NCBI GenBank assembly: GCA_020829665.1 | Contig: JAIVFT010000026.1 | Location: 39,799-71,798 of the forward strand | DNA: 32,000 nt | Direction of reading: 5' to 3' | DNA from: Nostoc sp. CHAB 5824 | Lineage (GTDB): Bacteria > Cyanobacteriota > Cyanobacteriia > Cyanobacteriales > Nostocaceae | Shown: in pieces, positions 1 through 32,000 of the stretch | Position numbering within the stretch: position 1 is the stretch's first letter | Layout of the letters: every line of letters starts with the position of its first letter | Translations under genes and position numbers: made by a program | Notes under the pieces: generated by a model | Databases searched by the model: none | Told to the model about the DNA's origin: nothing | What the model saw: the letters and a program-made list of their open reading frames with translations, nothing else

Positions 1-606
1 ATTCTGTTCTTTGAAGATATTTAAAGCTTTTTCTAAAGAAGATAACGCCTCGTCTTTTTTATTTGTTTGCCACAATGCTAGTGCAAAATTAGTCAGCCCC
101 TCGCCATAATTAGGATTAATTTCTAGAGCTTTTTTATATTCAGTAATGGCTTCTTCCCAGCGACTTTGGCTAGCGTAAACAATACCGATGGCATTGTGAG
201 CTAGAGCGTATTTTGGCTGGAGGCGAATGGCTTCTTGATAAGAGCTAATTGCTTCTTCTGGCTTCTTTTGCCGAAAAAGCACATTTCCTAGTTGAAAGTG
301 TCCGAAGGCGTCTTCTGGGAATTGTTTAATGAATTTACGTAAATTTTCCTCTGCACCTGTCAAGTCTCCCTGATTAAATAAAGCATTGGCTTGTTGCAGC
401 ATCTGCGATCGCTCTGATGGGCCTGTGTCTGAAAACTGTGCTAGTTTTTGTGGTTGTCTCTCAACAGACTGTTCAGACGAATGCAAAGAAACTTTTGCAG
501 TCACCGCTGACACTAATGGTGATAGACCAATTACACTGATAATACTCAGCGCCATGCCGCTAAAAGATTGAACAAATGCTGATTTCAGTTTGCGCTTCAC
601 CTTCAT
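1..606 (-). CDS. TPR repeat protein with an N-terminal signal or anchor sequence; partial, the C-terminus lies beyond the window start
   Basis: My own reverse-strand translation from the ATG at 606-604 gives MKVKRKLKSAFVQSFSGMALSIISVIGLSPLVSAVTA, followed by TPR-like units (GHFQLGNVLFRQKKPEEAISSYQEAIRLQPKYALAHNAIGIVYASQSRWEEAITEYKKALEINPNY). The frame stays open to position 1. It is absent from the ORF track because it is truncated. Confidence 0.75.
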   Translation of the reverse strand, partial: MKVKRKLKSAFVQSFSGMALSIISVIGLSPLVSAVTAKVSLHSSEQSVERQPQKLAQFSDTGPSERSQMLQQANALFNQGDLTGAEENLRKFIKQFPEDAFGHFQLGNVLFRQKKPEEAISSYQEAIRLQPKYALAHNAIGIVYASQSRWEEAITEYKKALEINPNYGEGLTNFALALWQTNKKDEALSSLEKALNIFKEQN

Positions 607-688
607 CGCCCTGAATGCCTCAATAGTGTTCTAATCTTTATGATAAATTGAGGTGCGTTATCGCGTAATGCATCACAAGACAGACGGT

Positions 689-712
689 AAGGGCGCACAT
701 ATATGCGCCCTT
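689..712 (-). terminator. Hairpin aagggcgca/tgcgccctt with a 6-nt loop, 23 nt downstream of the orphan acs 3' fragment
   Basis: Perfect 9-bp inverted repeat at 689-697 and 704-712. There is no clear U-tract, so its function as a terminator is uncertain. Confidence 0.3.
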
Positions 713-734
713 AATTAGGCTCATTTGGAATTAT

Positions 735-905
735 TTACGTACCTTCTTGCAATTTATCTAATACGCTTCTATTTTCTAATGTCGAAGTATCTCCAGATAC
801 CTCTTGTCCGGCGGCTAGATTCCGCAGCAAGCGGCGCATAATCTTACCCGATCGCGTTTTGGGCAAAGCATCGGTAAAGCGAATTTCTCCAGGACGAGCG
901 ATCGC
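735..905 (-). pseudogene. Orphan duplicate of the acs 3' end (last 56 codons plus stop)
   Basis: 171 nt align without gaps to 1904-2074 (offset 1169), with about 9 mismatches. It would encode ...[51 protein letters not shown]. Homology starts at the stop codon and ends at a HIP1 site (gcgatcgc, 898-905). Confidence 0.85.
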
Positions 906-941
906 CCAGACACTGAGAATGATTATCTTAATTTAGAGCTT

Positions 942-1265
942 TCATGCACTAGCAGCTAGCTCTGATTCAGGTAGAAAAGCTAAAACGATATCTGTTGGAG
1001 AAACACCCATCCCTATCAAATCTTGGGTTATGCCGTGTTCTATGCCGTCATATTCTATATAAACCTTACCATTTTGTAGCGTGACATAAATTAGATTTCC
1101 TCGAACTCGCCGTCCTCTATCCCAACCCACTTGCATCAAAGCATACCTATCGTGCGTTTCATCAAAGATTGGCTCAAGTCGAATATCTCCATGCGAGGGA
1201 CGAAGTTTAGCATATTGTATAATTATCTGCTTGACTATTTCTCGATAGGTCGTGTTGGTATCCAT
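942..1265 (-). CDS. xisI: XisI family protein
   Basis: 107 aa. The Y..IVK...YA, MQVGWD, G..YIE.D and DIVLAF pattern is typical of XisI. It lies immediately downstream of, and overlaps, an xisH-like frame. Confidence 0.85.
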   Translation of the reverse strand: MDTNTTYREIVKQIIIQYAKLRPSHGDIRLEPIFDETHDRYALMQVGWDRGRRVRGNLIYVTLQNGKVYIEYDGIEHGITQDLIGMGVSPTDIVLAFLPESELAASA

Positions 1266-1699
1266 TGTATGACCTCTACTGTTTTTAAATTGATGATAAT
1301 TAATTTCAGTGGCATTTCTGTAATTACTAGTTCGCCAATTGGTTCATTGAAAATATTGCTATAGATAGTATCTGTAATCGCTAAATAGAGTTCTCGCTCT
1401 GGTTCTATTCTACTAAGTAAAAGCTGATAGAGTGTATACTGTCCAATCGCTTGTTCTAAATCAGCAATAACAGATTGACCGCGAAAATCTTTAATTTCAA
1501 TTGCTATTCGCTGATTTTCTTTTGTTGCACCGATAAAATTTCCTTGAGCTTGGTTAACTGTTGATGATAAAGTAGCAGCCAAATCTATAAATAAGAATCT
1601 ATCCCCGTAAGAAATAACATAAGGAGCGTCAGTTATTTTCCAACCATCTTTAATAATCGCTTGCTAGACTAGATTGTGAATGCTATCTCTTGGTGGCAT
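1235..1699 (-). pseudogene. xisH: XisH family gene interrupted by an in-frame TAG (complement of 1664-1666)
   Basis: Translation from the ATG at 1699-1697 gives MPPRDSIHNLV*QAIIKDGWKITDAPYVISYGDRFLFIDLAATLS..., continuous with the track ORF 1235-1582. The N-terminus matches the XisH pattern (..KD..H..V..A..KDGW.IT.DP) except for the stop at codon 12. Confidence 0.75.
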
Positions 1700-1774
1700 T
1701 AATTAATCAAAAGTAAGTTGATACTAGGATGTATTTGATAGCTATGTATAACGGATCATATTGTGAGCCTCATA

Positions 1775-1806
1775 GAAAGGCATCTCCAATATAGGAAATG
1801 CCTTTC
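1775..1806 (-). terminator. Hairpin downstream of the intact acs stop codon
   Basis: gaaaggcatctcc / ggaaatgcctttc forms a 13-bp stem with one mismatch and a 6-nt loop. It is preceded (1808-1890) by a dispersed-repeat-like hairpin segment containing gggggaaaccccc. Confidence 0.35.
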
Positions 1807-1903
1807 CCTTCGGGTTCAGCAGTCGCTCATGGGGGAAACCCCCATCGCCCTTGGCGTCTCCCCTTGGGAGAAGACCGCGCTGCTTCACCAAAATCTAAAA
1901 TTT

Positions 1904-3877
1904 CTATGTGCCTTCCCGCAATTTATCTAATACGCTTCTATCTTCCAATGTCGAAGTATCTCCAGATACCTCTTGTCCGGCGGCTAGATTCCGCAGCAAG
2001 CGGCGCATAATCTTACCCGATCGCGTTTTGGGCAAAGCGTCTGTAAAGCGAATTTCTCCAGGACGAGCGATCGCACCAATTTCTTTGACAACGTGCAGTT
2101 TGAGTTCTTTACTCAGTTCCTCACTTCCCTGATAAGTGCCTTCTAAAGTCACAAAAGCAACTACTTCTTCGCCCTTAAGCTCATCCGGTTTACCTACTAC
2201 CGCCGCTTCTGCAACTGCTGGGTGAGAAACTAAAGCTGATTCTACTTCCATTGTACCGAGCCGATGTCCTGATACATTTAATACGTCATCAATCCGACCC
2301 ATTACCCAGAAGTAGCCGTCCTCATCAAGTCTAGCGCCATCACCAGCAAAGTAAGTATAGTTACCATCTTTGGGTGGAATGTGTTCCCAATAGGTGCGGC
2401 GGAAGCGTTCTGGATCGCCGTAGACTGTCCGCATCATTCCTGGCCAAGGATGGCGCACTGCTAGATAACCGCCTTCGTTATTGGGTACGGTGTTTCCTTC
2501 TAAATCCACGACATCTGCAATAATTCCTGGGAAGGGAAGAGTTGCTGAACCAGGTTTGGTGGGAATTGCTCCTGGTAACGGTGTTATCATGATACCGCCG
2601 GTTTCCGTTTGCCACCAGGTATCAACAATTGGACAGCGATCGCCACCAATTACTTTGTGATACCACATCCAAGCTTCTGGGTTAATCGGTTCGCCGACGG
2701 TTCCCAGCAAACGCAACGAAGACAAGTTTCGCGCATTGGGATGTTGTTCGCCCATCTTAATAAATGCCCGAATTGCTGTAGGTGCTGTATAAAAAATATT
2801 CACGCCGTATTTTTCAATTACATCCCAGAAACAGCCAGGATTAGAAGCACGGGGCGCACCTTCGTACATCACCGTGGTTGCACCGTTGGAAAGAGGCCCG
2901 TAGACAATGTAGCTGTGTCCCGTAATCCAACCTACATCGGCGGTACACCAATATACATCTGTGTCTTGTAGGTCGAATATCCACTTAGTGGTGATATGGG
3001 TATACAAATTATAACCAGCAGTTGTATGCACTACACCCTTCGGTTTGCCAGTGCTGCCAGAAGTGTAGAGAACAAACAGCATATCTTCACTGTCCATAGG
3101 TTCGGCGGGACAATCTGCTGATACTCCTTTTTGCAAATCATGCCACCAATGATCGCGTCCACCCAACTGCATATAAGTTTCCTGTCCAGTGCGCTTGACA
3201 ACTAGGACATTTTCAACGCTAGGAACAGCACCATCAGCTAATGCTTTATCTACCTGTTCCTTCAAAGGAACGATCGCATCTTTGCGCCAACCACCATCAG
3301 CCGTGATTACCAGTTTAGCTTTGGCATCAATTAAGCGATCGCGCAAAGCTTCGGCACTAAAACCACCAAATACTACGCCGTGGGGTGCGCCAATTCGGGC
3401 ACAGGCTAACATAGCGATCGCAGCTTCGGGAATCATCGGCATATAAATACCAACGCGATCGCCTTTTTGTACACCCAGTTGCTTCAATACATTGGCAAAT
3501 TGGCAAACTTCCCGATGCAGTTGGGCGTAAGTTAGGGTACGCGAATCACCTGGTTCTCCTTCCCAAATCAATGCTGCTTTATTTTTGCGCCAGGTAGTGA
3601 GATGTCTGTCAAGGCAGTTGTAAGAAATATTAATTTTACCGCCAACGAACCACTTAGCAAAAGGTGGTTGCCAATCTAGTACTGTATCCCATTTTTGGAA
3701 CCATTCTAATTCTGTTCCAGCCAAATCTGCCCAAAATTGCTGTGGATCGGCTTTGGCTTTGTTATAGAGGCGCTGATACTCTTCCAGGCTTTTGATATGG
3801 GCATTTTGCGAGAATTCAGAGGCAGGATGAAATAGGCGATTCTCTTGGAGGATTGATTCTATAGTTGGTTGAGACAT
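1904..3877 (-). CDS. acs: Acetyl-CoA synthetase (AMP-forming)
   Basis: 657 aa, full-length Acs pattern: [29 protein letters not shown]......DGY....GR.DDV...SGHR.G..E.E and the C-terminal [11 protein letters not shown]. Confidence 0.97.
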
Positions 3878-4107
3878 GGTTAGTTATGAGTGCGATCGCT
3901 ATTAATACTAAAAACCATTCTTAGCCCAGTTGTGCTAGATAATGTTTAGATTTTCGTTAAGCTAGGTAGAAATTGCCGAGTTATTTAGTTTACATTGATT
4001 TTCATCTAGCAAAAGCAAGCGATCAAGAAATGTAAAGACGTTTTCCAACCCATCTACCGGGAATGTTGCAATATTGTAAGTAGTCTTGACAAGCAAAACT
4101 TGAAACT

Positions 4108-4752
4108 ATGCCCCTCACTGTCGAAGCTAGTACTCTATCTCTCAACGATGTTCATCGCTTTCTCAAATTAGAAAAGCTTTCAAATGGTTCATTTACAAAT
4201 TTCTTAAGGCTAGAACTACTCTCTGACTTTGAACAGCAGGATTTATTACGAATCAGAGACGACTTTGATCGTTATTTAAATGCAGGTAAAATTTCTGAAG
4301 GTTTGGTTAAATTTATAACGATCGCACCATTAATGCGGTTAGCGGGATTTTACGATGTGCCGATTCGGTTGACAATGGAAGATAGCATTGCGATCGCAGT
4401 CGAAGATGAAGACAGAAGAATTACCGGACGGATGGATATTTTAGCAATTAATAGTCCTCAAAGTAATGTTGCGCCGCCATTTTGGGTTCTAGTGATTGAA
4501 ACAAAAAATAGTTCGGTTAATGTGATTGAGGGTTTACCTCAATTACTCACTTATGCTTTTAAAAGTTTAGATCAACAGCCATCAGTTTGGGGTTTGGTAA
4601 CTAATGGACAGCTTTATCAATTTGTTTATTTAAGACATGACAACCAGTCAACTTATGAGTTAATGCCATTATTAAATTTGAGTCAATCTCCAGATGCAAT
4701 TGAGTTATTGCAAGTTTTCAAAGCCATTTGTAAGTTACCAAATTTTCAGTAA
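4108..4752 (+). CDS. PD-(D/E)xK nuclease-like protein (HsdR N-terminal-domain-like)
   Basis: 214 aa. GRMDILAI ... WVLVIETKN resembles a D...E-x-K nuclease core. The family assignment is from memory and needs an HMM check. Confidence 0.55.
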   Translation: MPLTVEASTLSLNDVHRFLKLEKLSNGSFTNFLRLELLSDFEQQDLLRIRDDFDRYLNAGKISEGLVKFITIAPLMRLAGFYDVPIRLTMEDSIAIAVEDEDRRITGRMDILAINSPQSNVAPPFWVLVIETKNSSVNVIEGLPQLLTYAFKSLDQQPSVWGLVTNGQLYQFVYLRHDNQSTYELMPLLNLSQSPDAIELLQVFKAICKLPNFQ

Positions 4753-4774
4753 ATAAATCGCGGAGCGATCGCTG

Positions 4775-5503
4775 ATGTCTGAACCTGCTACCTTAGAAAT
4801 CATCTCTGATAATATTTCAGAAGACGAAATTCTTTTTCCTCCTGGCGATATACTGAGTGACGAACCACCCTTGGAAAGTGACCTGCACCGTGACCAAATT
4901 GATTTACTGATTCGCATACTTAAATTGTGGTGGCGAGATAGGCAAGATTTCTATGCTTCTGGCAATTTGACGATTTACTACAGTCCTAACCAGAAAAAAT
5001 CAGAACATTTCCGTGGCCCAGACTTTTTTGTAGTTTTGGGAACCCAGAAAAAAGACCGTAAGAGTTGGGTAGTTTGGCAAGAAGACGGCAAATACCCTAA
5101 CCTAATTGTGGAAATTTTGTCAAGCTCAACGGTAACAGTTGATAAAGGTTTAAAAAAACAAATTTACCAGGATACCTTCCGTACACCAGATTATTTCTGG
5201 TTTGACCCTGTAACAATGGAACTTCAGGGATTTCATTTAGTTGATGGGAAGTATCAAGAAATCCAAGTAACCACTGATGGACGTTTGTGGAGTCAGCAGT
5301 TAGAACTTTATTTGGGAGTTTATGAAGGTAAATTAAGATTCTTCACTACTGAAAATCAACTGATAGTATCATCAGAAGAATTGGCCCAACAAGAACGTTT
5401 ACGTGCCGAACAGGCAGAAGAACGTGCCCAACAAGCAGAGCAAGAAATTACTCGACTGCGGGAGGCTTTACGTACACAGGGCATCGACCTAGAAAATATT
5501 TAA
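4775..5503 (+). CDS. Uma2 family (DUF820) endonuclease with a C-terminal coiled-coil tail
   Basis: 242 aa. GPDFFVV ... IVEILSSST..DKG.K...Y is typical of Uma2. The tail EELAQQERLRAEQAEERAQQAEQEITRLREAL is common in cyanobacterial members. It starts 22 nt after the previous gene. Confidence 0.85.
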   Translation: MSEPATLEIISDNISEDEILFPPGDILSDEPPLESDLHRDQIDLLIRILKLWWRDRQDFYASGNLTIYYSPNQKKSEHFRGPDFFVVLGTQKKDRKSWVVWQEDGKYPNLIVEILSSSTVTVDKGLKKQIYQDTFRTPDYFWFDPVTMELQGFHLVDGKYQEIQVTTDGRLWSQQLELYLGVYEGKLRFFTTENQLIVSSEELAQQERLRAEQAEERAQQAEQEITRLREALRTQGIDLENI

Positions 5504-5595
5504 TAACATCAAAAAATTAACTAAAGACATTTTCAAGTTAAAATCTAGTTATCAGTATGTAAAAAAAGCGTTTTCTTCTGAAAGTAGGGCATCGT

Positions 5596-6282
5596 TTGCA
5601 AGCAAAAGAGATTAAGGATAAGCTAAAGTCCCTTATCGAGCAAGCCTCCTCGATAGATCATAATTTAGCGAGAAGATTAGATGAGATCAATCGTTGGGTA
5701 AAAGACATCAAACCAGGTTCCCTGACTGCAAAACCCTTTGTCACTGCCTTTCTGTTAGAGGTAATTACGGATTCTACAATTTGGCTGATCATCAAATCTT
5801 TACCTTCAGAAGAACAAAAAGCAAAGTTTGAGCTTATGACACCGATTGAGAGATATTGGTATGGTTATCTCTTTCCCAAATGGTTCAATGCAAGTGACTC
5901 CAAGTTTTATATTTGGAAACAAAAATTGATGGCAGGCGAATTTAATCAGGTAGATGATGATATTATTAAATTAATAGCCCAAGATATTGTTCAGAGAGAA
6001 GGTAGTTTTTGGCAGCGTTATATAGCCGACCTTTCAATGGCAACAGATTTAATTGTTAGTCGTAACAATCAACCACTGTGCATTCAAGTTACCAGTGTTT
6101 CTGAAGAACTTAATCACCAAAAGTACGAAGCTTGGCAAAATACACTGCGATCGTGGGAAATCGAGAGGGGGTTGTTCTTAAGTTACAATCCCAAAGATGC
6201 TAATTTTGTCAACCAGTTAGTCAACGTGGCCCTGTATAACAGTGATTACCTTTCTGGTGGCAAATATTTAAAATTTTCGTGA
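5596..6282 (+). CDS. Hypothetical protein (228 aa), TTG start
   Basis: Long ORF with no recognisable motif. The first in-frame ATG lies far inside the ORF, so the TTG at 5596 (preceded by aguaggg) is the best start. Its stop overlaps the next ORF. Confidence 0.5.
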   Translation: MQAKEIKDKLKSLIEQASSIDHNLARRLDEINRWVKDIKPGSLTAKPFVTAFLLEVITDSTIWLIIKSLPSEEQKAKFELMTPIERYWYGYLFPKWFNASDSKFYIWKQKLMAGEFNQVDDDIIKLIAQDIVQREGSFWQRYIADLSMATDLIVSRNNQPLCIQVTSVSEELNHQKYEAWQNTLRSWEIERGLFLSYNPKDANFVNQLVNVALYNSDYLSGGKYLKFS

Positions 6283-6788
6283 ATTTTCAGGAATTTAATA
6301 TTTCAGATTTGTGTTATAGCCTACATACCTACGTGCTAATTAGAGCTTTTATGGCTAACAAAAGAGAAACTCACTGCAACAATCAAGTAGATACATTTGC
6401 GGAAGCTTTAGCAACAGCCCGAAAAATGCAGCAAAACTGGCTAACTTACGGGGTTAATTTTGTAAATTTTTACGTTGAAGATGTAGATGGAGACTGGCTA
6501 GAAACCTGGGGACATGATGAAATCTTAGATAATTCTCAATTAGATACTATCAAAGAATTTTTGGTAAGTAATGATAGTGTGGCTGTTAAAGTAAGACAGC
6601 ATTTAGGAGAGCGATCGCTGTTTGATTTTGCAGTAAACTTAGATGAATCTTGGAGAATTTCCCAAACCAATGACAGGCTATTTGCTGTGAGAAACTTGTT
6701 AGCTGGTGAAGGAAATGGCATTGATGATGACATCAGGCTCTTGAATTTAGTAAATTGTCTGCTGGTAAAGTTGGCAGAAATTTTGTAA
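6279..6788 (+). CDS. Hypothetical acidic protein (169 aa from the GTG start; an alternative ATG at 6352 gives MANKRETH...)
   Basis: ORF in the same orientation. The GTGA overlap with the upstream stop suggests coupling. No recognised domain. Confidence 0.5.
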   Translation: MNFQEFNISDLCYSLHTYVLIRAFMANKRETHCNNQVDTFAEALATARKMQQNWLTYGVNFVNFYVEDVDGDWLETWGHDEILDNSQLDTIKEFLVSNDSVAVKVRQHLGERSLFDFAVNLDESWRISQTNDRLFAVRNLLAGEGNGIDDDIRLLNLVNCLLVKLAEIL

Positions 6789-6895
6789 AATTTGGAATTG
6801 CATAGTGGTAAAGGAAATTTTGAACTCAAGGGTTTTCATGTTTGATTTTGGTTGTGATTGGGTGGCATATAGGCGATCGCTTTTCCAGACGAGCT

Positions 6896-7147
6896 TTAAT
6901 AATCTTTAAGATGTGCAATCTTTATCACTGTTACTAGCAAGGGTTGATCCTCAATCTGGTAAATAATGCGGTATTCACCCAGAAGAACCTTATACAACCG
7001 TTCAGTATCCTTCAATGGGTGAGCGTCTTCTGAACGTGGATTTAATGCTAGTTTATCTAACTTTTGTGCTAGTCGTTGCTGCACCTCTGAATCCAATTCT
7101 GTAATTGTCTGCACAGCCGAAGGTGCTAATGTTACTTGGTAGCTCAT
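6896..7147 (-). CDS. RelE/ParE family type II toxin
   Basis: 83 aa. ...L.NP......PLKD...LYKVLLGEYRIIYQIED..LLVTVIKIAH is the typical RelE/ParE C-terminal core. There is a 4-nt ATGA overlap with the upstream gene. Confidence 0.85.
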   Translation of the reverse strand: MSYQVTLAPSAVQTITELDSEVQQRLAQKLDKLALNPRSEDAHPLKDTERLYKVLLGEYRIIYQIEDQPLLVTVIKIAHLKDY

Positions 7148-7413
7148 ATCCTTAGCTCCCTTTTGATGTCTTCAAAGGGTGTTGTCCCCAACCCTGCAAT
7201 TTCCTCTAGTACCTTATAAGCATCTCTTACATCAGCCTCATCTAACCTTGCTTCAATTAGCTCATGCATCTGCTCTGTTGAGGTAATTTCAATCCCTGGT
7301 TCTTCTCTAAGTTTGTCCGTTAACGCATGAAAAGCTTCTTGATCGTCTCGATGTTGCAACACATAAGCTCTTAACTCTTGTTTAGTCATCCCTTGAAAAT
7401 TTGCCTTAGTCAT
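7144..7413 (-). CDS. Cognate antitoxin candidate (89 aa)
   Basis: The call rests on position and on translational coupling to the RelE-like gene. The N-terminal MTK.NFQ.MT..ELRAYVL.HRDD.EAF resembles a small cyanobacterial family (DUF6887-like, from memory). Confidence 0.65.
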   Translation of the reverse strand: MTKANFQGMTKQELRAYVLQHRDDQEAFHALTDKLREEPGIEITSTEQMHELIEARLDEADVRDAYKVLEEIAGLGTTPFEDIKRELRI

Positions 7414-7586
7414 AAATATCTTACCCTCCCATTTGGCAATATTTCTACTTCAAAGCTTTGTCCAGCCAGAATGTAAATGCGTGTTGTCCGTTCATCTAAT
7501 CTCACCAAGTAAATTGATAGGTACATCTGAGTTAAATCCTGACACACCTTAAATAATTCAATTGCTTGTTCATTAGTTGGTTTCAT
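7410..7586 (-). CDS. Unlisted 58-aa ORF coupled by an ATGA overlap to the antitoxin gene
   Basis: My own translation: MKPTNEQAIELFKVCQDLTQMYLSIYLVRLDERTTRIYILAGQSFEVEILPNGRVRYL*. The stop (7412-7410) overlaps the antitoxin ATG (7413-7411). The ORF is below the 60-aa cutoff of the track. Confidence 0.5.
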   Translation of the reverse strand: MKPTNEQAIELFKVCQDLTQMYLSIYLVRLDERTTRIYILAGQSFEVEILPNGRVRYL

Positions 7587-7884
7587 TTAGCATCATTAAC
7601 AAATTAAATTGTAGTAAATTGCTTGCAGACGCTATTTACTTTATTTTATTTAAATTGTATACGTAGATTTTGCATAAAAATCTTACACAGTTGAAGCAAT
7701 TGTGACTAACGTTTAAGTGTATGTTGCAAAGATTAAATGTTTTCTTATGAATGTTGAAAGTTTTCCCTTTAAGGGTAAATCCGACTTTCACACAGAGAAA
7801 CGGGATTAGCCTTTAACTCTTTGGAATGTAAACATCTGTTATTGTATGCATCAGTGAAGATGTCGCCAGATAAGGTAGGATACT

Positions 7885-8301
7885 TTGGAACCAATAACAG
7901 CTAGTGCGATCGCAACTCTCGCTTTTACTAAAGTATTTGAGACAACCATCGAGAAATTTACTGAAGCAGCCCTTGTTAAAATGGATGAGCTGCGAAAAAA
8001 GATTTGGGGTAAATTACGGGGAAATTTGAAAGCAGAAACAGCCCTCGTTGCTGCTGAAAAAGGCTCGAAACCAGATTTAGATAGGGTTGCTGCTTACTTG
8101 CAGATAGTTTTACACGAAGAACCGGAGTTTGCTAAAGAAGTAGAAACACTGGCTCGTGAAATTGAGGCTGGTAAGATAGTAGACAAAAGCAATATGACTC
8201 AAATCAACCAAGACAATGCCAAGGGATGGCAAACTAAGGTTGAGGGTGGAACTGTTTATCAAGGCGAGATTAACATTCATCATGCACCCCCCAATTCTTG
8301 A
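7885..8301 (+). CDS. Bell-like (HeLo-analogous) small effector candidate with a C-terminal amyloid-signalling-like motif
   Basis: 138 aa, TTG start preceded by aagguagga. The N-terminal helix is hydrophobic (MEPITASAIATLAFTKVF) and the body is helical. The C-terminal NQDNAKGWQTKVEGGTVYQGEINI is repeated at the N-terminus of the next gene. Confidence 0.65.
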   Translation: MEPITASAIATLAFTKVFETTIEKFTEAALVKMDELRKKIWGKLRGNLKAETALVAAEKGSKPDLDRVAAYLQIVLHEEPEFAKEVETLAREIEAGKIVDKSNMTQINQDNAKGWQTKVEGGTVYQGEINIHHAPPNS

Positions 8302-8312
8302 ATTGAGCCATC

Positions 8313-10445
8313 ATGAACCAAAGCAACCAAGATAAAGCCAAGGGCTGGCAAAATAAGGTTGAGGGTGGAACTGTTTATCAAGGCGATATTCGTATCTACA
8401 ATTCCCCTACTGGGCAGTTATACTCATCTCCTCCAAATAATATTCCTTATCGGGGTGTTGCGAACTTTGTCGGGCGGAATGAGAAACTTGTAGAACTACA
8501 TAAAAAATTGCTGCAAAATGACAACGCGGCAATTTTGGCTGTGGCTGGTATGGGAGGAATGGGTAAAACTGAACTGGCGACACAATACGCACAGCGCAAC
8601 AAAGTCAATTATCCTGGTGGGCTTTGCTGGTTAGATGCCAGAAAACTAGATTTAGCAGCAGAGATTGTGGAGTTTGCTAAGTTTTACATGAAACTGGAAG
8701 TACCGCGAACCTTATTGACTTCCCAGGAACAAGCAAAATGGTGCTGGCATAATTGGCAACCACAAACAGGACTAGTATTAGTAGTATTGGATAATGTTGA
8801 CGATGTGACTAACTGGGAAAATTCTCGCCAAGTTCTGCCAACAGATAACCGCTTCTGTATATTGATGACAACTCGGTTGCGAAATCTCGGTTCAACAGTT
8901 CAACAGATAACTTTGAATGAACTCTCACCAAACGATGCTTTAAATTTGTTGACAGCTTTGTTGGGTGAGAATGATAGGCGGGTGCAACGGGAACCACAAA
9001 CGGCAGCAAATTTATGTAAATGGCTGGGATATCTGCCTTTAGGTTTGCAATTAGTCGGCGCGTATTTGGCAGAAGATCCAAATTTGTCTTTGACAGAGAT
9101 TTTACAGCAATTACCAGCCCAGCAAAAATCTCAATTGGAAGCCGTATTTGAATTAAGCTGGCAACAACTCGATTCTATAACACAGCGTGTCGGTGAGTTG
9201 TTGAGTTTATTCGCCCCAGATATCATTCCTTGGCAAATAGTTGAATCTGTTAGTCAGCAGTTAAATTGGGCGAAGGTAGATGTTGACGAGGCGAGAAAGC
9301 AACTTTATAAGCGTCATTTAATTCAAAGCGTAGCAGAAGGAGAAAGTTGCTATAAAATTCATCCTTTAATTAGGGAGTTTTTGCAAGGAAAACAGGTAGA
9401 GTCAAAAATCGCCAACGAGTTACAACAAGCGATTTCCACAATTTTTGTAGAAATTGCTAAGACAATACCTGACTCTCTCACTATTGAGCATATCAAGTCA
9501 GTGCAACTGGCAATTCCCCATTTGGCTGAGGTTGCACAAAATCTGACTGCTGCTGTACAGGATGAAGATTTAATTTACATTTTCGTTGGCTTGGGTAGAT
9601 TCTATGAAGAACAAGGTTTATATGCCCTAGCAGAATCTTGGTGTCAGCAATGTTTATCAACGGTGCAAACTCGTTTGGGAGAAGAACATCCCAATGTTGC
9701 CACCAGCTTCAACAACCTGGGAGCAATTTACCAATCTCAAGGACGCGATGACCAAGCCGAACCGCTTTATCAGCAAGCTTTAGCACTGAGAAAACGCCTG
9801 CTGGGAGAAGAACATCCCTCTGTCGCCACCAGCCTAGCCTGCTTGGCAAATATCTACTCTTCTCAAGGACGCTACGACCAAGCCGAACCGCTTTATCTGC
9901 AAGCTTTAGAACTGAGAAAACGCCTGCTGGGAGAAGCAAATCCCTCTGTCGCCACCAGCCTGAACAACCTGGCATTACTCTACGAATTTCAAGGACGCTA
10001 CGACCAAGCCGAACCCCTGTTTCTGCAAGCTTTAGAACTTAATAAACGCCTGCTGGGAGATGCACATCCCTCTGTCGCCACCAACCTGAACAACCTGGCA
10101 AGTCTCTACAAATCTCAAGGACGCTACGACCAAGCCGAACCCCTGTTTCTGCAAGCTTTAGAACTTAATAAACGCCTGCTGGGAGAAGCACATCCCCATG
10201 TCGCCACCAGCCTGAACAACCTGGCAAATCTCTACAATTCTCAAAGACGCTACGACCAAGCCGAACCCCTGTATCTCCAAGCTTTAGAAATTCGTCAGCA
10301 GGTGTTTGGGGTAAATCATCCCAATACGGTTACTGTTCGGGAAAATCTAGAAAATCTTCAAGCTCAAATGAGTGCTAACCGTAAAGTTAAGAATAATGCT
10401 AATAATAATTCCTTGTGGGAGAAGTTTTTAGGGTTATTTGAGTGA
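8313..10445 (+). CDS. NLR-like STAND ATPase: N-terminal signalling motif, NB-ARC domain, then TPR (TPR_12-type) repeats
   Basis: 710 aa. Walker A is GMGGMGKTELA and Walker B is LVLVVLDNVDD, with NB-ARC-like LPLGLQLVGAYL. At least five 42-aa TPR units follow (HP.VATSLNNLA.LY.SQGRYDQAEPL.LQALEL.KRLLGE). Confidence 0.9.
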   Translation: MNQSNQDKAKGWQNKVEGGTVYQGDIRIYNSPTGQLYSSPPNNIPYRGVANFVGRNEKLVELHKKLLQNDNAAILAVAGMGGMGKTELATQYAQRNKVNYPGGLCWLDARKLDLAAEIVEFAKFYMKLEVPRTLLTSQEQAKWCWHNWQPQTGLVLVVLDNVDDVTNWENSRQVLPTDNRFCILMTTRLRNLGSTVQQITLNELSPNDALNLLTALLGENDRRVQREPQTAANLCKWLGYLPLGLQLVGAYLAEDPNLSLTEILQQLPAQQKSQLEAVFELSWQQLDSITQRVGELLSLFAPDIIPWQIVESVSQQLNWAKVDVDEARKQLYKRHLIQSVAEGESCYKIHPLIREFLQGKQVESKIANELQQAISTIFVEIAKTIPDSLTIEHIKSVQLAIPHLAEVAQNLTAAVQDEDLIYIFVGLGRFYEEQGLYALAESWCQQCLSTVQTRLGEEHPNVATSFNNLGAIYQSQGRDDQAEPLYQQALALRKRLLGEEHPSVATSLACLANIYSSQGRYDQAEPLYLQALELRKRLLGEANPSVATSLNNLALLYEFQGRYDQAEPLFLQALELNKRLLGDAHPSVATNLNNLASLYKSQGRYDQAEPLFLQALELNKRLLGEAHPHVATSLNNLANLYNSQRRYDQAEPLYLQALEIRQQVFGVNHPNTVTVRENLENLQAQMSANRKVKNNANNNSLWEKFLGLFE
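9681..10310 (+). repeat. Five tandem 126-bp units encoding 42-aa TPR repeats
   Basis: Units start at 9681, 9807, 9933, 10059 and 10185, each exactly 126 nt apart. Long stretches are identical at the nucleotide level (for example caaggacgctacgaccaagccgaacc). Confidence 0.9.
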
Positions 10446-10502
10446 AGCGAAGGTTGTGATTATAGCAAGGAACTGGGGACACTTCGACATGGTTCGACTC
10501 CC

Positions 10503-10635
10503 AATACGGTTCGGATAAGATCCCCCCGCCTACGGCGACCCCCTTAAAAAGGGGGTAAAGAAAAAAATAGCCCCCCAATTTATCGGGGGGTTGGGGGGAT
10601 CTTCCTGGGCAAAATATCACTAACCGAACCGTATT
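10503..10635. mobile_element. MITE-like palindromic element, copy 1
   Basis: Terminal inverted repeats aatacggttcgg / ccgaaccgtatt are flanked by the direct repeat ggttcgactccc (10491-10502 and 10637-10648). The inner core 10519-10601 is bounded by gatcccccc / ggggggatc and contains the hairpins cccccttaaaaaggggg and ccccccaatttatcgggggg. Confidence 0.6.
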
Positions 10636-10785
10636 AGGTTCGACTCCCTTCCCTACGGGACGCTACGCGAACGACTGCGCTCAGGGCCAGCCGCTCACCA
10701 GCCGCGCAGTGCATCGCTGGGGACTGGGTGAAAAGTCTTTTTGTGTTTCGGTTTTATCCTCCTCAAATTAAAATTGAACAAAAAT

Positions 10786-10989
10786 AATAAATGACACCCC
10801 GAATTCAATAAACGACACCCCGAATTCAATAAACGACACCCCGAATTCAATAAACGACTTCCCGAATTCAATAAACGACTTCCCGAATTCAATAAACGAC
10901 ACCCCGAATTCAATAAACGACTTCCCGAATTCGATGAACGACACCCCGAATTCAATGAACGACTCCCCGAATTCGATAAACGACACCCC
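10786..10989. repeat. 21-bp tandem array: 9 full copies plus 1 partial copy, each with a GAATTC site
   Basis: The unit is gaattcaataaacgacacccc, with copies starting at 10801, 10822, 10843, 10864, 10885, 10906, 10927, 10948 and 10969. Two main variants occur (cgacacccc and cgacttccc). Confidence 0.95.
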
Positions 10990-11007
10990 CCTTAATCCCC
11001 CCTTATA

Positions 11008-11182
11008 AAGGCTACGGTGTACACACAAGTCTTCTAGAGTTGCGTCACAGGCTTTTGATCCCCCCAACCCCCCTTAAAAAGGGGGGCAAAAAGCTCTCAA
11101 AGTCCCCCAATTTATCGGGGGATTTAGGGGGATCAATACACATTTTGCACCCAGCAAAAAGATGTGTGTACACCGTAGCCTT
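11008..11182. mobile_element. MITE-like element with perfect 20-bp terminal inverted repeats enclosing core copy 2
   Basis: aaggctacggtgtacacaca (11008-11027) is the exact reverse complement of tgtgtgtacaccgtagcctt (11163-11182). The inner gatccccc...gggggatc core lies at 11057-11134. Confidence 0.6.
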
Positions 11183-11451
11183 ACCAAGGGGAGGGTGCGC
11201 GATAGCGCGGGTGGAGTATTTATGTACCTCACAAAGTTGAAATCTGCTGTAAGTAATGCGTTGTAGAAGTGTGTCATTCATAAAGAAATATTCATAAATT
11301 ATGACGATATTTTTGTTCTCATAAGCTAATTCTAGATGCCAAATAACGATGGCAAAAAAATAATTGCAGCTACAAATAAATACTTTTAACTGTTAATTTA
11401 TTTTTGATTTAAGGATTTACAAGTATAAAATTATACTGTAATATACAAATA

Positions 11452-11495
11452 AGAAAGGCGATCGCCCTCTGCCAAGAATCTGCGATCGCCTTTCT
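11452..11495 (+). promoter_or_regulatory. 14-bp perfect stem-loop built on two HIP1 sites, 30 nt upstream of the 11525 start codon
   Basis: agaaaggcgatcgc (11452-11465) pairs with gcgatcgcctttct (11482-11495) across a 16-nt loop, followed by a ggaga Shine-Dalgarno-like motif. AT-rich -10-like hexamers (tataaa, tatact, taatat) lie at about 11424-11445. Confidence 0.35.
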
Positions 11496-11524
11496 GTAAA
11501 CCCCCATTCTGGGAGACAATTACA

Positions 11525-11824
11525 ATGATGGCACAAGTACAAAAGTTTGTAAAAAATCAGAAGTTCGCCCAATCAGAATTACAACAGTACTTAGATGGCG
11601 AAAACTTAAATACACCCATCCTTAATCAATCTTCTGAAAATCAATTACCGAAAAGAGAACCGATTAAACATCTATTAATAGGTTCTCCAAAAGCAGTTAC
11701 TAGCACAATTCACTATCTGCAAATGATTGGCTACGCCAGCATCGGCGATTGGAGTCCGCTACTACCAACCGCCAACCCAGGCGAGGTAATGAGTATTTTA
11801 ATCCGTCAGATTTTAATGCAATAG
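11525..11824 (+). CDS. Conserved cyanobacterial hypothetical protein (99 aa)
   Basis: ATG with gggaga upstream. The C-terminal LLIGSPKAV.STIH.LQ..GYA...DWSPLLPT.NPGEVMSIL resembles a widespread cyanobacterial small protein (from memory). Confidence 0.65.
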   Translation: MMAQVQKFVKNQKFAQSELQQYLDGENLNTPILNQSSENQLPKREPIKHLLIGSPKAVTSTIHYLQMIGYASIGDWSPLLPTANPGEVMSILIRQILMQ

Positions 11825-11837
11825 GACATATCAAAAT

Positions 11838-11866
11838 GGTGCGTTGTTGCAAGGGCGCAACGCACC
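11838..11866. terminator. Hairpin between convergent genes
   Basis: ggtgcgttg (11838-11846) pairs with caacgcacc (11858-11866). Related hairpins of the form ggtgcgtt...aacgcac occur at about 26503-26530 and about 650-675. Confidence 0.3.
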
Positions 11867-11934
11867 CTACTTGAACTTTATCTGTCGTAGGGGTTTAGTA
11901 ATGTGCTTGACTGATGACTGATGATTGTTAACCG

Positions 11935-12216
11935 TCAACCGTCAACCGTCAACGTGTGAGTCTTTCTCAAAGCTTGGTTCTTTTGACGCAGTTGCTCGAT
12001 TACTTCTCTAGCGTCGAGTCGTTCTTGGCGATCAAGTTGCTCAACCCCAATCATAATTTCTCTTTGCAGTTCCTCAAACCGACCCTTGTAAATACGTTCC
12101 CGTTCCTCTAACAGCCTAATACCTGCAAGAATCACTTCTTCAGATGAGGTGTACTTCCCGCTTGCAACTTGACTTTGAATGAACTGCTCAAGCTCGGTCG
12201 TTAAGGAAATATTTAT
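11935..12216 (-). pseudogene. ParD-like ribbon-helix-helix antitoxin lacking a canonical start codon; no partner toxin
   Basis: My own translation upstream of the track ORF gives (ATA)I-NISLTTELEQFIQSQVASGKYTSSEEVILAGIRLLEERERIY..., which fits the ParD/CopG pattern MNISLT.ELE.FI...V.SG.Y.S.SEV. ATA sits where ATG is expected (12216-12214), and a stop lies 3 codons upstream. Confidence 0.55.
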
Positions 12217-12487
12217 AAACTCTTACCATATTTTTGTTGTCATCTTCTAATTCTAGATGCGAACTGACAGCAGCCCATTGCGATCGCATTCACTAGATGT
12301 TAAAACTTTTAGTGTATTGAATAATACCAAAAATATCCTTATGGCACGGCGATCGCATACATTCAACCCTCTTCAAAATCCACCATAAGCACGTTAAGCT
12401 GGATTAAAGTGACAATTTATTGCGCTTTTTAATATATAAATCTCTGTGACTGTCAAATTTTAATTTTTTCTGCTTGAGAAACCCGGA

Positions 12488-13210
12488 ATGCTAGACCGAA
12501 TTTTTGATTACCTCGACTTTCATTTCAGCCTTGAAGCCCTTATAGTTCTGGTAATCCTGGTGCTTTTAGAGGCGCTGTTATCTGCCGACAATGCGATCGC
12601 CCTGGCTGCGATCGCTCGGGGACTGGAAGACAAAGAACTTGAGCGTAAAGCTTTGAACTTTGGTTTAGTCGTTGCCTATGTTCTGCGAATCTCCCTGATT
12701 TTAACTGCCACTTGGGTGCAACAATTCTGGCAATTTGAATTATTGGGCGCTGCTTATCTACTTTGGTTGGTATTCCAACACTTTACCTCGGAAGAAGCCG
12801 AGGACGATCACCATCACGGGCCGCGTTTTAATTCGTTGTTACAAGCGATACCTGTGATTGCATTTACAGATTTGGCATTTTCTTTGGATAGCGTGACAAC
12901 TGCGATCGCAGTTTCTCAAGAAAAATGGCTAGTGCTGACGGGTGCAACAATTGGTATTATTACGCTGCGATTCATGGCGGGATTGTTTATCCGTTGGTTA
13001 GACGAATATGAAAACCTAGAAGACGCAGGCTATATAACTGTAGCTTTGGTGGGTTTACGCTTATTGTTGAAAGTGGTGAACGATAATTTAGTTCCACCAG
13101 AATGGATCATGATTACTGCCATCTTCCTGATTTTAGGCTGGGGATTTTCCAAGCGTGTTGGCACTGAATTACCCCAAGTAGAACCAGAAAAGAGCGAAGT
13201 ATCTAAGTAA
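12488..13210 (+). CDS. TerC/YjbE family integral membrane protein
   Basis: 240 aa, multi-pass hydrophobic. The LEALLSADNAIALAAIA motif and a second DSV.TAIAV repeat half are typical of the family. Confidence 0.8.
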   Translation: MLDRIFDYLDFHFSLEALIVLVILVLLEALLSADNAIALAAIARGLEDKELERKALNFGLVVAYVLRISLILTATWVQQFWQFELLGAAYLLWLVFQHFTSEEAEDDHHHGPRFNSLLQAIPVIAFTDLAFSLDSVTTAIAVSQEKWLVLTGATIGIITLRFMAGLFIRWLDEYENLEDAGYITVALVGLRLLLKVVNDNLVPPEWIMITAIFLILGWGFSKRVGTELPQVEPEKSEVSK

Positions 13211-13375
13211 GGGGGACAAGGGGACAAGGGGACAAGGGGACAAGGGGACAAGGGGACAAGGGGACAAGGGGACTTGTGAGAACTTGCAACAAGTCTTTCC
13301 CCTTGTCCCCAATTCTCCTTGTCCCCTTGTCCTCTTCCCAATGCCCCATTCCCCATTCCCCATTCCCCACTCCCT
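13211..13375. repeat. Composite STRR hairpin module: 8-mer GGGGACAA tandem repeats, an acttgcaacaagt core, then a C-rich arm with CCCCATT heptamers
   Basis: GGGGACAA occurs 7 times plus a partial copy at 13212-13273. The core is gacttgtgagaacttgcaacaagtc. The right arm is ccccttgtccccaattctccttgtcccc...ccccattccccattccccatt. It lies between the convergent terC-like gene and ndk. Confidence 0.85.
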
Positions 13376-13381
13376 ACAGTC

Positions 13382-13843
13382 TTACTCGCGCAACCAAGGC
13401 GTTAAGTGTGGTTGCCAATTTACTAATTCTTCATCCTTAAACCATAGGGCTATTTCCCGTTGCGCGGTTTCTTGAGCATCAGAACCGTGGATCAAGTTGC
13501 GACCAATATTCAGGCCAAAATCGCCCCGAATCGTTCCCGGCTCTGCTGTTAAAGGGTTTGTCGCACCAATAATCTTTCTGGCAGATGCAACAACGCCATC
13601 ACCTTCCCATACCATCGCCACCACTGGGCTAGAAGTGATAAATTCCACTAGACCACCAAAAAAGGGACGTTCTCGGTGAACATCATAGTGTTGTTCAGCC
13701 AATTCCCGACTGACTTTCAGGAACTTCAAACCAACTAGGGTAAAACCTTTGGTTTCAAAGCGACGGATAATTTCCCCCACTAATCCCCGCTGTACTCCAT
13801 CAGGCTTAATTGCTAAAAATGTGCGTTCCAAAGCTTTCTCCAA
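13382..13843 (-). CDS. ndk: Nucleoside diphosphate kinase
   Basis: [39 protein letters not shown]-type NLIHGSD. The true start may instead be the TTG four codons downstream (MERTF...). Confidence 0.96.
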
Positions 13844-13982
13844 AAACTTAATGAATTTTTTATCTGGTCAATTGTCATTTGTCCTACCCTTCTCCTTCGG
13901 AGACGCTACGCGAACGGGAAGCCGCCCTCCGGGCGTCTATGTCCTTTGTCATCGTCTGTCTTGGGTCTAAGGGTTTTGCACT

Positions 13983-14031
13983 AATGACCAATGACTAATG
14001 ACTAATGACCAATGACTAATGACCAATGACC
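13983..14031. repeat. Heptanucleotide STRR (AATGACC / AATGACT, 7 copies)
   Basis: Reads aatgaccaatgactaatgactaatgaccaatgactaatgaccaatgacc directly in the sequence. Confidence 0.9.
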
Positions 14032-14132
14032 AATCAGAGTTTATCTTAGAAATTATCTTTGGGTGCATATACGTTCCTAAATGAATGCGTTAAATTGTTA
14101 ATTCGTGGGTGAAAAACAGAGGTTAGGAAGAA

Positions 14133-16151
14133 ATGGGTGTTGATCCAACTGCTACATCTGACGAGGTGGTACAAGTACCGTCCAATGGACACAAAGAAGT
14201 GAAAAATCATAAGCAAAAAAAACTGTTACCACCTAGTACTACCACCACAGGAGATTTACCTCGCTCCTGGAAAATTGAGGATAGCGAAGCCTTATACCGA
14301 ATTGAAGGTTGGGGACAACCTTATTTTTCTATTAGCGCTGCTGGTCACGTTACCGTAGCACCCAAGGGCGATCGCGGGGGATCTCTTGACTTGTTTGAAT
14401 TAGTCAACGCCATGAAACAGCGCAACTTGGGACTACCCATGTTGATTCGCTTTTCTGATATTTTGGAAGACCGGATTGAGCGATTGAACGCTTGTTTTGC
14501 CAAAGCGATCGCCCGCTATAATTACCCTGGTGTCTACCGTGGCGTGTTTCCTGTCAAATGCAATCAAGAGCGGCATTTGATTGAGGATTTAGTGAAATTT
14601 GGCAAACCCCATCAATTTGGTTTAGAAGCCGGTTCTAAGCCAGAATTAATGATTGCTCTGGCTGTCTTGGATACACCAGGAGCATTGTTAGTTTGCAACG
14701 GCTACAAAGACCGAGAATACATCGAAACGGCAATGTTAGCCCAAAGATTAGGGCAAACACCAATCATCGTCTTAGAACAGATTGAAGAGGTTGATTTGGT
14801 GATTAATGCCAATCGCCAGTTAGGTATTAAGCCGATATTAGGTGTTCGTGCTAAACTCAGTACCCAAGGTATGGGACGTTGGGGAACCTCTAGTGGCGAT
14901 CGCGCTAAATTTGGTTTGACTATGCCTGAGGTAATCGAGGCTGTTGACAAGTTACGGGAAGCTAACCTGCTCGATTCTTTGCAGTTGATGCATTTCCACA
15001 TCGGCTCACAAATCTCTGCCATTAATGTGATTAAAGATGCTATCCAAGAAGCCAGCCGCATTTATGTAGAATTGGCAATGCTGGGAGCAGATATGAAATA
15101 CCTTGATGTTGGTGGCGGCTTGGGCGTAGATTACGATGGCTCCCAAACCAACTTCTATGCATCGAAAAATTACAACATGCAGAACTATGCCAACGACATC
15201 GTGGCAGAGTTAAAAGATACCTGTGCAGAGCGGCAAATTACCGTACCAACACTGATTAGCGAAAGTGGACGAGCGATCGCTTCCCATCAGTCAGTGTTGA
15301 TTTTTGATGTTCTCAGTACTAGCGATGTACCCCTTGATTCACCAGAACCTCCACAAGAGGGAGAATCCCCAATTATTAATTATCTTTGGGAAACTTACCA
15401 ATCCATCAACCAAGAGAATTATCAAGAGTTCTACCACGACGCTGCACAATTCAAAGAAGAAGCTATTAGCCGCTTCAACTTAGGGATTTTACGCCTCAGA
15501 GAACGAGCCAAAGCCGAACGCCTCTACTGGGCTTGTTGTCAGAAAATTCTCAACATCACTAGACAGCAAGAATACGTACCCGATGAACTGGAAGACCTAG
15601 AGAAAATCATGGCTTCCATCTACTACGTGAATATGTCAGTGTTTCAATCAGCACCAGATTGCTGGGCGATCGATCAGCTATTCCCGATCATGCCAATCCA
15701 CCGCTTGGATGAAGAACCAATCCGGCGAGGAATTTTAGCAGACCTCACCTGCGACAGTGATGGTAAAATCGACCGCTTTATTGACCTGCGCGATGTCAAA
15801 TCGGTTTTAGAACTACACACCCACAAGCCCGGAGAACCCTATTATTTGGGAATGTTCTTAAATGGAGCTTACCAAGAAATCATGGGCAATTTGCACAACT
15901 TATTTGGCGACACCAACGCCGTTCACATCCAATTAACGCCTAAAGGCTACCAGATTGAACACGTTGTCAAAGGTGACACCATGAGCGAAGTGGTGAGCTA
16001 CGTCCAGTATGACTCCGAAGATATGGTAGAAAACATTCGCCAGCGTTGCGAGAAAGCATTAGAAGAAAAGCGCATCACCCTAGCGGAATCTCAGCGACTG
16101 CTGCAAACCTACGAGCAGAGTCTCAGAAGATATACGTATCTAAATAGTTAG
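14133..16151 (+). CDS. speA: Biosynthetic arginine decarboxylase
   Basis: 672 aa. Y.I..WG..YF.I...G.V, the PLP-site-like VFPVKCNQ, HFHIGSQI and DVGGGLGVDY match the SpeA pattern. Confidence 0.95.
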   Translation: MGVDPTATSDEVVQVPSNGHKEVKNHKQKKLLPPSTTTTGDLPRSWKIEDSEALYRIEGWGQPYFSISAAGHVTVAPKGDRGGSLDLFELVNAMKQRNLGLPMLIRFSDILEDRIERLNACFAKAIARYNYPGVYRGVFPVKCNQERHLIEDLVKFGKPHQFGLEAGSKPELMIALAVLDTPGALLVCNGYKDREYIETAMLAQRLGQTPIIVLEQIEEVDLVINANRQLGIKPILGVRAKLSTQGMGRWGTSSGDRAKFGLTMPEVIEAVDKLREANLLDSLQLMHFHIGSQISAINVIKDAIQEASRIYVELAMLGADMKYLDVGGGLGVDYDGSQTNFYASKNYNMQNYANDIVAELKDTCAERQITVPTLISESGRAIASHQSVLIFDVLSTSDVPLDSPEPPQEGESPIINYLWETYQSINQENYQEFYHDAAQFKEEAISRFNLGILRLRERAKAERLYWACCQKILNITRQQEYVPDELEDLEKIMASIYYVNMSVFQSAPDCWAIDQLFPIMPIHRLDEEPIRRGILADLTCDSDGKIDRFIDLRDVKSVLELHTHKPGEPYYLGMFLNGAYQEIMGNLHNLFGDTNAVHIQLTPKGYQIEHVVKGDTMSEVVSYVQYDSEDMVENIRQRCEKALEEKRITLAESQRLLQTYEQSLRRYTYLNS

Positions 16152-16270
16152 GATTGGGGATTGGGCATTGGGCATGGAGAAGAGGACTTGGGGACAAGGA
16201 GAATTGGGGACAAGGGGACTTGCAACAAGTCTTTCCCCTTGTCCCCTTGTCCCCCTTGTCCCCATTCCCT
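16151..16270. repeat. Composite STRR hairpin module between convergent speA and the nucleotidyltransferase gene
   Basis: The left arm gggcattgggcatggagaagaggacttggggacaaggagaattggggacaagg (16163-16215) is followed by the core gacttgcaacaagtc and a right arm of ccccttgtcccc repeats. Confidence 0.85.
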
Positions 16271-17438
16271 AATTTGCGTTTGTCCCCAACAATTCCTCTA
16301 TCGCTTGTAGCTCAAGAGGGGTATGTGATGGCGGGGTCTGACGGGCATCGGTAATCAGCCAGTCTAAAGCAGCCGCTTGAACATCTATTGCAGCGCCGGT
16401 TTTATCCACGCAATAACGTCCAAACACCAGCTTATCGACTAAACGGACTCCTGGCCCCAGACGCGACCATTCAAAAATCACGCTGTTTTCTACTGTTGCG
16501 CCACTACATATCCAACAATTAGGGCCAATCATCGCTGGGCCGACAATTTTAGCTCCGTCTTCTATTCTCGTCATACCGCCAATGTAAACTGGGCCTGTGA
16601 TATCCACTTTGTCCCAATTTACGGCGACATTTAAGCCCGTGTAGATACCAGGGGCGACTTCATGACCAGGAATTTGTACATTCTTAATTTCACCCAGCAA
16701 TACACCGCGAATCGCCCGCCAATAATCTGGTACTTTACCAATATCTACCCACTCAAAGTCCATAGGGATGGCGTAGAAAGGGGCTTTGATTTCCACTAAT
16801 TTAGGGAATAATTGGCCACCAATGTCATATTCGACACCAGAGGGTATATAATTAAAAACCTCTGGTTCAAAAATGTAAATACCTGTGTTGATATTGGTGC
16901 TAAGGGCTTCTTCTGTTGAAGGTTTTTCTTGGAAAGCTTTAACACGCCCCTCTTCGTCAGTGACCACCACACCGTAGCTAGAAACTTCTTCCTTGGGGAC
17001 AGATTTCGTAATAATAGTAGCGATCGAGCCTTTAGCTCTATGCCATTTAACCGCCGCAGTTAAATCCAAATCAATTAAAGCATCACCACACAACACCACA
17101 AAGGTATCATCAAAAAACGGTGAGAAGTCTTGGATGCGCCGCATCCCTCCAGCTGAACCTATTGCTTCACCTTCCAGTTTACCGTCGTCATCAATTTTCC
17201 CTTCAAAGGAATAGGCAATCTGCACCCCAAACCGCTGACCATCACGAAAATAGTTTTCTATTTCCTCAGCCAAATGACTAACGTTGACCATAATTTGGTC
17301 AAATCCATGTTGGCGTAACAGTTCCAGCAAGAACTCCATCACTGGCTTTTGCAGGATGGGAATCATTGGTTTAGGAATTGTATAGGTAATCGGACGCACG
17401 CGAGTACCCTTGCCAGCCGCGAGAATCATCGCTTTCAT
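16269..17438 (-). CDS. Sugar-phosphate nucleotidyltransferase (mannose-1-phosphate guanylyltransferase-like) with a C-terminal left-handed beta-helix
   Basis: 389 aa. N-terminal MILAAGKGTR.RP.T...PKPM.P, then hexapeptide-like repeats in the C-terminal half. Confidence 0.88.
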   Translation of the reverse strand: MKAMILAAGKGTRVRPITYTIPKPMIPILQKPVMEFLLELLRQHGFDQIMVNVSHLAEEIENYFRDGQRFGVQIAYSFEGKIDDDGKLEGEAIGSAGGMRRIQDFSPFFDDTFVVLCGDALIDLDLTAAVKWHRAKGSIATIITKSVPKEEVSSYGVVVTDEEGRVKAFQEKPSTEEALSTNINTGIYIFEPEVFNYIPSGVEYDIGGQLFPKLVEIKAPFYAIPMDFEWVDIGKVPDYWRAIRGVLLGEIKNVQIPGHEVAPGIYTGLNVAVNWDKVDITGPVYIGGMTRIEDGAKIVGPAMIGPNCWICSGATVENSVIFEWSRLGPGVRLVDKLVFGRYCVDKTGAAIDVQAAALDWLITDARQTPPSHTPLELQAIEELLGTNAN

Positions 17439-17669
17439 AAAAATTTATTCCTCAACCACAAGCCAGTTTACTTTCATCGAGTGATACTTAATCATCAGTT
17501 TTTATTTCTGCTCTAAGTCATCCCTTAAACAGGGATAACAGGAATATAGTGGTTATTACAACCATAGGTATACTTAGATGACAAGCGATCGCTTATCTTT
17601 TCAATTTACTCGGATTTTGGGACTGAATCAAAAATCTATAAATTATCTGTAAGGCTACTTTACGCTTTC

Positions 17670-18500
17670 TTAGTTCATCGACTCCTCAAAAGGTTTGCCG
17701 GTCTTAGCTGAATCTGTAAGTAGCCGAACTTTAATCTCATGGTAAAACTCCTCTTGACATAGCTCTACTTTCGATTGAGCCGAGAGTAACAGTAGCGCCC
17801 AGAAAACACTAACTAAATGACTGTGTTTAGACTCATGTCCAGATCCATTTTGGTTGAGAAGCTTTGTCTGAGTCCACAACTCTACAAGTTGTTCTAGATT
17901 CAACCAATTTTGTTCTAAATTTAGCTCCCTTGCCGACACCTTCAACACCTGCTCCAGTTCACCAGCTACTTCTGTTAGATTTTCCTGGTGAGCTAACTCC
18001 AGCGCCTCCCGCATACTTTGGACGCTAGGCAGACGTCTGGGACGGATAGGTTTGCTGACTTTTTCTACCAGTTTTAGCTGGTTTGCCATAATCTGCAATT
18101 GCTTGATTAACTCTTGCAGAGTCACCCGGCGCTTTGGTGGCGGCATTGCCGATGCACGACGACGCAATTGCCGTTCTAATGGTAGACGATGACCCTGATG
18201 TGATATTCCGTCTTCATCTTCAAATAGGGCATCATCTAGTACACCATCTTGGATATCTCCTACTGTTGACAATTGCATCAAGGTATTAGCTTTGAATAAT
18301 ACCAGCATTGATGCTGACAAAAATGCCTGTCCAGATTGAGACAAGTCCGCTTCATAACCTCTTCCTATTGCCTCCGGTGCCATCAGTTCTAAGTAACGGT
18401 CAATCACCTCAATCACTTGGACATCCCAAGGGTCAATTTCTCCCTGTTGGGCTTGGTAAATCAGGAGTGTGATTGTTTCTAATAGCTCGGAAGCTTCCAT
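17670..18500 (-). CDS. scpA: Segregation and condensation protein A
   Basis: 276 aa. L.......GEIDPWDV....V.D.YL and the central acidic linker are typical of cyanobacterial ScpA. Confidence 0.85.
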   Translation of the reverse strand: MEASELLETITLLIYQAQQGEIDPWDVQVIEVIDRYLELMAPEAIGRGYEADLSQSGQAFLSASMLVLFKANTLMQLSTVGDIQDGVLDDALFEDEDGISHQGHRLPLERQLRRRASAMPPPKRRVTLQELIKQLQIMANQLKLVEKVSKPIRPRRLPSVQSMREALELAHQENLTEVAGELEQVLKVSARELNLEQNWLNLEQLVELWTQTKLLNQNGSGHESKHSHLVSVFWALLLLSAQSKVELCQEEFYHEIKVRLLTDSAKTGKPFEESMN

Positions 18501-18594
18501 TAACGGGTTCTAAGTTAATTAATAACAGTAATTGCCTGTTGGCAGTATTCCCTGAAATTTGTAATCAATCACCATTGTGAATTGTGAGATCGGA

Positions 18595-18770
18595 TTGTGC
18601 AACTTTGGGCATGGGGCATGGGGCATTGGGCATCGAGCATGGGGAAGAGACAAGGAAGACAAGAAAGAGGAGGGAGACAAGGAAGAAACTTGTTCAATAA
18701 TTCTCCCTTGTCCCCCTCATCTCCCCCTGCCTCCCCTGCTTCCCCTGCCCCCCTGCTCTCTTAATCAGGG
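18595..18770. repeat. Composite G-rich/C-rich STRR module
   Basis: gggcatggggcatggggcattgggcat...gacaagg on the left, and ctcccttgtccccctcatctccccctgcctcccctgcttcccctgcccccc on the right. It lies between the AI-2E transporter stop and the scpA start. Confidence 0.8.
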
Positions 18771-19855
18771 GGTGGGTCATGAGCAATAGTGACAGTTGAT
18801 ACAAAGTCACTTGGCTTGCCGCTCTTGATCGCATCGAAAGTGCCTTTAATAGTACCAGCAATGGGAACAGCAACAAGCGTCCCCAATAACCCAGCAATCT
18901 CAAATCCCATCAAAATAGCTACAAAAATCCAGATAGGATTCAGTCCGATAAAGTTGCCGAGTAACCTGGGAGCTAACAAATTATCTTTAAGCTGCTGCAT
19001 GAGAATCGCTGCTATGGCAACTTGAACTGCTAACCACCAATTTTGCAACAGTACTAAAATCGTTACTAGACCAATCCCAAGAGATGCTCCGATAAAAGGA
19101 ATGAGTTCTGAAATACCGATTAATATGGCAAACAACAGGGCAAAGGGCACCTTCATGACTAAGAAAATTGGCGTCAGGGTTAGCACCATGAATAGTCCTA
19201 GCAACAGCTGGCTGAGGAAGAAGTTCTGAAAATTTAGGCGCAAGGATGTGGTGAGAGGATCTCCAATATTAGAGGGCAAAAGATTGACTAGACCATACCA
19301 GACGCGATCGCCATATAAAAGCATATAAAATGCAAGCACAATGACTAACACTACGTCAAGTAATCCTGACAGCAGTGTTCCAGCAAATCCCACTGCACCA
19401 GAAGCTAACTGTTGTACCAGATTCTGAATGTTGGCATTGATTTGACTGCTCACAACTCTTAGATCAATTGGCAAACGTCGTTGTTTTGCCAGCATCTCAA
19501 ACTGCTCTAAGTTTTTTTGACTAGCGCCTAACCAATCAGGGATATTATTTAACAGTTGGATTGTTTGGTCAATGATTAACGGCACTAGGGTGACGCCCAG
19601 AATCCCAAACAGGGTTAACGTTGCAAGTAAAACTATGATCACCGCCTGAGTGCGCGTAATTTGAGCACGTTCAAAGAACTTAACTGGATAATTTAGTAGA
19701 AAAGCCAAAATTGCCGCAATGCTCAAGACGGTAATAGGATGTTGGAAATAGCGAAAAAGCAAGGACAGCAGCCAGATATTGAGAGCGATAATCGGGCCGC
19801 TTAGACCATAAATTAACAGGCGTTGAAAGGATGCCGAACGGCGCATCTTATGCAA
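18761..19855 (-). CDS. AI-2E family transporter (PerM/UPF0118)
   Basis: 364 aa, about 8 hydrophobic segments. The ISELIPFIGASLG and VAVPIAG motifs are typical of the family. Confidence 0.88.
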   Translation of the reverse strand: MHKMRRSASFQRLLIYGLSGPIIALNIWLLSLLFRYFQHPITVLSIAAILAFLLNYPVKFFERAQITRTQAVIIVLLATLTLFGILGVTLVPLIIDQTIQLLNNIPDWLGASQKNLEQFEMLAKQRRLPIDLRVVSSQINANIQNLVQQLASGAVGFAGTLLSGLLDVVLVIVLAFYMLLYGDRVWYGLVNLLPSNIGDPLTTSLRLNFQNFFLSQLLLGLFMVLTLTPIFLVMKVPFALLFAILIGISELIPFIGASLGIGLVTILVLLQNWWLAVQVAIAAILMQQLKDNLLAPRLLGNFIGLNPIWIFVAILMGFEIAGLLGTLVAVPIAGTIKGTFDAIKSGKPSDFVSTVTIAHDPPPD

Positions 19856-19974
19856 CCTATTTTAGATATTCCTTGAGAGAATTTGTAAAATTCTTGATGG
19901 TGCTGATCATCATCATAGATATTTTTAACAAAGACATGTATAAGCGTATCTGAATAGTAAGGAAGTAAATCAAA

Positions 19975-20619
19975 ATGGACAAAACCGTAGCCGACCTTCG
20001 CAAAGACTACACCTTGGAAGGTTTGAGCGAACTTGAAGTTGACCTCAATCCGTTTATCCAATTTAAGAAATGGTTTGATCAGGCACTAGCGGCGCAACTC
20101 CCAGAACCCAATGCTATGACCATTGCCACTGCCACACCAGACGGTAAGCCCTCAGCCAGAATGGTGTTACTCAAGGATTTTGATGAACGGGGCTTTGCCT
20201 TCTTTACCAACTACAACAGTCACAAAGGACAAGAACTAGCAGAAAATCCTCAGGGGGCTTTAGTCTTCTGGTGGGCAGAACTGGAACGTCAAGTGCGGAT
20301 TTTGGGGTATGTGGAGAAAGTTTCCGAAACTGAGTCCGACCAATATTTTCACAGTCGCCCTACCAACAGTCGCCTGGGTGCATGGATCTCTAATCAAAGC
20401 GAGGTGATAGAAAGCCGAGAAGTTCTTGAACGACGTTTGCAGGAGTTTAAGAGCAAATATGAAAATGGGGAGATTCCCCGACCACCTCATTGGGGAGGCT
20501 TACGAGTAATCCCCACAGAAATTGAGTTTTGGCAAGGTCGTCCTAGCCGTCTGCACGATCGCTTACTCTATAGCCGTTTAGATAATGGCACTTGGAAAAT
20601 TGAGCGGTTGTCACCGTGA
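19975..20619 (+). CDS. pdxH: Pyridoxamine 5'-phosphate oxidase
   Basis: 214 aa. RMVLLK.FDE.GF.FFTNY.S.KG.EL..NP.....FWW..L.RQVR, WGG.R..P..IEFWQGR.SRLHDR. Confidence 0.95.
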
Positions 20620-20624
20620 AGAAG

Positions 20625-20790
20625 AGTAGGGGGCAGGGGGCAGGGGGCAGCGAGCAGGGAGCAGGGGGAGCAGGGGGAGATGAGGGGGACTTGGGGACAA
20701 GGTGACTTGTGAGAACTTGCAACAAGTCACCTTGTCCCCAATTCTCCTTGTCCCCAAGTCCTCTTCTCCATGCCCAATGCCCCGCATCAC
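20625..20790. repeat. Composite STRR hairpin module between convergent pdxH and azoR
   Basis: GGGGGCA-type repeats at about 20628-20690, then the core gacttgtgagaacttgcaacaagtc. The right arm 20730-20782 is the exact reverse complement of 16163-16215. Confidence 0.85.
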
Positions 20791-20791
20791 A

Positions 20792-21412
20792 TTACCACTG
20801 GGTGATTAAATTTTTAATTGCTGCCCGTGCTTCTGATAGAGATTGGGTACGGGCATCTCCCTCGTTCAGGCTATTAGCGTTAATAAATTGAATGTCTGTA
20901 ATTCCAATAAAACCGAAAATCGCCCGTAGGTATGGTTCTTGGAAGTCGTAGGCAGCGAAAGGAGATGTCGCGCTAAAGTCGCTGCCGCGAGCTGTAATGA
21001 TAACCGCCTTTTTACCCTCGACTAATCCTCTTAAGCCTTGAGCATCTATAGCAAAAGTCCGGTTAGCGCGAACGATTTGGTCGATGTAAGCCTTAAAAGT
21101 GGAAGGTATATTGAAGTTGTACATTGGCACTCCAAAGACGTAGCGATCGGCTGCCAAAAACTCATCAATCAGTTCGTCAGAAATCCTAAGTGCCTCAGTT
21201 AATTCTGGGGTATGGGTTTCTGGTGGTGAAAATGCAGCTGCAATCCAAGCTTCATTAACGTGAGGAACTGGGTAACGCCCTATATCTCGATAGGCGATCG
21301 CATCTTCAGGATGTGCTGCCCTCCAACTACTGACGAATTCCTTAGATAGTTCTCTTGAGTGCGATCGTTCACCACGAGGGCTGGAATCAATATGTAGGAT
21401 GTTGACCACCAA
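20792..21412 (-). CDS. azoR: FMN-dependent NADH-azoreductase
   Basis: 206 aa. ILHIDSSPRGE.S.SR.L...F, D..VFGVPMYNF.IPS..KAYID. The start is TTG at 21412 or GTG at 21409, with ggag just upstream. Confidence 0.88.
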   Translation of the reverse strand: MVVNILHIDSSPRGERSHSRELSKEFVSSWRAAHPEDAIAYRDIGRYPVPHVNEAWIAAAFSPPETHTPELTEALRISDELIDEFLAADRYVFGVPMYNFNIPSTFKAYIDQIVRANRTFAIDAQGLRGLVEGKKAVIITARGSDFSATSPFAAYDFQEPYLRAIFGFIGITDIQFINANSLNEGDARTQSLSEARAAIKNLITQW

Positions 21413-21490
21413 ATATCTCCTGATTGGCTAGGATTTACTGCTTTTACTTTTTTTGAGTTTTTATTTCAAAGCATTACATTAGATACTAAA

Positions 21491-21531
21491 AGTAACTAGT
21501 TACTAAAGTAAAGTAGTTACCATAAAGTAAC
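21491..21531. promoter_or_regulatory. Candidate HxlR operator(s) in the azoR/hxlR divergent intergenic region
   Basis: There is a perfect 14-bp palindrome agtaactagttact (21491-21504) and a second inverted repeat gttac-N6-gtaac (21516-21531). Confidence 0.4.
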
Positions 21532-21558
21532 TGTCGGACAATTTTAGCTAACTTATCG

Positions 21559-21918
21559 ATGTCGGTCTCTAAAAATCCTGATGCTTGCCCTGTCAGTATT
21601 CTCATGTCCTTACTATCAGGGCCTTGGACAATGTATATACTATGGGTGTTGTGTAATAGTGGACCTACTCGCTTTGGTGCATTGAAGCACCTAGTCGAGG
21701 GCATCTCCACCAAAGTTTTGACAGAAAGACTGAGGATGCTTGAGGCAGCAGAAATTATTTATCGCCAGTATGAACCAACTGTCCCACCCCAAGTAACTTA
21801 CGGTCTTACAAAACGTGGTCAGGAACTCATTGATGTGCTTCATCAACTCAGCGCACTTGCTGAACGTTGGTATGGCAGCGAACAACGGGAACATAGTAAC
21901 ACTAATGTTTCACTCTAA
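21559..21918 (+). CDS. HxlR family transcriptional regulator
   Basis: 119 aa. CP......L.G.W...IL..L..GP.RF..L......IS.KVLT.RL..LE...I and V.Y.LT..G..L match the HxlR winged-helix pattern. Confidence 0.9.
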   Translation: MSVSKNPDACPVSILMSLLSGPWTMYILWVLCNSGPTRFGALKHLVEGISTKVLTERLRMLEAAEIIYRQYEPTVPPQVTYGLTKRGQELIDVLHQLSALAERWYGSEQREHSNTNVSL

Positions 21919-21988
21919 ATTTTACAAGTCTCATCTCAAAGCTAAGTGTTTTTAGGGTTGTTGTTCAAAAATATCGTGACTGTGGGCT

Positions 21989-22522
21989 TCAAGACAGTTC
22001 CATCCACACCGAAAGTTCTTCCATGTCAAACAGAGGAAGTTTTTGAATAGCAGCTTTTTCGAGGCTGTTGTCTTGTGTACTTCCGCGCCATATTACGCAA
22101 ATTACGAAGTCCACGATCGCTCCTGCATTACGCAGCGCTTCCGTACTTTTTACAACCTGCCCACCTGTTGTAATAACGTCTTCAATGATACACAAATTTT
22201 TCCCTTGGATATTAATCCCTTCTGCTATCTTCTCAGTCCCATATTCTTTTTTTGTCTTCCGAACAAAGACAACTGGTAATCCAACTTCTAATGAAATTGC
22301 TGTTGCTAAAGGAACTCCCCCTAATTCCAGCCCTGCTAAAATTTCCGTGCTTGGTGGAATCTTTTTTACCATTTCTTTAGCTAACCGCTTCAGTAACAAA
22401 GGATTAGATTCAAACTGGTATTTATCAAAGTAATGGGAAGATACCTGACCAGAACGTAACCGAAACTCGCCTTTCAAGTAAGAAACACGAACAATTTCTT
22501 TGGCTAATTCACTTTGACTCAT
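21989..22522 (-). CDS. pyrE: Orotate phosphoribosyltransferase
   Basis: F.L.SG..S..YFDKY and the PRPP motif CIIEDVITTGG. I place the start at MSQSELAKE (22522) rather than at the 200-aa track start. Confidence 0.88.
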   Translation of the reverse strand: MSQSELAKEIVRVSYLKGEFRLRSGQVSSHYFDKYQFESNPLLLKRLAKEMVKKIPPSTEILAGLELGGVPLATAISLEVGLPVVFVRKTKKEYGTEKIAEGINIQGKNLCIIEDVITTGGQVVKSTEALRNAGAIVDFVICVIWRGSTQDNSLEKAAIQKLPLFDMEELSVWMELS

Positions 22523-22603
22523 TTTTACAAAAAGCTGGGGGAAGCGTAAAAAAGCCGATGCATTCTCCATCGGCTTAACTGACAATATCAACAGATGAAT
22601 ACT

Positions 22604-23383
22604 CTACTGTTCTTGAGCAGTAGCTGCTTTGGGAGAAAACTGAATTCTGGGATCTGGCATAAAATTGTATCTCAAGTACAATCCTCCCCAGACAAACAGG
22701 ATAATTAACAACGCACCAATACCAAGGGGACTGGGAAGCCAGAAAACAGCTTCTATGTGGTTTAACTCACCAGGTTGAAGTTTCCAGACTAATCGATTGC
22801 CATTTTTTTCTGGCTCTATGGCAGTTTCAGTTAGTTGAATATTTTTGGCTCCCCAAGGAGTCTTCAAGCTAAATTCCAAGTCGAGAATTGAACCAGCATT
22901 AGCCAAGACGTTACCTTTGCTGGCAATTAAGGATAGCGATCGCAAATCTAGATCATAAATTAACCGATTTCGGACTAAAAGTAAAAAATTGTTCTGCTCC
23001 AAGAGTACATTTGATTCTATTTTCGGCAGTTCTGAGTCAGATTGGCTCCCCACTGACTCAGAGGCTTGATTCGCATGGGAGTTAAAAAATTCGTTGAACT
23101 TCTCTTGCAATTCCCTACCACTACTAAAAGGAATTGTGACTATGATTTCTTCTTGGGAAACTCGCTGCGTTTTCCCTTCTAGCTTACTAGCGCGGCGCTC
23201 TATGCTATTTAACCATTCGTAAACATAATCGCCACTAAAACTAGTTAGCCGCTCTCCCAACTTAATATGCTGTACTAGTTCGCCACTATTTGAGTTGTCA
23301 AAGTTAAGCCCTACATCGTACTTAACACAGCCAGTCAGTAGCAGGGATGTTAACAGCACTAGCCACAGAATAGGATTTCGCAT
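22604..23383 (-). CDS. DUF3153-like lipoprotein or membrane protein
   Basis: MRNPILWLVLLTSLLLTGC carries a lipobox, followed by VKYDVGLNF....GELVQHIKLGE and a C-terminal transmembrane segment. I chose the start at 23383 rather than 23509. Confidence 0.65.
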   Translation of the reverse strand: MRNPILWLVLLTSLLLTGCVKYDVGLNFDNSNSGELVQHIKLGERLTSFSGDYVYEWLNSIERRASKLEGKTQRVSQEEIIVTIPFSSGRELQEKFNEFFNSHANQASESVGSQSDSELPKIESNVLLEQNNFLLLVRNRLIYDLDLRSLSLIASKGNVLANAGSILDLEFSLKTPWGAKNIQLTETAIEPEKNGNRLVWKLQPGELNHIEAVFWLPSPLGIGALLIILFVWGGLYLRYNFMPDPRIQFSPKAATAQEQ

Positions 23384-23567
23384 GGGAAAGACGCGGTTCA
23401 TTCGATTTCGACCATTCAGTGGTGAGAGAAATTTCATAGTCAATACAAAACTAAATGGTCTGATTAACCAAAAGAAAATCTTTCCGAAAATTGAAGAATT
23501 TAAAACCATAAATCTCCCAAAAAGTCAAACTTTTTAACTAATCTTGACTTCTACTACTGGGCGGCGC

Positions 23568-23739
23568 AATACAGTTTGGTTAACTTGCTTTATCTCTCGA
23601 AGATCCCCCCAACCCCCCGATAAATTGGGGGGCTATTTTTCTTCCTCTATCCTCTTAAAAAGGGCAGGGCTGTTTTTATTCCTCTACCCCCTTAAAAAGG
23701 GGGTCGCTGCAGGCAGGGGGATCTTATCCGAACTATATT
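23568..23739. mobile_element. MITE-like palindromic element, copy 3 (inverted relative to copy 1, with an internal duplication)
   Basis: Terminal inverted repeats aatacagtttgg / ccgaactatatt. The core 23602-23723 is bounded by gatcccccc/gggggatc and carries ccccccgataaattgggggg and ccccttaaaaaggggg. Confidence 0.6.
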
Positions 23740-23805
23740 GCTGAGTAAGGGACGTTTTTCAAAGGCAGGAAAGAACCCCAGCACGGAAATATCCTCTTGT
23801 TAGGA

Positions 23806-24348
23806 TCAGCCAGGGGTTCCTGAAAAACTCAACCAAACCAAGTACGAGATGGTTAAACCAATAGCAATTAGCGCCACCCAGATAAAGCGATTATCTCTGG
23901 TATTGACCTGACTGAGGTCAACTAATTCTGGCTCTGTAGGTTTAGGCTTCTGCTGCACAGAAGATTTAGTAGACTTAGCAGGTACAGAAATTTTGAGTTC
24001 ATTATCGGGTAGTGCGCCCAAATCGGGGATTTGGGTCATCCATTCGCTAGGTCTTTTCAGCTTTGGTGCTTTTAAGATGTAAAGCATCTGTCGCGCTTGT
24101 TTGCTAGTTTCAAAATGGGCATGGCGTTTAAGTCTTTCGCAAAGAGCGATCGCATCATCGGTGCGTCCAGCAGCTTCATAAGCTGTCACCAGATGAATTT
24201 CTACTTCGCCCCCAAGGCGAGAATTACGAGCTAACAGAGCGCTGGCCTTTTCTAAATTTTCTATGGCTTCGCGGTATTGCCCATTTTCAAAGGCAACTTT
24301 ACCAGCCTGGTAACGGGTTTTAGCAATTTCTAAACTTTCTGCACTCAC
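23806..24348 (-). CDS. TPR-like protein with a C-terminal membrane anchor
   Basis: 180 aa, GTG start. It has TPR-like helices (GQYREAIENLEKA..., AYEAAGRTDDAIALCERL) and a C-terminal hydrophobic segment (FIWVALIAIGLTISYLVWLSF). Confidence 0.6.
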   Translation of the reverse strand: MSAESLEIAKTRYQAGKVAFENGQYREAIENLEKASALLARNSRLGGEVEIHLVTAYEAAGRTDDAIALCERLKRHAHFETSKQARQMLYILKAPKLKRPSEWMTQIPDLGALPDNELKISVPAKSTKSSVQQKPKPTEPELVDLSQVNTRDNRFIWVALIAIGLTISYLVWLSFSGTPG

Positions 24349-24517
24349 GGCTTATATACAAATTAGCACTGTTTTAATTTTGCCAATGCCAGCAATCTTT
24401 TTGGAATCTTTTCAAAAGCTGACAATCTGAAAGTGAATAAACTTCTAAAATTTTAACTAAGTAGGTGCGACTATTTTCTGATTAGAAATTCCGGTATTAA
24501 ATGCAGGTGAGCAAAAT

Positions 24518-24928
24518 ATGTTGAAAATCAAACATTCGCAACTTAATTGGCTCTTAGCAGGCATGACTTTAGCAGTGATGGGTGTAACCATTGCTCCAGC
24601 TTCTGCCCAGCGTGTGATCGTGATTGATGGAGGTTATGGAGTCAGGCAATCGCCTGCTGTAGGTTCCTTTATTTATGGTAGTCCGATTCCCACACCTATG
24701 CCTGTAAACCCAGCAACGGGACTAATGCCACAACGCAATAATTACCCCGATTATTACTATCCCCAGGTAAGGCAGAGAGTGAGAAATTCCACCCTGATTA
24801 ATCCAACTTTGATTAATCCGACAATTCGAGACTCAACCGTAGTTAATCCGGTGATTATAAATAATTCATGGCGTCGTACACCATTTAGCGGTGGGCGATC
24901 GCGGGTTATTATTACCTCTCCCTGGTAG
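24518..24928 (+). CDS. Secreted hypothetical protein
   Basis: 136 aa. It has a signal peptide ending in APASAQ and a low-complexity NSTLINPTLINPTIRDSTVVNPVIINN segment. Confidence 0.5.
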   Translation: MLKIKHSQLNWLLAGMTLAVMGVTIAPASAQRVIVIDGGYGVRQSPAVGSFIYGSPIPTPMPVNPATGLMPQRNNYPDYYYPQVRQRVRNSTLINPTLINPTIRDSTVVNPVIINNSWRRTPFSGGRSRVIITSPW

Positions 24929-25051
24929 GGAAGGCAGGGGGAGCAGGGGAGGTGAATATCAAAGACTCATTCACGAGTAAAAAACGAATTTTAATTTACA
25001 CAAAATTACAGTTACAAATCATTTTCCTCTATCTCCCCTTCCTCTCTTCCT

Positions 25052-25948
25052 CTAGAAGGTAAACTGTGAACCGAGAATCATTGTCCCGATCCCAACGTCA
25101 GTAAAGATTTCTAGTAACAGGGCGTGGGGAATGCGACCATCAATGATATGTGCTGCACGGACTCCTTGAGCAAGCGATCGCACACAGCAATTCACTTTGG
25201 GAATCATCCCACCACTGACTATACCATTAGCAATCAACTGGCGGGCTTCGCGGATATCTACTTTTGGAATCAAAGTAGATTGGTCTTTGTAATCTTTTAA
25301 AATTCCACTGGTGTCGGTCAGTAAAATTAACTTTTCTGCTCCTAGTGCAGCAGCAATTTCTCCAGCTACAGTATCAGCGTTAATGTTATAAGCTTGTCCC
25401 GTTTCGTCTGCGGCGACGCTGGACACGACCGGAATATAACCATTGCTAGCGAGAGTTTCCAAAATCTTGATATTCACATTGCTGACTTCCCCCACAAAGC
25501 CGATGCCTTCTTGACCTTGGGAACGGGCTGTAAATAGATTACCGTCTTTACCGCAAAGTCCTACAGCCAATCCACCAGCTTGGTTAATCAGGGAGACAAT
25601 TTCTTTATTGACTCGACCAACTAAAACCATTTCCACCACATCCATTGTGGGGGCATCGGTAACTCGCAGACCATTTTTAAACTGCGGTTCGATGCCCAGT
25701 TTATCTAACCAACTGTTAATTTCTGGTCCACCGCCGTGTACTACAATTGGACGCAAGCCCACGCAGGATAAGAATACAATGTCGCGGATAACTTTGTCTT
25801 TAAGTGTGCTATCTTTCATCGCTGCGCCACCATATTTGACAACAACAGTGCGACCGGCAAATTGTTGAATATAAGGTAGTGCTTCGCTTAGTACACGCAC
25901 ACGAGTGGCTTCATCTTGCCTGATGTATTCAGAATCATTGACCGTCAT
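25052..25948 (-). CDS. argB: Acetylglutamate kinase
   Basis: 298 aa. [38 protein letters not shown]. Confidence 0.96.
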
Positions 25949-26049
25949 GAGGAGCCTAACAGAGAGAGTTAAAACCTATTTCAGTCAGTGTAGAAGACTT
26001 TGTAACTCCTCACAATCTCTGATGCTAAAGTTGAGTATGTTTGTACTGA

Positions 26050-26430
26050 TTATTCATAGCTGTTTGGTTCAGTGACGAGTTCACCATCTGGCATAACCGT
26101 ATTGTAGAAATAAGCCCCATAGATTTCTGCGCCAAGCCAATTAACTTCCAATAAATTTGCATTTTCAAAATTGACACCCTCCATACGAGTGACTCTCAAA
26201 TCAGCACCACGTAAATCAGCACCGCTCAGATTAGCGTCTCTTAAATCAGCACCCCCTAACTTAGTTTTACAGAGGATCGCCCCACTAAAATCAGCACTAC
26301 TGAGATTAATGCCAGACAAGTCAACTTCGCTTAGGTCTGCACCACTGAGATCGACTCCTGCAAAATCATTTTCCCCTGCATCTAAACGACTGAAAAATTC
26401 TTCAAGATCCATTGAATTCTTTGGTGACAC
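26050..26430 (-). CDS. Pentapeptide repeat protein
   Basis: A(D/N)LSGADL-type pentapeptide periodicity runs through most of the 126 aa. Confidence 0.9.
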   Translation of the reverse strand: MSPKNSMDLEEFFSRLDAGENDFAGVDLSGADLSEVDLSGINLSSADFSGAILCKTKLGGADLRDANLSGADLRGADLRVTRMEGVNFENANLLEVNWLGAEIYGAYFYNTVMPDGELVTEPNSYE

Positions 26431-26621
26431 AGCAGTAAAACTTCAAGCTTTAGAGTCAATCACACATATTTGTGGGATAGATGAGACAGGCTAGAGCGAA
26501 ATGGTGCGTTACTTTGTTAACGCACTCTACAAATTAACTATTCCCACATTGCCTGACACAATAAGCAAATGATCGCTCCTTCAAACCTCTAAAATTGAAA
26601 TCATTCGGCTGAAGCTATGGA

Positions 26622-27230
26622 ATGAAAATGACCACGCTGCTAATCCAAACTGAAAGCACACCCCTAAAGGTAAATTTACCCTCCCTTGTGCAGATGACAA
26701 ATGAGCAGTTTTACGAATTTTGTCAAGCCAATGGAGATTTGCGAATTGAGCGCACTGCTAATGGGGAAGTTATCATCATGCCACCAGCTTTTTCAGATAC
26801 GGGCAACCGTAACTTTAACATTGCTGCACAGCTTGGGAATTGGACTGAACAAGATGGCACTGGCATAGGCTTTGACTCTAGTACAGGTTTTACACTACCC
26901 AATGGAGCAATGCGTTCCCCTGATGCTTCTTGGATTGAACTGGAGCGCTGGAATACCTTAACAGATGCACAAAAAGCTTCATTTGCACCAATTTGTCCTA
27001 GCTTTGTGATTGAGTTACGCTCCTCTAGTGATCGCTTGATAAAATTACAGGAGAAAATGCAGGAGTACATCGATAACGGTGCATCACTAGGCTGGTTAAT
27101 TGATCGGCAAAATAGAAAAGTCTACATTTACCGTCCGAATCGAGAAGTTGAAATTTTGGATAATCCCGAAGCAGTTAGTGGCAATCTAGAATTACCAGGG
27201 TTTATCCTACGGATGGGCAAAATTTGGTAA
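26622..27230 (+). CDS. Uma2 family (DUF820) endonuclease
   Basis: 202 aa. F..F......R.E....GE.I.M.P, SPDASWI and PSFVIELRSSSD......KM.EYI.NG..LGWLID. Confidence 0.85.
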   Translation: MKMTTLLIQTESTPLKVNLPSLVQMTNEQFYEFCQANGDLRIERTANGEVIIMPPAFSDTGNRNFNIAAQLGNWTEQDGTGIGFDSSTGFTLPNGAMRSPDASWIELERWNTLTDAQKASFAPICPSFVIELRSSSDRLIKLQEKMQEYIDNGASLGWLIDRQNRKVYIYRPNREVEILDNPEAVSGNLELPGFILRMGKIW

Positions 27231-27241
27231 TTTGAGTCTTC

Positions 27242-27333
27242 CTAATGAGAAACTTGTGTTTTGAGAACGTTAGCAATTGCCTCAAGTATTCGCTGAGAGT
27301 AAAGTGATGTTCGTTGTTCGAGGAGCGATCGCA
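27242..27333 (-). pseudogene. Orphan fragment of the aroK 3' end with a 54-bp in-frame internal deletion
   Basis: 27242-27294 aligns to 31551-31603 and 27295-27333 aligns to 31658-31696, with a few mismatches. It would encode RSLLEQRTSLYSQ|RILEAIANVLKTQVSH*. It ends on the HIP1 site gcgatcgc and directly abuts the xisI stop codon (27334). Confidence 0.8.
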
Positions 27334-27669
27334 TTACGCTACGCCATAATCTGTATACTGACGCTTGTATGGAGCTTGCAAACCCAAGACAATATCCTCT
27401 CGTGGTACTCCCATCATCACTAATTCCTCTGCCGGATTGCGATCGGTTAAATTCTGTTGCAGCCAGATTTTGCCATCTTTAATATCAAAATGCATCACGC
27501 ATCGATAAATACGATTAAATCCTTGCCAACCGACATTCATCCATTGATAATGATTGCGTTCTGTGTCTAAAATGAGTTGGACTTCGACATTGTTATCCGA
27601 GACATCATCACTGGCATAGTTCGTCAACAATGTTTTAACATATTCTTGATATTTTGCTAGTTTATCCAC
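27334..27669 (-). CDS. xisI: XisI family protein
   Basis: 111 aa. Y.EYVK.LL..YA, W.NVGW, DIKDGKIW.Q.N and EDIVLG are typical of XisI. Confidence 0.85.
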   Translation of the reverse strand: MDKLAKYQEYVKTLLTNYASDDVSDNNVEVQLILDTERNHYQWMNVGWQGFNRIYRCVMHFDIKDGKIWLQQNLTDRNPAEELVMMGVPREDIVLGLQAPYKRQYTDYGVA

Positions 27670-28073
27670 TCTACAATCACCTCATCTACTAGATTGTAAA
27701 CAATTAATAGCACCTGGTACTGTTTGAGCGCAGTTTGAGTAAACTCCAGTTGGAAAAATGTTTTGTACGTATCCAATGGAACTGCTAAGTATAAGACTCG
27801 CTCTGGTTCATATCCTGCTAATGCTAGACGGTAAGTAAGAAATTGTCCCAAAGCAGAGTAAAAATCTGTAATGGCCGAGGGATTTAAAAAGCTTTTGATT
27901 TCAATTGCTATTTTTTCATTTCCTTTTTCTACGGCAATTATTTTCTCTACGCCTAAATCAATTTGGAAGTTTACTTACCCAAATTTAAACTTTAATGGAT
28001 CGCTCGTAATTATCTATTGTTCTTTTTGCAAAGCTTTTTTAACTGATTCATAAAAAATATCTTTTGCAGACAC
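27657..28073 (-). pseudogene. xisH: XisH family gene with two in-frame stops (TAG at 28016-28014, TAA at 27977-27975)
   Basis: Translation from the GTG at 28073 gives VSAKDIFYESVKKALQKEQ*IITSDPLKFKFG*VNFQIDLGVEKIIAVEKGNEKIAIEIKSFLNPSAITDFYSALGQFLTYR..., continuous with the track ORF 27657-27851. The total of 139 codons is typical XisH length, and the first stop sits where the conserved W of KDGW is expected. Confidence 0.8.
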
Positions 28074-28207
28074 AGTTAGAAAAAATATTCTTTTCCGATT
28101 TGATATTCCCCATGTTAATATGCTTTGGCATATTGCACTAAATAGATTTGCAAAATTATGTAGGTTGGGTGCAGCATTAGCGGAACCCAACATTATTTAA
28201 TGTCGAG

Positions 28208-28345
28208 TTGGCATTTCATTTGCACCTGATTTGTCCCAGCTTTGTGATTGAGTTATGCTCCTGGTGCCGCAGCTACGCCCGTCGTAGACATCGCCTGATA
28301 AAATTACAAGACAAAATGCCGGAGTACTGGTTTGATAATGCTATG
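28208..28345 (+). pseudogene. Uma2-family gene remnant, truncated at both ends, with a 21-nt net insertion
   Basis: ttcatttgcacc.gatttgtcc.agctttgtgattgagtta.gctcc ... ctgataaaattaca.ga.aaaatgc.ggagtac aligns to 26978-27070 of the intact Uma2 gene. The inserted segment tggtgccgcagctacgcccgtcgtagacatcgc replaces tctagtgatcgc. The remnant is cut off by the histidine kinase 3' end. Confidence 0.7.
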
Positions 28346-30095
28346 CCGCTTTCACTTGAGATACAGCCTGTTGAACTGGAATTTCAATGATGAACTCTGT
28401 GCCATTGCCTGGACTAGAAACACAATTCAGAGTGCCATGATGCTTATCAACAATCACTTGACGAGCGATCGCCAAGCCTAATCCAGTTCCTTTGCCAACT
28501 CCTTTGGTGGTAAACAAATGCTCAAATATCTTTTGCTTGACATCATCTGTCATGCCAATTCCATTGTCTTTAATTCGGACAGTGACTGATTGTTCATCCT
28601 CTGTCAACCCCGTTTTGATCGTAATTTGATTTGGATGTTGTTTAAGATATTCAGAACTTTGCCTTTGATTCGATTCTTCCAGAGCATCGATCGCATTTGC
28701 CAAAATATTCATGAACACTTGATTAAGCTGTCCAGAAAAACAAGTGATCGCAGGAATCTTGTCGTATAATCGTACGACCTCAATCGCTGGACGTAGCTCA
28801 TTGGCTTTCAGGCGATATTTGAGGATGAGTAGGGTACTATCCAGTCCTTGATACAAATTAAATTGCACCGGATGCTCTGTGTCCGAGCGAGAAAACGTCC
28901 GCAAGCTGGTGCTGATATCCCCAATCCGATCTGTTGCCCCTTTCATAGACAGAATCAGTTTCGGCAAATCTTCAGCTAAAAACTCCAGGTCAATCTCCTC
29001 TGCATGGTCTTGAATATTGGATGAGGGATGAGGATAGGCTTGTTGATAGTGGTGCAAATGATTCAGCAAATCTTGGATGTATTCAGTTGCGTTACTGAGG
29101 CTACCCTTGAGAAAACCGACTGGATTGTTGATTTCGTGGGCAACGCCAGCCACCAGATTGCCCAAAGCAGACATTTTTTCACTTTGAATTATTTGCATTT
29201 GAACTTGCTGCAAGTCTTGGATTGCTTTCTGTAAATCTTGAGCTTGCTGCCGTAATTGCGCTTCTGATGCCAGTAAAGCAGCTTCTGCTTGTTTGCGCTG
29301 TACAACTTCTTGTTCAAGTTGCTGGTATGCCTCTACTCGTGTAGCAGCCGCTTGAATCGTATGGGCAAGAAATTGGATTTCGTTATCTGGCAATCCACTG
29401 GGCATAACAAAATGGTCAATGCTTTGACTGTCGGTGACAGCTTTATTCAAACGTTGGAGGGGATGTAAGACCGATCGCTGAATCATCACCGTCATCAGTG
29501 CCAGAATCGCTGACATCCCAACGAGTAGGGTAAAGGTAGAGGTAGAGAAGGTTTTCCACGCTTGCTGTTGTAGTTCTTCGACATCGAGAATGGCGATCGT
29601 CATTCCGCGTCGGTTTGCCTGACCAAACAGGGTGCTGCTAAAGGGCAAAATTTCTACTAATGTGGCCTTACCATTGATCGTGGTTCTTAAACTTGTTTCT
29701 GAACCCGTCTGAGAAGCCTGTTCTAATACTTGAGTCAATTCTGGATGAATTGAAGCATAAGGCGGATTTTGTAATGCGGCTCCACTCCGAGCCAGGGTTT
29801 GTCCATTGGGACTGACGATCGCCACCTCTACGACCGTTGGCAGTGTAGCGTAGTTTTGTACCACTCGCTTAATAATGCTCGTATTCCCTAGTTCGATTAA
29901 TCCTTCCGTGGAAAACCCGACCCCCTGGGTAATCGATTGGGCACGTTGTTCTAGTTCTTGCTCTAGCCTTGATTGAATCAAGAAGTAGTTCAATCCCAAC
30001 GTGGTTAAGCCGACCGTTGCTAGAGAAATACCAAAACCCATCAGTAGTTGATAAGATAAGTGACTTTTGGATGACTTCTGGCTCATGACTTCCAT
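28341..30095 (-). CDS. Sensor histidine kinase (two TM segments, periplasmic domain, coiled coil, HisKA-like domain and HATPase_c)
   Basis: H-box GVAHEINNPVGF, N-box FMNILANAIDA, and G-boxes DNGIGM and GTGLGLAI. An alternative start at 30086 (MSQKSS) gives an ATGA overlap with the upstream stop. Confidence 0.9.
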   Translation of the reverse strand: MEVMSQKSSKSHLSYQLLMGFGISLATVGLTTLGLNYFLIQSRLEQELEQRAQSITQGVGFSTEGLIELGNTSIIKRVVQNYATLPTVVEVAIVSPNGQTLARSGAALQNPPYASIHPELTQVLEQASQTGSETSLRTTINGKATLVEILPFSSTLFGQANRRGMTIAILDVEELQQQAWKTFSTSTFTLLVGMSAILALMTVMIQRSVLHPLQRLNKAVTDSQSIDHFVMPSGLPDNEIQFLAHTIQAAATRVEAYQQLEQEVVQRKQAEAALLASEAQLRQQAQDLQKAIQDLQQVQMQIIQSEKMSALGNLVAGVAHEINNPVGFLKGSLSNATEYIQDLLNHLHHYQQAYPHPSSNIQDHAEEIDLEFLAEDLPKLILSMKGATDRIGDISTSLRTFSRSDTEHPVQFNLYQGLDSTLLILKYRLKANELRPAIEVVRLYDKIPAITCFSGQLNQVFMNILANAIDALEESNQRQSSEYLKQHPNQITIKTGLTEDEQSVTVRIKDNGIGMTDDVKQKIFEHLFTTKGVGKGTGLGLAIARQVIVDKHHGTLNCVSSPGNGTEFIIEIPVQQAVSQVKAA

Positions 30096-31141
30096 CCTGC
30101 CATTGCTTCATTGATAACGGCTGGATCAATCTCTACGTCTTGCCGAATCACCCGACCATGACGCGGATCTGCTTGGAGAAGTTGGACAATTTCTGCCTTT
30201 GCTGAATTGAGACGACCATCTGCTGCAAACATCCGCTTGTTCAAAGTAATATCTCCTTTTTTTAGCCCAGCATAATCACTGGCAAAAGACTCACTACTTT
30301 GTCCCAGTTTTTTTCCAACTGCGTTAAATACTTCTGTCGGCTGGGTTTCAACTGCGTGCATCACATCAAACCATGCCAGCATGAATTGCTTTAGTTCCGC
30401 TTTTTTAGCTTTCATTATGTTGTTACTGGACATTAAGATATCAATCACCAGACTGTCTACTTGCTTTGTGGTATGAATCACATTGCCCTTAATGCTCTTC
30501 GCTATTTCTCCTAGCATCGGTTCCCATAGCACAGCAGCATCGATCTCACCTGTCCCAATTTTCTGGGCTGCTACTTCATTGGAGTAATCTAAAATCTGAA
30601 CTTCAGAGGGTTTGATTTGATGGGCTTTCAGAGCTTCCAGCAAAATTAAATGGTTGACGGTTCCTAACTTTGCTCCTACTCGTTTAGCACGCAGGTCTTG
30701 CAGCGATTTAATTGCTGTCTTGGCAACAATCCCGTCAGCTCCAGCAGAAATATTTGTTATGATTAACACCACGGGTTTACCATTGCCCGGATCAACCTGC
30801 ATCACGTCCCAGAGGGAAGCAAATGCTGCATCTAATCTTCCTTGCATAACAGCCCGACTGGAATCTTGCTGGTTATCGAATCGCACAAACTCAACCTCTA
30901 GCCCCCGCTGCTTGAAGATATCTGAGGATTGGGCATAGAGTGCAATGTCAAATCCCACCCAGCTTGTAATTCCGACCCGGAGCTGTTTGAGAGATTGGTT
31001 TTGCCCAAGACTACAGGCATTGATCACAAACGTAAGGGAAAGGGCGATCGCAAACAAACAGAAAAAGGCAGGCTTGATACCTAACCTCAAATTTTGCTTC
31101 CACCAGATACTTAATGTGTCAATAATCTGGGCAACTTTCAT
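30083..31141 (-). CDS. ABC-type substrate-binding protein (NMT1/TauA/SsuA-NrtA-like), N-terminally anchored
   Basis: 352 aa. It has an N-terminal hydrophobic segment with a Cys (FVINAC), and the pattern LRVG...W.G......A....IF...GL.VE.V.F. Confidence 0.8.
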   Translation of the reverse strand: MKVAQIIDTLSIWWKQNLRLGIKPAFFCLFAIALSLTFVINACSLGQNQSLKQLRVGITSWVGFDIALYAQSSDIFKQRGLEVEFVRFDNQQDSSRAVMQGRLDAAFASLWDVMQVDPGNGKPVVLIITNISAGADGIVAKTAIKSLQDLRAKRVGAKLGTVNHLILLEALKAHQIKPSEVQILDYSNEVAAQKIGTGEIDAAVLWEPMLGEIAKSIKGNVIHTTKQVDSLVIDILMSSNNIMKAKKAELKQFMLAWFDVMHAVETQPTEVFNAVGKKLGQSSESFASDYAGLKKGDITLNKRMFAADGRLNSAKAEIVQLLQADPRHGRVIRQDVEIDPAVINEAMAGWKS

Positions 31142-31550
31142 GACTTACCAATCTAATTTTTGGGAAAACTGTACTCAACGTTAAGAGTTCCCAAAAATAT
31201 AGTGGGTGTAACATTTTAATGGAAAAACGTTCAAAAAAGCTGCTGGAATAAGTGCAAGATGTTATCCAGATCAAGCATTCTCTAAAAAAACTCTATGAAC
31301 AAGCCTAAAGAATAAATCTCAAATATCTTACAAGAAATTCGCTCTCAAACAAGTTGTTAAGCTGTCGCGCATTTAACTTGCACATCTTTTCGTGTTGGCT
31401 GTTAACAGTTAACCGTCAGCCGTCAACAAACTTAGGAAGTGACTGTGTAATTTAAAAGCGTAATAGCTTAGTTGATTGACACTGCCTCGACTGGAAAAAT
31501 TTAGTTTGATACTAAATTCGTGTGAAGCCATCATATATTTCTGCCAGCCT

Positions 31551-32000
31551 CTAATGAGAAGCTTGTGGTTTAAGAACGCTAGGAATTGCCTCGAGTATTC
31601 GCTTGGCAATGTCTTCAGGCATATCTCCCTCTCCCACGGTGATGTGCAAATCGGCTTGAGAGTAAAGTGGTGTTCGTTGTTCGAGGAGCGATCGCAATTT
31701 ACCTTTGGGATCAACATCTTGCAGTAGTGGTCTTGTGGTATCCTCAGCTAAACGGCTGTAAATGAGTTCAACTGGCGCATCTAGCCACACTATCAAACCG
31801 TGGTGCAGGTAACCCCAATTTTCTCGCCGCAGTACAATGCCTCCACCAGTTGCTATAGTCAACTTTGTAATAGCACAAACTTGTGAAAGCACGTCGCTTT
31901 CTAATTGGCGAAACCCTGCTTCACCAACTTCTGCAAATAACTGATTGATAGATTTACCTGTTACTTGGGCAATGACATTATCGGTATCGACAAACCTATA
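31551..32000 (-). CDS. aroK: Shikimate kinase; partial, the N-terminus lies beyond the window end
   Basis: The frame is open from 32000. My translation reads ...YRFVDTDNVIAQVTGKSINQLFAEVGEAGFRQLESDVLSQVCAITKLTIATGGGIVLRRENWGYLHHGLIVWLD...PLLQ, which fits the AroK pattern. Confidence 0.9.
   Translation of the reverse strand, partial: YRFVDTDNVIAQVTGKSINQLFAEVGEAGFRQLESDVLSQVCAITKLTIATGGGIVLRRENWGYLHHGLIVWLDAPVELIYSRLAEDTTRPLLQDVDPKGKLRSLLEQRTPLYSQADLHITVGEGDMPEDIAKRILEAIPSVLKPQASH

Follow-up and report, generated by a model that had tools for sequence, protein, structure and literature searches.

The window, a stretch of 32,000 nucleotides from Nostoc sp. CHAB 5824, contains close to its start the acetyl-CoA synthetase gene acs, a small cassette with xisH and xisI, and a TPR-repeat gene that is syntenic at all related loci; a second xisHI pair and a shikimate kinase gene lie towards its other end (Table 1). 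The first cassette is bracketed by two direct copies of the acs 3' end, which by alignment and count differ at 9 of 171 nt, and a match of this length at 95% identity rules out chance. In the repeat search they formed the single repeat family at the locus (729-905 against 1898-2074, ungapped, 94% identical). Seven of the mismatches fall within 43 nt of the stop codon and two at about 33-36 nt from the HIP1 octamer GCGATCGC, which is the exact end of both copies. Past HIP1 the flanks are unrelated (ccagacact versus accaatttc), and beyond the stop codon a weak likeness continues for 6 nt more. The window has 35 HIP1 octamers where 0.24 would be expected, and the octamer inside acs is kept at the same position of the gene across Nostocales.

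Table 1. Features of the acs and shikimate kinase loci (window coordinates).
Feature	Position	Strand	Basis
TPR-repeat gene, runs off the window start, conserved downstream neighbour	1..606	-	Pfam TPR families
Native spacer of 'empty-allele' type, hairpin at 691-710, downstream of copy A	680..734	-	comparison with related loci
Copy A, displaced and non-functional acs 3' end, TAA stop, abuts native spacer	735..905	-	repeat alignment, collinearity with L029
HIP1 octamer at the novel junction, cassette tail/copy A	898..905	.	alignment, motif search
Cassette tail, 36 nt, xisI stop to junction	906..941	-	homologous in L085, L174, L175, L081
xisI, intact, 107 aa	942..1265	-	Pfam XisI (PF08869) 1.2e-31
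xisH pseudogene	1235..1699	-	Pfam XisH (PF08814) 4.6e-45
Palindromic hairpin upstream of xisH	1775..1806	.	inverted repeat; conserved in occupied alleles L081, L085, L087, L090
Dispersed SDR/MITE-like repeat between acs stop and hairpin	1803..1887	-	comparison, database matches
Copy B, working last 171 nt of acs, internal HIP1 to TAG stop	1904..2074	-	repeat alignment
acs (acetyl-CoA synthetase), intact, 657 aa	1904..3877	-	ORF; Pfam ACAS_N, AMP-binding, AMP-binding_C
HIP1 octamer inside acs (codons G-A-I-A), acs-internal duplication end	2067..2074	.	motif search
HIP1 (27325-27332) and shikimate kinase 3'-end pseudo-copy through TAG	27242..27333	-	alignment
xisI2, intact, 111 aa	27334..27669	-	Pfam XisI 6.4e-45
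xisH2 pseudogene, two in-frame stops	27657..28073	-	translation; Pfam XisH 4.4e-51
Shikimate kinase gene, partial at window end	31551..32000	-	Pfam SKI 9.5e-42

Since acs lies on the minus strand and ends at 1904, copy B is its working 3' end, and the protein end that it encodes agrees with that of relatives. Copy B keeps the consensus at a D and an R that are invariant in all compared Acs proteins, whereas copy A carries D-to-N and R-to-Q at these residues and is a decaying pseudogene of the old acs end. As a point of annotation, the 43-codon ORF at 735-866 is a gene-end relic and not a gene.

Between the copies lie 998 nt (906-1903) that contain xisI, an xisH with a nonsense mutation, the palindromic hairpin and the dispersed repeat, so that xisH and xisI are the only coding content of the insert. 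The XisI ORF covers profile positions 1-101 of 110 (relatives in the PDB: 3D7Q and 2NWV) and XisH covers positions 1-133 of 134 (relatives: 2OKF and 2INB), the latter being interrupted by a single TAG at codon 12 (1664-1666) where relatives have AAG; the intact comparison allele is that of related locus L081. The two genes are co-oriented and overlap by 31 nt. At the acs locus xisH has been inactivated in five of six lineages, each time by a different lesion, and is thus recurrently lost while xisI is retained and kept under purifying selection (dN/dS 0.13-0.30 over six alleles). The dispersed repeat is present once in the window and has 80-90% matches in Nostoc plasmids, in parts that carry no annotation; it is missing in L081 and L085, and L087 has a related insert at the same site.

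No integrase or transposase domain was found by domain search in the scanned window ORFs of at least 90 aa, nor any recombinase domain in the called genes of related loci, and the repeat search found no inverted repeat pairing the cassette ends. PADLOC and other functional searches gave no match for xisHI. These results bear out the preliminary description of the window, which had reported 171-nt direct repeats with about nine mismatches mostly near the stop, a breakpoint on HIP1 with abrupt loss of similarity, an interval containing xisI, a disrupted xisH and hairpin repeats, to which the dispersed repeat is now added, and the absence of an integrase or transposase.

That description had also called for a search for empty sites in related Nostocales, and four were found (L029, L006, L001 and L002), in which a single acs 3' end is followed directly by the spacer and the TPR gene. 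L029, from a Nostoc metagenome-assembled genome, is the closest backbone: its acs is 94.7% identical in nucleotides to that of the window, and window 905-1 is collinear with L029 1206-2108 at 93.4%. On both sides of the cassette the nearest backbone relatives are L029 and then L006. Other alleles are occupied and have no second acs end, with the order acs-xisH-xisI-TPR (L081/82, L085, L087, L089 and L090). The sequence 906-1903 occurs only in occupied alleles and the sequence 680-734 only in empty ones (found in L029 and in part in L006 and L002, and missing from every scar-less occupied allele), and the window therefore holds both allelic spacers in tandem. The copy tails follow the same division: that of copy B is CA TAG plus AAATTTTAGATTTTGG, the occupied type, its stop codon type and next 16 nt being as in L081 and L085, and that of copy A is TAA plus ATAATTCC..., the empty type. 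Copy B joins acs and copy A joins the native downstream sequence; the copy B/cassette junction is ancestral in occupied alleles, leaving that between cassette tail and HIP1 as the sole novel one.

This two-haplotype content contradicts an origin by internal rearrangement, which we regard as very improbable. Had two HIP1 sites on a single occupied chromosome undergone unequal exchange or replication slippage, HIP1 would lie at the boundary, and cyanobacteria are polyploid (PMC4390886), but the resulting tandem duplication predicts a second cassette or an occupied-type spacer after copy A, where the empty-allele spacer is found. In its other form, equally improbable, a staggered cut of about 177 nt would leave a long target-site duplication; this needs both junctions to be novel, when one is ancestral, and neither terminal inverted repeats nor a transposase are present. 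An assembly artefact that joined the occupied and empty haplotypes of a mixed sample would be built from haplotypes that both occur in nature, and exact matching gave no record of the window's proteins. It is nevertheless scarcely credible: the parents have only 8 nt in common at the junction, which would not suffice for a k-mer misjoin, nine sites distinguish the copies, the independent contig L175 has the same junction, and the scar at the second locus, described below, is reproduced in two other assemblies.

Across Nostoc the acs locus presents a graded series, from empty through the full scar of the window, a scar cut to 49 nt and HIP1 alone, to no scar. In L175 xisI is followed by 36 nt, HIP1 and 49 nt of acs 3' sequence before truncation; L085 and L174 keep HIP1 at the cassette-tail position with unrelated sequence after it, and L081 has a 14-nt deletion at this junction. 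The junction position (CAGTGT.... then GCGATCGC) is identical in the window, L175, L085 and L174, and by comparison with L175 the HIP1 at the cassette tail of L085 and L174 may be a remnant of the duplicated acs HIP1. Whatever the scenario, the acs locus has undergone no fewer than two events with HIP1-edge precision. Copies A and B differ from sampled occupied alleles at 17-29 sites, more than from each other, implying either a very closely related donor or homogenisation of the copies by gene conversion; should the scar have the age that its occurrence in L175 suggests, their 95% identity needs gene conversion or repeated re-insertion.

The best explanation of this structure, and on balance a probable one, is a Campbell-type insertion-duplication produced by host homologous recombination together with a join at the HIP1 edge. 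The topology is the one that the preliminary description had proposed: the insert lies between direct copies of one target, of which one is contiguous with the upstream part of the gene and the other with the native downstream sequence, single-copy unoccupied target sites exist, and acs, as was also proposed, stays a complete ORF through its replacement 3' end. DNA from a donor haplotype with xisH-xisI just downstream of acs would have entered an 'empty' haplotype (acs, hairpin, TPR gene), bringing the donor acs 3' end and the cassette. One homologous exchange within the acs 3' end, either as a single crossover with a circularised fragment or through homology-facilitated illegitimate recombination (HFIR), would be followed by a non-homologous join exactly at the edge of the conserved HIP1 inside acs. 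The product would read acs, HIP1 with the new 171-nt end (the working copy B), xisH, xisI, then HIP1 with copy A, the native spacer and the TPR gene, and acs would never be interrupted. The 171-nt repeats would permit RecA-type excision to a perfect empty site and a 1,169-nt circle, which could re-enter empty alleles through acs homology; such excision and re-entry would fit the patchy presence and absence of the cassette among close relatives.

Host recombination would drive this process, probably after natural transformation; the scar points to such recombination at a cassette that neighbours a conserved gene. We infer the intermediate (circular or one-ended), the direction of transfer and the cause of the join on HIP1, for which a break at HIP1 or the use of the 8-nt palindrome as microhomology may be responsible. 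With xisH dead here and xisI under purifying selection, xisHI is most likely a passenger. One-sided homology in Escherichia coli gave 56 of 60 recombinants with a duplication of 109-950 bp of the homologous segment, which the authors put down to a circular molecule integrating by single crossover (PMC3240628). Such crossover is said to be common in cyanobacteria (PMC13398943), and HIP1 has been tied to illegitimate or site-specific recombination and to transformation efficiency (PMC4390886; bioRxiv 10.1101/2024.09.10.611283).

The same structure also results from the reciprocal event, the capture of an empty 3' end and its spacer by an occupied genome. The window lineage would then always have been acs-xisHI-TPR and would have taken up an empty-type fragment reaching from the acs HIP1 to the TPR gene, by homologous exchange on the TPR side and a HIP1-to-HIP1 join on the other. 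The HIP1 followed by non-acs sequence at the cassette tails of L085 and L174 suggests that the cassette may own a pairing HIP1, and against L029 dS is 0.11 on the TPR side and 0.25 in acs. Nevertheless we consider this polarity unlikely, as the ratio of acs to TPR dS is likewise about 2 in the comparisons with L081 and L087 and is not specific to L029, and the nearest backbone relatives on both sides are empty. Moreover, dS between the window and L081/85/87 is 0.10-0.17 for xisI and xisH, 0.35-0.39 for acs and 0.18-0.41 for other backbone genes; the cassette is thus below every backbone gene in the same genomes, which fits a cassette younger than the backbone and is consistent with its moving between lineages. 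Occupied and empty alleles intermingle in the acs tree.

The duplication layout is not confined to acs. At the shikimate kinase locus the layout is again gene, xisH, xisI, HIP1, and a pseudo-copy of the gene 3' end starting from an internal HIP1. The working 3' end of shikimate kinase runs from its internal HIP1 (31688-31695) to TAG at 31551-31553, and the HIP1 next to the pseudo-copy lies one nt after the xisI2 stop; the pseudo-copy itself lacks 54 nt internally and is mismatched at 7 of 91 nt. Two other assemblies (L172 and L173) share this scar, deletion included, and also encode an identical XisI2 protein. For annotation, the fragment 27242-27333 is a gene-end relic and not a gene. On an unrelated contig (L104) the xisHI layout recurs at an EF-G-like gene, with a 150-nt duplication of 96% identity that starts at HIP1. 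The survey of xisHI loci suggested by the preliminary description was accordingly positive at the shikimate kinase locus (27242-28073 and 31551-32000) and at L104.

The gene-end scar is a real and recurrent signature. It surrounds xisHI in the absence of HIP1 in L166/169/170, L169 having an xisHI pair of a GC-rich organism, and it brackets a hicA cassette (L094), a PIN cassette (L011) and a 283-aa ORF (L146); in a Microcoleus metagenome-assembled genome (L012) an RHH-like cassette at the acs 3' end has a 158-nt scar that starts 7 nt after the same acs HIP1. The specificity to xisHI or HIP1 that had been suggested is not supported by these cases. In the approximately 700 kb scanned, however, HIP1-exact scars with HIP1 in both copies all adjoin xisHI (WIN1, WIN2/L172 and L104), a hint of some xisHI specificity that runs contrary to a purely generic model.

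This bears on the idea that xisHI are mobile HIP1-bounded cassettes and themselves the agent, as a non-autonomous or self-mobilising unit in which an intact XisH, a PD-(D/E)XK nuclease controlled by XisI, putatively cuts HIP1. A unit with HIP1 at its bounds, made up of the gene 3' end and xisHI, would leave the chromosome, form a circle and enter an empty allele at its matching HIP1, by homing or by cut-and-ligate. The conserved genes behind which it settles would stay whole, and xisH would decay after fixation of the cassette. In accordance with such a role, the 3'-end duplication starts at most 1 nt from an internal HIP1 at three independent loci (two in the window and L104), and in the same 700 kb direct repeats HIP1-bounded on one side only were found nowhere else except in one paralogous gene family. 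HIP1 lies within 20 nt past the xisI stop at 7 of 48 loci against 10 of 221 control ORFs, a mild enrichment in small samples centred on xisI or acs, repeats flanking xisHI are direct at about 11 distinct loci and inverted at 4, and the family of XisH has a nuclease fold, for which 2OKF and 2INB are solved structures (PMC3424549, PMC4853749).

We nonetheless judge this agency to be rather improbable. The autonomous or homing mobility that the preliminary description had attributed to xisHI is at odds with the xisH pseudogenes, carrying different lesions, at both window loci and in the five acs-locus lineages. Movement to new loci fares no better: the closest XisI homologues (83-94% identity) all lie at the same acs-TPR locus, most of them without a duplication, and cassette divergence is roughly parallel to acs divergence. 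The duplicated segment is always the local gene's own end, as predicted by homology-dependent allelic transfer and not by movement to new targets. The scarred xisHI pair of L169 without any HIP1, the scarred hicA, PIN and RHH cassettes, and the lack of a PADLOC or other functional match likewise count against xisHI as the agent.

We compared the acs locus with known systems. Some integrative elements target gene 3' ends and supply a replacement end, as tRNA/tmRNA islands and prophages do. The acs cassette resembles them in that the target gene stays intact, the insert provides its 3' end and attL/attR-like direct repeats result, but it has no integrase or recombinase in it or nearby, its 'att' is 171 nt of ordinary coding sequence and its cargo is two small genes. 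Neisseria has minimal mobile elements, in which the cassette lying between conserved genes varies and is exchanged by transformation and flanking homology. The acs locus likewise is conserved with alternative contents (empty or xisHI) and no mobility genes in the cassette; unlike those elements, which have homology on both flanks and no duplication, it has one HIP1-edge joint that leaves a repeat. Transposons, IS elements and MITEs differ in having a transposase or paired cassette-end inverted repeats, and here the duplication is 171-177 nt long with one junction ancestral. Set beside type II toxin-antitoxin pairs, in which one of two small overlapping genes encodes an enzyme-fold toxin that its partner neutralises, the cassette shows the 31-nt overlap and the repeated loss of xisH with xisI retained, and has no PADLOC match.

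Closest is insertion-duplication by single crossover or HFIR, which shares the one-sided homology, the direct duplication flanking the insert, the absence of an element recombinase and reversibility through the repeats; the 171 nt of acs fall inside the experimental range of 109-950 bp (PMC3240628). Unlike the experimental products, the acs scar is a natural chromosomal fossil that has accrued about 5% divergence, with a non-homologous joint exactly on HIP1 and recurrence at several genes. In the Rhs, CDI and T6SS effector displacement arrays, HFIR-like insertion leaves 'orphan' 3' ends and immunity genes (PMC5361080). As there, entry uses a conserved upstream anchor, and the old 3' end is pushed downstream and kept, with stacked remnants (copy B, copy A and an older acs 3' relic downstream of the TPR gene itself in L029 and L006); in contrast, the displaced acs ends are the same housekeeping gene end without variable toxin tips, and the cargo is unrelated to the anchor. 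XisH and XisI belong to the fdxN element of Anabaena PCC 7120 (Ramaswamy et al. 1997, as cited in PMC4874684), with which the cassette shares the families PF08814 and PF08869, the relatives 2OKF and 3D7Q and the overlapping gene pair; it differs in lacking an XisF-type serine recombinase in scanned ORFs of at least 90 aa or related loci, in interrupting no gene, in having no developmental excision context and in its xisH pseudogene. Endpoints exactly on GCGATCGC are shared with HIP1-associated plasmid recombination in PCC 7002 (Akiyama et al. 1998), HIP1-promoted excision (Robinson et al. 1997) and an SDR5 insertion within HIP1 (all three summarised in PMC4390886); those cases concern plasmid or cloned-DNA assays and tiny repeats, and the acs locus a chromosomal cassette gain with gene-end duplication. 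In the literature searched we found no description of such a scar in cyanobacteria.

The acs-locus scar is best read as a known kind of event, insertion-duplication, in a new form with a HIP1-edge join. It documents in nature, at the level of sequence, how a housekeeping gene acquires a small accessory cassette beside it and stays undamaged, and both parental haplotypes and several stages of decay survive in related genomes. The locus joins two puzzles, the role of the hyper-abundant HIP1 and the many xisH-xisI pairs without an XisF recombinase. Rearrangement endpoints fall repeatedly and exactly on HIP1, at two loci of the window, on one unrelated contig and in further events at the acs locus. 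If general, this would support HIP1 as a mark of sites of DNA breakage or joining during gene exchange, and would provide a searchable signature of cassette gain in cyanobacteria, a 3'-end pseudo-copy starting at an internal HIP1, which predicts excised 1.17-kb circles, revertant empty alleles and the integration of HIP1-ended fragments. Were xisHI homing, doubtful as we hold it, to prove true, it would give a function to the abundant orphan xisHI pairs and a defined enzymatic partner to HIP1. The scar at the acs locus thus bears on what HIP1 does.

In the window, which is part of a Nostoc chromosome, the repeat search returned one ungapped family, which aligns 729-905 with 1898-2074 at 94% identity. 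Its two members are 3' ends of acs, a gene whose closest relative, among the matches listed, belongs to an uncultured Nostoc MAG (94.7% nucleotide identity): copy B is the working end of the gene, and copy A is a second end lying beyond it. In the alignment running from the HIP1 octamer, hyper-abundant in cyanobacteria, to the stop codon, 9 of 171 positions differ, two of them close to HIP1 and seven within the final 43 nt. Both copies end exactly with GCGATCGC (898-905 and 2067-2074), past which their flanks share no similarity, and 998 nt lie between them. The repeats, their HIP1 ends, the content of these 998 nt and the disruption of xisH, as we measured them, had been accurately described in the preliminary description, whose idea that the cassette (xisH and xisI) came with a replacement 3' end for acs also holds. 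Copy B keeps the consensus residues and copy A shows D-to-N and R-to-Q replacements where all other Acs proteins compared are invariant, indicating that copy A is the displaced, decaying end. At five of the nine mismatches, including all three conserved-residue changes, copy A has A and copy B has G; these could be clustered G-to-A changes that arose through a single-stranded intermediate, or chance.

The cassette genes encode members of the XisH (PF08814) and XisI (PF08869) families; PADLOC gave no match for either protein. As previously stated for this locus, no integrase or transposase domain was present among the scanned window ORFs. The window had no Rfam match at gathering thresholds, and the promoter and terminator scan of 600-2100 gave no signal above the shuffled expectation. 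In the plasmid collection the xisHI matches reached only 66-71% identity, so no close plasmid donor was found. The SDR-like repeat, positioned between the acs stop and the conserved hairpin, has 80-90% matches in unannotated regions of several Nostoc plasmids, and the occupied locus L087 has a related, not identical, insert at the same site.

Coordinates of features in the window and at the comparison loci (L-numbers)
Locus	Feature	Position	Strand	Remark
Window, acs	acs	1904..3877	-	ORF and Pfam
Window, acs	acs 3' end, copy B	1904-2074	-	working end
Window, acs	acs 3' end, copy A	735-905	-	displaced end
Window, acs	xisI	942..1265		intact
Window, acs	xisH	1235..1699		nonsense at codon 12 (AAG to TAG)
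Window, acs	palindromic hairpin	1775-1806		conserved
Window, acs	SDR/MITE-like dispersed repeat	1803-1887
L087	insert related to this repeat	~4440-4520
Window, kinase	xisI2	27334..27669		intact
Window, kinase	xisH2	27657..28073		two in-frame stops
Window, kinase	HIP1	27325-27332		one nt past xisI2 stop, followed by the pseudo-copy
Window, kinase	shikimate kinase 3'-end pseudo-copy	through own TAG, 27242-27244		54-nt internal deletion; 7 mismatches in 91 nt
Window, kinase	shikimate kinase gene	31551-32000		working 3' end, from internal HIP1 (31688-31695) to TAG (31551-31553)
Window, kinase	insert relative to L172	28091-31550		3.46 kb
Window, kinase	Uma2 gene fragment	28166-28354		matches residues 104-157 of Uma2 at 26622-27230 (44% aa identity)
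Window	Uma2-family genes	4775-5503; 26622-27230		adjoin both xisHI regions
L094	gene-end duplication	3142-3251/4819-4928		110 nt, around hicA toxin cassette with neighbours
L011	gene-end duplication	12159-12297/13223-13361		139 nt, around PIN-domain toxin cassette; HIP1 at novel junction
L146	gene-end duplication	19-77/935-993		59 nt, around 283-aa ORF directly upstream of xisHI pair
L012 (Microcoleus MAG)	acs 3'-end duplication	5494-5651/6350-6507		158 nt, 97.5%
L029	degraded acs 3' end	2226-2318		right after TPR gene stop; tblastn E 2.5e-8
L006	degraded acs 3' end	9011-9127		right after TPR gene stop; tblastn E 2e-6
L167	two convergent xisH-xisI pairs	1804-3793		three repeat copies

Related loci were sampled by scanning contigs with Acs, the listed matches coming mostly from distant phyla and at least about ten loci being useful, and by looking up the closest XisI homologues; many Nostoc assemblies carry the same locus. 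The empty sites foreseen in the preliminary description exist: in L029, L006, L001 (N. linckia NIES-25) and L002 (Halotia), acs without the cassette runs directly into a spacer and a TPR gene, and window 905-1 aligns collinearly to L029 1206-2108 (93.4% identity). XisI proteins 83-94% identical to that of the window all lie at this acs locus, in the order acs, xisH, xisI and TPR gene. In most of these occupied alleles (L081/82, L085, L087, L089, L090, L174 and L175) the second acs end is absent. Matches to window 906-1903 are confined to occupied alleles, and matches to 680-734, the spacer and hairpin that follow copy A, to empty ones, so the window carries both allelic spacers in tandem, an arrangement that excludes a simple internal tandem duplication. 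The tails of the two copies are likewise of different types: copy B, with CA TAG before AAATTTTAGATTTTGG, has the tail of occupied alleles, and copy A, with TAA before ATAATTCC, that of empty ones. A long target-site duplication and a misassembly were also weighed and rejected.

The acs tree does not separate occupied from empty alleles: the window groups with L029, L081/85 with L006, and L090 with L001. Between the window and L081/85/87, dS was 0.10-0.17 for xisI and xisH, against 0.35-0.39 for acs and 0.18-0.41 for other backbone genes. The cassette values are thus two to three times below those of the adjacent acs in the same genome pairs, and this, the genes being short, is no more than suggestive of a passage of the cassette between lineages more recent than the divergence of the backbone. 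The spread of backbone values itself hints that recombination has made the region a mosaic. Sliding-window identity along acs revealed no clear mosaic breakpoint, so this measure does not place the homologous crossover. Because cassette dS is low and the nearest relatives (among the matches listed) are empty, we tentatively favour entry of the cassette into an empty allele over the opposite direction, in which an occupied allele captured the end of an empty one. Recombination between copies A and B would restore a perfect empty allele and release a circle of 1,169 nt bearing an arm of acs homology, and a single crossover of this circle into an empty allele would regenerate the same structure. 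L029 and L006 may accordingly be ancestral empties or revertants.

A Pfam scan of the remaining window revealed a second xisHI pair, at which the pseudo-copy of the shikimate kinase 3' end starts at the internal HIP1 of the kinase gene. Two other assemblies, L172 and L173, have the same scar (the gene-end duplication bracketing a cassette), with the kinase gene directly upstream of an xisH remnant. Compared with L172, an insert of 3.46 kb separates the kinase stop from xisH2 in the window, which has acquired this DNA since. Our first flank survey (gap of at most 3 kb, repeat of at least 50 nt) was blind to this locus, the copies being 3.46 kb apart and the pseudo-copy internally deleted. The insert contains an NMT1-like binding protein, a histidine kinase and a Uma2 gene fragment. 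Uma2-family genes (putative restriction-endonuclease-like) are found repeatedly around acs in relatives, in numbers and at positions that differ by genome.

Scanning metagenome contigs for XisI yielded 80 further loci. In L104 the end of an EF-G-like gene is duplicated (150 nt, 96%) around an intact xisH-xisI pair, both copies starting at most 1 nt from HIP1 and extending through the stop. Gene-end duplications with HIP1 at xisHI loci, the pattern that the preliminary description proposed surveying, therefore occur at the kinase locus and in L104. In L126/129 a 51-nt end of the upstream gene is duplicated around xisI alone; the upstream copy stops within HIP1 (GCGAT|CGC) and the downstream copy is degenerate there (GCGAT|tga). 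An 81-nt TPR gene-end duplication brackets a nonsense-mutated xisH and xisI in L166/169/170, whose GC-rich source organism lacks HIP1. About 65 distinct loci could be tested for repeats tightly flanking xisHI: about 11 had direct ones and 4 had inverted ones. In 6 of 17 direct-repeat families HIP1 lay within 2 nt of a boundary, with about one expected. We also scanned about 700 kb for HIP1 pairs with similar sequence on one side only, leaving out hits in the L167 tandem-repeat protein gene. The positives were the two window loci, L172 (the same event as the kinase locus), L104 and one paralogous gene family, and no case was found in the opposite orientation. The xisH-xisI pairs of L167 form an array-like series of repeat, pair, repeat, pair and repeat, with each repeat 97-115 nt long and ending in HIP1.

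The flank survey also found gene-3'-end duplications around hicA, PIN-domain, 283-aa ORF and RHH-like cargo, so the scar is not confined to xisHI. The duplication in L012 is independent and begins 7 nt past the same conserved acs HIP1; the roughly 700 nt it brackets hold a weak RHH-like ORF and a 95-aa ORF, and the contig ends at the second copy. A further acs 3' relic follows the TPR gene in L029 and L006, that of L006 having a degenerate HIP1 at its start and extending through the stop into the spacer, so the TPR gene was probably once inserted in the same way. It resembles an older insertion at that acs HIP1, in which case displaced acs ends would be stacked here. Counting the window xisHI, the Microcoleus cassette and the post-TPR relic, three events lie at or within 7 nt of the acs HIP1. 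In the window genome the position of the relic falls just beyond the left end of the window.

The 36-nt cassette tail that follows the xisI stop is conserved, and four genomes share the exact base of the junction. There, HIP1 is followed by the complete 171-nt acs end in the window, by acs sequence truncated after 49 nt in L175 (a more distant lineage, XisI 88%), and by unrelated DNA in L085 and L174. In L081 a 14-nt deletion removed most of the junction HIP1, and in L087, L089 and L090 divergence begins before the junction. Either a single old insertion-duplication was trimmed later, which would need a HIP1-edge-precise deletion in the L085/L174 line, or the cassette has its own HIP1, which would have recombined more than once with that of acs; as read from these junctions, both require at least two HIP1-edge-precise events at the acs locus. 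The HIP1 after xisI in L085 may be a parental cassette feature, which would imply a HIP1-by-HIP1 joint, or, judging by L175, a remnant of the duplicated acs HIP1.

At the acs locus xisH is inactive in five of six lineages, each by a different lesion: besides the nonsense codon of the window, we found an internal deletion (L085), a frameshift (L087), a gene reduced to its last 38 codons (L089) and a nonsense at codon 68 (L090). The alleles of L081 and L174 are intact. The gene is likewise dead at the second window locus and in L169. By contrast with these losses, xisI, which overlaps the inactivated xisH, is intact throughout and under purifying selection (dN/dS 0.13-0.30), a pattern that resembles, by analogy only, a harmful nuclease with a retained partner. 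Independent, repeated inactivation was also counted in L172, and TAG accounts for four of the five xisH nonsense codons seen. The recurrent inactivation argues against XisH-driven mobility in these genomes, and the homing of xisHI to gene 3' ends proposed in the preliminary description found no support, xisH being dead at both window loci and scars bracketing other cargo too. A mechanism specific to xisHI or HIP1 stays alive as a minority reading that we regard as improbable: all scars found with an exact HIP1 in both copies adjoin xisHI, and HIP1 is mildly enriched just after xisI stops (7/48 versus 10/221), but the xisH losses weigh against it.

In E. coli, one-sided homology produced a 109-950 bp duplication of the homologous segment in 56 of 60 recombinants, attributed by the authors to a single crossover of a circular molecule, with true HFIR accompanied by deletion in the minority (PMC3240628); natural arrays made up of displaced 3' ends and immunity genes have likewise been explained by HFIR (PMC5361080). 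The HIP1 literature ties the octamer to plasmid recombination, low-frequency excision and precise SDR5 insertion inside it (PMC4390886) and, recently, to the efficiency of transformation, for which it has been proposed to act like Chi or in uptake (bioRxiv 10.1101/2024.09.10.611283). DmtA and DmtC have been named as methylases that recognise HIP1. In the light of these experiments and of the HIP1 recombination literature, we read the window structure, from its sequence, as a cassette gained by host recombination. One homologous exchange within the acs end would be combined with one joint at the HIP1 edge, and the survivors would be the outcomes leaving acs intact. The joint may fall on HIP1 through breakage there or through use of the 8-nt GC-rich palindrome as microhomology, both of which fit.

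The locus differs from an fdxN-type element in having no XisF and no interrupted gene, and it is neither an integrase-borne island nor a transposon. In its working it resembles an insertion-duplication or HFIR product, as well as the Rhs and T6SS displacement arrays; its joint on HIP1 is what sets it apart. The searchable literature contains no description of this gene-end/HIP1 scar in cyanobacteria. The scar provides a searchable signature of cassette gain, and its junctions, natural and recurrent, are relevant to the question of what HIP1 does.

What the first reader, a model, noticed from the sequence alone, without database searches (positions are those of the whole stretch)
7885..10445. 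Small effector and NLR-like ATPase sharing a terminal 24-aa motif: candidate Bell/BASS amyloid-signalling cell-death module
Two + strand genes are separated by only 11 nt. The 138-aa upstream protein has a hydrophobic N-terminal helix (MEPITASAIATLAFTKVF) and a helical body. It ends with NQDNAKGWQTKVEGGTVYQGEINI (nt 8206-8277). The 710-aa downstream protein begins with NQDKAKGWQNKVEGGTVYQGDIRI (nt 8325-8396), which is 20/24 identical. An NB-ARC domain (GMGGMGKT, LVLVVLDNVDD) and TPR repeats follow. A short G/Q/N/V-rich, beta-prone motif sits at the C-terminus of a small membrane-targeting protein and at the N-terminus of the adjacent NLR. That arrangement defines fungal HET-S/NWD2-type signalling. 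It also defines the Bell/BASS-NLR pairs predicted computationally in filamentous Actinobacteria and Cyanobacteria (Dyrka, Saupe and colleagues, 2020). In those systems the activated NLR templates the amyloid fold of the effector and triggers cell death. To my knowledge the biological trigger and role in a cyanobacterium have not been shown. The pair sits in a nuclease- and TA-rich island, which fits an abortive-infection or allorecognition function.
Basis: partly seen in the sequence, partly recalled or inferred. Interest (0 to 1): 0.88.

Follow-up and report, generated by a model that had tools for sequence, protein, structure and literature searches.

The report
Bell/BASS9 effector paired with NLR sensor
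This Nostoc gene pair is a new example of an already catalogued bacterial "amyloid-signalling" module: a small helical predicted cell-death protein and an NLR-type sensor that share a short matching motif, whose amyloid behaviour and biological role in cyanobacteria have never been tested.

Summary
ORF 7885-8301 (138 aa, TTG start) and ORF 8313-10445 (710 aa) are 11 nt apart. They share a 24-aa motif, 20/24 aa and 63/72 nt identical. The large protein is an NB-ARC/TPR STAND NTPase. The small one is a five-helix domain with a disordered tail.

The motif is class BASS9 of Dyrka et al. 2020. Two proteins 70-74% identical to the small protein (AFZ02241.1, BAZ41012.1) are listed there as Bell-side BASS9 entries. 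The window comes from Nostoc sp. CHAB 5824.

New details from this work:
- The pair is syntenic in 17 Nostoc genomes.
- It is the best-matched BASS9 pair seen here.
- The two motif copies share codons far above chance, which points to DNA-level copying.
- The Nodularia orthologous pair has switched motif subtype in both partners (8 co-varying positions).
- The same Bell domain also occurs fused as Bell-BASS9-NB-ARC-TPR in one polypeptide.
- The TPR sensor varies in repeat number and evolves fastest.

Amyloid formation by BASS9, toxicity of the small protein and the trigger remain untested. Verdict: a new member of a known kind, of moderate to low interest.

The parts
7885..8301 (+). Gene for the 138-aa Bell-domain effector carrying a C-terminal BASS9 motif (TTG start, TGA stop); MCC5647234.1
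   Evidence: ORF found. The exact protein is in NCBI with the same start. It has 268 homologues, nearly all 130-150 aa and, where named, cyanobacterial. Pairwise dN/dS of the helical domain against Nostoc orthologues is 0.05-0.21, so it is a real gene under purifying selection.
7885..7956 (+). N-terminal helix 1 (residues 1-24, MEPITASAIATLAFTKVFETTIEK), with an acidic residue at position 2: the 'MEPIS'-type signature of Bell/Hell domains and the proposed membrane-inserting helix
   Evidence: The AF2 model has helices over residues 6-24. This is the most hydrophobic segment of the protein (KD 1.53 over 15 aa). I9, L12, K16 and E19 are invariant in the family. The signature is described.
7885..8178 (+). 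Bell helical domain (residues 1-98), five helices
   Evidence: AF2 with a 55-sequence alignment gives helices 6-24, 27-44, 48-58, 62-78 and 80-95 with pLDDT 75-90. A profile of this part alone finds 444 clusters, including N-terminal fusions to NB-ARC/TPR.
8206..8277 (+). Bell-side BASS9 motif (residues 108-131, NQDNAKGWQTKVEGGTVYQGEINI) in a tail predicted to be disordered
   Evidence: Sequence. Class bass_09 in Table S2 of Dyrka 2020. The tail (residues 100-138) has pLDDT below 50.
8302..8312 (.). 11-nt intergenic spacer; the two genes are probably co-transcribed
   Evidence: In the published set, 57% of collinear pairs are 10 bp or less apart. No convincing internal promoter or terminator was found.
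8313..10445 (+). Gene for the 710-aa NLR-type STAND NTPase (BASS9 - NB-ARC - TPR); MCC5647235.1
8325..8396 (+). NLR-side BASS9 motif (residues 5-28, NQDKAKGWQNKVEGGTVYQGDIRI); a direct repeat of 8206-8277, codon-aligned, offset 119 nt
   Evidence: 16 of 18 identical non-M/W residues use the same codon, against 7.9 +/- 2.0 expected.
8484..9128 (+). NB-ARC nucleotide-binding oligomerisation domain (residues 58-272). Motifs: Walker A 8547-8570, Walker B 8772-8804, sensor-1 TTR 8859-8876, GLPL-like 9027-9047. An MHD-like IHPL lies further on at 9357-9380.
   Evidence: Pfam PF00931, E 3e-19. Motif positions.
9504..10382 (+). TPR sensor region (about residues 398-690), including a tandem array of 126-nt (42-aa) units at 9676-10289
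   Evidence: Pfam TPR_12 and TPR_10, six units each. TRF finds period 126, 4.9 copies, 87% matches. Orthologues range from 549 to 1088 aa through differences in repeat number. Pairwise dN/dS is 0.5-1.8 here against 0.2-0.5 in the NOD.

Best explanation
This is a two-gene, probably co-transcribed Bell/BASS9-NLR amyloid-signalling module of the kind catalogued by Dyrka, Saupe and colleagues. The proposed mechanism has five steps.

1. The 710-aa NB-ARC/TPR protein is the sensor. Its 42-residue TPR repeats bind an unknown ligand.
2. Ligand binding releases the NB-ARC switch, and the protein oligomerises.
3. Oligomerisation brings the N-terminal BASS9 segments (residues 5-28) together. They nucleate a cross-beta fold.
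4. That fold templates the nearly identical, otherwise disordered BASS9 tail (residues 108-131) of the 138-aa Bell protein.
5. Conversion of the tail destabilises the five-helix bundle and frees helix 1 (MEPITASAIATLAF...). Helix 1 attacks the membrane and kills the cell. In a Nostoc filament that would sacrifice one infected or compromised cell.

Shown here: the gene arrangement, the domain architecture, the motif class, homology to published Bell/BASS9 members, purifying selection on the effector, co-variation of the two motif copies across lineages, and rapid evolution with repeat-number polymorphism in the sensor.

Inferred from relatives (BASS1 and BASS3 fibrils and prion behaviour; Bab/Agp BASS11 abortive infection in E. 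coli; fungal HET-S/NWD2): amyloid formation by BASS9, templating, membrane attack, cell death and a defence role.
For: - Architecture: NB-ARC plus TPR in the large protein, with intact Walker A, Walker B, sensor-1, GLPL and MHD-like motifs. The small protein is a helical bundle with a disordered tail.
- Motif class: MTQxNxDNAKGWQTKVEGGTAYI is class bass_09 in Table S2 of 10.1101/2020.01.06.895854.
- Homology: P0006 is AFZ02241.1 and P0005 is BAZ41012.1. Both are listed there as Bell-side BASS9 entries, and they are 70% and 74% identical to the small protein.
- Family behaviour: a conserved N-terminal domain carries interchangeable C-terminal motif types.
- Domain logic: the Bell-only profile hits proteins in which the domain sits directly N-terminal of NB-ARC/TPR, so it behaves as an NLR effector domain.
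- Co-variation across 15 representative pairs: own-partner score 83.8 against 59.3 for non-partners (0 of 50,000 permutations reached it). BASS9 pairs only: 79.8 against 73.4, p = 0.001.
- Co-variation in the closest orthologue outside the clade: the Nodularia pair (Bell 68%, NLR 67% identical) has 8 of 28 motif positions changed identically in both partners, while the glycines stay invariant.
- In most lineages the matching residues use codons at chance frequency, so the match is held at the protein level.
- Within-pair identity is 83%. Experimentally cross-seeding BASS pairs are 43-56% identical.
- The composition is Q/N/G/V/I-rich (56%) with no P or L, as described for BASS motifs.
- Bab/Agp shows that a Bell-type domain plus a BASS motif executes abortive infection.
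Against: - No experiment exists for BASS9. The held literature reports tests only for BASS1, BASS3 and BASS11.
- The small protein matches nothing in Pfam, NCBIfam or PADLOC.
- Its model has no significant structural neighbour in the PDB (best Foldseek E 2.8), and its profile finds no PDB sequence. Similarity to HeLo, MLKL or Bab folds is therefore not demonstrated here.
- Helix 1 is only moderately hydrophobic.
- Within the 18 closely related Nostoc pairs, within-genome matching is barely better than between-genome matching (19.4 against 19.0 of 25; p = 0.07). That level offers little variation to test.
- The neighbourhood is not a recognisable defence island.
- The function of Bell/NLR pairs was still described as 'to be elucidated' in late 2024. 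A 2026 review offers only a suggested defence role.
Confidence: 0.7

Rival explanations
1. The mechanism is the same, but the biological role is not antiphage abortive infection. The NLR would instead sense a non-viral cue and control allorecognition between filaments, developmental cell death (necridia or hormogonium release), or a check on symbiosis.
For: The close relatives are Nostoc genomes, most of them metagenome-assembled. The locus is chromosomal, syntenic and vertically inherited in 17 Nostoc genomes, with housekeeping genes directly downstream, and it is not in a mobile defence island. PADLOC sees no defence system in or around it. The fungal paradigm HET-S works in allorecognition. 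The authors of the family link it to multicellularity.
Against: The only bacterial Bell/BASS system with a demonstrated role is antiphage. A fast-evolving sensor with variable repeat number is what is expected of an immune receptor. Such a sensor would also fit allorecognition.
Confidence: 0.25
2. The shared motif is a conventional, non-amyloid docking tag. It would tether the small protein to the NLR in a stoichiometric complex, for example by beta-strand pairing. The small protein would be an adaptor or regulator, not a prion-templated executioner.
For: Nothing computed here distinguishes cross-beta templating from simple heterodimerisation. AF2 gives no structure for the tail. Fused Bell-BASS9-NB-ARC proteins keep the motif although no trans-signalling is needed there. 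That hints at a role in cis.
Against: Docking interfaces usually evolve towards complementarity. Here selection favours identity at the same positions in both partners, with invariant glycines and co-varying strand residues. That is what in-register parallel stacking predicts. The composition matches the published amyloid-motif bias. Every BASS motif tested so far formed fibrils and prions.
Confidence: 0.12
3. The similarity is only a by-product of a recent local DNA event, such as gene conversion or the splitting of a fused Bell-NLR gene with duplication of the linker. It would have no signalling function of its own.
For: The two copies share 63/72 nt and 16/18 codons, against 7.9 expected. 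Fused single-motif forms exist. One crossover between the repeats would interconvert the two forms.
Against: The pairing is conserved across genera. In most lineages the shared residues use codons at chance frequency (z 0-1.2), so the match is kept by selection on the protein. Bell-side motif dN/dS is 0-0.34. When the motif subtype changes, it changes in both partners. The arrangement recurs in 346 published pairs.
Confidence: 0.04

Closest known systems
BASS9 Bell/NLR gene pairs of cyanobacteria (Dyrka et al. 2020, Table S2), e.g. AFZ02241.1/AFZ02242.1 of Calothrix sp. PCC 6303 and BAZ41012.1/BAZ41011.1 of Calothrix sp. NIES-4101
   Same: The Bell domain is the same (70-74% identity over all 138 aa). 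The motif class is the same. The genes are collinear and adjacent, and the partner is NB-ARC/TPR.
   Different: The genus and clade differ (Nostoc sp. CHAB 5824 and 17 syntenic Nostoc genomes). The pair is much better matched: 19 of 23 identical in the published frame, by reading the sequences. All twelve BASS9 motif rows visible in the Table S2 excerpts (the nlr_20 member motif) score 9-13. There is DNA-level identity between the two copies, which the Calothrix pairs lack (z 3.3 against 0.5 and -0.3).
Bab/Agp of E. coli ECOR25 (BASS11; Ibarlosa et al. 2024 preprint)
   Same: [quoted passage not shown] The motif is shared with the N-terminus of the adjacent sensor gene. This system is experimentally an abortive-infection system.
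   Different: The sensor there is TPR-GreA/B-C-PIN, not an NB-ARC NLR. The motif is BASS11. The Babybell domain is shorter (about 80 aa). The pair lies in prophage defence hotspots. No sequence or fold match to any solved structure was detectable here.
HET-S/NWD2 of Podospora anserina and other fungal HeLo/Hell-NLR amyloid pairs
   Same: The logic is the same: adjacent genes, effector with a C-terminal motif, NLR with an N-terminal motif, and templating proposed to release an N-terminal membrane helix.
   Different: It is an analogue, not a detectable homologue. There is no HeLo, Hell or SesA Pfam hit. The fungal NLR is NACHT/WD. HET-S carries two pseudorepeats of the motif, whereas the protein here carries one.
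'All-in-one' Bell-NLR proteins
   Same: They have the same Bell domain and the same NB-ARC/42-residue TPR body. P0217 (967 aa) and P0220 (957 aa) come from independent assemblies. The architecture is mentioned in the 2020 paper, where it was filtered out by length.
   Different: They are a single polypeptide with one BASS9 copy between Bell and NB-ARC. In the window the module is split into two genes with two copies.
Antiviral STAND NTPases (Avs/AVAST, bNACHT)
   Same: A STAND NTPase with a repeat sensor. Some of these carry the 'MEPIS' N-terminal motif.
   Different: The NLR gets no PADLOC Avs or bNACHT hit, only a generic TPR model. The effector is a separate protein coupled through a shared motif.

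Membership tests
Bell domain (Dyrka et al. 2020) | An alpha-helical domain of about 100 aa (predicted five-helix bundle), found in proteins of 120-140 aa | tested here: met
   The protein is 138 aa. The AF2 model has helices 6-24, 27-44, 48-58, 62-78 and 80-95 at pLDDT 75-90.
Bell domain (Dyrka et al. 2020) | An N-terminal hydrophobic helix with an acidic residue at position 2 or 3 ('MEPIS'-type signature) | tested here: met
   MEPITASAIATLAF has E at position 2 and is the most hydrophobic segment. The signature is described.
Bell domain (Dyrka et al. 2020) | Sequence homology to the HMMER family seeded with ONI86675.1 | tested here: inconclusive
   No Bell profile is available, and Pfam, NCBIfam and PADLOC give no hit. 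The test is met indirectly: the protein is 70% and 74% identical to AFZ02241.1 and BAZ41012.1, which the authors list as Bell-side proteins.
Bell domain (Dyrka et al. 2020) | Also occurs as the N-terminal domain of NLR-architecture proteins | tested here: met
   The Bell-only profile hits P0217, P0220 and P0190, which have NB-ARC (and TPR) downstream.
Bell domain (Dyrka et al. 2020) | Membrane targeting and cell-death execution | not testable with these tools
   Shown only for Bab in E. coli. No structural match to HeLo, MLKL or Bab was found.
BASS9 motif | Match to the BASS9 motif as listed in Table S2 (member motif nlr_20) | tested here: met
   The Bell side, MTQINQDNAKGWQTKVEGGTVYQ, differs at 3 of 23 positions from the listed MTQINQDNAKGWQTKVDGGTAYI, by reading the sequences. 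The authors' pHMM itself was not available.
BASS9 motif | Present at the C-terminus of a Bell protein and the N-terminus of an NB-ARC/NACHT protein encoded within 5 kb, usually collinear | tested here: met
   Residues 108-131 of 138 and residues 5-28 of 710; the genes are collinear with an 11-nt gap.
BASS9 motif | Matched motifs are kept and co-vary in related pairs | tested here: met
   The signal is weak within the shallow Nostoc clade.
BASS9 motif | Forms amyloid fibrils or prions, and the NLR side seeds the Bell side | not testable with these tools
   The held literature reports no experiment on BASS9. Only BASS1, BASS3 and BASS11 were tested.
NLR / STAND NTPase (NB-ARC + TPR) | An NB-ARC domain with Walker A, Walker B, sensor-1, GLPL and MHD-like motifs, followed by repeats | tested here: met
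   PF00931 at E 3e-19 and TPR_12 at E 2e-103. Motif positions.
NLR / STAND NTPase (NB-ARC + TPR) | Repeats with high internal conservation and variable number (42-residue TPR class) | tested here: met
   126-nt unit, 4.9 copies, 87% matches. Orthologues range from 549 to 1088 aa. The feature is described.
HET-S/HeLo and Hell (fungal) | HeLo or HeLo-like domain by profile | tested here: not met
   No Pfam hit, even at E up to 10, for this protein and five homologues. The relation is functional analogy only.
Avs/AVAST or bNACHT antiphage STANDs | Match to a PADLOC model of those systems | tested here: not met
   Only a generic TPR model hits the NLR, and nothing hits the small protein.

The most novel reading that the evidence does not exclude
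The two BASS9 copies are codon-aligned direct repeats kept similar by DNA-level exchange. Recombination between them would interconvert 'split' (two-gene) and 'all-in-one' (Bell-BASS9-NB-ARC-TPR) forms. Gene conversion would be the way a lineage switches both partners to a new motif subtype at once, creating orthogonal signalling channels. Because the fused forms retain the motif, BASS would also act in cis, for example in cooperative assembly or in recruiting extra free effector.
Probability: 0.3. Interest if true: 0.5.

Novelty: new member of a known kind. Interest (0 to 1): 0.3.

Why it matters
Bell/NLR amyloid-signalling pairs are the proposed prokaryotic counterpart of fungal HET-S/NWD2 signalling and, more loosely, of RHIM-based signalling in animals. 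Their function in filamentous bacteria is still untested, and BASS9 itself has never been shown to form amyloid.

This pair has several practical advantages as a test case:
- It has the highest within-pair identity of the BASS9 pairs examined.
- Its NB-ARC motifs are intact.
- It comes from a named strain.
- It has 17 syntenic orthologues with natural variation: differences in repeat number, truncated NLRs, and a Nodularia orthologue with a switched motif subtype.

It does not change the concept, because the family, the motif class and the proposed mechanism are already published.

Tried and rejected
- Profile libraries for the small protein (Pfam, NCBIfam, PADLOC) gave no hits, even at E up to 1 in all three and E up to 10 in Pfam. 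No Bell or BASS model is in these libraries.
- The precomputed tag PF20701.5 on two homologues could not be reproduced. Neither could the UniRef name 'NACHT-NTPase and P-loop NTPases N-terminal domain' on three others.
- A PDB sequence profile search returned only chance hits, E 0.4 or worse.
- Foldseek of the AF2 model against the PDB gave a best E of 2.8. Plant CC-type domains (NRG1.1, NRC3) appear only at E 7-9, which is not evidence. No Bab structure was recovered.
- The promoter and terminator scan found no more sites than in shuffled sequence.
- A full-text search for the motif string in the literature found nothing. The motif was found only in the supplementary table.
- A regular-expression search for further BASS9 copies in the six frames of the window found none. 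The pattern was imperfect, because it also missed the NLR-side copy.
- I considered that the small ORF might be spurious. I rejected this because of purifying selection, 268 homologues and NCBI annotation.
- I considered that the fused Bell-NLR proteins might be read-through artefacts. I rejected this because they carry one motif copy, not two, and P0220 recurs as a 957-aa protein on at least 10 contigs from several sources.
Full report
**1. The observation**

The first is 7885..8301 on the + strand (138 aa, TTG start, MEPITASAIATLAFTKVF...). The second is 8313..10445 on the + strand (710 aa). They are separated by 11 nt.

The Bell-side motif (nt 8206-8277, residues 108-131) and the NLR-side motif (nt 8325-8396, residues 5-28) are 20/24 identical in protein and 63/72 identical in DNA. 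They include a perfect 32-nt run.

I built an empirical null by aligning the 42-aa tail of each homologue against the six-frame translation of its own 5-8 kb locus. Where no partner exists, the best scores are 27-50. The window pair scores 130.

NCBI annotates exactly these two proteins, with the same TTG start, in Nostoc sp. CHAB 5824. MCC5647234.1 is called 'hypothetical protein' and MCC5647235.1 'tetratricopeptide repeat protein'.

**2. What the two proteins are**

The large protein has an NB-ARC domain at residues 58-272 (E 3e-19), followed by six TPR_12/TPR_10 units. Its motifs are all present:
- Walker A: GMGGMGKT
- Walker B: LVLVVLDNVDD
- sensor-1: ILMTTR
- GLPL-like: GYLPLGL
- MHD-like: IHPL

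The small protein has no hit in Pfam, NCBIfam or PADLOC. It has 268 homologues, nearly all 130-150 aa and, where named, cyanobacterial. These share a conserved N-terminal domain of about 100 aa and carry at least three different C-terminal motif types.

AlphaFold2 with a 55-sequence alignment gives five helices: 6-24, 27-44, 48-58, 62-78 and 80-95, with pLDDT 75-90. The tail from residue 100 to 138 has pLDDT below 50.

Helix 1 is the most hydrophobic part of the protein, but it falls below a transmembrane threshold. This suits a helix buried in a soluble bundle.

Pairwise dN/dS of the helical domain against Nostoc orthologues is 0.05-0.21, so this is a genuine gene under constraint.

**3. It is a published family**

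The supplementary Table S2 of Dyrka et al. 2020 (bioRxiv 10.1101/2020.01.06.895854) lists motifs of the form MTQxNxDNAKGWQTKVEGGTAYI as class bass_09. The entries include AFZ02241.1/AFZ02242.1 of Calothrix sp. PCC 6303 and BAZ41012.1/BAZ41011.1 of Calothrix sp. NIES-4101. An exact look-up shows that my hits P0006 and P0005 are those proteins. They are 70% and 74% identical to the window protein over its whole length.

The paper defines Bell as a helical domain of about 100 aa with a hydrophobic N-terminal helix and an acidic residue at position 2 or 3. It occurs in proteins of 120-140 aa next to NLR genes, mostly collinear and often 10 bp or less apart. All of this holds here. The 2024 preprint calls the N-terminal signature the 'MEPIS' motif. 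Here it reads MEPITAS.

**4. Tests in related loci**

A scan of species-representative genomes returned 80 loci.

*Synteny.* Seventeen Nostoc genomes carry the same locus in the same context, with about 90% nucleotide identity in both flanks. The ParE/DUF6887/DUF6888 cassette just upstream (6896-7586) is matched in four of them (L002, L003, L009, L015) and unmatched in most of the others.

*Co-variation within the Nostoc clade.* Here the two motif copies hardly vary. Within-genome matching is only marginally better than between-genome matching (19.4 against 19.0 of 25 residues; permutation p = 0.07 for protein and 0.02 for DNA).

*Co-variation across 15 representative pairs from different lineages.* The own partner scores 83.8 on average, against 59.3 for other partners (0 of 50,000 permutations reached it). 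Among BASS9 pairs alone the figures are 79.8 against 73.4 (p = 0.001). The window pair is the best matched of all.

*The Nodularia harveyana pair.* This is the clearest case. It is the closest orthologue outside the Nostoc clade (Bell 68% identical, NLR 67% identical). It has a different motif subtype in both partners:
- 8 of 28 positions are identical within each pair but differ between the pairs.
- 8 positions are invariant, including all three aligned glycine columns.
- Own-partner identities are 22 and 17 of 28.
- Cross-partner identities are 8 and 10 of 28.

Identity at the same positions, rather than complementarity, together with fixed glycines, is what in-register parallel stacking with beta-arcs would favour. 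This last point is my inference.

**5. DNA-level copying**

In the window, 16 of the 18 identical non-M/W residues in the first 25 motif positions use the same codon. Codon usage predicts 7.9 +/- 2.0. In the separate 32-residue alignment used for the cross-lineage comparison, the count is 17 of 21 against 9.7 expected (z 3.3).

The excess is shared by the whole Nostoc clade: 249 of 314 codons are the same within pairs and 76% between genomes. The copying event therefore predates the clade.

Most other lineages are at chance (z -0.3 to 1.7). The exceptions are Nodularia (z 2.8) and L029 (z 2.1). I read this as follows. The match is normally held by selection on the protein. Now and then the motif is copied from one gene to the other. 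The Nodularia case suggests that such copying accompanies subtype switches. Seventeen pairs were tested, so only the window result clearly survives a multiple-testing correction.

**6. Split and fused forms**

A profile of the Bell domain alone (residues 1-98) finds 444 clusters (at 50% identity) among 1.84 billion representatives. Most are 125-155 aa. Several are long:
- P0217 (967 aa) and P0220 (957 aa) are Bell, one BASS9 copy, NB-ARC and TPR in a single polypeptide.
- P0155 is Bell-BASS9-CHAT-TRADD_N-TIR.
- Other fusions carry DUF900 or GUN4 domains.

P0220 recurs as a 957-aa protein on at least 10 contigs from several sources. The 2020 paper mentions 'all-in-one' Bell NLRs and filtered them out by length. 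My term search of the two papers found no mention of gene conversion and nothing about a motif retained inside the fused forms.

In the window the two copies are codon-aligned direct repeats 119 nt apart. A single crossover would therefore give an in-frame fusion of exactly this type. This follows from the coordinates. Whether it ever happens is untested.

**7. The sensor**

The TPR region contains a tandem array of 126-nt units (4.9 copies, 87% matches). Among Nostoc orthologues with a complete reading frame, the NLR ranges from 549 to 1088 aa because the repeat number differs.

Variation among 57 repeat units concentrates at positions 23, 33, 36, 37 and 13 of the 42-residue unit.

Crude pairwise dN/dS rises along the module:

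| Region | dN/dS |
|---|---|
| Bell helical domain | 0.05-0.21 |
| Bell-side motif tail | 0-0.34 |
| NLR-side motif | 0.23-0.66 |
| NOD | 0.2-0.48 |
| TPR array | 0.5-1.8 |

This is the regime the authors describe for NLR repeats with high internal conservation. It points to a fast-evolving ligand-binding surface. Repeat shuffling makes these numbers approximate.

**8. Context**

- Upstream lie XisI/XisH, acetyl-CoA synthetase, a PD-(D/E)xK-like ORF, a Uma2-family ORF, two unknown ORFs and the ParE cassette.
- Downstream lie a 21-nt tandem repeat, TerC, nucleoside diphosphate kinase, arginine decarboxylase and other housekeeping genes.
- No known defence system is recognised by PADLOC.

The 'island' is a small variable stretch in a conserved chromosomal region.

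**9. Mechanism and status of the evidence**

The best explanation is the published model:
1. Ligand binding to the TPR array triggers NB-ARC-driven oligomerisation.
2. The clustered N-terminal BASS9 segments nucleate a cross-beta fold.
3. That fold templates the Bell tail.
4. Helix 1 is released, damages the membrane, and the cell dies.

Support from relatives:
- BASS1 and BASS3 motifs form fibrils and prions, and the NLR side converts the Bell side. The cross-seeding pairs tested were only 43-56% identical. The pair here is 83% identical.
- In E. coli the Bell-type protein Bab and its partner Agp, which share BASS11, form an abortive-infection system against phage T5. [quoted passage not shown]

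Not shown for BASS9 or for any Bell/NLR pair: amyloid formation, toxicity, the trigger and the biological role. The 2024 preprint says the function of Bell/NLR pairs 'remains to be elucidated'. A review dated August 2026 still only says the data 'suggest' a defence role.

Structure-based similarity to HeLo, MLKL or Bab could not be shown here. The authors themselves note that these folds have diverged almost beyond recognition.

**10. Verdict**

The system is a new member (Nostoc sp. CHAB 5824 and its clade) of a known, catalogued kind.

The modest additions from this work are:
- the very high within-pair identity, with evidence of DNA-level copying
- a clean case of co-variation between orthologous pairs
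- fused forms that retain the motif
- sensor polymorphism in a syntenic set of genomes

Interest is moderate to low. The pair is a good experimental entry point, not a new concept.

Noticed in passing
window 10786-10989: A tandem repeat of a 21-nt unit (AATAAACGACACCCCGAATTC), 9.7 copies and 91% matches, lies in the intergenic region downstream of the NLR gene. It creates spurious repetitive ORFs on both strands. The region is conserved at 88-98% in several orthologous Nostoc loci. Its function is unknown.
   Followed up: partly
window 6896-7586 (- strand): A three-gene cassette: ParE toxin (6896-7147), DUF6887 (7144-7413) and DUF6888 (7410-7586). It is matched in L002, L003, L009 and L015 and unmatched in most other syntenic Nostoc loci. 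It is therefore an insertion/deletion polymorphism right next to the Bell gene.
   Followed up: partly
window 942-1582 (- strand) and 4108-5503 (+ strand): An XisI/XisH pair lies at 942-1582. Two adjacent nuclease-like ORFs follow further on: 4108-4752 matches a PADLOC PD_DExK model, and 4775-5503 matches Pfam Uma2 and PADLOC PDC-S03. ORFs 5596-6282 and 6279-6788 have no family hit.
   Followed up: partly
P0217, P0220, P0155, P0276, P0148, P0257: The same Bell domain occurs in several fusions: to one BASS9 copy plus NB-ARC/TPR (P0217, P0220), to BASS9-CHAT-TRADD_N-TIR (P0155), to a DUF900 hydrolase (P0276), and to GUN4-like domains (P0148, P0257). The GUN4 fusions are unexpected for a cell-death domain.
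   Followed up: partly
L016 and L018 (NLR gene downstream of the Bell gene): The NLR reading frame is cut short in Nostoc sp. CCCryo 231-06 (236 aa, with an internal deletion relative to the window) and in Calothrix sp. NIES-4101 (232 aa). The Bell gene is intact in L018; in L016 its 5' end is cut off by the contig end. These may be decaying sensors or assembly errors.
   Followed up: no
L001-L017, first codon of the Bell gene (locus position 4001 in most); window 7885: The Bell gene starts with TTG in the window and in 16 of the 17 Nostoc orthologues; in L016 the start is lost at the contig end. The Calothrix and most more distant homologues start with ATG. This may keep translation of a toxic effector low. 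It was not tested.
   Followed up: no
L001-L006, L008, L009, L011, L013, L015-L017, NLR residues about 79-86: Many orthologues have AMGGIGKT or AMGGMGKT where the window has GMGGMGKT in the Walker A motif: the first glycine is replaced by alanine. This is still within the [A/G]xxxxGK[T/S] consensus.
   Followed up: no
L030-L033, L035, L038, L040, L044, L049-L050, L056, L058-L059, L062-L064, L066-L067, L070-L072, L074-L077 and L079: Bell proteins carrying the other two C-terminal motif types (..STGYQTRVETE.GTTNIGGTHTH.. and ..QGQNVQNVYGGEA..APVIQGGSGH..) have no matching motif within about 4 kb on either side. Their partners, if any, are elsewhere in the genome.
   Followed up: no
L023, about 500 nt downstream of the Bell gene: A second Bell-type C-terminus (IHAGKIQDNSSMTQNNYDNAKGWQTKVEGGTAYIGD) follows the first Bell gene in Anabaena minutissima FACHB-250. 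This suggests tandem Bell genes rather than a Bell/NLR pair.
   Followed up: no
P0026, P0075, P0021, P0024, P0033: Two homologues carry a precomputed Pfam tag, PF20701.5. Three others carry the UniRef name 'NACHT-NTPase and P-loop NTPases N-terminal domain-containing protein'. Neither could be reproduced with the Pfam copy available, even at E up to 10.
   Followed up: partly

Follow-up and report, generated by a model that had tools for sequence, protein, structure and literature searches.

A HIP1 junction beside a xisH-xisI cassette in Nostoc: an orphaned aroK 3' end that probably marks the joint of two haplotypes

The 92-nt fragment at positions 27242-27333 (minus strand) of the 32-kb window, that is, of the whole stretch of DNA analysed here, is an orphaned 3' end of the shikimate kinase gene aroK; it is a recombination scar and not a working part of the xisH-xisI cassette next to it. 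We consider it probable that the locus is the joint of a cassette-bearing and a cassette-free haplotype, formed by illegitimate crossover at the HIP1 octamer GCGATCGC, that the old gene tail was orphaned by this event, and that the window was rearranged later. Comparison with related assemblies shows the scar to be common to about 30 Nostoc species.

The fragment corresponds to the terminal 146 nt of aroK (48 codons plus the stop) minus an in-frame stretch of 54 nt, as the earlier note had proposed. A self-BLAST of the window aligned it with the resident gene in two parts: 31551-31603 matched 27242-27294 (88.7% identity over 53 nt, E 1e-12), and 31657-31696 matched 27294-27333 (97.5% over 40 nt, E 3e-12). 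Read along the minus strand, the orphan therefore comprises 40 nt opening with T plus HIP1 (27333 to 27294) and 53 nt ending in the stop codon TAG (27294 to 27242), with a GCT microhomology at the 54-nt deletion junction. On its upstream side, the xisI stop codon (27336-27334) is followed by a single base (T, 27333) and then by the octamer (27325-27332), which forms the joint between the right end of the cassette and the orphan tail and has its counterpart in aroK at 31688-31695. The abutment of the fragment on the xisI stop at HIP1 is thus confirmed by the coordinates, and so are the distance of 4.2 kb to aroK and the common orientation, with aroK, xisH, xisI and the fragment all on the minus strand. 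Both HIP1 and short repeats abound in this genome; given 35 HIP1 sites in the 32 kb, chance alone would put a repeat boundary within 1 nt of a HIP1 end at approximately 0.7% per junction. Chance similarity or an assembly artefact can nevertheless be dismissed for practical purposes, since both matches are significant within the window by the E-values given above, and the structure recurs in about 30 independent assemblies, complete genomes included.

The surroundings of the fragment indicate which of the two aroK ends has changed its place. The stop codon of the orphan is separated by an 11-nt spacer (27231-27241) from the stop codon of a complete Uma2-family gene on the plus strand (26622-27230; PF05685, E 2e-42), which is convergent with the ancestral aroK. 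Among AroK homologues, two cassette-free genomes were found, Nostoc sp. TCL240-02 (L085) and Nostoc sp. UHCC 0252 (L097), in which the aroK stop is followed by 11 nt and the convergent Uma2 stop, with argB next. The orphan tail, the spacer and the Uma2 end of the window are colinear base for base with this arrangement, which places the fragment at the former end of aroK; the partner that moved away is aroK and not the fragment. The idea that the fragment is a displaced copy of the resident aroK had to be given up for this reason, and also because its last 53 nt are nearer to the orphan tails of other species (48-51 identical positions of 53) than to the aroK of its own genome (47 of 53). Given this closer match, the fragment is orthologous to the orphans of other species and no recent copy of the resident gene.

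The resident gene itself is complete as far as the window reaches. Its upstream part (31697-32000, minus strand; Pfam SKI, E 3e-41) extends past the window end, and its functional tail, from T plus HIP1 to the stop (31551-31696, minus strand), carries an N-type allele (..VLKPQASH). The reading frame is open through to the stop codon (31553-31551) with a complete SKI domain end, and the gene's own downstream intergenic region lies beyond, as a 409-nt stretch below aroK. In the lineage of the window, aroK is parted from the cassette by a 3.4-kb block, which includes a gene for an NMT1-type substrate-binding protein (SBP; 30083-31141, minus strand) and a histidine kinase gene (HK; 28341-30095, minus strand). 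A fragment of a second Uma2 allele (28215-28327, plus strand) starts 13 nt past the histidine kinase stop and is 71.7% identical to 26978-27068, with a 22-nt indel; in another genome (L006), the same fragment copy reaches out from the Uma2 stop codon. The window's ORFs include no recombinase, integrase or transposase, and none of the 30 ORFs tested across the 32 kb has a recombinase domain.

To place the locus among its relatives, one genome per species was scanned with an XisI alignment, yielding 80 loci that were mapped by tblastn, and repeats were searched by comparing the downstream flank of xisI with the upstream 6 kb. An identical XisI protein is encoded beside aroK in other assemblies, whereas exact-protein look-ups of XisI-1, Acs and the substrate-binding protein of the window gave no match. 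The order aroK, xisH, xisI, 'TAA/TAG T GCGATCGC', aroK tail was found at 28 related genome loci, mostly of Nostoc and many of them from lichen cyanobionts. Relatives with this xisHI pair beside aroK, which the earlier note had suggested looking for by BLAST, therefore exist and have the same junction. Nine loci (L004, L015, L017, L018, L020, L025, L031, L034 and L037) have a full 145-nt orphan tail, and 17 copies, the one in the window included, show the 54-nt deletion exactly as here; the repeats around the cassette are 146 nt long in class A/C relatives and measure 92 versus 146 nt in the window. Several gene arrangements occur, among them aroK-cassette-orphan-Uma2 (L009, L083 and others), aroK-cassette-tail-SBP-HK-...-Uma2 (L017), and aroK-SBP-HK-Uma2 fragment-cassette-orphan-Uma2 (the window and L006). 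Both junctions are present in L004, and L020 has a tandem cassette. Remnants of the Uma2 fragment remain at deletion scars in two genomes: L017 has kept its first 24 nt, followed by a jump to the end of the orphan, and L004 has kept 28 nt, followed by a jump into xisI. On the basis of these remnants, both would be deletion derivatives of a two-cassette form.

The aroK tree places the genomes that lack the cassette among genomes that have it. Judged by this position, the common ancestor of the clade probably already carried the cassette, and the vacant sites may have arisen by later loss instead of representing the primary empty state. Between the tail of UHCC 0252 and the orphan of L034 there is hardly any difference, as is predicted by either a recent loss or a recent gain. 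A donor haplotype combining a KK-type aroK (see below) and the cassette with no orphan tail was not found among the loci, L010 and L011 looking like deletion derivatives. A genome with aroK-SBP-HK-Uma2 and no cassette was not found either; a metagenome scan with SBP gave two loci, neither of them beside aroK, and on one metagenome contig SBP-HK adjoins a different Uma2 gene.

By their last ten codons, the tails fall into two types, ..VLK(T/P)Q(V/A)SH (KT/KP) and ..(I/V)LKK(A/T/P)VSH (KK). Both types serve as functional AroK C-termini across Nostocales. The KK type was seen in 24 of 29 tails located directly ahead of the left end of the cassette, two more being mosaics, and in none of the 32 tails that have no cassette next to them, a group that comprises every orphan, three cassette-free genes and the aroK of the window and of L006 (Fisher p = 2e-12, a descriptive value because the copies are related). 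It follows from this split by neighbour that the orphan is no decayed duplicate of the gene-attached tail but the other allele. The tail allele linked to the cassette is the functional copy upstream of xisH, not the orphan. The allele of the incoming tract thus differs from the sequence that was duplicated, as required of a product of homology-facilitated illegitimate recombination (HFIR).

These alleles also bear on another reading, in which the cassette was inserted locally into aroK at HIP1, the 146 nt between staggered breaks at HIP1 and at the stop were copied by repair synthesis, and the alleles diverged or were exchanged afterwards. Such a local duplication would explain why, at aroK and at acs (described below) alike, the cassette lies between direct repeats whose limits are exactly HIP1 and the stop codon, and the tandem cassette of L020 demonstrates that local unequal exchange occurs at the locus. 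The first ~110 nt of both copies are, moreover, similar within genomes; in this upstream part of the repeat, the two copies are 0.916 alike within genomes versus 0.890 between genomes. We nevertheless regard this reading as rather unlikely: the end of the orphan is a bona fide KT/KP allele, which serves as the working AroK C-terminus of other genera and of Nostoc that lack the cassette, the linkage between allele and neighbour is nearly perfect, and we know of no mechanism that generates target duplications of 146-170 nt. Full orphans diverge faster from one another (A-A 0.856) than gene copies do (B-B 0.919), and the overall pattern of similarity between orphan and gene seems to fit gene conversion acting on a non-functional copy, with mild homogenisation within genomes.

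The joining of two haplotypes, which we favor, may have proceeded as follows. Haplotype 1 would have had a KK-tailed aroK with its stop directly before a 0.78-kb xisH-xisI cassette, whereas in haplotype 2 aroK, ending in a KT/KP-type tail, would have been followed by Uma2 and no cassette. The joint would connect the right end of the cassette (xisI stop plus TGC...) to the HIP1 site that opens the last 146 nt of aroK, by an illegitimate crossover on 3-9 nt of microhomology. At the junction, the cassette end TAA-TGC(GATCGC) is joined to T-GCGATCGC of aroK, and the xisI end and aroK are homologous no further than the T that precedes HIP1; the right end of the cassette possibly read TGCGATC before the crossover, as it does in L005. 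We infer that the incoming sequence was most likely DNA from another strain, with its far end anchored by homology in aroK, that is, HFIR, although the model is symmetric and either partner could be the resident one. The gene would have kept a complete tail, and the other tail would have been left as a non-functional orphan that later lost 54 nt by microhomology deletion. The event would go back to the ancestry of a large clade of Nostoc. The cassette could be removed again if the two tail repeats recombined, which would account for the cassette-free genomes nested in the clade.

In the lineage of the window, a later recombination would have left the SBP/HK block and the second-Uma2 fragment between aroK and the cassette, and would in this way have placed the orphan 4.2 kb from the gene. 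Two routes can be envisaged. One would start from a two-cassette ancestor, with recombination between the first two tail copies; the other would combine a cassette-bearing haplotype with a haplotype having SBP-HK between aroK and Uma2, and would also account for the diverged second Uma2 fragment upstream of xisH.

We also analyzed the cassette in its own right. Its xisI (copy 2; 27334-27669, minus strand) is intact and encodes 111 aa matching PF08869 over positions 1-110 of 110 (E 6e-45) and PDB entry 2nlv (E 1e-69). Its xisH (copy 2; 27657-28073, minus strand; PF08814) is a pseudogene with in-frame stops at 28016-28014 (TAG) and 27977-27975 (TAA). A second pair, xisI-1 (942-1265, intact; PF08869, E 1e-31) and xisH-1 (1235-1699, with an in-frame TAG at 1666-1664), lies downstream of acs on the same strand. 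The two xisI share 26% identity, which bears out the description of the pairs as strongly diverged. With the stops masked, the two xisH copies match the full-length PF08814 profile (E 4e-51 and 5e-45); both appear to be members of this family by descent and are probably not functional. An intact XisH orthologue matches PDB entries 2inb/2okf, and XisH and XisI match solved structures of fdxN excision factors, while searches with defence-system and NCBIfam models for XisH/XisI gave no matches. Across the loci, xisH has been knocked out independently many times, by differing stop codons, frameshifts and a recurrent ~330-nt deletion, and is broken in half of them; xisI remains intact, under purifying selection.

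The ends of this unit are sharp. In unrelated contexts, homology of the cassette begins ~40 nt upstream of xisH (TGGRGAATATCAAATC...TCTAACT) and ends at the xisI stop plus TGC; the corresponding left flank in the window (28074-28113, minus strand; TGGGGAATATCAAATC...TCTAACT) is conserved and common to those copies. From the xisH start to the xisI stop, the 740 nt of the window share 95% identity with copies from 'Scytonema hofmanni' UTEX 2349 and a Stigonema ocellatum MAG, and the orthologous Nostoc copies (93-96% identical) are no closer to the window than these. At three loci in unrelated contexts (L014, L021 and L013; 95% nucleotide identity), aroK sequence is absent from either end of the cassette; neither a target duplication nor inverted repeats were seen at the cassette ends, the left flank has no HIP1, and the protein content is restricted to xisH and xisI. 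The cassette thus appears to be a discrete mobile unit that does not include the aroK tail. Since the same cassette occurs elsewhere with no tail, and four relatives with xisHI behind acs have no tail copy, the aroK tail is not cassette cargo. The earlier suggestion that the tail is part of, or captured by, the cassette and no coincidence is therefore right in its second half, the same junction occurring at 28 loci, and wrong in making the tail a part of the cassette.

The same observations bear on a further reading, namely that the element integrates itself, with xisHI and a replacement gene tail targeting HIP1 in gene 3' ends and the chemistry being done by XisH/XisI or by a recombinase in trans. 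It would account for the attL/attR-like geometry derived from a gene 3' end with the gene left intact, for the linkage of the functional tail allele to the cassette, and for the sharp, conserved cassette ends at 95% identity across families; XisH has been placed among PD-(D/E)XK nucleases (PMC3424549), and SDR5 has been described as inserted precisely within a HIP1 site (PMC4390886, PMC5861425). We find it improbable all the same, because a recombinase is absent from both cassette and window, the tail is missing from the ends just described and HIP1 from the left flank, the acs cassette has no tail copy in four relatives, and half of the loci have a broken xisH. A general association of xisHI with HIP1 was likewise unconvincing, as only about 3 of 50 other xisHI contexts have a HIP1 site 20 nt or less from the xisI stop, near the chance expectation of roughly 1. 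Gene tails as a general hallmark of xisHI were also rejected: around the ~50 other xisHI loci, all flanking direct repeats were small, dispersed, HIP1-rich intergenic ones.

The second pair of the window offers a partial parallel. A copy of the acs 3' end (736-905, minus strand), running from HIP1 (898-905) through the stop codon, lies 36 nt downstream of the xisI-1 stop and matches 1905-2074, the last 170 nt of acs, with 95.3% identity over 170 nt; both copies open at HIP1 (898-905 and 2067-2074). The acs gene (1904-3877, minus strand) is complete and encodes 657 aa. The claim that the geometry at acs is the same as that at aroK stands with regard to the tail repeat starting at HIP1 but not with regard to fusion to xisI, given the 36-nt gap. 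Four relatives have acs-xisH-xisI-TPR in the same order and no acs tail copy. Toward its end, the copy in the window shows synonymous-type changes with respect to the resident tail, with states shared by more distant acs alleles, and so it looks like another allele and no fresh duplicate. The acs repeat ends exactly at the stop codon, ~200 nt ahead of xisH, and the joining of haplotypes covers this repeat end only if the cassette unit begins at the stop codon.

It might also be thought that the fragment was kept for a function, for example as a small RNA or as the terminator or 3' UTR of xisI and Uma2, which converge here. In line with this, the last 53 nt of the 54-nt-deleted orphans are 92.5% conserved among 16 genomes, more than the third codon positions of aroK in these genomes (84.5%), the deletion is in frame, and the copies are free of internal stops. 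This degree of conservation is not predicted by a purely neutral, purely vertical scar. A function nevertheless seems very unlikely: no stable RNA structure was detected in the fragment on either strand (z = +1.4 and 0.0), an Rfam search of the window gave no match, the fragment has no start codon, full-length orphans diverge faster than gene copies, and several genomes have a trimmed orphan or none (L003, L006, L010, L011 and L017).

Although dead in itself, the scar is unusually instructive. It fixes, to the base, the HIP1 octamer as the joint between a xisHI cassette and a housekeeping gene, and the allelic difference between orphan and functional tail favors an exchange from strain to strain over local duplication. 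About 30 genomes display gain, loss, tandem duplication and decay of one and the same cassette, and thus provide a natural case for the role of xisHI pairs outside the fdxN element and of HIP1 in recombination and gene transfer. For annotation, they give a warning that short gene-tail fragments beside xisHI are recombination scars and not cassette cargo. A broader proposal, which we consider unlikely, is that xisH-xisI pairs are unrecognised selfish cassettes of cyanobacteria, with no transposase or integrase, that settle directly after the stops of housekeeping genes and spread among strains and families by recombination at HIP1 junctions, possibly initiated by a cut from XisH, dragging or replacing host 3' ends, and that XisI is kept as immunity or antidote after XisH has decayed.

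Several known systems resemble parts of this locus. Genomic islands and prophages may integrate at the 3' terminus of a tRNA or protein gene, supply a substitute for the terminus that they displace, and so come to be flanked by attL/attR repeats. As in these, direct repeats of a gene 3' end flank the insert at aroK, the gene is complete, the displaced end lies beside the original neighbour, and cassette-free alleles exist that recombination between the repeats can restore. Among the features of integrase-type elements, however, only the gene-3'-end repeats are present here, whereas an integrase inside the element and a constant att sequence are absent. The aroK repeat measures 146 nt, its copies are different alleles at their ends, the cassette is tail-less elsewhere, and the junction is a ubiquitous 8-nt palindrome with no specific att core.

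HFIR is known from the transformable bacteria Acinetobacter and Streptococcus pneumoniae. There, homology anchors the entering DNA on one side, while its opposite end is fused to the recipient at a microhomology of 3-10 nt, and foreign DNA is acquired together with a duplication or deletion of recipient sequence. The aroK locus likewise has one junction at a short microhomology with no extended homology; it differs in that the process is deduced here from anatomy only and in that the microhomology is HIP1. Free-standing homing endonuclease genes, such as seg/mob of phage T4, spread with co-conversion of flanking markers. Like them, the cassette is small, intergenic, patchy in distribution and sharp-ended, encodes a protein with a nuclease fold that frequently decays, and is linked to the allele of an adjacent gene end. 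In contrast to the cassette, homing endonuclease genes leave no duplicated gene tail and have no counterpart of XisI.

With regard to the protein families themselves, XisF, XisH and XisI excise the fdxN element in Anabaena PCC 7120 (Ramaswamy et al. 1997, as cited in PMC2674450 and PMC4853749), and xisHI pairs with no xisF occur, with function unknown, in many non-heterocystous bacteria (PMC2674450, PMC4853749). The window has the same two families, and xisH overlaps xisI in one operon as in the fdxN element. Unlike that element, however, it has no XisF-type serine recombinase (30 ORFs, 32 kb), its xisH is a pseudogene, and no interrupted gene needs excision, aroK and acs (657 aa) both being complete. 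Earlier work connects HIP1 with illegitimate and with site-specific recombination, including HIP1-bordered excision and plasmid recombination in PCC 7002 (reviewed in PMC4390886 and PMC5861425). It has also been tied to transformation and recombination efficiency in cyanobacteria (bioRxiv 10.1101/2024.09.10.611283; 10.64898/2026.06.24.733823), raising transformation in a Chi-like, methylation-dependent manner in the first of these. As in such HIP1-associated rearrangements, the octamer lies exactly at the rearrangement junction, twice in the window; those cases, however, are deletions, plasmid events and tiny repeats, whereas here a coding cassette is joined to the interior of a housekeeping gene and the joint is fixed in a clade.

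The 0.78-kb xisH-xisI cassette beside the orphan aroK tail (window 27334-28113) shares 95% nucleotide identity with copies in a Stigonema ocellatum MAG (L014, 5557-6336) and in 'Scytonema hofmanni' UTEX 2349 (L021, 5557-6336). This high identity, together with the unrelated contexts of the Stigonema and Scytonema copies and the sharp ends common to the copies, implies that the cassette has moved between families recently. No transposase or integrase was found within the 0.78-kb unit.

Two related loci show repeated parts of the aroK-cassette arrangement. In L020 (5431-8665), a second, partly deleted cassette lies in tandem and three copies of the aroK tail are present, and in L004 (5765-9850) the aroK-cassette junction occurs twice, once on either side of the block formed by the genes for an NMT1-type substrate-binding protein and a histidine kinase (the SBP-HK block). 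The tandem cassette and the double junction suggest that the ancestor had two cassettes and that unequal recombination is frequent at this locus.

A fragment of a second Uma2 allele (28215-28327), starting 13 nt past the histidine kinase stop codon, holds a 22-nt additional segment with CCCGTCGTAGACATCGC, a short motif found again in the flanks of two other loci (L068 and L070); the segment looks like a small dispersed repeat placed within coding sequence. Between this fragment and the cassette lies the imperfect palindrome GTAGGTTGGGTGCAGCATTAGCGGAACCCAACA (28161-28193), which is absent from the corresponding place in L006, a relative with the window-type arrangement. The palindrome resembles a miniature repeat that has been inserted.

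Other repeats were also observed in the window. Dispersed repeats of 100-130 nt, 76-86% identical, occupy three intergenic sites (13227-13354, 16163-16256, and 20656-20783), and a perfect 42-nt inverted pair lies 13 kb apart (23599-23640 and 10563-10604). The gene for an NB-ARC plus TPR protein (8313-10445) contains internal 126-nt repeat units (82-86% identical) and is adjoined by a 21-nt tandem repeat tract (10768-11067), whose minus strand reads SFIEFG repeats.

At the other cassette, the acs tail copy (736-905, versus resident 1905-2074) is absent in four relatives (L089, L090, L092, and L094) that have the same acs-xisH-xisI-TPR order as the window. Relative to the resident gene, the final codons of this copy carry synonymous-type changes (QEGT* versus REGT*); some of its states also occur in more distant acs alleles.

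In both window cassettes xisH is a pseudogene (27657-28073 and 1235-1699). Among loci L001-L083, it has been inactivated independently in many relatives, by differing stop codons, frameshifts, and an approximately 330-nt deletion; only 40 of 80 loci have an intact xisH, whereas the adjacent xisI is nearly always intact, a comparison subject to ascertainment bias because the locus set was chosen via xisI. xisI is under purifying selection: codon positions 1+2 are about 98% identical, and position 3 is 89% identical.

Members of the Uma2 family (DUF820), as genes or as fragments, adjoin both window cassettes (4775-5503, 26622-27230, and 28215-28327); the family is also recorded at L089, L094, and L095, and it adjoins the SBP-HK block on a metagenome contig. 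In the published Lyngbya hox region, xisHI likewise has a Uma2 gene as neighbour (PMC2674450).
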